Positions 1-64,000 of a DNA stretch of 64,000 nucleotides are shown here, one piece after another (within the stretch, counting starts at the first letter, position 1; every line of letters begins with the position of its first letter). Source of the stretch: Oopsacas minuta. Its lineage: Eukaryota > Animalia > Porifera. The notes under the pieces are model-generated. The model saw only the letters and a program-made list of their open reading frames with translations. It was not told the origin of the DNA and searched no databases. The DNA lies in the NCBI GenBank assembly GCA_024704765.1, contig JAKMXF010000144.1, positions 62,001 through 126,000 on the forward strand. The letters run 5' to 3'. The position numbers and the translations under genes are program-made.

Positions 1-3000
1 AAAAGTAGAGAGCTTATTGCTTCTTTGGTTAGGAGGTTGCATTTCTATACATTCCATTAACACCTGTAGAATAGGTGTCTGTCTTGCTATGACATAATGT
101 GGACACAAATCTGGTGTGCCACATAAGTTAAATAACAACATAAACACGAATTGTCTTGCTATCACATCTTTCTTATTAATCGACCACTTCGACAATTCTT
201 TGATCAGTTCAGTCAGCTGTTTGACAGGTGTCGCTAGGATGTAGTCCACATTGGCTGGGAGGACGGACAGTTTGGAAAGAGACTCAAGGACCAATCTCTT
301 AGGGGACAACCAGGTGGTGTTAGAGAGTGGCGGGAGAGGATCATGGCACATCGAAGAGGGACAAATGAGCCAATGAATTAATGAATTTAAGAGACGTTGT
401 GTTACACTTGAGGGGTAGAGAGAGAATTCCAAAGCTCCAGCTACGTTGCATAAAACCACAAATATGTCCTCGCGAACATTCTCCAGATAGCTCCACCACC
501 ATTCACACCTGTATACGTATACAGATAAATAAACAGCTGATAGAATGGTAAAATCTTATATAACTTACTTATTTGCTTCTAACACGTACTCAGATGTGTC
601 GCATGTGTCCTCTAAGGTGTCAAATATGTCGCTACTGTCCTCTGTCCTGTTTGAGAGACACAGAGCCTCCGGGTGTTGATGTTTTAGCAGCAATAAGTGA
701 CCAATCAGTGACAAGAGAGAGGTGTGTTTAGATAGCACCATATGATTTCCAGGAATAAAACTTAAGCATCTAATTAGATTAGATATACAAATAGCCATGT
801 GACCACATTGTGTTTCATGTGTCGTGTGTAAGAATACCACATTGTCAAGTGGTCGTACAACTTCATCTTCAACATCTGGTGAGTCAGCTGATGTATTATT
901 AGTTCCAGTTGTTGTCACCTTAGAACTATAATACACAATACAATATATACAAGGTCTTAAGAAATATGTCAAATAGTGGCATACCCTAATGGTGTTTCTA
1001 AAATAGGAAGAGTGGTGTGATTCTGTTGTGTCACATTCCTGAGCTCAACCGGTAGATCCTCATCAGCTAGAGGTGTTAGTTCGAGTTTGGATTCAGCTTC
1101 AGGTAATGCTACAATTTCACCAGGAAATATATCAGATAGACACTTCACCCAGCATGCCACCAGAGCGTCCAGTAGCCCGTGAGCGTTAGTGAGGTTGTAC
1201 AGGTCTCTTGTCCCATTATGATTAAGTAGTATGGTGAGGTAGTCCAGTGCCCATGCGGTGTCGGTTAACACCCCACTTCTGAGTGCCATAGTTAATCTGA
1301 ATGGGTCTGTCATGGACTGGTTAGGAGGCTGTTTCTTCCTCTTACGTATGATAGGGGTGGAATACTCCACACCACCTCTAGCAAGGTCAGATGGTCTCTT
1401 CTGTGTGACATGTGGTTTATCTAACACCTCGCTAGAGGGTATGACTGGCTTATCTCTGGGGACACGTGATTTAGGTTCATGAACAGCTGGAGCAGGTTGT
1501 GTCCTCGAGGTGTCAGTGGATGGAGTGGCACGAGGTGGCACATATCCCCAATCCTCCTGTTTATGAGGAGAGGACCATCTCTGTGATTGTATCATAGAGT
1601 GCATGAGACGGGAGGTGTAAGGGTGTTTGGGTGGCATAACGTGGTAGGATTCTTGTGGTATATGTGGATACATTGAGGTGTAATATTGATAAGGATTTGA
1701 ATGTGGCTCTATGCCATCTGGAATAGAATGTTCCTGCTTAATCTTAGGGGGCTTTAAAATGTCCAATCCCTGGTTCTTACTCCTATTGGGCATATAGGGC
1801 GGTGAGGTGGAGTCTAGGAAGGAGAGGGGATCTGATTTGAAGGTCTGAGGGAGGTGTGGAGTGTCCTCTTCTAACTGAAATGGTTTAATGTCAGAAGAAG
1901 TTGGTCTGTCCTCCAATGTGGCACAAGGTGTCGGTCTGTCACGTGTTAATTTACTGGGAGAACTCATGCCACTTATGAGAGAGCCAGGTGACTCTGGAAT
2001 ATCCTGAGACTCCTCAGAAGGTGGCGCGGGAGATGTGACACTTAAAGTGTCACTGTGACAATTCTGCTGTTTACGTGTCCGGGTGGCAGAGCGACACAAT
2101 TCTAGAATTGGCTCAATTGGCTCTCCACGTTTATGGGAGATGAATGGTAGCAACCACCTTAGATAAATCTGTTTAAGAGCTTTTATTCCTGCAGCACCTT
2201 TAGACTGATAGTTGAAAAACTAAACAATAAAATAATAGAACAGTTAAACAATTAAACGATAATACGGATAAACGGTTAAACGATAGAATGTTTAGGAATA
2301 ATAACCTGGAATATTTGCTTCCATTCTTTCTTCTCACAGACCTGTTTGATACCTCCGTGTGACTCCACCACTCTATGTAGCCTGAACAAATTCACCTCCT
2401 CTCCGCCCACAGATGGCACACGTGTCGGAGTGGCATACACACCACCTTGTGCCTCGTATAGGTAATGCATCAGTTGATAATAGAACTCCTGTCCCTCTCT
2501 CCCCTGCTCCTTCTGGTACTCAGGGTACAATCCATGGTCCAGAATCCACTGCTCGAAGGGGAGAGATGAGTCAATCTTTTTCCTTCCGGGACCTCTCTTG
2601 GGGGTAGAGAGGAGGGAGGGAGGGGTGTTCACAGTAAGGTGTGAAGGGGTTGAATGTTGTCTGGGGAGGCTAGCTGCCTCCTCTCGAGAGAAGGACCCTG
2701 TCTCAATACTGGGGTACCTAAATGGTGTCTGAGGGGTAGAGAGACAGGAGTTCTTCGAGCCTTGTGAGTGCAGGTCTGGGATAGAGGGTGTGGGGGTACG
2801 TGCCATACCGAAGGGGACAGGAGGAGGGCTGAGATGTGGGGTGTTAGGAGGATTAGGGAAGGAAGGGAAGTCTGAATTGGTCTGAGACAGATTGCTCCTG
2901 GGGGCTTGTAGCGTCCTCATAGGAGACATGTTCTGGTTATTCATGTGATGAGGTGACATGTTATGAGGGATAGGACCAGCGGCCTGTTTTATGTCCCTCT

Positions 3001-3441
3001 GCATCCCTGGGTACGTGTTCCCCGGTACATAGGTCCATACATATGTGGGTATATAGGATGATGGTGTCCCCACTCATTGGGCCAGGTCTGCTCCTGCTGT
3101 GGCACGCCAGATGGCATGGTTTCTACCATAGGTGTCATTTCTTGTCCCCATTGGCTCCACTCGGGGTTAGGTCTCCGCTGCATGGCAGGGGATCCTATAT
3201 GATAGGGTGATAAGTCGTAGGGGGCTTGTGGATACATGTAACTGGGGTAGGGCTGTCGGGGGTGAGGGTATTGATAGTAATCAGGAGGTTTCTGTTTGGC
3301 GTGTGAAATATCTTTGTGGTTCTTGTAAATGTTCTGTTGGATGGCTAATTGTGGCTCAATGCCACTTGAATTCAATGCAGGGGTGTTGGGAAGTGGTTGA
3401 GTGTGAGTGTTCCACTTTTGTGGCAATGCTCCGTTACTCAT
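1..3441 (-). CDS. ARID1: ARID1A/B (BAF250/Osa)-like SWI/SNF subunit, multi-exon, runs off window start; apparent frameshift near 3020-3025
   Basis: ARID domain (FYYQLMHYL...VNLFRLHRVVESHGGIKQVCEKKEWKQIF...LKQIYLRWLLPF) in ORF 2276-3073 plus next exon. BAF250_C motifs LTMALRSGVLTDTAWALDYLTILL (ORF 969-2153), ICISNLIRCLSFIPGNH...HQHPE (ORF 565-972) and WWWSYLE exon near 480-510. Q/P/Y-rich N-terminus from ATG 3441. Confidence 0.85.
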
Positions 3442-3471
3442 AAGACTACAAATCTAATCTACATTCCATTA

Positions 3472-3485
3472 GTAACCATGGCAAC
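3472..3485 (+). promoter_or_regulatory. RFX X-box in ARID1/LONRF divergent promoter
   Basis: GTAACCATGGCAAC fits GTNRCC-N0-3-RGYAAC; related ATAACCATGGTTAC at 3509-3522; lies in the 156-nt head-to-head gap. Confidence 0.55.
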
Positions 3486-3597
3486 ATAACGAACAGATAT
3501 TATATAGCATAACCATGGTTACAAAATACGTGTAAAGGTATTAGTATTTATTTGTAGGTTAGGGAAGGATCTTCTCATCAAAGGGGAGAGGGAAGGA

Positions 3598-6154
3598 ATG
3601 AAAATGATCTGTGAGAGGATCTGGCAACACATTTGTGTCGAGAGAGAAAAAGTGGCACGTGTGGGACACATTTTCAAATGGCAGAGACAGAAAATTGTGT
3701 CACTAAAACCTGAAGAAGTGGAGTGTAGCTTATGTTGTAGATTGTACTACAGACCGACCACCACACCATGTGGTCACACCTTATGTGAGCCCTGTCTTAA
3801 CAGGTAGGACACAATTTATCGACCCCATGTTACCATGACATATATTTCCTAATCTCATAGGTGTTTAGACCACAATACAATTTGTCCGGTATGCAGATCT
3901 CCTCTCACTATCATGCTGGGTAAATACCAACATAAGCCATGCATTGCCTTAGCAACCATCTTGAAAGAATGTCTCCCAGAGGTATGTAAGGAAGATTAAA
4001 TGATTACAAATATTTAATTATTGTGACATTAGCAAAATTCCATAATATGACGTCACAAATATAACTTTGAAATTTGAGAAACTAGCGAGCTGACATAAAC
4101 TAAATTGGAACTAATAAAGGCGCCAATTCTCATTAATCCCATACGTGGCGTAATAATTAGATGGATAGAATTTCAAAGGTGGCATTTTGACTCGCGTGGG
4201 CAGAGTTCTAAATTTAGAACTCAATGATGAAACATAATTTCTATATTATTCAAATAATCAACCGCAATTATTTGTAAAGTAATCTCTATGAAACCAGATA
4301 GGAATTTACTGATGAACGAGCAAAGAGAGAGCGTGACGTGTGGGAAGCCACTTACTTACCATTCATTGATATATTCACCACTTTATACAATTAAATAACA
4401 CTCATCGTTCCACTTCTGTTTCATTGCCACATACCTGGTGTATGTTATGACGTCATGAGGGGGGAGGGGAGGGTAGAGAGGGGTGCAGAGACAAAGACTA
4501 GGGAGTAGAACAGATTGTATCTGAACTAGCTCAATGCAGACTACTATAAGAACCGATCTCTAAGCCTATTCACTGTGGAAATATTATCACAGTATATGGA
4601 AGCCTACCAGCTAATGTATTCATATAGGCTTATGGTTTCTGTTCTTATAACTGTATGCCCCCAGTGGATAGTTGTCTCAGGGAGCTGTAAAGGGGACAGG
4701 GGGGCATGAGGCGTGGGGGTAGGGATTAATTAGCTAAGGGGTGGCATTGTTAGAGAATAGTTATCACTAGATCAATTGCAATTACAAACTGAAAGTATTA
4801 TATACATACGCTCTAGCTGTACCAGTTACACGACATATTCTAATAGAATAATTATTGGATCACGTCAGTAGACCCATGGGGGATACGAATACTGATCTCC
4901 AGTACCAGATCGACCCCTGGGGGATACGAATACTGATCTCCTGGTACCAGATCGACCCCTGGGGGATAGTAATTCTGGTCTCCTGTAGGTGTTGGTTATT
5001 ATAATGTAAATATTGTGAATATTCTAAATGGCTGAAGTCTTATATTTGTGACGTAATCAGTCATACACAGTATCCCTGCCACTTACCAAATGGTGTCGAA
5101 AAGACAGACACATTTGTGAAATGATTGAAATTAAAATATTACAAATCATAACTGAATAACGAAAAGGTAGACTTGTGCAGGTGTTTATCCAGGAATTTCT
5201 GGGATGACAATTATTTGGAGGGTAACATGCTAATCCCCTGTACTAATTTGAGCCTCACGGTCGACACTTTGTGTCCTTCATCACCTAGATAACCCCTGGC
5301 TATGTGTCAGAAGGTACTAGTAGCACCTAGTCACTGATCCCCATGGGTCTATACCCCATATATGGTTAATAGGACTACTTAGAGAGGGAGAGGGAGCACA
5401 GATCGGAGCAAGGGACCCTGATAAACCTGACAGAAATCCTCTCGACAGATGGATACCAGGACAGTTTTGAGTTATCATTATTCGTCTGTTGTCTAGCATT
5501 TCCATACGTACAATGTAACCTTCACATATTTGAACCTCGGTAAGGTGTCATAATATGGAACTAACGGATATGATTATAATATATTCTATAGATATCGTTT
5601 GATGATAAGACAAGCATGGGAGAGTGAAAGTAAGTGCTTTGGAATGTGTGTGCCACTTGGCGACACATTTTATCAATTTGGAACTATCTTGAAAATAAAT
5701 AACCATCAAATCTTGGATGACGGAAGAGTTATGATAAATACCATAGGTGTTAGGAGGTTAGTTCTATTTTAGAACTTTTAATAAGTGTCAGCTATTTATG
5801 GACGTGTTTAGATTTACTGTCCTGTCTCACTACAAGAGAGATGGATACATTGTGGCACTGGTTTGTCTTATAAGTGACACAGACCGACACATCGAGTCGG
5901 AAAGGGTTTCTGTAGAAATGAGGAATGCTCTAGCTTATGCGGTCTCAAGCGCCAACGTCCAAATTGCAGAGATGCTGGGTACGATCCCTGAACACTCTGA
6001 GGGAGAGGAGGGACCTGACGGACCCGGTTGGATATGGTACGGATTAGGATTGGCTCATCTCAGAGGTACAGAGATCTCCCCGGAGGTGTTAGGTGACACC
6101 TCTGCTATATCTCGTTACAGAAAATTAAGAGATTTATTTTTGAGAAAATTTTGA
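3598..6154 (+). CDS. LONRF: LON peptidase N-terminal domain and RING finger protein
   Basis: RING (CSLCCRLYYRPTTTPCGHTLCEPCLNR|CLDHNTICPVCR). After a 1390-nt intron (3982-5371): DYLERE...LFVCCLAFPYVQCNLHIFEPR|YRLMIRQAWESESKCFGMC (LON/PUA-like domain) and last exon GPDGPGWIWY. True start codon uncertain. Confidence 0.85.
4869..5351. mobile_element. Possible decayed MITE (13-bp inverted repeat beginning/ending with TA)
   Basis: TAGACCCATGGGG at 4869-4881 is the exact reverse complement of CCCCATGGGTCTA at 5339-5351; the minisatellite forms subterminal repeats. Short IR, so could be chance. Confidence 0.3.
4871..4985 (+). repeat. 41-42 nt minisatellite, about 2.7 copies, in LONRF intron
   Basis: GACCC(A/C)TGGGGGATACGAATACTGATCTCC(A/TG)GTACCAGATC at 4871 and 4912, partial copy at 4954; no spacers. 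Confidence 0.9.
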
Positions 6155-6271
6155 GAATTCTAAATTTAGAATTTCTGCCAAATTTATACTCACATTATCC
6201 TTTTGTTATATTATTTCACACCTGTGCCACATTTCACACTCATGTCACAATTTAATTAATCATCCTGTAGA

Positions 6272-6781
6272 ATGTTAGTGTGGCTATTAATAGCAGTCAT
6301 ACTTTCATATAACGCACATTCCTACGGAGTGTTAGCGTTGCTAGAGGAAAGTTCTTGTCAGCAACTTAATACCAGCTGTGAGGAATGTGTGAAGGGTCTA
6401 TCTGGTGTTAATTGCTATTTCTGTAAAGGGGAGTGTCTAGACCTCCAGGGGATCAATTCAGGGGTCTGTACCTTAGAGGACATTAACCTGGGACAGTGCA
6501 GTCTCTCAGCTCTCGGCCTTATCGTGGTTATAAGTGGTGCGGCGTTTCTAGTGGCAGTTGCTGGATGTGCCACTTTTTGTGCCACTATTTATTGCTATTG
6601 CCGGTTTTGTCGCAAAAAAATGCGTGCGACCCATACACAAAACCGAGTAGACGCTGAGATGAGTGAGATGCAGGAACGCCACGCCCAGAGGAGGTCTGCA
6701 CGTACAGCTAGGGGTGACGAACTGAGACGTAAATACGGCCTAGCAGATGAGGACGACATGAGCAAATATCAGAGATTTTAG
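6272..6781 (+). CDS. PTTG1IP: PTTG1-interacting protein (PBF)-like; signal peptide, PSI domain, TM, intronless
   Basis: Signal peptide; CQQLNTSCEECV...CYFC...C PSI pattern; hydrophobic TM followed by Cys-rich CYCRFC; C-terminal DELRRKYGL...YQRF tail typical of the family. Confidence 0.8.
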   Translation: MLVWLLIAVILSYNAHSYGVLALLEESSCQQLNTSCEECVKGLSGVNCYFCKGECLDLQGINSGVCTLEDINLGQCSLSALGLIVVISGAAFLVAVAGCATFCATIYCYCRFCRKKMRATHTQNRVDAEMSEMQERHAQRRSARTARGDELRRKYGLADEDDMSKYQRF

Positions 6782-6854
6782 AGTATTTTAATAACAAAAA
6801 TTGTCTGTTTTGAGATTTTATGAAAACTTTAATTTTAATAAAGTTTTTTTTCTA

Positions 6855-6893
6855 CAAACAAACAAACAAACAAACAAACAAACAAACAAACAA
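6855..6893. repeat. (CAAA)n microsatellite directly after VMA21 stop
   Basis: About 9-10 perfect CAAA units; reads (UUUG)n on the VMA21 sense strand. Confidence 0.95.
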
Positions 6894-7148
6894 TTACTCA
6901 GTTTTGTAAGTTTCCTCTTTGTATGCTCTTATGGCATACAAAGCTATAAAAATATGAATAGTCACAACAGCTATAAAAGCAGCTGTTATATCACCTCTTG
7001 TTTGTGTAAAGTTAAAGTAGTAAACAGTTATAAATCTTGTCAGGAAGAATAACAAAATTGGTAGAATTAGTGTAGTTAGGACAAATCTTAGGTGAGACAG
7101 TATCACACTATCTTCTGATGGTTTGGGGTGTTTGGGTTGTGACGTCAT
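6894..7148 (-). CDS. VMA21: V-ATPase assembly factor VMA21
   Basis: 84 aa, two TM helices, AAFIAVVTIHIFIALYAIRAYKEE resembles the family AAIVAVVAVHVVLALFVYVAWNE motif. Confidence 0.8.
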   Translation of the reverse strand: MTSQPKHPKPSEDSVILSHLRFVLTTLILPILLFFLTRFITVYYFNFTQTRGDITAAFIAVVTIHIFIALYAIRAYKEETYKTE

Positions 7149-7328
7149 AGCTAATTATTAAATGGGAAACAAATAATTTCTTAATAATAGAGGACACATT
7201 CCTGTCCAATTTAGACCCCTCAAGGGTCCAAAAAATATTATTCGTAGTTTGTGTATTGGTTCAGGAACTGATAATAGAAATTTAAATGTGGCATGTAGGT
7301 GTGAAATGTGGCGCTTATAAAATTAGAA

Positions 7329-7412
7329 CAGCGGTTCCCAACCTGTTGCTCATGAGACATTTAGTGGTCCACGAATGACAGCAGGGGTCTATGAGTGAAT
7401 AGGGAACTGCTG
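7329..7412. mobile_element. 84-bp hAT/Charlie-like mini-element
   Basis: Left end CAGCGGTTCCCAA; right end reverse-complements to CAGCAGTTCCCTA (11/13). Internal TTAGTGGTCCAC recurs at 52841; a similar left end CAGAGGTTCCTAACC at 54237. 8-bp flanks do not match, so TSD not confirmed. Confidence 0.5.
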
Positions 7413-7462
7413 ATTCTTGTCTATTATATTGCTATAAATAAATAACATACCTAGCCGTTGCT

Positions 7463-10055
7463 ATGGACTATGAGAAGCTACTCACGAGGGCGTTGAAGGA
7501 GGAGAGGGGACACGCACCACACGTAGAACTAACCAACACCCTTGACAACTTAATAGGACAGTCAGTGGACTATGACGTAATAGCAGTAGCACAATCTACG
7601 TGGCAGCGTACCAACAAAGAGAGGCTTAGTCATGCGTTAAATTCCCGAAATTTTATCCTACAAATCCCAGCTGAGAGAGGACTAGACGCCCAGGGGTACA
7701 AATGTGCCTCATGTGCTACTCCCATCGGGATCATATTTGGACCCTCTAGGGTGTGTGCTTATAACGGGAAGGCTTACTGTCCGGACTGCTTCGGGAACTG
7801 TGAACGGCTTATACCAGGTTGTTAATATTATAATAGAACATATTTGATAATATAGCTCGTTGCTAGAGAAATAATTTATGATTCTACTCGTAGATTGTAA
7901 ATAATTATAAATATTTTAATTAGCAAATACAAACTAACAAACAAACTAACAAACAAACTAGTAAACAAATTAGTAATATATTTGTAGACTGTAGTTCTTA
8001 TTATCTGACACACTAACTAATCTCCTGTTTGAAGTTATAGCTATTCCTCGGGGGTAATATAACATTCCTTGTTGGTGTCCCTCTGTTCCTATCGTGTGTA
8101 GGAGATTGCCTTCTGGAGAGAATACCCGAATTGTGTGAGAGCCTTCATCGCTAATAATAAAGTTGTTAAGTGGATCTAGACAGAAGAAGCGAGCGCGTAA
8201 CATGTCCATTCCTTGTCCACAGGTAATGAGGGAGTGTAGCTTGTCTCCCTCTAGGGTTAGCACGTGTATACACGGGTTGTTATTTGGACACAGTACGTAC
8301 ATGCGGTCACGTGACACTTTAACATCATATGGTCTTGTGATTGACTGATGAGTAATGTTACGGAGATGGTTCAGTTCTGTGTCGTGTACGCTGATTCTGT
8401 TGTTATCGCTATCTGCTATAAACACGTGACCAATGGGATCTGTTGTTAGTTGTCTAGGATATTTGAATTGTCCGCTTTTTGATCCCCTACCTCCTATCTC
8501 CCTAACAAGACTCATGTCAGTTAGTGTGAATTGGTTTATAGTATGACCTTCCAAGCTGTTGACATACACATTCTCTCTGTGTATAGCTATACCCCATGGA
8601 AGAATCAGCTGTCTACACCCAGCTGATTGAGGTACTCTCCTGAGTCTGAGAATATCACTACTCTGTTATTGCTACTATTAGCTACGAATATTTGTTGTGT
8701 ATCTTCATGTATAGCTACACCTAATGGAAAATACAACTCGCCAGGACCATAACCTATCTCCCCAGTAGCAACAGTGGAAGTTTGGAATTTTGCATAATCT
8801 GGTACTCCTGCTGGTACCTGTACGATATCTCCTAGACGGGATATACTCGTTTCTAGATCACGTGCGACGCACTTCCACTTTAATTGTGTCTCTACGGGGA
8901 TATTATTTTGTAGGTCTCGTAATTTGTCCTGCATGGACTGGAGGGGATTTTCTCTCAGGTCTTCTTGGAGGTGTGCTTGGGCCTCTGTTAGTTGGGCGAT
9001 CATTTGGTCTCGAGCGATTTCTGCGGCTCTCTTGTCTTCACGGATATAACGGACTAGCTCCAGCAACTGAACTCTTCGGACATTCAGTAGCCCTATGAGA
9101 CCATCTATGGTGTAGTTGATGTGTGTCTCTATGGGGTCTACAATTTGTGGGGCGGTTGGGCATCGTTCTGCCATTTGTTAGTGAATATTTTGAATAGTTT
9201 AGATAGGAATTGGTTGCTTGGGATAATCTTGTGTATTTATAGCTGTAGATTGTGTTAATATATTATTTGTTTGAATAAACACGAGGTTATACAGGTGTAT
9301 GTTATTATGTCTCGTTGCTAGGATACTGTAAGGAATGTGGTTTATAGTTACTAATTCCAATAATTAACACTAATCTAATTATAACAGGTCGTATGCTACA
9401 AAACTGGGACTTCTATATGCATAGAGTTAGCAAGGAGAGTGCGTCTGTCATAGATGAGATAGTTTCCATTCCAATGCTACACATGACAGCTCTGGCACCA
9501 GAACTACATCTATATGTAGGAAGCCTAGACAAAGTTAGGAAGCTGAGACACCAATTAAGTGGATTGTGTCGCTATCTTAACGCCTGTAAAAAAGTGGCAG
9601 AGGCAGAGGGATGGCATCGTGCCATTTCTAAATTCAAGAACAAGGAATACCTACTAGAACACACAGACATATACTCAGTTCAGGACCTGGTGAGGGTACA
9701 CATGAGCCTCATGGTACCAGAACTAAAGGATTGTGTTAATGAAGGAATTTCACACGTCAAGTCATGCTCCGTGTGTCAGGGACAAGCATTTATTTGTGAG
9801 GTATGCTAATAATCACTTAACACCTCTGTAACTATGTAAATATTCCTGGTATGTCAAGAATTTATAAATATTTTATATTAGATCTGTAACCAAGGACCAG
9901 CACTGTTCCCATTTCAAGTAGACAGAATATGGAAGTGTCCCAAATGTAGTTCCGTATACCATCTCATCTGCAAGCCTGCCACCACCCACTGTCCTAGGTG
10001 TCTACGACTATCCAGCAGGCGCCATACTGCCACTGAACCACTCAATGTGAATTAA
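7463..10055 (+). CDS. Rubicon-homology (RH, zf-RING_9) domain protein, PLEKHM/DEF8-like; exons 7463-7817, 9388-9800, 9882-10055
   Basis: ERGLDAQGYKCASC...VCAYNGKAYCPDC...LIP|GRMLQNWDF...LRHQLSGLCRYLNAC...HVKSCSVCQGQAFICE|ICNQ...FPFQ...CPKCSSVYHLIC...CPRC. Splice phases join in frame. Confidence 0.8.
7970..9174 (-). CDS. Intronless coiled-coil + NHL-repeat beta-propeller protein (TRIM-NHL-like, no RING/B-box), nested antisense in intron 7818-9387; frameshift at ~8613
   Basis: ORF 8605-9174: coiled coil then GYGPGELYFPLGVAI...IFVANSSNNRVVIF. ORF 7970-8569: GQFKYPRQL...VFIADSDNNRISV, PYDVKV, LYYPRGIAI. Adding one G at GGT GTA G[G]A CAG restores LGVGQLILPWGIAIH. Could be a pseudogene or an assembly error. 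Confidence 0.75.
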
Positions 10056-10126
10056 TAATATTATAGCAAAGGTGTGAATATAGTATATACAAAACAAGTA
10101 ATAATTATAAATCAGGTAACTGGTGG

Positions 10127-13100
10127 TCAGGTGTCTTCAAGGGGGTCTCCACTTCTAATCCTATGAGCTGCCATTAATCTCAGAAGTGATAATATTGGCA
10201 CATTATAGGTTGTATAACTTTGTTCCAACATTTCCTCGTTTACACGAAGGACCTCTTCCAAATCCGGTAAGAGCTGATCGCGGGAAATGGCAGAAGAGCC
10301 ACCTCGAGGTGAGAACAGTTTAATATCATAGTCTATCCCAGAAGTGGCTAAAGTTGGCTCTAGAGGGTGTGGTTGTACACAATTAACTACGTGACGATCC
10401 GCTTCTAAAAATAACTCTATATCAGCTGTCCACTTGTTCCAGAAGAAAACTCGTCCACAATCGGAACCCGACACTATATGGCTGTCTCCCCAGAAATTGG
10501 CCTGCTTAATCATGGTCCTCACGTTCCTGTGTCCCTGGTACCAGCTGACCGGCTGACGGACCGATGGTGCTAGGGGCATAGAGGGAACAGGAGGGGGAGA
10601 GGAGGGTAGGGGGTCGATGGGAACATCTGAGGTGAATTCTATGTGAGGCAGGTTATTTGATTGGTCAGTTTCTGAGTCGATTACTCCATCTTCTTCCCCT
10701 AACAACGATAAAATATGTAAATATATTAACATTCCAATTAATAATCTGGTTGCTAACCTGGTACATCAAAATAATGAATTGAGAAATGACTGTCAGAATT
10801 TCTAAAATATTAATAAATCAAATAGGAATTAACAGTATAAATAGCTACAAACCTGTCGTTAGTTTCAGTTTCTGATGGTTCTGTGCGGGAAAAGGTGTTA
10901 AAAATGTTTGACAGTCTGTCGGAAGTGGTACCAGATGTGGCACCCGAAGTATCGGGTCGAGAAGTGGGCCCAGTATCTGACCAATCAGATCTGAACTTTA
11001 TCCTCTTCTCACCTTGTGCCACTTCATTTGTTACTAGGTGTGAAGGATGTTTGAGATTAGATGGTGTCGTGAGTGGCACAGCCAAGTGTCGCGTGCCACC
11101 TGACAGCTGAGGACGCGATACAATAGCGCGATTATTTCCCTAAAATAAGACACATTTGTAATAAAAGTGTATGGAATTAGAATTGTCTTTCAATTCTTGT
11201 GCCATTCATTAGATATGCCACATTCCTTGTGAGCTATCTGGTATCCTAGCAGAGCTATCTCTGTAAGAACTATGAGAAGTGTTAGATTACTTACAAATTC
11301 AAGTATTTCCTTTCCTAACATTCCTGACTGGGTGGGGAGTAACCATGTGCATCAGAATAGGCGGGACACAAACTGACGCCACATTCCACCACCTAGCTCT
11401 GACATAAGTCTCGATACACATTCTCTCTGGAAAATTCCTTTTAAGGAACTAATTACAGTTTAGTTTCATAATCCAATAATTAGATTAATATTAGTGACAC
11501 TAGAGATGTCACAATTTAGTTAAGACAGCTCTGCTAGTATAAGACACAAGAATATTTGTTTATAGCAATTCTCTAACTGTTTATCTTTTCATAATTTAGA
11601 AACAAATAACAACAAATGGCAGATTATAACGCCCCAGTAATTGCCCCCGTAGACCCTATCGAGAGACAAATCAATGAGCTATTCGATCGGATGGTTTATC
11701 GCCTCAACCAGAGACGGGCAGCTCTCCTAAACAGGTACCACGAACTACGTGACGAAAAGGCAGCGAGGAGATCAGACCGAATTAAAAAGTTTGAGGAACT
11801 GGTCGGAATGAAGGCCGATACGGAGCGTCGTCTCCAAATGAATGACCTCCGAGAGCTGCAGGAGAGAATGATAGCTGATATAGAGCTAAAATTAGCAGAG
11901 GTTAATACACACCAGCCTGAGACCCATATTGTATTCAGGAACCAATCCGAACCCCTAGAGCAGCTGATTGCAGAACAAGGAGAGGTTCTAGAGGAGGAGG
12001 TATCAATCATACCCAATTACCAAGCTATGAGAGAGGTAGTAGCTGTTGGGAAGGTAGGGACAGCTCCTGGAGAGTTGGATAATCCTCGAGCTGTAGCTAT
12101 TGACTACAATACCAACAGGATTTTTGTTACAGAGTCGATACAAAGCGTATACCACACCAACGTATCTCCATCTTTGCAGAGAGAGGAGACTACCTAGACA
12201 GCTTTACCCACCAGGACCTGCAGCTTCCATACGGTATAGCTATTCACGAGGATAATGTGTACGTCACAGATACAGGAGTACATGCAGTGTTCCTCTTCAA
12301 AATGGAGACTAGCTTCCCTCTAATCGCTAAGCTAGGGACTAGAGGATCTCAGATAGGAGAGTTTAACAGGCCCTTTAACCTCGCAGTCTCTACTAACGGA
12401 GACGTATACGTGACAGATTACGATAACGACAGAATCCAGATCCTCAACAGCTCTCTACAACCCATACGTAACCTCACTGAACAGCCAATTCAGAACCCTC
12501 GTGACATAAAACTAACAGCTGATGAGGTCTACGTGCTCTGTCGGGACAATCCCTGTATACTGGTGCTATCTCACGCGGGAGAGAGACTCCGTTCTCTGGT
12601 GTCTAGGGGTATACAGGGGGATGTTTGTGATTCTGATTTCTTCTGTATAGACGCAGCAAAGAATATAATTATCAGTGAGTACTCATTTGATGGTAAAGTA
12701 AAGATATTCAATAAAGAAGGAATCCTCATTCACACTATAGAAATAGGAAGACAAGGTAGATGGGTAATCTACCCGCAAGGATTAGCTCCAACGAAAGATC
12801 TAAATTTAGTAGCTGTGTGTCTTAATAGTGATTATTGTTTACGAATATTTTCATGTTTATAATATATATTTATGATTATTCCTAATTAAAAATCCAAATT
12901 ATCTTACTCCAGTTGAGGAGAGGGGTTGATTGGACAAAGCCAGAAGAATCCTGGGCCCTCTGCTCTAATAATTCTATTTTTAGTTACCTGAGAAGGTTCT
13001 CTGTTGTAGAGGTACAAATAATCAGCTGAGTACGAGACCAACAGCTGATGTCCGTCTGGACTATAGCGGACACATGTTATCTTCCTCTTGGTGTCCTCTA

Positions 13101-14017
13101 GGTGGCAGGGTTTATACATAGCCACATATGTATCTCTGTCAGGTGTTAGCTTCCTTCTGTCGAATTCTCTGACCCCCCCGTCCGCACATGCCACTACAAA
13201 GTGGCAGGAGTGGAGCGGGTGGACACTCAGGGAGCTAGCAGCTTCTGGAAGTGATACCTGGGATATAAAGTGTTAATATATATTAAAAGGTGTTATTATG
13301 GCACACTAACTAGCACGTCTTCATTACAGTCATTGTGACGACAGAGACACTTCCTTTTCCTTCTGAGGTCATACAGACGGACACATCCGTCCTCTCCACA
13401 GGAGTAGAACTCCTGAGGGATCCAAGGAGACACCGCTACCTCATAGCAGGTCCCCTTGTTACAGTAGAAGGGATGGTACCCAAATAGGTCAGGTCTGTCA
13501 GCATAGGTCAAGTGGATTGTCCCGTTACCCGCACAAGATACTATCTCTCTATCAGCTGACCGAGGAAGGAAGTGAGCAGAGAATATATTAGAAGTGTGAC
13601 CTGATGGAATTGATTGTAGCAATATCCTCCTAATAAACATTCCATTAATGTACTCCTTAGTTACGATAACATTCCATTATTATTATCCTTAGTTACATAA
13701 GGAGATATAAGAACATTCCATTCTAATATTCCTTAGTTACATAAGGAGATATAACATTCCATTCATACTCTTCCTAGTTACCTGTTCCATTGGTATATGT
13801 TCAGCTGACAATCATCACTCCCTGATAGCAAGAGGTCCCCCTGTGCACTCCATGAGACCGTATTCACACACCCCTGATGACCAGTCAGCCGTCCATCTGG
13901 TCTCATCCTGGAGGGGATACGGCACCCACTCTTTAGCTGGAGTCCTGTGAGGGTTGCCTGTCCCCTCTGTCTGCTAGCTAGTAATCTGCTAGGCTGAATA
14001 CAAACCCTGTCTGACAT
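10127..14017 (-). CDS. DCAF6: DDB1-CUL4-associated factor 6 (WD40), multi-exon
   Basis: LTGHQGCVNTVSW...LLSGSDDCQLNIY, SGHTSNIFSAHFLP, ITCVRYSPDGHQLLVSYSADYLYLY, KRIKFRSDWSDTGP, YQGHRNVRTMIKQANFWG...GSDCG...ADRHVVNCVQPHP...ATSGIDYDIKLFSP. Large intron 11140-12987. One exon junction near 10700-10854 not resolved. Confidence 0.9.
11616..12862 (+). CDS. Intronless coiled-coil + NHL-repeat protein nested antisense in DCAF6 intron; frameshift between ~12103 and 12160
   Basis: ORF 11616-12197: coiled coil then GTAPGELDNPRAVAIDYNTNRIFVTE. The -1 frame continues RISIFAERGDYLD...LPYGIAIHEDNVYVTD into ORF 12257-12862 (GEFNRPFNLAV...YVTDYDNDRIQI, NPRDIKL, YPQGLA). Confidence 0.75.
13630..13781 (-). repeat. 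DCAF6 intron made of four tandem 32-44 nt units, each starting with the donor sequence GTAACTA(A)GG
   Basis: Sense-strand units of 41, 44, 32 and 35 nt (sum 152 = intron length), each GTAACTA(A)GG...AATGGAATGTT; the last ends TTATTAG at the acceptor. Confidence 0.85.
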
Positions 14018-14171
14018 CTAATAAGCCAGGTTAAATAGTTTTAATATAAACAAATAAACAACCAAACAAACAATTAGAATAAAAACAATAAAATCAATTT
14101 ACATTCATTGTAACAGCTTAGTAATCATGCAGCTATATTACAAATATTCTGTAAAAATTCACCAACACCCT

Positions 14172-15140
14172 TCACACCTCCGTAGGGGTGTTAATCAGCT
14201 GGCTGGTCTCATCAGTTGAGCTCTCCAGAGAAGTTGATCGGCTGATAGACTCAAATGTGGGTGGCGGGTCTGTGGTAGCAGTGGTGTCAGTTGTGTCACC
14301 AGGTGGTTGAGCGAGGGCTTCCTGATAACAAGGGGGTGCTGAATCAATATGCATACTTATAGTGGTACTGACAGGTGCACCCTCGTATGGAGGTGGTGCG
14401 TTGTCGCTACGTGCCATCTGCATACGTGTGAGCACCACAGACTCCTGAGCAGAGGTAATAGCATCTTGTAGCTCCCGAATCCTAGCAACTTGTGCCCTCT
14501 GTAGACGTGTTCTATTGTTACGAACCCTTATGGACAACCAGCAAGAAATTGCTCCTGTGGTAATCAGGGTAGCTAAGAATATAATTATAACTAACACGTA
14601 TACCATGTAGGTAGACCCGAACTCAAAACTAGGCGTGGGAGCTGTCGTTGGAGAAGTTCCAGGTCCAAATATAAGATGTGCGTCTGTATTCAAGGGGAGA
14701 GGAGGTGGTGTAAGTAGGGATGATGGGTACAGGGTAACATAGGTTGATACCAGGAGGTTATATGACGTGGTTTGTTGGTCTAGTATCGATTGGACAGACA
14801 AGTCACACCTCAAGGTGGTTAGATCATAGACACCAGAGAGAGTAACAACCAGATCCCACCGATTGATAGATTCAATAGACAATGATACCAGATTCTCATA
14901 TGTGTCTCGCGTATTAGCCCTCTGTAATACGTTTTGTAATCTGAGGTACAGGGAGCTAGTCGGGTAGCTGTAGTCCACCAGGGCGGTCCTAGCAGCTGAG
15001 CATTGTACCGCTGTCTCGTATGACACCTCAACCTGGCTCTGATCAGATACTCTGTCCTGATCAACATACAGCTGTATGCTGAAGAGAAGTACAGCTGGTA
15101 GGAGGAGCTGTATAGCCAATAGGATTGCTAGTAGTCTCAT
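14172..15140 (-). CDS. Type I membrane protein with cytoplasmic PY motifs, intronless, unknown family
   Basis: N-terminal signal peptide, ~165-aa ectodomain, TM (YMVYVLVIIIFLATLITTGAISCWL), tail with PPPY, PPCY and PPTF motifs. Confidence 0.75.
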   Translation of the reverse strand: MRLLAILLAIQLLLPAVLLFSIQLYVDQDRVSDQSQVEVSYETAVQCSAARTALVDYSYPTSSLYLRLQNVLQRANTRDTYENLVSLSIESINRWDLVVTLSGVYDLTTLRCDLSVQSILDQQTTSYNLLVSTYVTLYPSSLLTPPPLPLNTDAHLIFGPGTSPTTAPTPSFEFGSTYMVYVLVIIIFLATLITTGAISCWLSIRVRNNRTRLQRAQVARIRELQDAITSAQESVVLTRMQMARSDNAPPPYEGAPVSTTISMHIDSAPPCYQEALAQPPGDTTDTTATTDPPPTFESISRSTSLESSTDETSQLINTPTEV

Positions 15141-15190
15141 GCTAATTATAGAATAATCAAATTATACATAATATGCTTATCTACAGGAAA

Positions 15191-16221
15191 TTAATAAGAC
15201 CAATTGAATGTGTGAGACTTGTAGATGTCGAGGGAGGTTAAAATTCGGAAGAATGCACGGTTGGGTTCCGAATAGTACTCTTTGAGTTTAACTAGGGTCT
15301 CATTCCGGACCTCTGGATGGGGCCGTCCCTTCCCCTCCCCCAGACACTTGTCGTATTTTGAGTGCCAACAGAAAAATCCTTTTGTGCTGTTGAAATAAAA
15401 TGTGTCCTCATTTATAAGAGGTTTCAGTTCCAAGAATTGCTGAAGTGGCACGATCTCAGCCACTGGATCCAGAGCAAGACGGTCTCCGTTAACCACGTGC
15501 ATCTGTTTGGAGGGGAACACATCGGTCCATTTTAGCAGATGGCTAGCGTACAAACCTGTCCAAACAGGCCTAGAGTCTATCGACACCTAAAGTATATAAC
15601 TAATAGGACAAGTAATAGTATACTATATGCATAATAGGATAGTTGTATAGGTAATCGGAACTATAGCATTATTGGCAAGATTAAATTGGAACTAATTATT
15701 GTTATACTGTAGTAACTAACCTCGCCATCAGGGGACAATACAAAGGTTTCAAAATCCCCCTCTCCCTTACTCAGCTGTACAAAATCTGAGACTAGTCTCG
15801 TCACAGGATCACGGACCACCAGTACCACCCGTGTGTCAGGATTGACACCTATCATCCTCAGGGGAGCATCAGGGGTTACAAAATATGAAGGGGTCTTTTC
15901 TATAATTAAGAGATCTGGACTGGCAGAGGGCATGCGGGACAGGTACCAATCTGTACCCCTCTCAAAGTACTTATCGTAAAAGTGGACCTCTCCCTGAGGG
16001 GACACGACCCTAGGATGCAATTTAAGCATCTCTAAAAGGGCGCGTGTTCCTCCCTTTTTGACACCTATTATAACAACGTCAGGTGGCCGTCTGGGCCACG
16101 AGGTGACAAGTGGCAGCTGTAGAGGAGATGGTGAGTTGTGGAATGTTAGGAATGCTAGGAATATCGTTGCCATGACAACTACAGTTACTAGGATACAGAT
16201 TGGGAGTCTGGAATGTGCCAT
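15191..16221 (-). CDS. HS3ST: Heparan sulfate 3-O-sulfotransferase-like (copy B); exons 16221-15721 and 15586-15191
   Basis: Type II anchor; IIGVKKGGTRALLEML (5'-PSB), GEVHFYD, EKTPSYF, RDPVTRLVSDF (3'-PB), CLGEGKGRPHP; phase-0 intron 15587-15720. Confidence 0.9.
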
Positions 16222-16280
16222 GTATCTAGTGTGTGTTTAATAAATAATTACATCAATATATTATATATACAGCCTAGCAA

Positions 16281-17174
16281 CTAGTAGTGCCATTGGAATG
16301 TGGGAGGATCAGTGAGCTCGGTCAGCTGAGACCGGAACTGAGAATTACAGAGGGAGAACCGGCGCCTTAATAATTCAAGTTCCGTTTGTGACAGGACAGG
16401 ATGTGTCCGTCCCTTCTTGCTACCCAGACATACAGGACTAGGTGATGATACCCTCCAGCAATAGAACCCCCTATTTGGTTCCAATTCGAAGTGGTGCTTA
16501 GAAATAATCTGTTTGACACCTAAGAACCTCTGTATCCGGTCCATTTCTACCCAGGGGGCAACTTTGAGCCGATCACCATCCACGATTAAAATCTGATTGG
16601 ATGGGAATATGTCCAGCCAGTGACGTAAATGTGTCGCATAACAGCTCCTATCCAATCTTGAGGTTACTCCAGAGGTGTTTCTGATACTCAGGGGATCATA
16701 TGAGAATGCGAACTGATGAAATGAGGTGTTAAGTGATACCCTATCCTCCCAGTGTAGATAATCTGACACAAATCTGTCTACAGGATCTCTTACCACCACA
16801 ATTAATAAGGTGTCAGATTTAGTGGCATAGATCCTCTGGGGTACAATAGCTCCCCCTGTGAAGTAGGCAGGGGTACGATCTATGAGGACCTGATCCGGTC
16901 GGGCAGGGGGCAAATTATCCACATACCATTTCACACCTTTACCGAAATTCTTATCGTAGAAATTGACCAGTCGACTAACCACAATTTGGGGGTGTTCACT
17001 TAGCATCGATTTTAGCGCCTCAGTCCCCGACTTCTTGACGCCAAACAGGACCACTTCCGGTAGTCTAAGTGGCACAGAGGGGGCTACACGGGTGTATATA
17101 TGTACCCCAAGGATCAGGACCAAGAGGAGTGCGGATAGGAACAATAAAACGCGAGTTCCACGGGCTAAACTCAT
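16281..17174 (-). CDS. HS3ST-like paralogue (copy A), intronless, divergent active site
   Basis: GVKKSGTEALKSML, RLVNFYD, DRTPAYF, RDPVDRFVSDY, CLGSKKGRTHP; type II anchor. Confidence 0.85.
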   Translation of the reverse strand: MSLARGTRVLLFLSALLLVLILGVHIYTRVAPSVPLRLPEVVLFGVKKSGTEALKSMLSEHPQIVVSRLVNFYDKNFGKGVKWYVDNLPPARPDQVLIDRTPAYFTGGAIVPQRIYATKSDTLLIVVVRDPVDRFVSDYLHWEDRVSLNTSFHQFAFSYDPLSIRNTSGVTSRLDRSCYATHLRHWLDIFPSNQILIVDGDRLKVAPWVEMDRIQRFLGVKQIISKHHFELEPNRGFYCWRVSSPSPVCLGSKKGRTHPVLSQTELELLRRRFSLCNSQFRSQLTELTDPPTFQWHY

Positions 17175-17398
17175 TTAGCTAATTATAGTAACAAACTTGT
17201 AGGAATAATATAATTCATGATATACGAGTTGTTTACTTGTTTGTATTTATGTTTATGTTGACACCTAATGTCTGAAAATTGGCACATAGAGGTGTCAGGG
17301 GGTGTTTTATGATGTGATAAATTTATATGAATATATTGACACCTCGGACTGAGAAATGAAGGTTTATATAAAATTGGTTCCTAAAATTAGAATATTTG

Positions 17399-19222
17399 TT
17401 ATATCACTAAGTGTGTATTAGATTTGTTATTTAATAATCGGTCTGTGTGTCCGGGTCCAAGGAGGCGTAGGAGGGAGAGAGCATCCTCTCTAGAGTACAC
17501 ACAGGTGGCAGTGGCAGATTTGTCGCGCGACACACAGGCCAGCAGTTGAGGGTATACGTGAGGGAAGGTAGGGGGGCCATATAGCAAGAGGTGTGAAGCG
17601 AAGGGGAGGCGGGGACACTTGAAAAACATGAGTCGCTCTGTGAGTAGTAAAGTGTCCCTCTGTCCCTGAGAGAATAGAGAATTGGCACGACGGGCCTGTG
17701 AGGTGGAGGAATACTCAGATATGTGTGTAAACTCTATCTCCCTCTCTTTCAAGTGGTTCCTGACACGTAAATAATCACAGTAATTAGGTGTAAAGATTAG
17801 TGTCCTCTTCCTAACACCTGACACGTGGTCAGGGAGAATTTTATCTGTGAAATAAGTGAGCCTCTCATCAAATGTGTCGCTTAGAGGACACAATGGGAGA
17901 CGTTTAAACACCTGTGGTGTCTGGTGGCTGATGTGTCGCAGAACACCTGGATATTCAAGTGGTGTGATGACAATCTTATGGTGTCGAGAAGTGGCACGGG
18001 AGTGGAATAATGAGTGTATTTGAGGTGTTAAGAATTGTGAACACACAATCAGCTGACAGTAATATTTACTCAATTCTTCTAGAGCCCAGTTGCGTACTCT
18101 ACGGATATCTGTACCATGCATAGCTCGGGGCTTTAAGTGAGTGGAAGAGAGGAGGGACATCACGTGGGACCAATTCTGCATAAGGAATACCTCGGTCTGA
18201 TCCAAGAGGACAATTTCTAGAGAGGACAGGAAGTCCACTTCTCTCTTGTAATCTCCTCCCGATCCGACAAGTGTCCGTAATCCGAGAGGAGAGGCAATGA
18301 TAAAGTCACTGGCATAGAAAGGTGCGAATAAACGGAGTGTGCCACTATACAATGCCATTCCCATTTTAAAACAGTCATCAGTGTTCCCCTCAAATAGGTG
18401 TCGGTATTCAGGGGGCTTGGTGGGGTCCGTGATCCCCTGACACCCGAATTCCTCCTCCAGACGTCTCCCATGAGATACATCCCCACAGAGGTGTCCCATC
18501 AGCTGTATTATACGTAGAGCAGAGCTCCTGAATGGTACCAGGATTAACACCCTCGGACGGACTATACCCTGATCTCTTGGTGGCTCATTATCCGACAATT
18601 TTGACACCTTACTATTCCTGATCACAAGCTTACGACCCTTGGACACATGACTAACTAAATGTGCCACTATAGCCTCTAACACCTCGATGTGTCGCTCATG
18701 TGTCTCTCTAGCATACAGGACATCTGTATACCTCCCAAATAGTGACAGTAAGTGGCATTGTGTCGAGCTAAGTGGCTCGTTATGTGTCATTGTGTCGTGT
18801 TTCAATTTATACTCAGATAGGCGGGTCATTACCTTGTTCTTGAGGTAGATTTGTCTGTCAGTGGACAGGGGACAAATTGGGAGGGGAGAGGGGTACATAG
18901 TGGCATGGCCCAGGGGATGATCTGGTATCAGAAGTGGTTCAGAAGGTGTTGATATAATTTTTATGTCATTTTCCGTCAGGTGATAATTTAAATTTTCATA
19001 AAATGGATCAGTATAATCCTCAGAATCTGATTGGCTAATGTCTTCATCAGATATCGCTCCTTTAGGCGCCATAATTACGTCATGTTTTATTTTCTTAGAT
19101 TTATGACATATTTTCACACCTTTTTTCCGCTTCTTAACACCTAAATCAGTGCCATGTGGCCTCTTAATTGAACTCACGAGGGTCTGATAAGGAGTAGCTC
19201 CATCGCTTGAATCTGACTCCAT
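17399..19222 (-). CDS. UTP25: U3 snoRNP/SSU processome protein UTP25 (DIEXF), intronless
   Basis: RDQGIVRPRVLILVPFRSSA, FEGNTDDCFKMG, FYASDFIIASPLGLR, DFLSSLEIVLLDQ...LMQNWSH. ATG at 19222 chosen over the upstream TTG in the ORF track. Confidence 0.9.
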   Translation of the reverse strand: MESDSSDGATPYQTLVSSIKRPHGTDLGVKKRKKGVKICHKSKKIKHDVIMAPKGAISDEDISQSDSEDYTDPFYENLNYHLTENDIKIISTPSEPLLIPDHPLGHATMYPSPLPICPLSTDRQIYLKNKVMTRLSEYKLKHDTMTHNEPLSSTQCHLLSLFGRYTDVLYARETHERHIEVLEAIVAHLVSHVSKGRKLVIRNSKVSKLSDNEPPRDQGIVRPRVLILVPFRSSALRIIQLMGHLCGDVSHGRRLEEEFGCQGITDPTKPPEYRHLFEGNTDDCFKMGMALYSGTLRLFAPFYASDFIIASPLGLRTLVGSGGDYKREVDFLSSLEIVLLDQTEVFLMQNWSHVMSLLSSTHLKPRAMHGTDIRRVRNWALEELSKYYCQLIVCSQFLTPQIHSLFHSRATSRHHKIVITPLEYPGVLRHISHQTPQVFKRLPLCPLSDTFDERLTYFTDKILPDHVSGVRKRTLIFTPNYCDYLRVRNHLKEREIEFTHISEYSSTSQARRANSLFSQGQRDTLLLTERLMFFKCPRLPFASHLLLYGPPTFPHVYPQLLACVSRDKSATATCVYSREDALSLLRLLGPGHTDRLLNNKSNTHLVI

Positions 19223-19821
19223 TTTGTTACTAAACAAAAACTGTTTAACACCTTATAGGGCATATTTGTGCTACTTGACACTTTCTATCTTAACCATATA
19301 TGGGCATAATAAATGAATATATCATGACGTCATCCATGTCATTACTTAAATGTTTTAAAGTGTACTCTCCTGACAACAATATATTGCTAAAATATGTATC
19401 AATATGACGACTAGGTGTTAATGAACTCAGCCACTTTATTGTGACACAAAGGCTTCGAGTAGGTTTAGAATTACAAACTTTGCTATGGAATAATTATATA
19501 ATCAGCTTACTTGTAAGGTTATATTATAATTTACAGGAGTGGTCTACGTGCCACAATTTGAGTTCATACACGCGGGTAGACACATCAGGTTATTCTGCAT
19601 AAAGTAGTAAGATTGTGGCTGCTATGTTTACAATTAATGAATTGTGTCATCACAAATTCACCATCTAAGCAGACATGTTGAATTTGAAACTGACACTTTG
19701 TAGTTCCAATTACGTATCTCCTCCCATAAAATTTGGACAACAATCACATGATACAATATTTACAAATAAACAGACTTGTAAACAATAAACAAGTGATATA
19801 TACATATAGACCTGCACACAA

Positions 19822-20933
19822 TCAATGCATTAAGTTCTCTAGAGACCCGGGGTCCGAATGCTTGGCTAGCGTCCCTACGGTCAGACGCATAACTTCGTCT
19901 GTATCCAGATTCATCTCCAAGAGGCCGGGACGTTTGGAAGCCAGGGCCTGTTGGAAAGCGGCGGACATCTCTTCTCCGTGTTCTGACAAGAGGACAGAAG
20001 GACGACGGCTCACAATGGCTTTGGGGGAGGGTTTAGGGACCACAGGATCCTCTCCAGAAGACCCAGACCCCAAGAATTCTTCCACTCTCTTCCGCAGCAT
20101 ATCCGGCGTATGAGCCTTTGAAATTTCTTCTGCGTTGCTAGGATACGGCTCAAATATGAGATCCCTCTCGGGGTGATTGGTGGCTAGTCCCTGTTCCTCT
20201 TTCCATACCTTGAAAGCTAAGTGGTACGCCTTAGCGACACATAGAGCTAGGGTGCGAGCCTTCTCTGGGGACACACAGCGGAACACGTAGCCATGATGTG
20301 TCGGGGCCTCTGAGTCCACTCCGTCCTCCTTGGTTATGAATATGAATGTATCCGTGTGGTTTGTGTCTGTGCCACAATAGATAAGTCTGGAAATAGGGAA
20401 GTCATACTCCACCCCCTGTGACACTTTATCCTTTATACACATCTGAAGAGTTGTCACCTTTATAGTGACATCTTGTTCAACACCTCTAGTAGCACCTTGT
20501 GTCTCTACTGGTTCTGGAACCATCTGGAAGAATACAAGTTATAAATAGTAACATAGGAACGATAATGTCATAATGGTATGTGTATACTTACAAGTTTGAC
20601 TAGTTGGGTGATGGACTCCTTGTCTTTGAGATACCATGCCACCTCTTGGTGTCCCAAAAGTGTCACGTGCCAGTACAGCCCCTGTACAAAAGGTGTCAGA
20701 TCATGATCAAGAGTATCAGGAATAAAATCTATTGAAATAGTGTAACATAACTGGAACTATAAGTTATTAATATGGAACTAACCTGGCTTGTGTTGGTAGG
20801 CATGCTGATTGGACATCACCTCAGCCCCTACGGAGTGTGGACGGTGTCTTGAGTACCCTGACCGGTCCCGGGAGGTGGACAAACGAGGAGACAACTTTAC
20901 AATATTGGACAGTTTAGCACCAAATGAAGACAT
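19822..20933 (-). CDS. PTB/PID-domain adaptor, LDLRAP1(ARH)-like; three exons
   Basis: LYWHVTLLGHQEV...VTIKVTTLQMCI...FPISRLIYCGTD...FIFI...HGYVFRC...ARTLALCVAKAYHLAFKVWK fits the PTB fold; exon phases join from ATG 20933. Confidence 0.7.
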
Positions 20934-21356
20934 TCTAGCTTAATGCATTAGATCAGTAATCTGTGCTATTTATAGTACACAACTAGGACTATATGGAATT
21001 ACTAGATATATGATTATTCATATGAATTATACGGAACTAAGAAAATAATTAGTTACAGTTCTTCTCGTCTATATGAGAGGCTATCTTTCAGTTTGCGTAT
21101 CTAAAAATATTGTTGTTATTTACGTGTTTATTTGTATATGGATATATTATCACCTTTTGAGCGTTGTGCATGACAACGTGATGGAATGTGTCGGAGAGAG
21201 CTCTGCCACTTTTTGAGAATTCTTCTAATTGGTTTTGTTTACTCAAAAGTTCTTCTAACTCTGCCACTTCTAAATAAACAACTTATAAATTCGATACCTC
21301 CCCCTAGCAACGAAAAGGTGTTAAGGTATTTGATCTATTTTTAGTAACACATTAGC

Positions 21357-23636
21357 ATGTTAAAGTTCCAAAAGATATTTTCAATACAGCAGAATGAAAT
21401 CCAGACCGCTGAGTCAGGGGTGCATATAGTCGGGAGGTGTGAAGGGAACAGTGTATTGGTTAGTTACATAACAGACAGCGGGAATGTGCAGACAGTGATA
21501 GCCGAGTATAATTTGGAGACGCACAAGAACACAGTCTTGTTCCAAGAAGAGGGCGTACACCACGTGTGTAGCGCATCACAAGACACTTCACAGTTCCTCT
21601 TAGGGTTCACATTTCGTCTGGAGGAGGAGGAGAGGGGAGAGGGATATACCTATGTAACCAGGATAGCGGAGGTTAATCCCATGAGACGCACGTTCCGACT
21701 AGGGGAACCTACGTGGGAGCTTCAGAGGCTGATGTTCCTCTCCCCAGAGGGGGATACTCTTGACACCCATTATATATTCTACATACACCATAAGGAGATT
21801 ATCCAGTATAAATGTGTCCTCACCGGAGATCCGACCTGTCTCTCTGTCAGCACTCAGCCTGTACCCTACCTCTTAGCGGACACATTTGCGTGGGCAGAGC
21901 TAGATATAGACAGATCACTCCTGTACTTTGCCACTCTAACAGCTGATAGCAACAAAACTGTGATGGTAACAGCACTCCGTCTATCTTACCATTCAGAACC
22001 AGACCTCAGTGCGGAGAAAATATTCTCAATAAACTTCACACTTCCTAAACCCTACGATTTGATTGGTGGAGATCTCTCATATGAGGATAGGCAGCCAACC
22101 CCACAAGTGGCAGATAAGTGTCTTAATCTTTGTGTCCGCACCATGGATAATGGGAGCATATGTTTCTGTATGCAGTTTAGCGGTCTTAAACCTGGAGAAG
22201 GGGGTAAGCCAGAATACGGAGTGTTTATGCTACATAACGGACACTTCCTACACTGCCAACTGCCACCTAACATCTGTGACACTCTGCCACCTTCTAAGAT
22301 CCACTTCATGGTGTGTAATAAGCTTCTACTTGCCTACCTACCAAATGGATTCCTACATGTGTTGAATTGTTCAGGAGAATTCGAGTTATATCATCACATA
22401 GTGGCTACAGGGCCTCACTGTCCTGTCTGGGAAGATGGCTCCAATTGTGTCGATGTGTTGGGAGAGTGGCTCTTGTCCTGGGGGACAGGTACGATCTATT
22501 CCCCGAGGTTTGATAGCGAGGGATTAATGAGACTCTTCAGGAATACAGGGTGCTCCAGAAATCAGCTGGCAATTGTCCACATATCTCTCTTGTTCCTTGA
22601 CGACCCAGATCTGATACCAGATATCATAAAAGAAACCACTTATCGTGCCACTCAAATTGTGGCGCACGACATATTTGTAGAATTCCTGCTAGCACATGCT
22701 TACGCCTCTATACGTAATAGTGTCCCTGTTAAAATACAACGATCTCTGCCAGTGACAGCCTCCTCTTCTTTCTATCATGCTATCACATATAGAGAAGGTT
22801 CAGGTGTCCTCGCCACTTTTGTCACTTCTCGTATAGGTGGTATATCCGGGAATATTCTAGAAATGCCTGAGGGTATTTCCCGCTTAATGGATCGCACTAA
22901 GAATAACTACTATATTGTCAGATTTGGGAGGAACAGGTTTGGACCCAAGAGCATTGTCCAAGGATACCTGAATGGGGATGGAAGTGTCATAAAGGTGGTG
23001 GAGACCATCTCCCAAACGTCACAAGCCAAGAGGAGGGGTATCATGGGCTTCTTTGACTCCTTCAAGAAGTCAGGTTCAGGTGTGGCGCCTTTTACCCCTG
23101 GTCCAATGGATGAAGGAGCTATTGCATTCCTGAGGCTGGTTGCTAACGAGATACAGCCTAACTTACTGATGTCACAAGTTCAATGGGAGAGATTACTTGC
23201 ATACCTAACACCATATATAATCATCAGGGACTGTGAAGAGGGATTGGAGTCAGTGGTCTCTCGGTTTGTGTCGCTACAGCACGAGGCTTCCAGGAAGCTT
23301 CTGCTAGGTATTTGGGCCGGTTTAGAATTGAGACCGGAAGAGGACCCAATGATGACCCCCCTCATGTCACGGAGGACTGAAAAATCCAAATTACTCTACC
23401 ACGCAACAGAGAAATATTGTCTAGCAGCCCGCGAGCTCTCCTATCCTCTCCCAAGAGGGTTCAATTCCCTCTCCTGTTGTCTGGCATTCCGACACATGAC
23501 ACCCCGACAATTCGCGACACATGTGGAGCTAAAACTCCTCCAGGTGACTGACTATTTCTACGAGAAGATAGAGAAGGAGGAAGTGGAGGTAGAAGATGGT
23601 TTCTATAAAGTGCTAATGGCTTTCAGAGATAACTGA
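21357..23636 (+). CDS. GSAP: Gamma-secretase-activating protein-like, intronless
   Basis: 759 aa; IAEYNLETHKNTVLF...VCSASQD and C-terminal PLPRGFNSLSCCLAFRHMTPRQFATHVE resemble GSAP N-terminus and GSAP-16 domain as recalled. Confidence 0.7.
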   Translation: MLKFQKIFSIQQNEIQTAESGVHIVGRCEGNSVLVSYITDSGNVQTVIAEYNLETHKNTVLFQEEGVHHVCSASQDTSQFLLGFTFRLEEEERGEGYTYVTRIAEVNPMRRTFRLGEPTWELQRLMFLSPEGDTLDTHYIFYIHHKEIIQYKCVLTGDPTCLSVSTQPVPYLLADTFAWAELDIDRSLLYFATLTADSNKTVMVTALRLSYHSEPDLSAEKIFSINFTLPKPYDLIGGDLSYEDRQPTPQVADKCLNLCVRTMDNGSICFCMQFSGLKPGEGGKPEYGVFMLHNGHFLHCQLPPNICDTLPPSKIHFMVCNKLLLAYLPNGFLHVLNCSGEFELYHHIVATGPHCPVWEDGSNCVDVLGEWLLSWGTGTIYSPRFDSEGLMRLFRNTGCSRNQLAIVHISLLFLDDPDLIPDIIKETTYRATQIVAHDIFVEFLLAHAYASIRNSVPVKIQRSLPVTASSSFYHAITYREGSGVLATFVTSRIGGISGNILEMPEGISRLMDRTKNNYYIVRFGRNRFGPKSIVQGYLNGDGSVIKVVETISQTSQAKRRGIMGFFDSFKKSGSGVAPFTPGPMDEGAIAFLRLVANEIQPNLLMSQVQWERLLAYLTPYIIIRDCEEGLESVVSRFVSLQHEASRKLLLGIWAGLELRPEEDPMMTPLMSRRTEKSKLLYHATEKYCLAARELSYPLPRGFNSLSCCLAFRHMTPRQFATHVELKLLQVTDYFYEKIEKEEVEVEDGFYKVLMAFRDN

Positions 23637-23679
23637 TTTAATAGCTGTAAATACAAACAAATAATTATATTAATATTAC

Positions 23680-24063
23680 TCAATTCACTTCTACATAGGT
23701 ATTGGAGGAGGGCAGGGGATCAGCTGATTGGTACACAGGATTAGGTTCCAAATTGACAATATCCTTCATTCCATTAGGGAGGCTGTGTGAGGTGTCAAGT
23801 GGCTGCCGATACACATCCTGTTTTGAGTATCGAACAGTTGAATACTCTGCTATCGAGGGTTGCCTTACGAACACTTCACAATCCAAATCAGTAGAAGTGG
23901 TTTTTGATGTAATGTGTCGTTCTGCTCTGTCTCTGAGTACCACTTTAGCCAGTATGCCACCTAGCAGGATATTCAGCAGAACAGAGATTAGCAAGGAGAA
24001 CGAGATAGGTGTGAAAATGATTAATAGAGCTGTATTATCCATGGTTTCAGTTCCGTTACGCAT
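23680..24063 (-). CDS. Small single-pass membrane protein with multi-tyrosine tail (transmembrane-adaptor-like)
   Basis: About 12-aa ectodomain with NGT sequon, long hydrophobic TM, tail motifs YSTV, NPVY and YVEV. Could be a terminal exon of an upstream gene. Confidence 0.6.
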   Translation of the reverse strand: MRNGTETMDNTALLIIFTPISFSLLISVLLNILLGGILAKVVLRDRAERHITSKTTSTDLDCEVFVRQPSIAEYSTVRYSKQDVYRQPLDTSHSLPNGMKDIVNLEPNPVYQSADPLPSSNTYVEVN

Positions 24064-24135
24064 TCTTACTCCTCCGCACTGTTAATCGCTTTATTTATAG
24101 GTAACCTAACAACTAATTGTGGCAATGGAATTCGA

Positions 24136-25099
24136 CTACTTGATAATTCTCACCTCAAAGATCAACAATATCCTAACCAACTCAATTCTAAGAATTCTAA
24201 TCAATAAGCTATGACTTAAGCCAAACAGCACAAATGTAAGAAGAGTTATGCAATATTATACAGAATTAATATATACTGGGAATTGTAATTCCTTTCTGAA
24301 ACAGTAGCTGCACGTGCTCTATACAACCAATTTGGATCAAAGGAATGTCTGTATATCATTTTGTTAATTGATAACAACAGCTGACCTGATTTAATGTAGT
24401 CTGTATCTTTATGAGAGTTTTTAAAGGTGTGAATATTTTCTGAGATATGCCTCACTAGATCATGGGTATCTCTGCTTAGTTGAGAGAGAATGGCGTCCCT
24501 CAGCTCCTCTATTTTAAACACCTTTTCCTCACCTATAGTATAAAATATTATAATAATTGTGACACGCTCAGAATATGTCATATTCTACACACATTCCAAA
24601 TTGTATGTTCCTAGCTCTTAGCAGTAAATAATATTAATTATTGGAACTAACTAGGTGTAAGTGTAAGCTCTCTCTCCAATACATCATATATTCTCAGCTG
24701 ATAGATCAGCTGATCCAATTGCTCATCAGAGAATGGAAGCTCTCTCACACGAGACCACAGATCTTGTGTCCACTTGTCCTCTAGTTCCACTTCATTCCAG
24801 GCAGGTGTACCTTCCAGAGTTCCTGGGAGGGGAGCTGTCAGCTGATATCTGTCCATCACCTCCCTGAACCTGTCCCTAACTTCAAGAGACAGCCTCTCCG
24901 CGGTGTACCTGTCTGCACCCCTCAATCTCACCTCTAGTTCGTCTATCCGAGAGAGCTCCAGATGGAGACTAGCCATCTCAGGGTGTGATAGTCTCAGTTT
25001 TCCCTGTCTCCACAGTTGATTGAGTAGAGGGGACTGTAGACCTGCCAAGAGTCCCGGTAGGGACAAGAGGATCATCACCCTAACTATCATACTATTCAT
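24136..25099 (-). CDS. LRPAP1: LDL-receptor-associated protein (RAP) chaperone-like; 3' exon structure uncertain
   Basis: Signal peptide then RAP-like helical repeats LQSPLLNQLWRQG...LHLELSRIDELE, EDKWTQDLWSRV...FSDEQLDQL, and downstream pieces EHVQLLFQKG and IFEVRIIK (cf. FEAKIEK). Domain 3 needs a 37-nt intron. Confidence 0.6.
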
Positions 25100-25425
25100 A
25101 TTAATAACTATTATAGAAGGGAGACAATTGATTGGCTGAGAGAGAGAGAGAGAGATTAGCTCACCTGTCTCCTTGATTCTACAGGGTTACATACAATCAA
25201 ATTTAGTGCTATTTATAGCTACAAAAATAACACACACACACACACCCTATGGTGCTAAAAAAAAGCTAATAGTTACCGTAGGGTATGTGTGGAATGTATG
25301 TGTCTCACCTGGAGGTGTGAATGGCCGCGAGGGCTGCAGAAGACAGTTATAATATACAGATAGTGTAATGTCATTAAATATTAGCAAATTTGTTCAAATA
25401 ATTAATAATTCCAATTCAAACTTAC

Positions 25426-27243
25426 TCAGAATTGCCTCAAACTGAATCCGGCCCCTTCTATCCCGAAGATACCCTCCAGAGGGTTCTGTCCAATGGTCCC
25501 TCCTCCCGCGGGAGCTGAGGGACTAGCGTTGAGCTTCACACGTCCCTTGAGTCCACTGACACCTCTCACTTGCTCGCTCTTAGCGGGCCAGGTAGGGAAT
25601 TCGTCCGGTGGGACAGGATAGGGGGTCTCTTTAAAGTAGGGATGCTCCTCTGCGTCCCTTGCAGTAATCCTGAACTCTGGTGAGTAGGTTAAGAATGAGT
25701 TCATGAGTTTGACACCTTGATCAGAGAGGTGTGGGAAGCTCTTCCTCAGGTTATTGAAAGGATATACTGTAAATGAAGCCTTCTTAACACAAGACAGCTG
25801 GGAGTACCCTGGCCAAATACCCTCGTTTGGAGTACCTAACATCTGGAATATTCTACTAATCTGGTCGATCTCTGATTTACCAGTAAACAGAGCCTTCTTG
25901 TTCACAAGCTCTGCGAATACACACCCAACTGACCAGAGGTCTATAGGTGTACTGTACTTATCGGCACCCAAGAGAAGCTCAGGTGCTCGATACCATAAGG
26001 TGACAACTAAACTAGTGTACGCCTTAAGAGGAGACCCGTATTCACGCGCCAATCCAAAGTCCCCGATCCTTAGACGGCCCCGATGGGACAGCAGGAGATT
26101 AGAGGTCTTTATGTCCCGATGAAGTATCCAGCTGTCATGTAGATGAGCTAGCCCCCTCAGTAATTGTATCATAAGGGTCTTGACCTCTCCCGAGAGGAAC
26201 GGCTTCCTCATAACCTCCATCAAGGACTTGAGGTCATGCTCTAAGAAGTCCATTACCAAATAGATCTTATCCATATTGTGCCCTACCACTATTTGACGCA
26301 CGTGTACAACATTCTCATGTGAAGCCTTGAGTAGGGTGTTGATCTCCCTCAGAGAGGTGACAGGGAACCCTTCCTTCTCCTTCTCCATTTTGAGTCTCTT
26401 CAGAGCTACTGTCTCCCCTGTCCGTTTGTCTTTAGCTCTGTATACGACACCAAATGTACCTATAGAAATGGAGAGATGGATCCTGCCACTTGTGCCACTT
26501 AACACCTATAACTTACCTTCCTCTATTCTATTCAGAATCTCGTAGTGGTCTACTGTGACACATCCATATATGGCAGGATAGTAGGCGGGCAGTTTCTGGG
26601 GAGGAGGGGACGGACTTCGAACCAAGAGGGGAGCGTCAGGAGAGTGTCTTGGTGAAGCCAATAGAGGACTGATTGACCTCTCGGGAGAGGGTAGGATGTC
26701 AATAGGAGAGGGTGGATGTTCCGATCCTGACTCTTGAGATATCTGTTGGTAGGGAGAGGCCGGGAGCTGTTTGGGTCGCTTGACACTCCTTGGAGATTCT
26801 AGAGATGATCTGGAATGTGAAGAACTATGTCTATGTCTGTGTCTATCAGGTGTACCATGTCTACAACAAATAATAACTAATAATATTAATAATCAGCTAG
26901 TGAGGTGTGAATTGGTACCTGTGTTTGTACTTGTCACGTTTATGTGACCTCCTGCTGTGTTTAGGAGGTGTTAGATGTTTCCTCTTGGACTGAGTTGTTC
27001 TAAAGTACAGAATATATAGATAAGAAATATTCTTATAAATTGTTGTGTCTAATGAACTAGCCTCCTGTCTCTAGTTGCCCCCCTGTCAGATCCTCTTTCC
27101 CTTCTCTCAGGGGATCTTCTACGGGTCTCCTTCCTATCTGGTGCCCGTCGGATGGGTGCAGGAGAGGACAGCTCCCCAGAGGAGCTGGATAGAGGCTCCA
27201 GTAGGCTCTCTGACTTGACAGCCGTTTTTGAGTTAGAATTCAT
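25426..27243 (-). CDS. CDK11: Cyclin-dependent kinase 11 (PITSLRE), multi-exon
   Basis: EKEGFPVTSLREIN, VVGHNMDKIYLVMDFLEHDLK, HRDIKTSNLL, DFGLAREYGSP, FPTWPAKSE, C-terminal GFSL; RS-rich N-terminus. Confidence 0.92.
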
Positions 27244-27334
27244 ACTAATAACCAATCAAAATTAAGCAGTGATAAGTAGCTAAATTTAGAACACCTAATA
27301 CGTGGTAGATATATATATATATATATAATAAGTG

Positions 27335-27727
27335 TTATTTAGGATTCATAAGAGTGTCCTCCTTGAGGGCGCCAAGTACAAGAAGGGAGAGCAAAGGGGG
27401 AGCAGGGGTATCTGTTGATGGGACAGAGGGGAGGTTGAATAGTTCCGATAGGAAGGTGGGATCAGTTTCTTTCTTATCAAGTCCTGTTTCTGATATTAAT
27501 ACCTCAGCCGTTGCTAGGTAACCACTATTAGCGAGGTATTGTCTCACGAGCTCATTGATCAGCTGGGACTGAGCAGAAAGGGGTGGAGGAGTTGTGGGGT
27601 GACGGAGGAGACGGAAGAAGCTCTGCCAGAGAGAGGCTTCGATCTGTTTCAGCTGTCCGGTACTCTTTAGTTCTGTTAATAATGCTTCTCTCAGCTGATC
27701 ACGTTGTTCTGACTCATTACCAGACAT
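27335..27727 (-). CDS. CEP20: FOP N-terminal-like centrosomal protein (LisH)
   Basis: LREALLTELKSTGQLKQIEASL...LINELVRQYLANSGYLATAEVLISETG...PLLSLLV; intronless. Confidence 0.8.
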   Translation of the reverse strand: MSGNESEQRDQLREALLTELKSTGQLKQIEASLWQSFFRLLRHPTTPPPLSAQSQLINELVRQYLANSGYLATAEVLISETGLDKKETDPTFLSELFNLPSVPSTDTPAPPLLSLLVLGALKEDTLMNPK

Positions 27728-27943
27728 TACACTAATATATATATACTTGTTAATCAGCTCGGTATAACACATATTTTAGCGGGATCTAGCATGATAGTTG
27801 TCTAATGCTATCACGGGTTATCCGTCAGTCTCACACTTTTTCGCGGCCTAATGAAAATTTTCACGGCCTTGTGAGATGCCCAGCTTGACACCTGTGTCTG
27901 TCCACTAAAAAGTGTCACATACTACCAAAAACCATATCCTGGA

Positions 27944-27973
27944 CATCCAACACGCCTCCTGGAGTGTTGGATG
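27944..27973. other. Near-perfect inverted repeat/hairpin in CEP20-NKRF divergent region
   Basis: CATCCAACAC (27944-27953) ... GTGTTGGATG (27964-27973), 10-nt loop containing CTCC-T-GGAG. Confidence 0.7.
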
Positions 27974-28283
27974 GTGTGTTCTGAGTGGCAATTATCGCAG
28001 GATGTGTCTGTGTTATGGCATTAACTATAGGAGAAGAGATACTGTTGAATGAGTACATTTATCTCACTACGTATTAGTTAAGAGAATTTGCCATACTTTC
28101 TTGTATATGGAATTCTCCACAAACTTGTATGTATGTGATCATGCATACCCACTCAACACCACACTCGACTCTGTGAGCATGCACACAAGACCCTGCGAGC
28201 AGCACACTCGATTTTGTAACTCACATTTCTTATAATTCGTAGATTATTCTAGAATAACTGTTAGACAAGTTAGTGAATATATT

Positions 28284-29558
28284 ATGAGTGTTATAACTCT
28301 ACAAACGTGTGATTTCGGTGGGAATGAAGTCAGACAACAGGTACACGAGACAGAGAGCATGTTCCTCTCCCGTGTACAGTTCATTAGGGACCATTGGGAG
28401 GAGACGGGGTTCCAGAAGGCACTGACTAGATCAATGGTATTCTCGAATAAACATTTCTTGGGTTGTTCATATCCAAAGGAAGTTATGACAGACATAGAAC
28501 AATATCCAGCACCCAACTGTCTACAGACTGGATTTGATTCTATGAATAAACGCCGACTCCTGACGAATAAGAAACGGACATTCGATCCACGCGGGTCCCC
28601 ACCAGCTGTCCAAGGGGCAGTGTCTCACGTGTTCTCCTTAGAGTTCCAAAAACTTTGCAAACAAATGTCACTCTCCCCTTACAAAGATGCTGAGGCTATT
28701 AGCAACCCGACAGGACAACTGATCAACTTCACACAACAAAACGGATGTACCTGTATCTTCCATGAATCCGATACTCCTCTCCCAAGATCTGCTGCCTTCT
28801 CCTTCAGAGTAGAGGTCGAGGGTGTCACAATAGCTATAGGGGAGGGACCTTCTAAGGCTAAGGCCAAGAGGGTAGCAGCGGATAGCGCGATAGAGGCCAT
28901 ATTCCATTGTCAGAAGATATTCGGACATCTGTCTAAAGCTAAGAGGGACGTTAAGATTATATCAAGGGGAGAGTTACAATGGGGAACAGACTCCTCTACC
29001 CCTGGGGGTCAATGGGAAGACAGGAGTCTGAAGTTGTTACAAAACGCCGGATGGTCTGGGTCCGTCGAGGAGTTGGGGTCTACGGGGAACAATTCTTCCT
29101 TCTCCATGAACCGAGCAGGTTTGGGGTCTAACAGAGGCCAGGATTTAAGCGGTGGACATATAGAACTGAGACTACATGAATTTATTGAATCACAAGAAGA
29201 GGAACTAGTATTCTCAAGTGAACTATCATCCGATGAGAGGAAACTGGTCCACGTGCTGGCACAGAGATACGGACTTAGACATTCCTCTAAGGGACAAGGG
29301 GAGTCTAGGTATCTAGTCGTATTCAAGCGACCCGATCTCCCTAATCAGCACCCTCCCCTAATTCCAATGCCTCCCTCCTTAATGTCAGAGTATCAACCCC
29401 AGAGATACGACGGTGGACCTGGGTATCATGGGGCCTTCGTGCCCCCTCCAGACAGGTACCATTCACTCAGATCTAGGAGAGGGAGGGGAAGAGGATGGGG
29501 ATATAGAGATAGGGGGAGAGGGTATGATAGACAGTACGATAGATACGAGCCTTATTGA
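28284..29558 (+). CDS. NKRF: NF-kB-repressing factor-like (XTBD + dsRBD + G-patch + R3H), intronless
   Basis: XRN2-binding motif SMVFSNKHFLGCSYPKEVM; dsRBD GEGPSKAKAKRVAADSA; degenerate G-patch LKLLQNAGWSG; R3H ELSSDERKLVHVLAQRYGLRHSSKGQGESRYLVV. Confidence 0.8.
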   Translation: MSVITLQTCDFGGNEVRQQVHETESMFLSRVQFIRDHWEETGFQKALTRSMVFSNKHFLGCSYPKEVMTDIEQYPAPNCLQTGFDSMNKRRLLTNKKRTFDPRGSPPAVQGAVSHVFSLEFQKLCKQMSLSPYKDAEAISNPTGQLINFTQQNGCTCIFHESDTPLPRSAAFSFRVEVEGVTIAIGEGPSKAKAKRVAADSAIEAIFHCQKIFGHLSKAKRDVKIISRGELQWGTDSSTPGGQWEDRSLKLLQNAGWSGSVEELGSTGNNSSFSMNRAGLGSNRGQDLSGGHIELRLHEFIESQEEELVFSSELSSDERKLVHVLAQRYGLRHSSKGQGESRYLVVFKRPDLPNQHPPLIPMPPSLMSEYQPQRYDGGPGYHGAFVPPPDRYHSLRSRRGRGRGWGYRDRGRGYDRQYDRYEPY

Positions 29559-29678
29559 TTGGAATGTTAATTAAACTGTTGAATTGTTATATCTTAAACC
29601 AAAATAATTTCTTACAATTTTAACACCTTCATTAATATTTTAGATTCTTATAAATATTATAATGAATTCAAAGAAACA

Positions 29679-29691
29679 GCTCCCTAGCAAC
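29679..29691 (+). promoter_or_regulatory. X-box-like element upstream of the dynein gene
   Basis: GCTCCCTAGCAAC with a perfect TAGCAAC half-site ~210 nt before the ATG; RFX control of motile-cilia genes is established. Confidence 0.45.
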
Positions 29692-29901
29692 CGCGCCCAG
29701 ACAGGAATGCAAACAGACAATAAACGGTGAGTTCCTATAACACCTCATTATTATCCTAATTAGTTCCAATTGTAATATGAATAGACTATTAGTGCGGGAT
29801 TCTAGTTATAGAACTCAATAAGTGCGGGCTTTCTTATAGGCTATTAGAGGGGATTCATAAGTTGTTATTAAATCTTCTTCTTCTATTTTTAGGGAAGAAT
29901 T

Positions 29902-32900
29902 ATGGCAGATAAATCGGGTCAACCGACCCATACCAGGAAGCACGCGCGTAGGGGACAGGTTAAGGAGCAGAAGGCCCGCGTGACGATAGCTCCAGACATT
30001 TTGAAGGAGCGACAGCAGATACTTAAAGAGCAGAGAGAAGCCCTGAGGGTAGAGCTGGATGGAAGACATAGATTCGTGGTGGATGTCTTATCAGACACAT
30101 TTAAGATGGAGTACCAGGAGGTGGAGGACGCTATCCTGACCCAGGAGTATCTCGAGATGTTCTCAGAATTCTTCCAGCCGAATGATGCTACTCACCTCTT
30201 GTTCTTCTATGAACCCCCCGTAGAGGGAGAGGGAAGGAAGGCTAAAGCTAGAATAGTGATGACGTCAGGAGAGGAACATGCTTACACCGGTCTATGCGCT
30301 TTCTTCACAAAAACAGGAGCGAAGGCCATCTCCACTGCTAATATAGCCGCAGAGGTGAATTTTGGAAGCCTAGAGTCTACCCCTGTTGGCATGTTAGGTG
30401 CGATAGAGCGACTACTCTCCTCTCTCTTCTTACCCGCACTACATAGTCAAACAGACTGGGGAAGGCTAGAAGACCCCGCACTAAGGATTGAGTTCCTTTC
30501 AAGACTTGAGAACTTTGTGAATGTTCTCTCAAATGCTAAACTGTCCCTCTCTGACAGTATTAAATTCTCAGAGTGTGAAGTGGATTTATCAGATGTGTTC
30601 TCTCCCACTGACTACCTGATGGCAGCCTCAAACCCAGAAGTGTTAGAGAAGACAGAGACCCAGGCGAGGACATGGTGCGATGAGATCCATCAAATTCTGA
30701 CAGAATCCGAACAGATTAGACAGGAAGCAGATGACGTAGGTCCCAGAGCTGAGTTAGATCACTGGAAGAAGAGACTAGCCCGCTTCTCCTGCCTGACAGA
30801 GTCTCTCCGGTCCCAGGAGTGTAAGTCAGTCGTGTCTCTACTGATTGCTTCTAAATCCAAGGTGCTTAAGACCTGGCGGGAGCTGGACGCGCGTATCACT
30901 GACTGTACAAATGAAGCTAAAGATAACGTTAAGTATCTGTACACATTGGAGCGATACTGTGATCCTCTGTACAAGGCTAGCCCTGGAGCAATGGAGGAGT
31001 GTCTCTCGGGCCTCATGAACGCTGTCCGCATGATTAATTCGTACTCTCGGTATTATAACACCCCAGAGAGGATGACTGCATTATTTGTCAAGGTTACAAA
31101 TCAGATGATTACAGCCTGCAGGAGTTATATAACAAACGATGGGATAGTTAAGGTAAGGTGTTGTGTACCCACTTATATATTCTGGCATTATGTGACACAT
31201 TTGTAGGTGTGGGAGCAGGAACTGCCCCGGGTGTTGAAGAAAATGGACGTATGTCTCCACCTCAACAAGGAGTATCAGTCCTCTTTCAGACGTACCAAAA
31301 TGAAACTGGATGACACCCCTAACGAGCGACCATTTGAATTCTCAGAGATGTATATTTTTGGTAAGTTTAACGCATTTTCCGTCCGTCTCAGGAAGCTCAA
31401 AGAACTCTTCGGGACGATACAATCTTACCAGACCCTTGGACTAACACGAATAGAGGGGATGGAACCTCTGAATGGGAGGTTCATGTTAGCTGTTAGTAAT
31501 TTGAAGATGAAGCCATACGACCTCTTAGATTCTAGAAAGACTGATTTTGATGCGGACTATGAGGAGTTCAAGAGACAGGTACATGATGTGGAGAAAGCGC
31601 TACAGCTGTTGATGACTGCCTCCTTCCAGGGGATCACTTCTACCCAACGGGCACTCTCACAACTACAGAGGTTCGAACGGTTACAGGTTGGTCACTTCAT
31701 CTTATCCCTAGTCCATTCCAAACTCACATGAACTGTTAAGTGGTCTCTTAAAATAACCTAAGGTGCATGGATACATATAATTGATAAAGGGATCATGGTA
31801 TTAGATTTGGGACCCCGGAAGTGGTGGTCATTTGCCCTGGGTATGCCAAATGACCACAATCAATCAATTTTGTAGCTGAACTGTCTGAATATCTATGGTC
31901 AATATGAACAGCTGTTGCTTCAATATGCTAAGAAAGATTTGACGTATGCACAGAACCTGTACAATACAAATAGACACAATCCTCCTATTGACAGGGATAT
32001 GCCGCCAGTAGCTGGCAAGATATCATGGTCCAGGAAGCTTTATGATTTTATTTCAACACCTATGAATACGTTCTCACAAGTACCAGATCTGTTAGGTAAG
32101 ATAAACAACAAACTAACAAACAAACGAATAAACATTACCCTCTGTCCATAGGTCTCCCCTCAGCGGTAAGAGTAGTTCGGCAGTACAACAGACTAACACA
32201 GGTCCTGACGGAGTACGAGATGCTATACTACGGGGCATGGATCAGACAGCTAGAGGCTGCACAAGAGGGACTAAATGCTTCTCTCCTTGTCCGACATCCA
32301 GACACCCAAGAAATATTTGTAAACCTAGATGAACAGATCCCAGCTCTTGTTAGAGAGACAACCGTGATGTCCCGATTCGGTCTGGAGATACCTGAACAGG
32401 CTCGCTCTCTCCTCATCAAGGGGAGAGCTATCAAGGAATGTTACGACCAGCTGAAACTTTTGCTATCATCTGTTGCTAAACAGAAGAAAGGTATCAAAGA
32501 CATACTACGTCCTATTGCCCAGCATCACTTGAAACGGGTAGACGAGGTTTTGGATCCTGCCTTCACCCGTCTGACCTGGCACTCTCTTAACATCAATAAC
32601 TTCATACACAATGTATACTCAACTCTTAAGGAATTGGATACTCTCTTCTCAGCTGCTACGAATATTCTAGACAATAGAATAGAGGCTAATTTGAGGGACA
32701 TGGGGTCACTACAGCTTTCTGCACTACCAGAACAGGAACCATGGACATCGGAACACTTCCTGTCACGTGTAGAAGAGACTTGTATCAGCTCCGCCTCTCA
32801 AATTCTTATAAAGAATGCTCAGATAGAACAGGCCTCCAAGGAACTGGTAGCGATCCTACTTGCATCCTTTCAGGATCCCAAGCTACCTGACCATCTGAGA

Positions 32901-35900
32901 GACGCGAACCTCAAACAGCTGTTAGCCCAGGGAGTCTCAGAGGAATTTAATCTTAGACCGGGGGACCTAACTCTTATCCGTTGTAAGATAGTACACAGGG
33001 AGATACAGGATGAAGTTGCGGAGCTACGAGCGCACCTCATGCATCGGAACCTGGAGGCACTGGTCCGGTCCGCCCGTCTGTCTCTGGACGCTCTGAGACG
33101 CCGTATCACTGTATCAAGCATGATAAGCTACGGAGAGACAGACTCAAAGAAGGATCAGCCCCCTGCCTTCAGAGCTCAGCTGATTCTAGCTCTCCCAAAC
33201 ATTGAAATGCGTCCTGCACTAGACGAAATACAACAGACAGTCAATAGGGCCGCTCTGACTATTATTTCTATTTTTAAACAGATACCAGTCTGGGGTCAGG
33301 CCGATATGAAGAAGGGTACAGAAGTGGAGAAAATATCACTTATGAGGGGACCGTCCCTTGGACAGATGACATCACAGGTGTCAAATACTGATGGGGGGAC
33401 AAGTCGTATCCGCTTGGATGGAAGTATTAGAGTTAAGAATTATTATCGGTCTGTTTCTGAGCACAAAGAGGTAGCAAAGTTAGTTTCTATCCTAACGTCT
33501 GGGATAAATTCCACAAAAAGTCTCGTAACCAGGGCAACAGCTTCCTTCCAGAAGTATGCACACGTATGGAATGTGGACAGAGACAAGAGGATCACAGAAT
33601 TCCTGGAGGCAAGTCCTCATCTATCAGACTTCAAAGCTGAAATAATCTCATTCCAGGTAAGTAATAAATATATTTTAATTGGTTCCAATTGGATCTAACA
33701 CCTTTTCTAGAAGCTTGAGATCTGTATCCTTGAGGAACCTGAACGTGTGGATGTAGGAGCAGTCGCCCTGTACATAGAGGACCTCAAGGTGTCCTTAGAG
33801 TCTGAAGCTAAGAACTGGAAACTGGTATTCGGACGTGCTCTAAACCAGAACTACTGTCAATTAATGGATCAGATATTATCAAAAATTGAAGATTTCAACA
33901 CAAGACTCTCTCGTGACATCAAAGACCTTGATGACGTCAGAATGTCGATGGCTTGTCTGAAGGAATTGAGGGAGAATGAAATATTCATAGACAGTTCCAT
34001 AGGACCGATAGAGGAGAGCTATTCTATGCTTAATAAGCACGGCATACCCGCACCTCGGGACCAAGTGGAGAGGGTTGACACCTTGCGGTATCAGTGGGAG
34101 AAGGTCAAATCTCTATCTGGTAACGTCCAATCACACCTTATCACTATACAGCCACAGTTCAAGGACTCCTTGATAACTCAGATCGGGACTTTTGCGACCG
34201 AGAGTGACGGATTCTTTTCTGATTACTCTAGCAGAGGACCAATGGTTGATGGTATTCCTCCTCGTGAGGCGTCGGGGAGACTACAAGAGTTCCAGATGAG
34301 CTTCGACACTCTCTGGAGGAGTTTCCAGACCTGCTCCGATGGAGAGGAACTGTTCGGACTCAGTAAGACCCCTTATCCAGAGCTGGAGAGGATCCGTAGG
34401 GAACTCAATCTATTACAAAAACTCTACAGTCTATATAACACAGTGATGGATAGTATTGATGGTTACTATGATATTCTGTGGACAGATGTTGATATTGAAA
34501 AGATAAATTCAGAGCTGTTAGAGTTTCAAAACAGATGCAGGAAACTTCCAAGGGTAAGTTATGTGTGTGCCACTCTGCCACTTGAAGTGGTTTAACACCG
34601 TCTCACAGGGTTTGAAGAATTGGCAAGCATTCGAGGAGTTGAAAGGAAAGATTGATGACTTCAATGAGACCTGTCCGATCCTAGAAATGGTGGCTAATAG
34701 ATCCATGTTAGATCGCCACTGGAAACGAATTGAAGAGGTGACAGCTCACAAATTTGACGTGGAGAGTGAAGGCTTCCAACTGAGGAACATCATGGAAGCA
34801 CCCCTGCTCAAATTTAAAGAGGATATTGAAGATATATGTATATCAGCTGTAAAGGAGAAGGATATAGAATCTAAGCTGAAACAAGTCATCGTTGACTGGA
34901 ATACACAGGTGTTTACTTTTAATGGTTTCAAGAACAGAGGAGAGCTTTTGCTGAGGGGGGAGGATACCGGAGAGATCATTTCGCTTATGGAGGACTCTCT
35001 AATGATACTAGGGTCCCTCATGTCCAATCGGTACAACGCTCCCTTCAAGAAGAACATACAATTATGGGTACAAAAGCTGTCCAATTCTTCAGAGATTATT
35101 GAGAAATGGCTTGTAGTACAGAACCTATGGGTAAGTTCATCATAGCAATATTTGTAGCAAGTAATATACCGTATTTTGTATGTAGGTATACCTTGAAGCC
35201 GTGTTTGTTGGAGGAGACATTGCCAAACAGCTGCCAAAAGAGGCCAAGAGGTTCTCAAATATTGACAAGTCCTGGCTTAAGATTATGTCACGGGCACACG
35301 AGACTTCTAATGTGGTCACCTGTTGCGTGGGGGACGAGACGATGGGCCAACTGCTCCCTCACCTCTTGGAACAACTTGAGTTGTGTCAGAAATCTCTTAC
35401 AGGGTATCTCGAGAAAAAGAGGCTCGTATTTCCAAGATTCTTCTTCGTCTCAGACCCTGCCCTTCTTGAGATATTGGGACAGGCGTCTAACTCTCACACT
35501 ATTCAAGCACATCTCCTTAACGTATTCGATAACACAAAAACCGTAACATTTCATGAGAAAGATTATGACAGAATTCTACAAATAAACTCAAGAGAACCAG
35601 AGACTATTGATCTTGAGAATCCTGTTCTTGCTACTGGAAATGTTGAGCATTGGTTGGGTGCTCTCCTTAGAGAATCTCAGAGTTCAGTTCATTGCGTCAT
35701 CAAGCAGGGCGCCATTGCTATAGACGATCCGAATTTCTCACTTCTGGAATTTGCAGAAGGATTCCCCGCGCAGGTTGGGATATTGGGTATCCAAATGTTG
35801 TGGACAAGGGACGCAGAGAATGCCCTCATCAGTGCTAGATTGGACAAGCGGATAATGGTCACCACTAACCAGGCCTTCCTTGACATACTGAACATGTTGA

Positions 35901-38900
35901 TTGACCAAACCACACGGGACCTGACCAAGATTAATAGAATACGATTTGAGACCCTCATCACCATACACGTACACCAGAGAGACATATTTGACGATCTGGT
36001 TAAGATGCACATTAAAACACCTAACGACTTTGAATGGTTGAAACAGAGTAGATTTTACTTCAAAGAAGATATCAACAAATGCATTATATCGATAACAGAT
36101 GTGAATTTCATATATCAGAACGAGTTTATAGGCTGCACCGACCGATTGGTTATAACACCTCTCACTGATAGGTGTTACATCACGCTAGCACAGGCACTGG
36201 GTATGGCACTAGGGGGTGCACCCGCTGGACCAGCAGGTACCGGTAAAACTGAAACTACTAAGGACATGGGGAGGTGTCTGGGGAAATATGTTGTTGTGTT
36301 TAATTGCTCAGATCAGATGGACTTCAGAGGTTTAGGTCGTATTTTTAAAGGGCTCGCTCAGTCCGGTTCTTGGGGATGTTTCGACGAATTCAACAGGATT
36401 GAATTGCCCGTGTTGTCAGTAGCAGCTCAGCAGATTGCGGTGGTCCTAACCTGTAAGAAAGAGCGGAAGATTCAGTTTATATTCACAGACGGAGATATCG
36501 TGGATATGAATCCGGAGTTCGGTCTCTTCCTGACAATGAACCCAGGTTATGCTGGTAGACAAGAACTCCCTGAGAATCTAAAAGTTAACTTCAGGACAGT
36601 AGCAATGATGGTACCAGACAGACAAATCATTATCAGAGTCAAATTAGCCTCTTGTGGTTTCCTAGAGAATGTGCTCCTCGCCAGGAAATTCTTTGTACTC
36701 TACAAACTATGTGAGGAACAGCTGTCGAAACAGGTTCATTACGATTTCGGTCTCAGAAATATCCTGTCCGTATTGAGGACACTTGGTGCCTCGAAGCGAG
36801 CAAACCCCCAAGACTCTGAGAGTACTATAGTCATGAGGGGACTAAGAGACATGAATCTGTCCAAGCTAGTGGATGAGGATGAACCTCTGTTCCTCTCTCT
36901 AATCAATGACTTGTTCCCAGGGATCGTTTTGGAAAAAGCAGGCTACCCAGCTTTAGAGGAAGCGATATCGAACCAAGTGACAGCTGCAGGACTAATCAAC
37001 CATCCCTCATGGAGACTCAAGGTTATCCAGCTGTATGAGACACAAAGTGTCCGTCACGGATTCATGGCACTCGGTCCCTCCGGCACTGGTAAAAGTTGTT
37101 GTATTTCTACGTTGATGCGTGCCATGTCTGACTGCGGAGAACCTCACCGTGAGATGCGAATGAATCCTAAGGCTATCACTGCTCAGCAAATGTTTGGACG
37201 ATTGGATGTGTCGACTAACGATTGGACAGATGGTATTTTCTCGACCCTCTGGAGACGGACCCATAAGGCTAAGAAAGGTGAGCATATTTGGTTGGTGTTA
37301 GATGGACCAGTGGACGCAATCTGGATCGAAAATCTCAATTCAGTCCTGGACGACAACAAAACCTTGACACTAGCTAATGGCGACAGAATTCCAATGCACC
37401 CAGCTTGTAAAATTGTGTTTGAGCCACACAATATAGACAATGCTAGTCCTGCCACTGTGTCGCGTAATGGAATGGTATACATGAGTTCATCTGGCCTCAA
37501 TTGGTGCCCGATCCTAGACGGCTGGCTCACGAGTCGTAGCCCCGGAGAGGGTGAGATCTTTAGGGAACTGTTTCACACGTCTTATCAAGAATTATACGAC
37601 TTCGCATCGACCACACTCCTTTCTAAGATGAGCCTACTACAGTCTATGTACGTGTCACAGACCATAAGTCTGCTTCAGGGCCTCATCCCTGACCGAGAGG
37701 ATGGGACCCCTCACTCCAGGGGCACTCTAGAGCATTTGTATGTGTTTGCAGTTATGTGGAGCATCGGTGCTCTATTGGAGTTAGACCATAGGGAGCGATT
37801 GGAGGCGTTTATGAGGGAAAAAACTGGATTAGACGTTCCTAATTATGATGAAGGTTCAGGTGACACAATATTCGAGTATATGGTCGACACAGACGGCTCC
37901 TGGCGTCACTGGCAGAACCTGGTGGAAGAATTCATCTACCCTTCCAACTCTGTCCCCACATACGCTTCAATACTCATACCAAATGTGGACAATGTCCGTA
38001 CAGACTATCTGATTCACACCATCTCGAAGCAGCGGAGAGGTGTGTTACTCATTGGGGAGCAAGGAACTGCTAAAACTGTAATTATCAAGGGATACTTAAA
38101 CAAGTACGATCCAGAAGAACACCTCCAGAAGGCATTTAACTTCTCCTCAGCTTCCACTCCAGGAATGTTCCAACGGACAATTGAGAGTTACATCGACAAG
38201 AGGGTTGGTACAACATTTGGCCCCCCAGCTGGTAAAAAGATGAGTATCTTCATTGATGATATAAATATGCCAATTATTAACGAGTGGGGCGACCAGATCA
38301 CTAACGAAATCACGCGCCAGACCATGGAAATGAGAGGTTTCTATTCTCTTGATAAACCTGGCGAATTTACGAATATTGTAGACATTCAGTTTGTGGCAGC
38401 AATGTGCCATCCGGGTGGGGGGCGAAACGACATTCCTCAGAGACTCAAGAGACAGTTTGCCATCTTTAATTGTACCCTCCCTTCTAACGCTTCTATTGAT
38501 AAGGTGTTTGGTGTGATTGGACAGGGATACTTTTGCACACAGAGAGGTTTCACACCTGAGATTGTAGAATTGGTTCCACAGTTGGTGATATGCACCCGAT
38601 TATTATGGCAGGCGACTAAAATTAAAATGCTACCAACACCAGCTAAGTTCCATTACGTATTCAATCTCCGGGACCTCTCTCGTATCTGGGAGGGGATGCT
38701 CAACGTCAGAGGGGACATATGCTCCACCCCAGACGTGTTACTGGCCCTCTGGAAGCACGAGTGTATGCGGGTGGTAGCAGACAGGTTCACTAACTCTGAG
38801 GACAAACAGTGGTTCGCTAAGAATTTGAATCGCATATCTCAAGAACAGATAGGAGAGGATCTAGCCCAGAAGATACCAGATGAACCCTACTTCGTGGACT

Positions 38901-41900
38901 TCCTGCAAGAAGCTCCAGAGACAACTGGAGAGGAGGAGGATGGGGACCTTGAGGCGCCAAAGATCTATGAGCCTATTCCTAGCTGGGCCAATTTACAGGT
39001 AACTCTTAGTACAAATCCCTGCTTTATACAAATATGAATATTTTCACACTTTTAGGAGAGACTAACACAATACATGCTTCAATATAACGAGACGGTTAGA
39101 GGCGCCGGTATGGATCTAGTTTTCTTCAAAGACGCAATGATCCATCTAATCAAGATCTCCCGGATCATCCGAACAGACAGAGGGAATGCTCTCTTGGTTG
39201 GAGTTGGGGGCTCTGGTAAACAGAGTCTCACCCGTCTGGCCTCATTCATTGCGGGGTATAGGACATTCCAAATAACCTTATCCCGAACTTACAACGTGAC
39301 GAATCTCATGGATGATCTCAAGACACTATACAAGGTAGCGGGTCTACAGGGTCACGGTATGACATTTATATTCACAGATAATGAGATCAAAGATGAAGCA
39401 TTCCTGGAATACCTAAACAACGTGCTGTCGTCTGGAGAAGTGTCAAATCTATTCGCGAGGGATGAGTTGGACGAAATCCGGTCTGACCTGATCCCCATCA
39501 TGAAGAAGGAATTCCCAAGACGGCCTCCTACCCCTGAGAATCTCTACGACTACTTCATCAACAGGGCCCGACAGAACCTTCACGTGGTCCTCTGTTTCTC
39601 ACCGGTGGGAGAGAAGTTTTGTAATCGATCCCTCAAGTTCCCCGGTCTCATTTCCGGATGCACGATGGACTGGTTCTCTCGCTGGCCTAAAGACGCACTC
39701 ATAGCTGTCGCTAAGCACTTCATTAAAAACTTTAAGGTAAGTCACTACTCATGTGCCACATGGATTGGTGTTAATTGTGTCATTTAGGTGGACTGTTCTG
39801 ATGAAGTACGTACAGAGGTAATTCAGACGATGGGATTGATACAAGACTGTGTCGCAGAGGCGTGCACAGAGTACTTCGCCCGATACAGACGAGTGACACA
39901 TGTGACACCTAAATCCTATCTCTCATTCTTATCGAGCTACAAAACTGTATACACAGAGAAGAGTAAAGCTCTACAGGAACTTGCGGACAGGATGGGATTG
40001 GGATTGGATAAATTATTAGAGGCACAAGCATCAGTAGAGCTCCTTCAGAAGGAACTAAATGTCAAGGAGAAGGAACTGGCGGTGGCTAACGTAAGGGCAG
40101 AGAAGGTCCTTCAAGAGGTGACAGTGTCCGCTCAGGCAGCTGAAAAGGTCAAGACAGAAGTACAGGTTGTGAAGGATAAAGCTCAGGCTCTGGTCAATGT
40201 TATTGAAGCGGAGAAATCTGTCGCGATGGGTAAATTATCCGCCGCCAAGCCTGCTCTGGAAGAGGCCGAGAGAGCTCTCCAGACAATCCAGCCTGGACAC
40301 ATTTCTACCGTCCGTCGACTAGCTAAGCCCCCTCATCTAATCATGCGCATCATGGACGGAGTATTGCTTCTCTTCCAGAGGAAGATAGATTTAGTCCAAC
40401 AAGACCCCGAAAAGCCATGTGTGAAACCCTCATGGGGTGAGGCCCTGAAGCTAATGAGCGGTGGTAGTTTCCTGGGCGACCTGCTGCGATTCGAGAAGGA
40501 CAAGATTACAGAAGAGACCGTAGAGCTAATGGACCCGTATTTACGGATGGAGGACTTTACATACGAATCCGCTAAGAGAGTTTGTGGTGACGTAGCTGGT
40601 CTGTGTTCATGGACTAGAGCAATGGCTATATTCTATTGGATAAACAAGGAAGTAATTCCGCTTAAGGCTAATCTAGCTGTACAGGAGAGTAAGTTAGGGA
40701 AGGCACAAGATAAGCTGGACGTAGCTCAAGCACAGCTGGACGAGAAGGAGAAAGAGCTACAGGCTGTGCAAGCTATGTATGATAAGGCTATGAAGGAGAA
40801 ACAAGAGTTACTAGACGATGCGGAGACCTGTAAACGGAAGATGAACGCCGCGACAGCTCTCATAAGCGGGCTAGGGGGCGAGAAGGAGAGATGGACCCGA
40901 CAGAGCAAGGAGTTCCAAGGACAGATCAAACAGCTGGTGGGGGATGTGGTGCTGGCTACAGGCTTCCTGTCATACGCTGGTCCCTTCAACCAAGAGTTCA
41001 GGAACAAACTCCTTGACACCTGGAAACAAGAACTAACTGGTAGACACATTCCATTCTCCAACAATTTGGATCTAATCACTATGCTAACCGATCAAGCTAC
41101 AATATCAGAATGGAACCTCCAGGGTCTCCCTAATGATGAGCTATCGGTACAAAATGGGATCATTGTCACCTCAGCCTCAAGGTACCCTCTCCTTATTGAC
41201 CCTCAAGGACAAGGCAAGATATGGATCAAGAATAGAGCAGGGTCTGAACTACAGCTGACTAGCTTAAACAACAAATATTTCCGTCAACATATGGAAGACG
41301 CCCTGTCTCTTGGTCGTCCCCTATTGATAGAAGACGTAGGGGAAGAACTGGACCCTGCCCTTGACAATGTGTTAGAAAAGAATTTCATAAAATCAGGAAG
41401 CAGTCTTAAAGTCAAAGTTGGCGACAAGGAGATTGATGTCATGAAGGGATTCATGTTATACATCACTACTAAATTCCCTAATCCTACCTATACACCTGAG
41501 GTGTTTGCGAGGACTGGTATCATTGACTTCACAGTTACCATGAAGGGTTTAGAGGACCAGTTATTAGGACGGGTTATCCAGACTGAGAAGGCTGAGTTGG
41601 AGAGTGAGCGTCTCGCACTCTTAGAAGATGTGTCCGCTAACAAACGGAAGATGCAGGAGCTGGAGGACAACTTGTTGTACCGGTTGACCAACACAAAGGG
41701 ATCTCTAGTGGACGATGAGAGTCTGATTGAGGTTTTAAGGGTGACGAAATCAACCGCAGAAGAGGTGGGAGAGAAGCTCCGCATAGCTGCTGAGACAGAA
41801 ATCAAAATCAACACAGCCCGCGAGGAGTTCAGACCTGTGGCAGCACGTGGTAGCGTCCTGTACTTCCTAATGTGTGAAATGTCTATGGTTAATTGCATGT

Positions 41901-44853
41901 ACCAGATAGCCCTCAACCAATTCTTGGAGCTATTCGACAACTCTATGCATCGATCACAAAAGAGTCCGATAACCGCAAAGAGGATCACGAGTATCATTGA
42001 TTACCTTACATTCGAGACGTTCTGTTACACGTGTAGGGGACTATATGAGGAACACAAGCTCCTGTTCACACTCCTATTGACACTAAAAATAGACATGCAA
42101 AAGGAGAATGTGAATTTTAAAGAATTCCAGACGCTCATCAAAGGGGGGGCTGCCTTGGATCTGAATGCGGTGCAGGCTAAACCGGCCAGATGGATTGAGG
42201 ACATGATTTGGCTGAATCTGGTGGAGTTGAGTAAACTGCCACAATTTTCTGGGATTTTAGAACAAGTGGCACGAGGTGACAAAAGTTGGAAGAGTTGGTT
42301 CGATGATGAAGCCCCCGAGGAGGCAGTGGTACCGGATGGATACCAAAAGTCACTTGACACCTTTCGGCGGCTGTTATTAGTCCGCTCCTGGAGTCCGGAC
42401 AGGGCTATGGTGCAGGCAAAGAAGTACATAGCTGAGTCGATGGGTCGTAGGTATGCAGAGGGCGTTATACTAGACATAGAAAAAATGTGGGAAGAGAGTC
42501 ACTACCGTGTTCCCATGATTGGTCTCCTCTCCATGGGATCAGACCCTACTCACACCATCGAGTCCTTGGCTAAGAAGCGGAACATAGACTGTCGTGCCAT
42601 CTCCATGGGACAGGGACAAGAGGTACATGCGAGACGACTCATGAGCCAATTCATGCAGGGAGGCGGATGGGTCTTGTTACAGAACTGCCACTTGAGTCTT
42701 GACTTCCTTGATGAATTATTAAACACTGTTATTGAAACTGAAAGTGTCCACGATGTGTTCCGTGTTTGGATAACCACAGAGGTACATCCTAAGTTCCCCA
42801 TCAACCTATTACAGATATCAATAAAGTTCACAAATGAACCCCCACAGGGGATCAAAGCTGGACTCAAAAGGACCTATGCGGACATATCACAGGACCAGCT
42901 AGAGATCTCAAACCTCCCCCAGTGGAAACCGATGCTATATGGTCTCGCTTTTCTACACACCACGGTACAGGAGAGACGAAAATTCGGACCGCTAGGATGG
43001 AACATTCCTTACGAGTTTAACCAATCAGATTTCATGGCTACCATGCAATTCTTCCAGAACCATCTGGACGATATGGACCTCAAGAAGGGGGTCTCTTGGA
43101 GTACAGCTAGGTACATGATAGGAGAGGTCCAGTATGGGGGGAGAGTCACAGATGACTATGACAAGAGGCTACTTAACACCTTCGCTAAATCATGGTTTGG
43201 GGAGCACATGTTCCAACTCACCTTCTTGTTCTATAAAGGATACAACATTCCTGTTTGTAAAACAGTTGCAGACTACATGGATTTTATCGATAAGCTGCCA
43301 CTCCAGGACACACCAGAGGCATTTGGCCTACACAAGAATGCTGACATAACTTACCAGAATAATACAGCTAAAGAGGTCAGTTGTTTGTTTTGTTTTGTCA
43401 TCTACGTCACCTTTCAGAGGTCAATTTATCTGTAATTTTGGGTGTTTCTGTCGATACAAAGGGATAGTACTATCATAACCGAATTAGTATCCTTATTGGC
43501 TATAATAAAAGGTGTGAAAATGATAAATTATTACCATTTTTGTATATACAGCGGAAGCCGCTTAATCGGGACTCGGATAATCGGGATATCCGCTTCAACG
43601 GGGACAATGATTTGGGAACAGATTTTTTACCCCCGATTAACCGAATATGAACTTTATTTATTCCGAATGATTGTAAGATGGTTTGTTTACAAAATAAGGA
43701 ATTTTAATATTCTACAACCATAACAATACAAAACCGATACAATTGCAATTTACAAACTAAGATTACTAACTCTGCTCACCCCCTCTATAATCAAGATTAG
43801 GAGTGATAAGATATTTCTGGTTATGATCTGAGACCATTGATCGGGACAAAACATTGACTCCCGAGCTGTCCCCATTAAGCGGCTTCCACTGTACTTCGAA
43901 AATATGTATTATTATGGTTGTACAATGAATGTGATTGATTCATAGAAATATGTCCACAACAGGTGATGGGTACAATTCTAAGTATTCAGCCAAAGGACTC
44001 ATCAGCTGGTTCCGGTGAGACCCGCGAGGATGTAGTCTACAGGATGGCAGAAGACCTACAGAACAAGCTCCCCCCTGAATTCATACGCCATGAGGTGCGG
44101 GCAATGCTTCATAAAATGGGACACCTCCACCCACTGAATATTTTCCTGCGTCAAGAGATCGACAGGATGCAAAGGGTGATCTCTGCGGTCCGTGTGACCC
44201 TCAAGGACCTCAAACTAGCTATCGAGGGTACAATAATTATGTCAGAGAATTTGAGGGACGCTCTGGACTCCATGTACGATGCTCTCGTCCCTAAGAGCTG
44301 GAAGAAGATCTCATGGGAAAGTGCTACCATCGGGTTCTGGTTCACAGAGTTCCTGGAGAGACACACGCAATTTCACACCTGGGTGTTCCAAGGGAGACCA
44401 CACCAATTTTGGATGACAGGGTTCTTCAATCCTCAGGGATTCCTCACCGCCATGAGACAGGAGGTCACACGTGCTCATAAGGGCTGGGCACTTGATAGCG
44501 TCCTACTCTTTAATGAGGCTACTAAGATGACACGAGAAGAGGTCACATCGCCCCCTCAAGAGGGTGTATACGTATATGGATTGTACCTAGAGGGTGCAGG
44601 ATGGGACAGGAGGAACTGTAAATTGATAGAGTCACAACATAAGGTACTATACGTACAAATGCCAGTCATACACGTGTATGCTATCAATTCCTCAGACGCT
44701 AATAAGGACAATAATAAATTGTACCCCTGTCCTCTTTATAAAAAGCCAAGGAGGACAGATCTCACCTACATATCTGCCCTCTTCCTCAAGACCGCCCTCC
44801 CTCCTGATCACTGGACCATGAGAGGTGTTGCTCTACTCTGTGATAACAAATAA
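29902..44853 (+). CDS. DNAH5: Axonemal outer-arm dynein heavy chain, DNAH5/DNAH8 (gamma) class; 10 coding exons
   Basis: N1 domain [18 protein letters not shown]; P-loops [38 protein letters not shown]; stalk; C-terminal [11 protein letters not shown]. Nine GT-AG coding introns (31153, 31687, 32096, 33657, 34554, 35131, 38999, 39737, 43376). DNAH5 versus DNAH8 cannot be separated. Confidence 0.92.
31824..31857. other. Intronic 11-bp perfect hairpin
   Basis: GTGGTCATTTG (31824-31834) / CAAATGACCAC (31847-31857), 12-nt loop, inside dynein intron 2. Confidence 0.75.
43549..43891. mobile_element. 343-bp Tc1/mariner (pogo/Tigger-like) MITE in last dynein intron
   Basis: 24-bp TIRs CAG(C/T)GGAAGCCGCTTAAT(C/G)GGGAC with 2 mismatches; TA at 43547-48 and 43892-93 (TSD); internal ATCGGGA repeats; no transposase. 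Confidence 0.9.
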
Positions 44854-45040
44854 CTAACTAACTATTGTGTTGTCATGTTGTAATACCCTTGTCGATTATC
44901 ATAATTATTACACGAATACTAGTCAGGTTGATTATTCATATTTTAACACCCTTGTACAGGGGACATAACATATAATCACATAATACATACCATGAATCAT
45001 AGCATATACACGACCAATTCCCCTAATGTGTTATGTACCA

Positions 45041-45054
45041 GTTTCCATGGTTAC
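45041..45054 (-). promoter_or_regulatory. RFX X-box upstream of VPS37
   Basis: Reverse complement reads GTAACCATGGAAAC, 80 nt before ATG 45135. Confidence 0.5.
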
Positions 45055-45134
45055 CTCGTAGGTATTTGGCTGCACCCCTCAGCGAGGAAGGCAATCATTG
45101 AAAGGACTTTGTACCTTCACTAATTAGATTAGCA

Positions 45135-45790
45135 ATGAGTAGTGTAGACAAAGTAAATCAGCTGACTACACAGGAACTAGAGGAGATGATGAACACCTCT
45201 GATGAGAGCACATTCCATCTGTTCCTAAATGAGGACCAAGGGGTAAAGAGACTCAAAGGTGAGAGGGAGAACATTGAGAAGGACACCCTCCTGGTCGCTA
45301 GAGAGACCCTTAGTCTAGAGAATAAATTCAATTCTGACCGAGAGCGTTTGATAGAGAGCTGTCAGACGTATGCAGCACTGAAAAATGAATTTGAGAGTCA
45401 ATTGGGGACTCTCAAGACTATTCTATCAGGTATGAATCATTTGTGTCACTTTCCTCACCTTGTATGTAATTACTGTGTGCTTTAGGCACCAGTTCTGAAG
45501 AGGTATTACAACAGCTGAGAAAATTATCTGAGCAGAAAGAGGACCAGTCGGAGGAGGTTACAGAAATGTTCCTCTCCGGAAAATGTTCTACTGAACAATT
45601 CTTGAAGGACTTTATTGATAAGAGAAGAGATTCTCATATTTTCAGAGTAAAGAGCGAACACCTGTCAAAAGTAATCCGCAAGGACCAGACCGGGCGACCC
45701 AGGACCGCTGGCTTCAGTCCCAATCCCCCCATATTCCCTGCCCCACACCCTCCTCCCTACCAAAACAGTCCTGTTGCCCCTCAATGGTGA
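45135..45790 (+). CDS. VPS37: ESCRT-I subunit VPS37 (Mod(r) domain), two exons
   Basis: LTTQELEEMMN...coiled coil...SEEVTEMFLSGKCSTEQFLKDFIDKRRDSHIFRVKSEHL; Pro-rich tail. Confidence 0.8.
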
Positions 45791-45911
45791 CTTAATTAGA
45801 TTAGAAGAATCTATTTTGACACTTCTTGTAATATATTATTGGTTATTATCCATGGTACTTTCAAATAGAATTATAGAAATATAAATTAGTTAATATTTGG
45901 ATTAGTTAAGA

Positions 45912-46515
45912 ATGGCAGAAAGTGGCACAGGATTAGATGAAGTGGTTCCTGACACATTGGATGCTGTACCCTCTCACCTTGTGACGGTAGAGTACACAGG
46001 AGGCCTTAAGGTGGAGACAGGGTGCGTGTTAACACCCACACAGCTCAAGAATCGTCCCGTTTGCATAAGTTGGCCAACAGACGGGGACAATCTATACACC
46101 CTAATGATGATAGACCCAGACGCTCCTAGCCGAGCAGACCCTAAATACCGTCACTGGCTGCACTGGCTAGTGGTTAATATTCCTGGGTGTAAAGTGGGAG
46201 AGGGGGAGGAACCATTCGAGTACATAGGGGCTGGACCACCAAAGGGGACTGGTATTCATAGGTCAGTTACAAGTAAGATTATATTCCATAGTTACCATTA
46301 TTCTCTTTAGGTATGTGTTCGTAGCTCTGAAACAAACAGGCAACATAGTGTATGAGGGGACCAGATGCACCAGCAAGCAGATAGAGGGAAGGGGAGGATG
46401 GCAGAACAGAGAATTTATTTCTAAGCACTCTCTCCTGCCCGTGGGTGCTAATTACTTTAAAGCTGAGTGGGATGACTATGTACCTGTCCTATACGCTTCT
46501 CTATCTGCCAAATAG
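45912..46515 (+). CDS. PEBP1: Phosphatidylethanolamine-binding protein (RKIP family), two exons
   Basis: LTPTQLKNRP, YTLMMIDPDAPSRADPKYRHWLHWLVVNIPG, YIGAGPPKGTGIHR|YVF, AEWDDYVPVLY. Confidence 0.93.
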
Positions 46516-46693
46516 ATATTTATTTATTTAAGTTATAGTTCATATTAGAATTTATTTATTACTTATATTTAACACCTTATTGCGACCCATTATTATTGTA
46601 CCCCTATTGGCCTAATGCGACCCCAAGGGTTACATTTCCTTTTATAGTAAATCTGACCTATGCCTATTGTGTATTAGCCAATCAATTGTTAGT

Positions 46694-46870
46694 ATGACAC
46701 GTGGTAATCAGAGAGAACTGGCTAGAGCTAGAGCAGCGAAGAAGGACGCCGGTAAGGGTGGGAAAGGTGCCGCCAAACCAGGGGACAAGGGGGTCAGTCT
46801 AGAGGCGCGTAAACAGAGGGACGCTGATATTATGCGGGCAAAGCAAGAGGCGTCAAAAGCAAAGAAATAA
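46694..46870 (+). CDS. SERF: Small EDRK-rich factor
   Basis: MTRGNQRELARARAAKK...RKQRDADIMRAKQ; ATG at 46694. Confidence 0.93.
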   Translation: MTRGNQRELARARAAKKDAGKGGKGAAKPGDKGVSLEARKQRDADIMRAKQEASKAKK

Positions 46871-46924
46871 ACAATTTTGTGTGAATTAATAAGTTACAAA
46901 GTTACAAAGTGTTTCTTGGAATGT

Positions 46925-47803
46925 TTACTTAATTCTTTGTTTGTTTTTTTGTTTGAGTTTCTGTAAACTTTCTCTCAGATTGCAGAGTGATATAATATCC
47001 GAATGGGACGTAAGGGGGGATACAGAGGAGCTCGCGAGTACCAAATGGTCCGCATCTGGTCTTGCCCTCTTTCCATTTAAGTTCCTCTGTCTAGCGTCGA
47101 TTGATAAACTCCCGAGTACTTTAGGTATCCGCTTATTGCTGGAGTTCTTTATTTTATTTCGGGCGTTCTCAAGACTCAACAAGAGGGTACTGACCTCGAG
47201 GGGAGGACCGGATAACGGTTGTCCTAGACAGGTGGCTTTAAAATTGGCACTACAATCCTCTGAGCTCGCACTCGGCCACAAATCTGGGAGAACTGCTGGG
47301 GCCTGTCTGACTCGTTTTAATAATCTTTTTTGCCTGTCGAGTAGAGCATCTTTTGATCCATCAATTAGGGCCTTAGCGTCTAGCACCACCTGACTGGGGT
47401 TTATAGAGATAGGACCGGCGGGTGGGGTGAGCGGTCGGGGTCCAGATATGTGATGCAAGGGTCGGAGAGGTCTAGGAATAACCTCAAGAGATCTCACGAG
47501 TCGAGGGTCAAGAGAGATCTTACCCCCGAATAGTTCTGTGATTACCTTAGGGGTGTATTTGTAATCATCCTCTCGGTCTATATGTCCCAGCACGTACAGC
47601 AGAGACGGTCCTGACGTGTTACCCCTGTCTCGGGGACGTATGGGGGCAAATATTTGTCTGAGACCGGTTAGGACCGTGTGACCAGGCCAGGGGGACAGCC
47701 TGTAGGCAGGGGAGCAGTGATCCGTGGGTAAGGACAAGTTCGAATACTTCGTACACAATCTTTTCTTAATTAATTTGTGTTGCGTGTGTGATATTCCTGC
47801 CAT
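46925..47803 (-). CDS. Hypothetical basic protein, 292 aa, intronless
   Basis: Long ATG-initiated ORF filling the gap between SERF and RRP36; no recognised motif. Confidence 0.65.
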   Translation of the reverse strand: MAGISHTQHKLIKKRLCTKYSNLSLPTDHCSPAYRLSPWPGHTVLTGLRQIFAPIRPRDRGNTSGPSLLYVLGHIDREDDYKYTPKVITELFGGKISLDPRLVRSLEVIPRPLRPLHHISGPRPLTPPAGPISINPSQVVLDAKALIDGSKDALLDRQKRLLKRVRQAPAVLPDLWPSASSEDCSANFKATCLGQPLSGPPLEVSTLLLSLENARNKIKNSSNKRIPKVLGSLSIDARQRNLNGKRARPDADHLVLASSSVSPLTSHSDIISLCNLRESLQKLKQKNKQRIK

Positions 47804-47893
47804 CTATAATGAAAATAATTAAAGGATAGAATTTACAAACTAATCACATTTATGACAGCTGTTTATTATTTGTTTACAAAATATTAATTATAT

Positions 47894-48583
47894 TTATGTT
47901 TCTCTCCTCTGTGGGATTTTCTTTCTAGACTTCTTTTCAAGCCTTTTCCGTCTTTTGTCTATTTCCTGTCTGCCCCGGTTCCTAGCTAGCCTATTCTCCA
48001 GTTGCATATTTCTGAGTATACTCTTTTTAAGGTGGAATCTCTTTTTCCCTTTTTTCACTTTCTCTCTCTCTTCTTTCATCCAGGATTTCTCTACTTCTCT
48101 GTCCCTAGCCCGCTCCTTCCTAGCCCTCTCCTGAGCCTTCATACGGTCTAAGAGGGCCCGTAACTTCTTTGTATCCTCATCAGGTCCCGCCCTTTGTACC
48201 TCTCTCTCTACTTCACACCTCTCCTCCTGTCTCACTTCATGCAGGAAGGAGTACGCTCGTCCAAAGCTGTCCTCATTGAAGGCTCCAGACCGATCATCGA
48301 ACCGAGGGTCTCTCGGCTGCTTGTTAGGTGTCTGTCTCTTTAAGAGGCGGGGCCGCTTCTTAGAGGAGAACTCCGGCGGTCTGTCCATATCTTTCCGGGG
48401 TGTCACAGGATCAGCGGTTCTTATTTTAGTCCGGTTATGATACACTTTAGAGAACTCCTTGCTACCCACACGGTCCCTAAGAGCCAAGAGGTCACTCAGG
48501 GGTACTTCAGCTAGTCCCTGTCTCCCAGTCCCATCAACTGATTGTGTCATAACTTCTTCCTTATTGTCACTTAATTTATCCAT
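47894..48583 (-). CDS. RRP36: rRNA biogenesis protein RRP36
   Basis: PPEFSSKKRP, PRDPRFDDRSGAFNEDSFGRAYSFL, EKVKKGKKRFHLKKS. Confidence 0.9.
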   Translation of the reverse strand: MDKLSDNKEEVMTQSVDGTGRQGLAEVPLSDLLALRDRVGSKEFSKVYHNRTKIRTADPVTPRKDMDRPPEFSSKKRPRLLKRQTPNKQPRDPRFDDRSGAFNEDSFGRAYSFLHEVRQEERCEVEREVQRAGPDEDTKKLRALLDRMKAQERARKERARDREVEKSWMKEEREKVKKGKKRFHLKKSILRNMQLENRLARNRGRQEIDKRRKRLEKKSRKKIPQRRET

Positions 48584-48667
48584 CTAATATAATTCTTGTA
48601 TAACCACATTCGTCAAGTCTTACACGTCTATTATCATTTATGTCAACGCACACCATTTGCCATACAC

Positions 48668-48680
48668 GTAACCTAGCAAC
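48668..48680 (+). promoter_or_regulatory. RFX X-box in the spacer upstream of RRP36
   Basis: GTAACCTAGCAAC fits GTNRCC-N-RGYAAC. Confidence 0.5.
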
Positions 48681-48700
48681 TAAAATAATATTAGGAATGT

Positions 48701-49447
48701 CTATAGATCTGTACAGGTTTTAGAGGCCAGTTGGCTCATGACCGATTCCTTCTTGTCCAGAGGGTGTTGAAGGAAGTTCCCTGTAGAGTCCTTGCAGGTC
48801 AGTGTGGGGGATGAACTGGAGAGGCTCATTTTAGTGGCGGCACGTACGTCTCCCGATTTAGCACGGATCAGCAGGTCCCTGGGTTGTGTGTCTCTTGAAA
48901 TTGTGTCTGGGAGGGATTGTTGGGAGTTACTCCTGTTTCTTGCACTCTCTGCTTTGAGATAGGAAGTAGATCGTATCCGGCTGACCTCGTCCAGAGGTGT
49001 GACTCTCTTCCTGTGTATTCTAGCGTTAGGAGATGACTGTAAGGATCGGATAAGAGGGGGACACGAGGGCGGTCCCATTTCCTGTATCCCAGGGAGTGAT
49101 GACTTGAGAGTAGCGTCATCTATTGACAGAGAGCTCCTTGATAAGGAGGACTGTCTTTGTGCGGGTTCTGTATATCCGTCCAGGCTTATGAGAGATAAGG
49201 AGTTACGTTTCGCCGGATCAGGAGAGGGAGACTCGCTAGTATCAGACTCCAGTCTCTTGAGTTCTTTAGAGGGTGTGAAGTGTGACACCAATGCATCAAT
49301 CTCTCTACACACATCATTAACACGTACTTGCATGTACTCACGGTCTGCTTTTAGCTGTTGACACTCCTTTCGGATTACAGAAATCTTGGAGTCTAGGTCC
49401 AACTCTTTAGGAGTACAGGGGGCAGGGGTAGCGGTCTGTTTCGGCAT
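48701..49447 (-). CDS. Hypothetical protein: N-terminal coiled coil, Ser-rich disordered region, C-terminal TDL
   Basis: 248-aa ORF; heptad stretch LDSKISVIRKECQQLKADREYMQVRVNDVCREIDAL; possible class I PDZ ligand. Confidence 0.65.
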   Translation of the reverse strand: MPKQTATPAPCTPKELDLDSKISVIRKECQQLKADREYMQVRVNDVCREIDALVSHFTPSKELKRLESDTSESPSPDPAKRNSLSLISLDGYTEPAQRQSSLSRSSLSIDDATLKSSLPGIQEMGPPSCPPLIRSLQSSPNARIHRKRVTPLDEVSRIRSTSYLKAESARNRSNSQQSLPDTISRDTQPRDLLIRAKSGDVRAATKMSLSSSSPTLTCKDSTGNFLQHPLDKKESVMSQLASKTCTDL

Positions 49448-49594
49448 TTATCAGATGGTTATTCTCAGATATTTTATACTATGTTTATGCCTACTACTAT
49501 GACCTAATACGTAAATATCCTAGTAACCATGATGTAGAATGGAATGTGTATTACAATTCTAATTCAATAAGCATGGTATGTAGCTATAGCACAG

Positions 49595-50266
49595 ATGGCT
49601 GGTATCAATATTGATGTGAATGCCCCCACAATACCCATGAAGAACCCGATCTCCTTCCTCCAGGAGCTGTCACAGATGCATCGGTTCCCTATGCCGGAGT
49701 ACGAGGAGTCACAGGGGAATTATAATGAGTTTGGGTACACCGTGAAAATAAATTTCAGTCATGACCCCGCGAAGGTGTTTAATTTCTATGGCAACGGAAA
49801 GACAAAAAAGAATGCAAAGACCCGATCAGCTGAGACAGCGATTGAGTACCTCCGGCGGAACCTCCCCCAGGTGTTTGAGGCTCCTCCCCCTCCGGAAGTG
49901 ATTGTGGACCTGAATGAGCTGTCACCCATGGTCCGTGACATGCACCTAAAGAAAATGCCTCAGATGTCATCTAACAAACAGACATTCTCCGCGAAGAGTG
50001 AGAGTCAGCTGGTCCATGAGTCTGAAGAGTTGGGACATCAGAAGTTGGGAATAGACGTTGGTAAACTAATCCAGAGAGGACGCATGGACAAGGGACTAAC
50101 ACAGAAGGACCTAGCTGGGAAGATAAACGAGAAACCAAATATAATAGTAGACTATGAGCTAGGGAAAGTGGTCCCTAATATTCACATTATGTCTAAGTTA
50201 GAGAGAGCACTAGGCATGAAACTTAGAGGTCCAAGTGCCGGACAACCATTTGGCTCAAAGAAATGA
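49595..50266 (+). CDS. dsRBD-EDF1/MBF1 fusion protein, intronless
   Basis: aa ~16-86 dsRBD ([11 protein letters not shown]...PEY...FGYTVKI...[18 protein letters not shown]); aa ~125-223 MBF1 C-part and HTH (SNKQ...[54 protein letters not shown]...[12 protein letters not shown]). Confidence 0.85.
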
Positions 50267-50391
50267 CAAAATATAGGTTTGCTTAGCGATTAATAGTCCG
50301 CATCGAACAGTCCACTATTTTGTATATCTTATTTGTTTGTTTGTTTGTTTGTTGTTGTTTCCCTTATTAATAACATTTCGAAGCCAATTAG

Positions 50392-52674
<2,283 letters not shown>

Positions 52675-52723
52675 ATATTGAGTAGTATTTTGTGTTTATT
52701 TGTATATTTATTTTTTGATTTTT

Positions 52724-52748
52724 TGTTTGTTTGTTTGTTTGTTTGTTT
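52724..52748 (+). repeat. (TTTG)n tract in JNK 3' region
   Basis: Run of TTTG units about 50 nt after the stop; a similar tract lies at 50331-50350 after the dsRBD-EDF1 stop. Confidence 0.85.
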
Positions 52749-53047
52749 ATGAACTTGTCAACCTTTGAGGTATGTGGCATATACTTAACTACCTTTAGAA
52801 ATTGTTACCCCCTCCCCCTGGTTAGTGGTTCATGGTCCCCTTAGTGGTCCACATGATCCCAAAATTGTATGGGAGAGGGGAATCGCTACCCTAGGGGACA
52901 GACATCAAAATACGCACTAATTTTGGCCACAATCGTAACTAGAGTTTATTTGGGAGAACAATCTGGGCCTATAGCATTGATCCCGCACCTAGCGGACACA
53001 ATTTCAACCACTTCAACTGCCATATCTATAAATTAACACTTCTATAG

Positions 53048-53055
53048 TGACGTCA
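53048..53055. promoter_or_regulatory. CRE palindrome TGACGTCA upstream of PFDN6
   Basis: Exact TGACGTCA 17 nt before the ATG; also at 4048, 4448, 7140, 19325, 30260 and 52304. Confidence 0.4.
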
Positions 53056-53071
53056 TAATAGGTTAATTAGT

Positions 53072-53449
53072 ATGAGTACAGTAGCTCGCACTAAGCTAGA
53101 TAAGGAACTGCAGAAGGCTGTCCAGACAGTACAGGGTCTTCATAAGGAGGTACAGAAGGGCATAGCGGCCCATTCACAGCTGGAAGCTCAGTTAAACGAG
53201 AATAAAATTGTCCTCGATGAGTTAGCGCTCCTCACTGATGAGTCGAGGGTGTTTAAACTGGTTGGTCCGATCCTGGTCCGTCAGGACCTATTCGAGGCAA
53301 GGGATATCGTAACCAAACGACTGGACTACATCTCCGGAGAGATGAAGAGACATGAGAAGGCCATCAAGGAGGCTGAAGACAAGCAAGAGGTCTCTCGGAA
53401 GCAGATTGGAGAAATACAAGCTCAATACCAGTCTATAGCTAAGAAATAG
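53072..53449 (+). CDS. PFDN6: Prefoldin subunit 6
   Basis: LEAQLNENKIVLDELALL...VFKLVGPILVRQDLFEARDIVTKRLDYISGEMKR. Confidence 0.93.
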   Translation: MSTVARTKLDKELQKAVQTVQGLHKEVQKGIAAHSQLEAQLNENKIVLDELALLTDESRVFKLVGPILVRQDLFEARDIVTKRLDYISGEMKRHEKAIKEAEDKQEVSRKQIGEIQAQYQSIAKK

Positions 53450-53620
53450 ATTGTTTTTGTTGTTTATTTATGACCTGTCTCTAATGTTTGTGTGCCAAGG
53501 GTATCAGGGTCTATGGGGCAATGGTTCTTTGGGGTCCAATCCTCATGTATGCTTTCTAAAAATACATTAACAATAACTTCTAATTGTGTCAGTTAGCTTG
53601 TGTATAGATCATAGTTACAG

Positions 53621-56375
53621 ATGGCCATTCGAGGAATGTGAGTTACATAATATCCTAGTTACGTATGTGGTTAACCAATATGTATTCTATAGAAAGAATG
53701 TGGTGGGTAATTACACTAACGGAGAGATAAAGGTTAGAGAATCTACCACTAACGAACCATGGGGGCCAACTACTGCCCAACTAGCTGAGATATCTGATCT
53801 CTGCTATCAGCTGTAAGTGTGTGCCACTATTCACACCTTTTACATATTACTTTATGCCACTTTTCACACTTATAGATTACACTTCCATGAAGTCATGGGC
53901 ATGATCGAGAAGAGACTAAATGATAAAGGCAAGAACTACAGACACGTTGCTAAGGTAAGCCTCAGGAATGTTCGGAATGTACACTCTCTTATATTACTGT
54001 GTAGGGTCTCCTTGTACTCGATTACGTCATAAAAACAGGACCAGAGAGGGTGATACAGCACTGGAAGGATAAGCTCTATATTATTAATACTCTCAAAGAT
54101 TTCCAGTTTACAGATAAGGATAGTAAAGACCAGGGACGTACAAGTGAGTGATATAGTTATACCTCCACGTAGCCACTTAACACCCTCAAATGTTCTCCTG
54201 AATGTTCCTGGAACGAATTGTCTGATACCCTTGGAACAGAGGTTCCTAACCTTTTCCACCCGTCGACACCTTGAGATCGTGTGAGGGACCAATGGGATCC
54301 AGGTCTGGTACCACTCCCTCAGAAGTTCCGTTACTATCATATCCTCTTGAATATAATCATCCCTCTCAAATGTTTCGTATATTATCATGTATTCTGTTAT
54401 TAGTACGAGACAGAGCTAAGCAATTGACTTTACTCCTGAATGACAACGAAATGTTGCTAGCTGAGAGAGAGAAAGCCTTAGAGGTAAGCTCTATATTCTT
54501 ATTTATTAATATATGTATTTATCAAATCTATTTTTAGACTAAAAAGAAGTTCCATTCCGGCACCTTAGCCCCCACCACATCAAGGTATTATTTGATTGGT
54601 TAATCTCCTTTGAAAGAATATATTATGTGTTCTATTTTTAGCGACCCTATGTCACGTTCCTGGGAACCAGAGAGGAAACCATTCCAAGATGGGTGAGTTT
54701 ATTGATCCCCTGTATCCCTGGAGGGTGTTTAATATGTGTAATTATAGCAAGGGTTCACAGAAAGGATCAACACCTAATCTCTCAGCTGACATCAAAGCCG
54801 CTCTCCCCTCTACCAAGGGAGAGGAGGACTTACAGTTACAAGTAGCCCTGGCTCTCTCTAAGGAGGCCGATGCCAAGATTGAGAAATCAAGGTTTGATTG
54901 TCTGTCTGTCTCTTTGTCTCTTTGTTTGTTTGTCTCTTTATCTCTTTGTTTATTATTCTTATTATCATATTAGTTTGGATGAAGAGAATCAGTATAAACA
55001 AGCTATTCAGCTCTCAAAGACAACGCCTAATCATACAAAAAGTAAATACTAATAATATATTTGTTGTTATTTGTGTTTACATGTATTCATAGCTCCTGGA
55101 TTGATCGCGCCCCCTCCCAGTACAAAACCAGCAGACCCATGGGCCTCTCTCCCCGAACCGTCACAGCCTAAGGCCCCAGAGGAACTAGGAGACCCCTGGG
55201 GTGGTATCGGGGGTACCACACAGCCCCCTGTACCCTCAGTGGTAGAGGAACTACTAATTCAAGACCCAACAGAAGTACCAGGTAACATAACATTACTACC
55301 ATTCTATCACTATGGTAGATTAATTACGTAACTCTCAATTAGATCCGTGGGAGAGAGGAGAGCTGAGAGGGAGGTTGGACAGTCCAGCTCCTGATGTATC
55401 AGACCCATGGGGTGCACTCACCTCTGCACCTAGCGGGAGTCCTGCTTTGAAGCCTGTTAATCTGACCAATGAGATTGTTATGTGAGTAAATAATCAACAA
55501 TAATTGAATAATTAAATTATACATGTGTTATTAGGGGACCAGACCCGTGGGCAGGAGCTAATAAGACCACTGAGGCTCAGGACCCTCTCACCCTAATGGA
55601 TCGCCCCGTCAGTCCGCCCAAGCAGCCAGCTGTACTGGATCCTCAACGCAATTCAAAGGTATAATTTATCAAATTTACAATATACTATTATTTAATTATT
55701 CTATTCAAACAGCTGACTGCAGCTAATACAGTAGAAGAAGACTTCCTTGGTTCCTCTAACGCTAAGCTCGTTAACTTAGATGCTCTGGTTGATCTAGGCC
55801 GCGCCCCCACCTCCGGGTCTAGTCAGGTGGGGAACCCATTCGCAATGCTCCCACCTGAGCCAACCAGTAAACCGGTCAGTAATCCATTTCTATCCGCTAC
55901 AGAGACTCCTAGACCTACTCTCAATCAAATGAGAGATTTCTCTAAGCCAGGTTTGTTTACTTATTTATGTTTTTATTGTTTATTTATTTTTTGTTTGTCT
56001 ACAGATCCTCTTCAAGCCCCCTTGGTCCCGTCCGGTCTCTCTGCCCCCTCCTACTCAGCTCTCCAGTCCTCCCAAGGGTCAGACCTAGCGTCTGTCTTCC
56101 AGACCTCTTCTGTACCCACTACTAATCCAACTTATAACTTCACAAACCCTCAGGCACCCACCAGCCTCTCAGGGTTTGGACAGTTTCAGACCAATCCAGG
56201 AAATCCCGCCTTTCAGACCGGACCCCCGGTCAACTTATTCGGGACCGGGCAAGCCCCCACAGGAACTCCAGCATACTCTGCTTTCCAGGGTGCGCCAGTC
56301 CCCCCGGGTCCTGCCCCAGGCGCCAATTACGGAGGAGGGTCAAACTTCCCACAGAGCTCAAACCCATTTTTCTGA
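53621..56375 (+). CDS. EPN: Epsin (ENTH + UIM + DPW + NPF), multi-exon
   Basis: KNVVGNYTNGEIKVRESTTNEPWGP, EKRLNDKGKNYRHVAK, DQGR, VRDRAKQLTLLL; UIM EEDLQLQVALALSKE; several DPW motifs; three NPF motifs. Confidence 0.9.
54237..54255 (+). mobile_element. Charlie-like terminal sequence in epsin intron (solo end)
   Basis: CAGAGGTTCCTAACCTTTT resembles the 7329 element end; no matching right TIR seen. Confidence 0.3.
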
Positions 56376-56511
56376 GTGTGTGTGTGTACAGTGACTAGCC
56401 AATTGGCTTTTAGAACTTCTTAAGAAATGTTGTATATGTAAATGCATTGCAATATAGGTTAAATTCTAATTTTTAATTCAATTATTCAATTCTACATATT
56501 TGTATATTAGA

Positions 56512-56874
56512 ATGGTTGCTAAGGAGCAGGAATTTGAATTGGAGCTAGCCTGGTGTATCTCACAACTGGAGGTGTCGGTCAATGACAAACGAGTCTCCAA
56601 GAAACAGAATGAAGAGAACGCACGGATCGCTCGACAGCTCGCCTCTCCCAAAACTCCTTTCCCCCGTAAAAGACAATTGATGCGGTCTACTTTCGGAGAC
56701 TACAGGGCTAAAATGAAGTCACATCCCCTCCCAGAATTATCTAGACCCTCTGTTTGTAAGAAACAGGAACCAGATGGGATGTTCTACAAGGTGTCAGGGT
56801 CCAAGACCCATGAAGGAGGGACAACTGACTCCCCTAACGACCCATTCAAATTCCAATTCAATATAGAAAGCTAA
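56512..56874 (+). CDS. UPF0488/C8orf33-like protein
   Basis: EFELELAWCISQLE...LASPKTPFPRKRQLMRSTFGDYRAKM...FKFQF. Confidence 0.8.
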   Translation: MVAKEQEFELELAWCISQLEVSVNDKRVSKKQNEENARIARQLASPKTPFPRKRQLMRSTFGDYRAKMKSHPLPELSRPSVCKKQEPDGMFYKVSGSKTHEGGTTDSPNDPFKFQFNIES

Positions 56875-56966
56875 CACAATTAACAGGCGAGTAATTAGTT
56901 TTTTCATATACACACACAATTTGTGATTAAAGTATAAATTACAACTCTTGTTTGTTTATTGTTCGT

Positions 56967-57509
56967 CTAGTCATCAATAGGGTTATAATGCAGGTCTCTT
57001 CCAAACTGTGAGTAGTGTACATAGCTTGACAGCTTATTCAAACCTCGAAACAGGAAAAAGAATAATATCAACAACAGTAACATCTGAAAAATAATAAATA
57101 TGATAGCAGCAGAGAATTCAAGAACAACGAACTTATTAAAGTACTCATCCTCTTCTTCTACGTCATAGAACCCTATGATCCTCTGAGCGTTAATATTAAC
57201 AACACCTCCTGAGAACACTAGACTTAATTGTGCCAGTATAAAGTATATAACACCGAGTAGAATGTGGCAGCAATAGCTATACAATAGTAATACGAGACAG
57301 CTTAATGGTACACAGAATACTAACCCCCACCAGCAAAAGAACTCATGCTCAAAAGTGTTATCAAGTTCCGCTACTGTCCAATGGTTCCGCATTGCGAATC
57401 CTGTCAGGAAAACTATCCAAGCGGAGAGGGAGAGCACCATCAGAGCTATCGTGAAGATGACAGAACTCTTGCCTGTCCTTGTAGCTAATGAATCGATCTT
57501 CCAGTGCAT
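56967..57509 (-). CDS. Four-TM membrane protein, unknown family
   Basis: Four hydrophobic segments, acidic second loop (DVEEEDE), short tail; upstream 75-nt GTGAGC...CTGTAG 5'UTR intron at 57523-57597. Confidence 0.65.
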   Translation of the reverse strand: MHWKIDSLATRTGKSSVIFTIALMVLSLSAWIVFLTGFAMRNHWTVAELDNTFEHEFFCWWGLVFCVPLSCLVLLLYSYCCHILLGVIYFILAQLSLVFSGGVVNINAQRIIGFYDVEEEDEYFNKFVVLEFSAAIIFIIFQMLLLLILFFFLFRGLNKLSSYVHYSQFGRDLHYNPIDD

Positions 57510-58112
57510 TATCTTACCAATTCTACAGAAAGAGAGTAGTCGTCATTAATATGCTCTTAAGTAAAAAAGAAATTCTTCAAACTATCTATGAGCTCACCTG
57601 CTGTTAGCCAAGTAGCCTGGGATTCTTGGACACATTCAAGCTTAAAATATACTGGGCCTATCTGTCGAGGTTATATCCATGAATCTATAAGACCTGAATC
57701 CATACTTACTTCCAGATGCAAAGAGCTCGCAATCACAGCATTTTTTGGCCGCACATCTTGTAAGTTATCATCCTGGCTAGACTGAACAATTCTAATGCAA
57801 TAGGAATGCAATCGCCACTTCCATAATTGTCCAAATTGCTCGCAATTTCCAGTGAATCCATATAATCCATATAATCCATATGATGGAGTTGAAAGACAGT
57901 ACGTATCCAAATAGTAGTCTATCGTGTGGTATAGCTAGACACTACTCTTCAATTACATTATACTCCAGTTGTTATTTGTTTAATACTTATGCAACTAGTT
58001 AAGTCTACTGTAATACCGACGCGTTACTAACACCCAATAATTGTCTGATATTTAAATAGTTCATAAAGTACAACGATATGTGATCGAGACACTACCAAGT
58101 GATACTTATTAA

Positions 58113-59083
58113 TTACATAACTCTACAATTTTTGTAATTGTATGGGCTGTTTTGAAGCGTTGTGACTTTGCAGAAATCAGGACTGTCTTGCAGTTTTGTC
58201 GGTGACATGAACACCTCCCTTTTGAGAGTTTTGAAACTGTCGTCTTCAGCGAAGCTTGCCACTCGCCTATAGAATATTTATTTAAATTAGGGATTGGATT
58301 GAGGGGGGCTAGAGGGAGTACGGTGGGGGGTAACCTCACCTACCTACGTGAATCAGATGGCTTTGTTCTGTGAGCGTAGCATACTGGACAGGGTTTAATT
58401 TTGGAGAGGTGCACGCTCACGTGTCTGTGTAGCCCTGTACCCTCCCGACTCTTTAGCTCTAGATCTGTTCCGCTGACGTAATTGGGACGCGCCGAGGACG
58501 GCTTAGACTTCTTCTGGACCATTTCTCCCTGTGGATTAACCTCCGTCGCGAACGGTGCTTCTCCCGTTAGGTAATCTTTCTTTTGTTTGGGTGAGAAATA
58601 AGGAGAGGCCCTCAGGTCCACATATCTTGACAGACTCTGTTCTGAACGAGAACACGCTCTGTCGAAGGGGGAAAATGCGAATTTGCAGAGCGGACAGGTG
58701 TCCTCCTCTCTTGGTAGAATACATTCCTTATACGATCCCCCTAGCAACGCTATAACTCTAAAACTTGACTGTCTGTCCCTCAATTCGTGTTTCAACAAAA
58801 ACTCTACTTGATCATCACCGATCGTACAGGATAATCTCTGTGAAAATTCTCTGAATAGTACACCCTTACACTCCCGACACAATGAAGTGGTCTGAGCCAT
58901 TGTACCGTAATCTTTCTCTCTACAAAACGCTATTTCTATCTTGAACCGTTTGGGCTGAAAAGTCTCTTCTAAGAGGGAACTTCTCCTCTTACTGTCAGGA
59001 CTATTCACGTAACAAGAAATCTCAAATTCGATTTGATAAGGTTGTGTGTGTCCACTGGCAATACTCTTCTTTCTCTGTAACAT
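58113..59083 (-). CDS. Hypothetical protein with three CxxC pairs, two exons, C-terminal CRVM
   Basis: Exon 59083-58344, then a 77-nt intron (58267-58343), then RRVASFAEDD...YKNCRVM*; motifs CREC, CPLC, CPVC. Confidence 0.55.
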
Positions 59084-59341
59084 ACTGTATGTAATCTAAG
59101 ATATTATCCATCAGTGGTTTGTCTATTTATACTACAGATTTGTCTGTCTGTTGCTTCTGCCCGCATTCATAATATATAAATATGGTAGACGAAACAAAGA
59201 ATTATATCTACTATTTACCAACAGTGCTAGACTGTCTGTTTCATTTTGTAGTTCGGGGATGACTTGATCTTGTCAGTTGTTTATTTGTTGTGATTATTCA
59301 CTTGTTTACGTTTTTGTTTGTATAATATTATCAGCTGTTAG

Positions 59342-61397
59342 ATGCAGAGTAGATATACAGGTGAGTACAACCATGTACCATTTCTAACACCTTCTCAGGT
59401 ACAAGAGAGACTACAGCAATATGAAATTGAGTTCTCCGATAGGTTAGTTGAAGCGTTTTAATGTGAAATATTCACAGGTGTTAGATTTTGTAACAAGTAA
59501 TGAAATATTGTTGCCAACTTGGTCATGTTCTACATAGCCCCCTGCCCCCCTGGGGGCGAGTAGGAGAACACCATGTACCTCAGTAAAATATATCATAGTG
59601 ACTAGTCCATTTACAAATATTGAAGTTAATTTATTATTTATTATTAACCGCATTCCAGACGTGATTTGCTAAAAATAACTTTTACATATAATAATATATC
59701 ATTTTAGGATTAATTATCAAAAACACTAATAAAAAGCTTCCATTCACAGTCAGGGAGTAGCTAGCATTCCTTTGGGGTGTAAGGTTTACCTATGGGGGGT
59801 CATAGAACACCAAGTTATGCCTATGATTGTTGGAATGAGCGTACATATCTCTTTTATAGATACAGTAAGAAAGACGATTATTACAGATATGCTAACAGAG
59901 TAAAGAAGACACCAGTACCAGTCATAAAGCCATGGCCTCCTAGCTCATATGCAAGATTCAATTACAGGTATTTATCCGTCCCCCCTTCCCCTTCCCCTTC
60001 GAATACTGCCACATAACTGCAACTTTTCACATCTTTTGTGTCTCTAGAAAGGAAGCCATGCTACACCGACACAGAAACGTACAGAAACCCAATAGGAGCA
60101 GGGGGACATACCATAGGAACGTGCATAGCCGATTGGGGAGGCTCGGGAAATCTACACAAGGGAATAAACGTAACTTCCACCATGGATCCTCTCCCTCCTT
60201 TATGTACCCATCTGTGCCCCTATTCCCCGGTGAGGTGTTGGATGTGTATAACTCCCAAGAGGTGTTGATGGGGGCGGAAATAGAACTAGAGGTGTCAGAC
60301 GGTGAGGAGGGGACCAGGGACTTGACAAGAGACAACAGCTCTCCTTGTCCATCTGACGGTAAGCATTATTCATATATGATCTTAAATACCACACGTCTAG
60401 TCAACTCTATGCAATACATTTCTTCGAATAATATTATTGCCACATTAGACATAATATGTATTCTTAGAATTCTAATATATTGTCCTGTCAGCATATTTCA
60501 CCAGAAAGCTCCACTGCCCGCATCAAGTTTACTGCCACATAAATAACTACACGATATATTTACTAATTAACAGGTGATTAGTAGTGACAGACTTCCTTTA
60601 ACACGCTTAATTAACAAATTTACAAGTAGAGTCATATTCCATGAATTGGACGCTTTATATTATGATCATGCCATAAATAATGAGATATGAATTGGCCACC
60701 TGCCTGCATGCTTAGATGGACATCATGTGGAGCTGAAAGAAGTTTCTCATTAACAAGGGCCTTGATAATTATAATGGTTTCTTTCATAGAGCCTGTGGTA
60801 TCAGAGAGTCTCCCCCTTCCCCCCTCTCCCCTCTCCCAGCATTCTTCCTCCTCACATGATAACCAACAAGCCTCTCTGTCTCCCTCCTGTGACCCTCAAC
60901 AGCGGTCGCCTTTCAGTCCTTGTACGCTAACAGGTTCAGACACCCCTGGAGATTCCGCTAAGCCTATCAACACTCGTATCTCCCCTACTCCCTCAGCTTC
61001 CTGCACCCCAGAGTCCGTGTTCCCCTCCTCCGGTCTCAAAACAGACCAACAGGGTACCAAACGAGTCAATCTAGCAAACTTGTCCTCCATCCAATCTGCT
61101 AATGGACGTAAAAAACAAGCCCGTAGCTCTTCCTCAAAACTATTCTCTAATATTCTAGCTAGTACGGACTACTCTCTCGACAGACCGAAGCACAACTTCT
61201 CTCACGGACAGAAGACTTCAGTCTCCGACACAAGACCACTTGACACCCTCCCTGTCTCCATTCCACTCGATAAAGTGAGACTCCCCGCACCTAGGAGCCG
61301 GTCACTCAGCAAGAGACAGAAAAAGGAGCCCATTGCTCCTGTCAGAATAAAACTTAACGGACAAACATGGCAATTGGAATGTGCAAGCAAGATTTAA
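59342..61397 (+). CDS. RNMT-activating mini-protein (RAMAC/FAM103A1)-like with long low-complexity extension
   Basis: Exons ~59342-59360, ~59406-59442, 59869-59968, 60048-60358 and 60790-61397 join in frame. YEIEFSDRYSKKDDYYRYANRVKKTPVPVIKPW resembles the recalled RAM motif [33 protein letters not shown], followed by an N/R-rich stretch. Use of ATG 59342 needs an AAG acceptor at 59405. Confidence 0.5.
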
Positions 61398-61489
61398 TGT
61401 ATAAGTATGGCAGACTAATTAAAGTACATAGTACATAGCAAATGCCGCAGGCATAACATATACGAATACGTATATGTGTGAATATATAA

Positions 61490-61861
61490 TTAATTCATTT
61501 CCTGGATCAATTTCTGGTAGATAGCTATCTCTCTTTTCAGTTTTTCCGCTTCATGTTGTAGTGCCGCCTTCTCTTGTTCTAATCGTGCCACTTGACACCT
61601 ATTCTTATCGCGACACTTTTTAGTGTAAGATCGTGATTTTAGTGTCCGTCTCCACTGTAACAGCATTTGTTCTTCGTTCCAGCTACAACAGGACGCTGTG
61701 ATTAATTTTTTTATTTCGTCTAAACTTGCGTTTTCAAGTTCCCCTTCGGTGATCCCGTACTCCAATGGACATATATCCCCTGGCTGAGGAGACTGACGGA
61801 TGTTGTCCTCTGAAAAAAAGTTGGTCCAATCCATATTCTGTTGTTGATTGTATTGATCCAT
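61490..61861 (-). CDS. Maf-like bZIP protein, intronless
   Basis: EHR-like ITEGELENASLDEIKKL and basic region QWRRTLKSRSYTKKCR (Maf: QRRRTLKNRGYAxSCR), then a short zipper. ATG follows an (AAAC)n tract. Confidence 0.7.
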   Translation of the reverse strand: MDQYNQQQNMDWTNFFSEDNIRQSPQPGDICPLEYGITEGELENASLDEIKKLITASCCSWNEEQMLLQWRRTLKSRSYTKKCRDKNRCQVARLEQEKAALQHEAEKLKREIAIYQKLIQEMN

Positions 61862-61862
61862 C

Positions 61863-61895
61863 TGTTTGTTTGTTTGTTTGTTTGTTTGTTTGTTT
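61863..61895. repeat. (TTTG)n microsatellite = (AAAC)n leader of Maf-like gene
   Basis: About 8 perfect units abutting the ATG. Confidence 0.9.
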
Positions 61896-62269
61896 ATTAT
61901 TTTAACTCTCATTTATATATGTTTTTAATGTTCAGTGTAGGTGACTAATCAAAACAAGTCCCTAACAATTTATTAACAACACAACTGTGTATAGAGCCAG
62001 TTTCCAAGTAAATATTATATATACAATTTTTGTCAGTTGTATTTACACTCGAGCATGTTAGTGTAAATATAAATATAAATACAAATAGATTCCTGTAGTC
62101 TTTCGCGTCATTTCTTGTATACCGCTTTCAGTATATAAATTTAGTAATTATGTTGTCATTGTAGACATTTATAATCTTTGATTTACGTAAACACCAATGC
62201 TTCTTTGGTTTCTGTTTACACATAAGGATGTATGTCTATTCCACCCTTCTGTTCTCCACATTCTTGAAT

Positions 62270-62283
62270 GTTTCCCTAGCAAC
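62270..62283 (+). promoter_or_regulatory. RFX X-box in Maf/AKT divergent region
   Basis: GTTTCCCTAGCAAC. Confidence 0.5.
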
Positions 62284-62613
62284 AGCACCCTTTAAACAGG
62301 GCTAATACTGAACTGGTCTTACTAACCCTTTTCTAACCCTGTAAAAATGGCCCAGGTGACCCATAGTCTCTGATTAAGATCCTAGATTGGTTCGCTCCCC
62401 CCTAACCACCTGGACGCCTCCTACATATATGAATATGAAATCGTGGCATCATTTTGTGATATCCAAATTCTCCATTCCATATACCACTAATCGTATCCAA
62501 GTTTAGTAATATAATATTCACTGGGTGGTTACATGATACCATCCTAGTTAGGCTTACTTCTATGGCATAGTTCCTATAATTAGTTCCAGTTTGAAATTAA
62601 GTAGATTTTAGCA

Positions 62614-63764
62614 ATGGCGAGTTTGAACGGTAAGCAGATAGCTAATCTCAAAATGGAGAAAATCGCGAAAGAAGGGAAGGTGTTGAAAAGAGGTTAGTTC
62701 CATATGTAACTATAGAAATTATGATATGACTTAATTAACACCTTTGTAACTTATGTAGGGGAACATATACACACCTGGCGCCCTAGGTATTTCATCTTGT
62801 TTGAAGATGGTACACTCGTAGGGTACAAAACTAAACCAGCAAACCCTGGAGCAGATTTCTTAAATATTTTCTCTGTAAAAGGTATGCGATTAAACCTGAA
62901 ATATGATTGGTTGATTGCTCTGTATTTGTTATAGGCTCTCAGATCACCAAAAAGAACTTTTCTGGGAAGCCAGGATTCACTCTAAGGTCAGTTATGCACA
63001 CCCAGGGGGGGACGGGGCGCTTAAGAGGTGTTAAGAGGAAGGCAGATATGATAATCAGCTGTTTATAGGTGTCTACAGATAGATGCATATGTTGATAGGA
63101 ACTTCCAGCTTGAGGAAGATTCCGACAGGTTAGTTGCATTGGTCTTTTATATATGAGAGGAGAGTACGATCTTGACCGGAAGGGGCTTTCACACCTTATT
63201 CGTATTAATATGTGTAATAACTTAGAGATGAATGGTGCATGCAGATAGAGAGAATTGGCTCAAAAGTGTCCGCACAGGCCCGCATTGCTGACACAACTAA
63301 TCCAGACGACATGTCACAATTTACTGATCCTTCAAAAACCAAATCTAAGATAGTAAGTATATTACATCATACATTATTTTTGCTGCGTATGTTTTGTATA
63401 ATAATAATTATTCATATATCTGTTCTGATTAATAATAATAATAGTAATTATGTCAGCTATTTGCAATCGTTTTCAAAATGTATCCCTATATTCTGCTAGA
63501 TAATATTATCAACTTGTATATACATCACAGCCACTTTATGCCACATATATGACCCTCTCTCCCTCTCTCCCTCTCTCTAGACTTTAGAGGACTTCGAGTT
63601 ATTGAAAGTGCTCGGTAAAGGAACATTTGGGACTGTAAGTCTGATTTGTACTAAAAGTAGCTTATTTTTAATTCAGTTTGTTATAGGTTATGTTAAGCAA
63701 AGAGAAATCTTCTGGAGAGATATTTGCTATAAAAGTCATCTCCAAGGAAATGATTATTGAAAAG
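62614..63764 (+). CDS. AKT: AKT/PKB kinase, 5' part (PH domain and start of kinase domain); continues beyond window
   Basis: KEGKVLKRG|[27 protein letters not shown]...[33 protein letters not shown]. Confidence 0.9.
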
Positions 63765-64000
63765 GTAACCAACAGTGACACATTGTGTACCCTCCCATAA
63801 TTATTGACGACATAATTTGTCCACTAGGGGTCTCAAAAAGTGGTACCATCGGGTGTCTAGTCATCCTAGCCTATTTGCCTCCTATATATGCTTACCCCTG
63901 TTTATTTGGCGCGTAAAAACTTCTAAGCAAAATTTCAATGAGTAGGTATATTTAGGCGCGCAATTGCGGGGGTGAGACACCTCTAGATAGTAACATTCTA

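Follow-up and report, generated by a model that had tools for sequence, protein, structure and literature searches.

EDF1, known in yeast as Mbf1, is among the most conserved ribosome-associated factors of eukaryotes and has an almost invariant architecture; its ordinary work is to sense ribosome collisions, suppress frameshifting, and recruit GIGYF2-4EHP. An ORF of the sponge Oopsacas minuta departs from this architecture, with a double-stranded RNA-binding domain (dsRBD) standing in front of an EDF1 core. Is this a genuine gene, how far does it extend among sponges, and what would such a protein do on the ribosome? We addressed these questions with a 64,000-nt stretch of contig JAKMXF010000144.1 (the window), whose positions are used throughout.

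A single ORF joins a dsRBD to the C-terminal part of EDF1

The coding sequence divides into three segments:

49595 to 50266 (stop included), + strand: dsRBD-EDF1 fusion CDS, intronless, 223 aa (ORF, Pfam, continuous RNA depth)
49646 to 49852, + strand: dsRBD, aa 18-86 (Pfam dsrm, AF2, Foldseek, PDB matches)
49805 to 49819, + strand: KKNAK, aa 71-75, RNA-binding region 3 of the dsRBD (sequence)
49853 to 49963, + strand: Pro-rich conserved linker, aa 87-123 (invariant residues, dN/dS, start of the hhalign match)
49964 to 50263, + strand: EDF1/MBF1-homologous part, aa 124-223 (hhalign, phmmer to PDB EDF1 chains)

Pfam recognizes dsrm at aa 18-86 (32.6 bits, E 1.3e-7; gathering cut-off 23) and HTH_3 at aa 160-210 (36.1 bits). 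It returns no match to the MBF1 N-domain PF08523 at E<=1, and the last third of that domain (NKQ...EELxH) is all that can be aligned to the fusion. When solved structures were searched with phmmer, aa 115-219 matched aa 37-141 of human EDF1 without a gap (E 3.5e-29), and yeast Mbf1 also aligned to the C-terminal region. The first dsRBDs of Loquacious and TARBP2 (8DFV, 7ZPJ, 5NPG, 3LLH) are the best match to aa 9-93 in both sequence and fold. In an AF2 model built from a 44-sequence alignment, the dsRBD adopts the α-β-β-β-α order (α1 18-28, β strands 35-39, 46-52, and 62-68, α2 71-89; pLDDT 75-87) and the HTH forms four helices (pLDDT ~90), with the middle part of the protein poorly defined. 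Foldseek retrieves for this model ribosome-bound Mbf1/EDF1 chains together with many dsRBDs, the latter with TM scores of up to 0.83.

A profile comparison (hhalign) with 36 canonical EDF1s locates the junction. Homology runs from aa 124 to the C-terminus and corresponds to EDF1 columns ~46-145 (100% probability, E 2e-38); upstream of aa 124, linker included, no homology to these 36 sequences was found. The EDF1 part carries NKQ at aa 127-129, His148, and the HTH at ~153-206. We also considered that a dsRBD had simply been joined to the N-terminal side of an EDF1 that is diverged yet complete, since aa 87-223 comprise 137 residues, the same as EDF1 12-148, and MAFFT pairs ...EYLRRNLP of the fusion with ...TYLRKKTP of EDF1. 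The equal lengths had prompted this reading, which is unsupported because the hhalign homology begins only at aa 124. Pfam, phmmer, AF2, and Foldseek thus agree with the original prediction that one ORF joins a dsRBD, a Pro-rich linker, and EDF1 from NKQ through the HTH. The accompanying estimate that about 40 N-terminal MBF1 residues had been replaced was fair, the profile result putting the figure nearer 45.

The fusion is transcribed as one mRNA with a spliced leader

Transcription of the locus involves three further features:

49570 to 49571, + strand: AG trans-splice acceptor, the mRNA body starting at 49572 (X4 RNA contigs)
49572 to 49594, + strand: 5'UTR, 23 nt, with an out-of-frame uATG at 49573 (sequence and RNA acceptor position)
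50392 to 52700, + strand: JNK-type MAPK gene, multi-exon (RNA GT..AG joints, TPY, Pkinase ORFs)

The stretch is present in four public runs from one sample, and our evidence consists of their assembled contigs. Three runs behave as DNA, their contigs passing through the JNK introns, and two of these three show the adaptor ends of Nextera mate-pair libraries. We identify the fourth, X4, as RNA because its contigs show GT..AG joints at every JNK intron. Summed contig depth in X4 lies in the thousands across 49469-50303 versus 547 over the upstream gene, and no RNA joint falls inside the fusion ORF in the contigs of this run.

X4 contigs cover the entire ORF and join a leader at 49570, one of them reading ...AAAAAACTTAC and then matching the window from 49570. 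The fusion mRNA is therefore trans-spliced to a leader 23 nt before the ATG. The dsRBD is thus not spliced out, and transcription begins upstream of it. The leader 3' end is not encoded within the window. The same 3' end (...TAAAAAACTTAC, then AG) is joined both at 49570 and at 53069, before a prefoldin gene (ATG 53072); spliced-leader trans-splicing operates in this genome. A published study reports spliced leaders in the glass sponge Aphrocallistes vastus (PMC10282587). The leader, the compact layout with few introns, and the make-up of the libraries (one RNA-seq, one paired-end, and two Nextera mate-pair, released in 2023) agree with the O. minuta data of Santini et al. (PMC10280926).

The short 5'UTR contains two small reading frames. 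The uATG at 49573 opens a frame of 13 codons that runs past the main ATG to a stop at 49612-49614, and a minimal ATG-TAG uORF lies at 49578. These elements may exert translational control, or the main acceptor may sit nearer the ATG. A minor internal transcript start or initiation at Met116, Met121, or Met124 may occur as well.

Two features of the DNA assemblies could be read as signs of a mis-join. All three DNA runs have contigs that break off at 49923-49929, and a half-depth contig carries a 40-nt replacement at 49853-49894. The breaks arise from a SNP at 49925, whose bubble is bridged by short contigs, and both the RNA contigs and the RNA depth run across the region. RNA and independent assemblies are continuous here, so that a mis-join is ruled out and the artefact reading was rejected.

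The variation itself is of two kinds. Two of the DNA runs have contigs with the SNP (49925 C>A, Pro111Thr), and the RNA contigs have only C. The contig of approximately half depth, found in all three DNA runs, matches 49817-49853 and 49894-49923, the intervening 40 nt being replaced by CATTCA; a further DNA contig matches 49929-49970, and the flanks of both extra contigs are unlike the window. Either a haplotype variant or a second, incomplete copy of the piece that codes for the linker could explain them. Neither was seen in RNA run X4.

All three segments are under purifying selection in close relatives

A word-index search returned six close orthologues with the same 223-aa layout and 59-85% identity. 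The genes were located in four other ENA assemblies, on long contigs with high coverage, and on one Logan contig. The gene order VPS37(Mod_r)-PBP-SERF / hypothetical-RRP36-hypothetical (other strand) / fusion / JNK / prefoldin / ENTH is identical in these four ENA assemblies.

All close orthologues begin with MAGINI and retain the dsRBD residues L22, Q23, E24, K71, K72, A74, and K75. Synonymous sites among these orthologues are saturated or show dS >=0.75. Where it can be measured, dN/dS takes values of 0.03-0.09 (dsRBD), 0.04-0.16 (linker), and 0.06-0.09 (EDF1 part), which imply strong purifying selection on all three segments. The linker follows the pattern VF.APPP...VD.N.LSP.VR.MH.KKMP, with a PPPP stretch at aa 97-100 in the O. 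minuta protein, and its residues V93, F94, P97-99, V104, D105, N107, L109, S110, P111, V113, R114, H117, M121, and P122 are invariant among the close orthologues. On this sequence evidence, the linker appears constrained and is no loose spacer.

The spacer of 147 nt that separates the fusion from the divergent upstream gene (window 49440-49594) holds the motif AACCA...GAATGGAATG.GT, which is common to the orthologous loci L001 and L002 (5846-6000) and may be an element of a bidirectional promoter. At one orthologous locus (L009, 2771-4136 of ERZ26869290:ctg321988) two inverted copies of the gene form a palindrome in which the flanking ORFs are mirrored too. The assembly most likely folded back on itself here, an artefact that accounts for the truncated 211-aa protein P0006.

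The fusion recurs in demosponges

To delimit the family, we ran a profile search with six full-length members against 1.84 billion representative proteins. Matches containing both domains belong solely to this family (P0007, P0048, P0050, P0051, and exon-sized fragments), and three of these two-domain proteins, P0048 (218 aa), P0051 (197 aa), and P0050, lie beyond the query's own cluster. The other matches of >=195 aa among those checked are MBF1+HTH_3 proteins with a spurious extension or bacterial multi-HTH proteins. A word search with the dsRBD only gave no relatives outside the family, and the ESM Atlas holds no large cluster with both domains.

A word search seeded with P0048 identified a family member in Amphimedon queenslandica, XP_011405617.2 (A0A1X7UBF6; 203 aa), which contains dsrm (36 bits) and HTH_3, lacks PF08523, and is automatically named 'EDF1 homolog' in RefSeq/UniProt. 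Together with P0048, P0051, and the P0195 cluster, it shows the same succession of dsrm, EPPP linker, NKQ, and HTH as the window protein, collinear over the full length. The dsRBD of XP_011405617.2 is 40% identical to that of the window protein (E 2e-19) and its EDF1 part ~43%. The MAGINI... extension is confined to the glass-sponge-like clade, and the basic motif is KK(E/I)SK in demosponges versus KKNAK here.

Gene structures differ between the two groups. The demosponge genes have several exons, the first of which encodes the dsRBD and PPP at locus L012, whereas the gene in the window is intronless. At L012, in a genome with long introns, the P0195 cluster represents exon 1 (dsRBD + EPPP) of a five-exon gene. 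P0048 derives from a demosponge-type mRNA contig (L011) that contains the entire ORF and a poly(A) end; its genomic counterpart P0207 diverges directly after EPPPSMAA, which places an intron there. On a 900-kb contig, P0097 and P0049 correspond to two exons of the same gene (L010, 5001-7038), separated between ...NHPE and IFSAPP... by an intron of ~1.4 kb that falls exactly at the dsRBD-linker boundary. L010 is a more distant orthologue with different neighbour genes, in which eight residues including the KKM segment (KKW in EDF1) are missing. P0050, from an ENA contig of 1440 nt, has 258 aa, with a degenerate EDF1 core between two nearly identical dsRBDs; either the gene underwent a tandem or partial duplication, or the contig is chimeric.

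The dsRBDs of the window protein and of the demosponge members are 34-40% identical in an alignment that extends from Met1 through the PPP linker. Because dsRBDs and linker align collinearly and are clearly closer to each other than to Loqs/TRBP, the fusion probably has a single origin. The window protein has every feature of the family, namely the collinear dsRBD, the EPPP linker, NKQ, and the HTH, and its dsRBD is nearest to those of other members. In a tree of EDF1 cores (100 columns), the glass-sponge-like fusion clade has a support of 99 and the demosponge-like clade 96, both on long stems; the tree does not resolve how the two clades relate to each other or where they belong among canonical EDF1s.

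The fusion is thus no novelty of this genome, as had been supposed, since the family spans glass-sponge-like and demosponge genomes. The architecture is also annotated already, both domains being recognizable in XP_011405617.2, yet it is confined to sponges and has not been described: a literature search found no paper on the dsRBD-MBF1 architecture or on the Amphimedon accession, in line with the initial statement that no such fusion was known. We conclude that the fusion represents a gene family of sponges that is old and conserved and has apparently escaped description.

The JNK neighbour belongs to a conserved gene block

Downstream of the fusion stop, and outside the feature itself, the JNK gene begins after a spacer of 125 nt. 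The original prediction placed the fusion directly upstream of JNK, which holds: GT..AG RNA joints define introns between 50495 and 52590, the TPY activation-loop motif is encoded in ORF 51492-51698, and Pkinase ORFs occupy the same place in loci L005-L007. This adjacency is part of a block of approximately ten genes that is conserved wholesale in the close, syntenic clade only. The two distant loci have no adjoining JNK gene, L010 having a methyltransferase and L012 STELLO upstream. The caution that the arrangement may be coincidental was therefore well placed, and we regard the linkage to JNK as coincidental.

Contacts to the ribosome are partly retained

Structures of EDF1 and Mbf1 on the ribosome place the HTH between h16 and h33, GQNKQ at 18S h18, and H70 of human EDF1 in a stacking interaction with Y107 of uS3 (PMC7486125). 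The fusion retains the corresponding residues. SSNKQ is found at aa 125-129, with N127 and K128 invariant and Q129 nearly so across fusion and canonical sequences; His148 aligns with H70, and every fusion protein but P0051 has this histidine; and the HTH residues show no variation relative to the 36 canonical EDF1s. Over the C-terminal ~100 residues, the fusion is collinear with and 43-58% identical to human EDF1 and yeast Mbf1 (6ZVH, 6ZVI, 7O81, 9F9S; PF08523 + PF01381), and like them it has NKQ, the histidine, and the cro/C1 HTH.

The N-terminal side differs. In EDF1 an N-terminal helix occupies the base of h16, where it abuts uS4 and eS30 near the mRNA entry; the conserved but delocalised residues 1-23 have been proposed to sense the neighbouring ribosome; and KKW (42-44) presents its aromatic residue to the mRNA (PMC7486125). 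In the fusion, which has 223 aa versus ~148 aa in EDF1/Mbf1 and whose core sits on a long branch, the dsRBD and the Pro-rich linker take the place of the conserved N-terminus, the h16-base helix, and the KKW/KKY aromatic. The last gives way to KKM-P (aa 119-122), in which Pro122 occupies the Trp position. No member of the fusion family, demosponge ones included, has an aromatic residue there, and at L010 the segment is deleted. The mRNA 'headlock' function may therefore be gone.

The dsRBD shares with those of Loquacious and TARBP2 the α-β-β-β-α fold, the α1 motif, and KKxAK. Its regions 1 (KNPIS.LQE) and 3 (KK.AK) are conserved from glass-sponge-like to demosponge members, the latter having KK.SK or KR.SK at the basic motif. 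In contrast to the Loquacious/TARBP2 proteins, the fusion contains a single dsRBD and no tandem array, and this domain is attached to a ribosome-factor moiety, whereas theirs are modules of Dicer partners. The His of region 2 (GPxH) is absent, Asn44 being aligned to it (Ala in P0004), a change that may weaken dsRNA binding. The long branches of the EDF1 cores in both fusion clades would be compatible with a changed function.

The fusion is probably a paralogue of canonical EDF1

Does the fusion replace EDF1 in sponges or exist beside it? P0028 is a canonical 145-aa EDF1 with MBF1 and HTH_3 domains, and its cluster includes XP_065917112.1 of Dysidea avara, labelled 'EDF1-like'. This 146-aa protein has an EDF1 core homologous to that of the fusion; it differs from the fusion in its full MBF1 N-domain (83.9 bits), KKF motif, lack of a dsRBD, and short branch among canonical EDF1s. 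The canonical EDF1 of Dysidea makes it more likely that the fusion is a paralogue than that it is 'the' collision sensor, an argument that spans two species, with the fusion in Amphimedon and the canonical gene in Dysidea.

Fusion and canonical EDF1 were not found together in one sample: SRR13686354 yielded canonical EDF1, and SRR12995586/7 the fusion. SRR13686354 contains two distinct canonical EDF1 transcripts in Logan contigs (L004 and L013), P0008 and the Dysidea-like P0028, so that the sample is mixed or the organism has two EDF1 copies. Among the matches of the word search, which recovers a small fraction of EDF1s, no canonical EDF1 lies on the long, high-coverage sponge-host contigs. 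The O. minuta genome paper (PMC10280926) yielded no canonical EDF1 either, a result that says little about its presence.

These negative results leave some room for the reading that canonical EDF1 was lost in glass sponges and that the fusion, as their sole EDF1, does the ordinary job with its dsRBD as an accessory anchor. The core residues that contact the 40S are retained, RefSeq names the Amphimedon fusion 'EDF1 homolog', the word search found no canonical EDF1 on the long sponge-host contigs although five related assemblies are in the database, and the published O. minuta genome has reportedly lost many core metazoan genes (PMC10280926). The word search is insensitive, however, and genes split by introns are not called on those contigs, so that absence means little; the canonical EDF1 of Dysidea implies that both genes coexisted at least ancestrally; and the KKW aromatic is lost. 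On balance, we consider loss of the canonical gene rather unlikely.

We are confident that the gene is instead an ancient, sponge-restricted paralogue of EDF1/MBF1 whose first ~45 residues have been exchanged for a Loquacious/TRBP-type dsRBD and a linker. In the simplest history, EDF1 would have been duplicated before demosponges and glass sponges separated, and the 5' exon or exons of one copy would have been exchanged for a dsRBD exon. The intronless gene in the window would then be a derived form that has lost its introns.

Discussion

Taken as a whole, the data incline us, by a modest degree, toward an expressed, sponge-restricted EDF1 paralogue that docks on the 40S subunit and contacts an RNA helix through its dsRBD. 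For the mechanism itself, as suggested by sequence and by the EDF1 structures, the case is somewhat short of even, and we offer it tentatively. The C-terminal 100 residues would dock to the 40S at the mRNA-entry side, with NKQ at h18, His148 at uS3, and the HTH between h16 and h33. The dsRBD, on its linker of ~35 residues, would add a sequence-independent contact to an A-form RNA helix. This might belong to the rRNA, as an exposed helix or expansion segment, or might be a duplex within the mRNA as it enters. Such a contact would substitute for the lost N-terminal ones and might alter the timing or tightness of ribosome binding.

A more specific proposal is that the dsRBD detects double-stranded or structured mRNA, of viral or sense-antisense origin, at the entry channel and directs it to collision-type quality control, with JNK as a linked component. 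The geometry would allow it, as EDF1 has its N-terminal side beside the mRNA entry, at the base of h16 (PMC7486125), from where a tethered dsRBD could reach the mRNA, and regions 1 and 3 of the dsRBD have been conserved since the glass-sponge-like and demosponge lineages split. Against it, a disome offers little room for a duplex between its ribosomes, and the fusion adjoins JNK as part of a conserved block of some ten genes, but not at L010 or L012. We regard this sensor as improbable.

The protein may, alternatively, act away from the ribosome, with its dsRBD as a protein-protein module, or as a nuclear co-activator of the MBF1 type or an RNA-linked adaptor. The third dsRBDs of TRBP and Loqs are such protein-protein modules, and the fusion lacks both the region 2 His and the MBF1 N-domain, the latter implicated in co-activator contacts, while the EDF1 cores sit on long branches. 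Protein-binding dsRBDs, however, usually lose KK.AK, which is typical of RNA-binding dsRBDs; in the fusion this basic motif is intact and conserved, as are the residues that contact h18 and uS3, which makes a role away from the ribosome very unlikely. Finally, an assembly mis-join, a pseudogene, or a chance ORF has next to no standing, because the same ORF recurs in at least six independent assemblies or transcript contigs with dN/dS <0.1.

The paralogue that docks on the 40S and contacts an RNA helix thus remains our preferred reading. In its most far-reaching form, which we consider a long shot, sponges would own a dedicated, ribosome-docked reader of duplex RNA, placed at the 40S entry or at an rRNA helix of the neighbouring ribosome, that triggers or tunes collision responses and in glass sponges maybe replaces EDF1. 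If true, ribosome quality control would have gained a new input, which possibly served early animals as an antiviral device. The surprise is tempered by the spread of the fusion beyond a single genome and by the presence of one member in public protein databases. Since the protein is small, its gene is intronless here, and an Amphimedon orthologue exists, these ideas are cheap to test. The sponge fusion is a candidate ribosome factor with an added RNA-duplex contact, and the exchange of the EDF1 N-terminus for a dsRBD constitutes a natural experiment on the role of the N-terminal third of EDF1.
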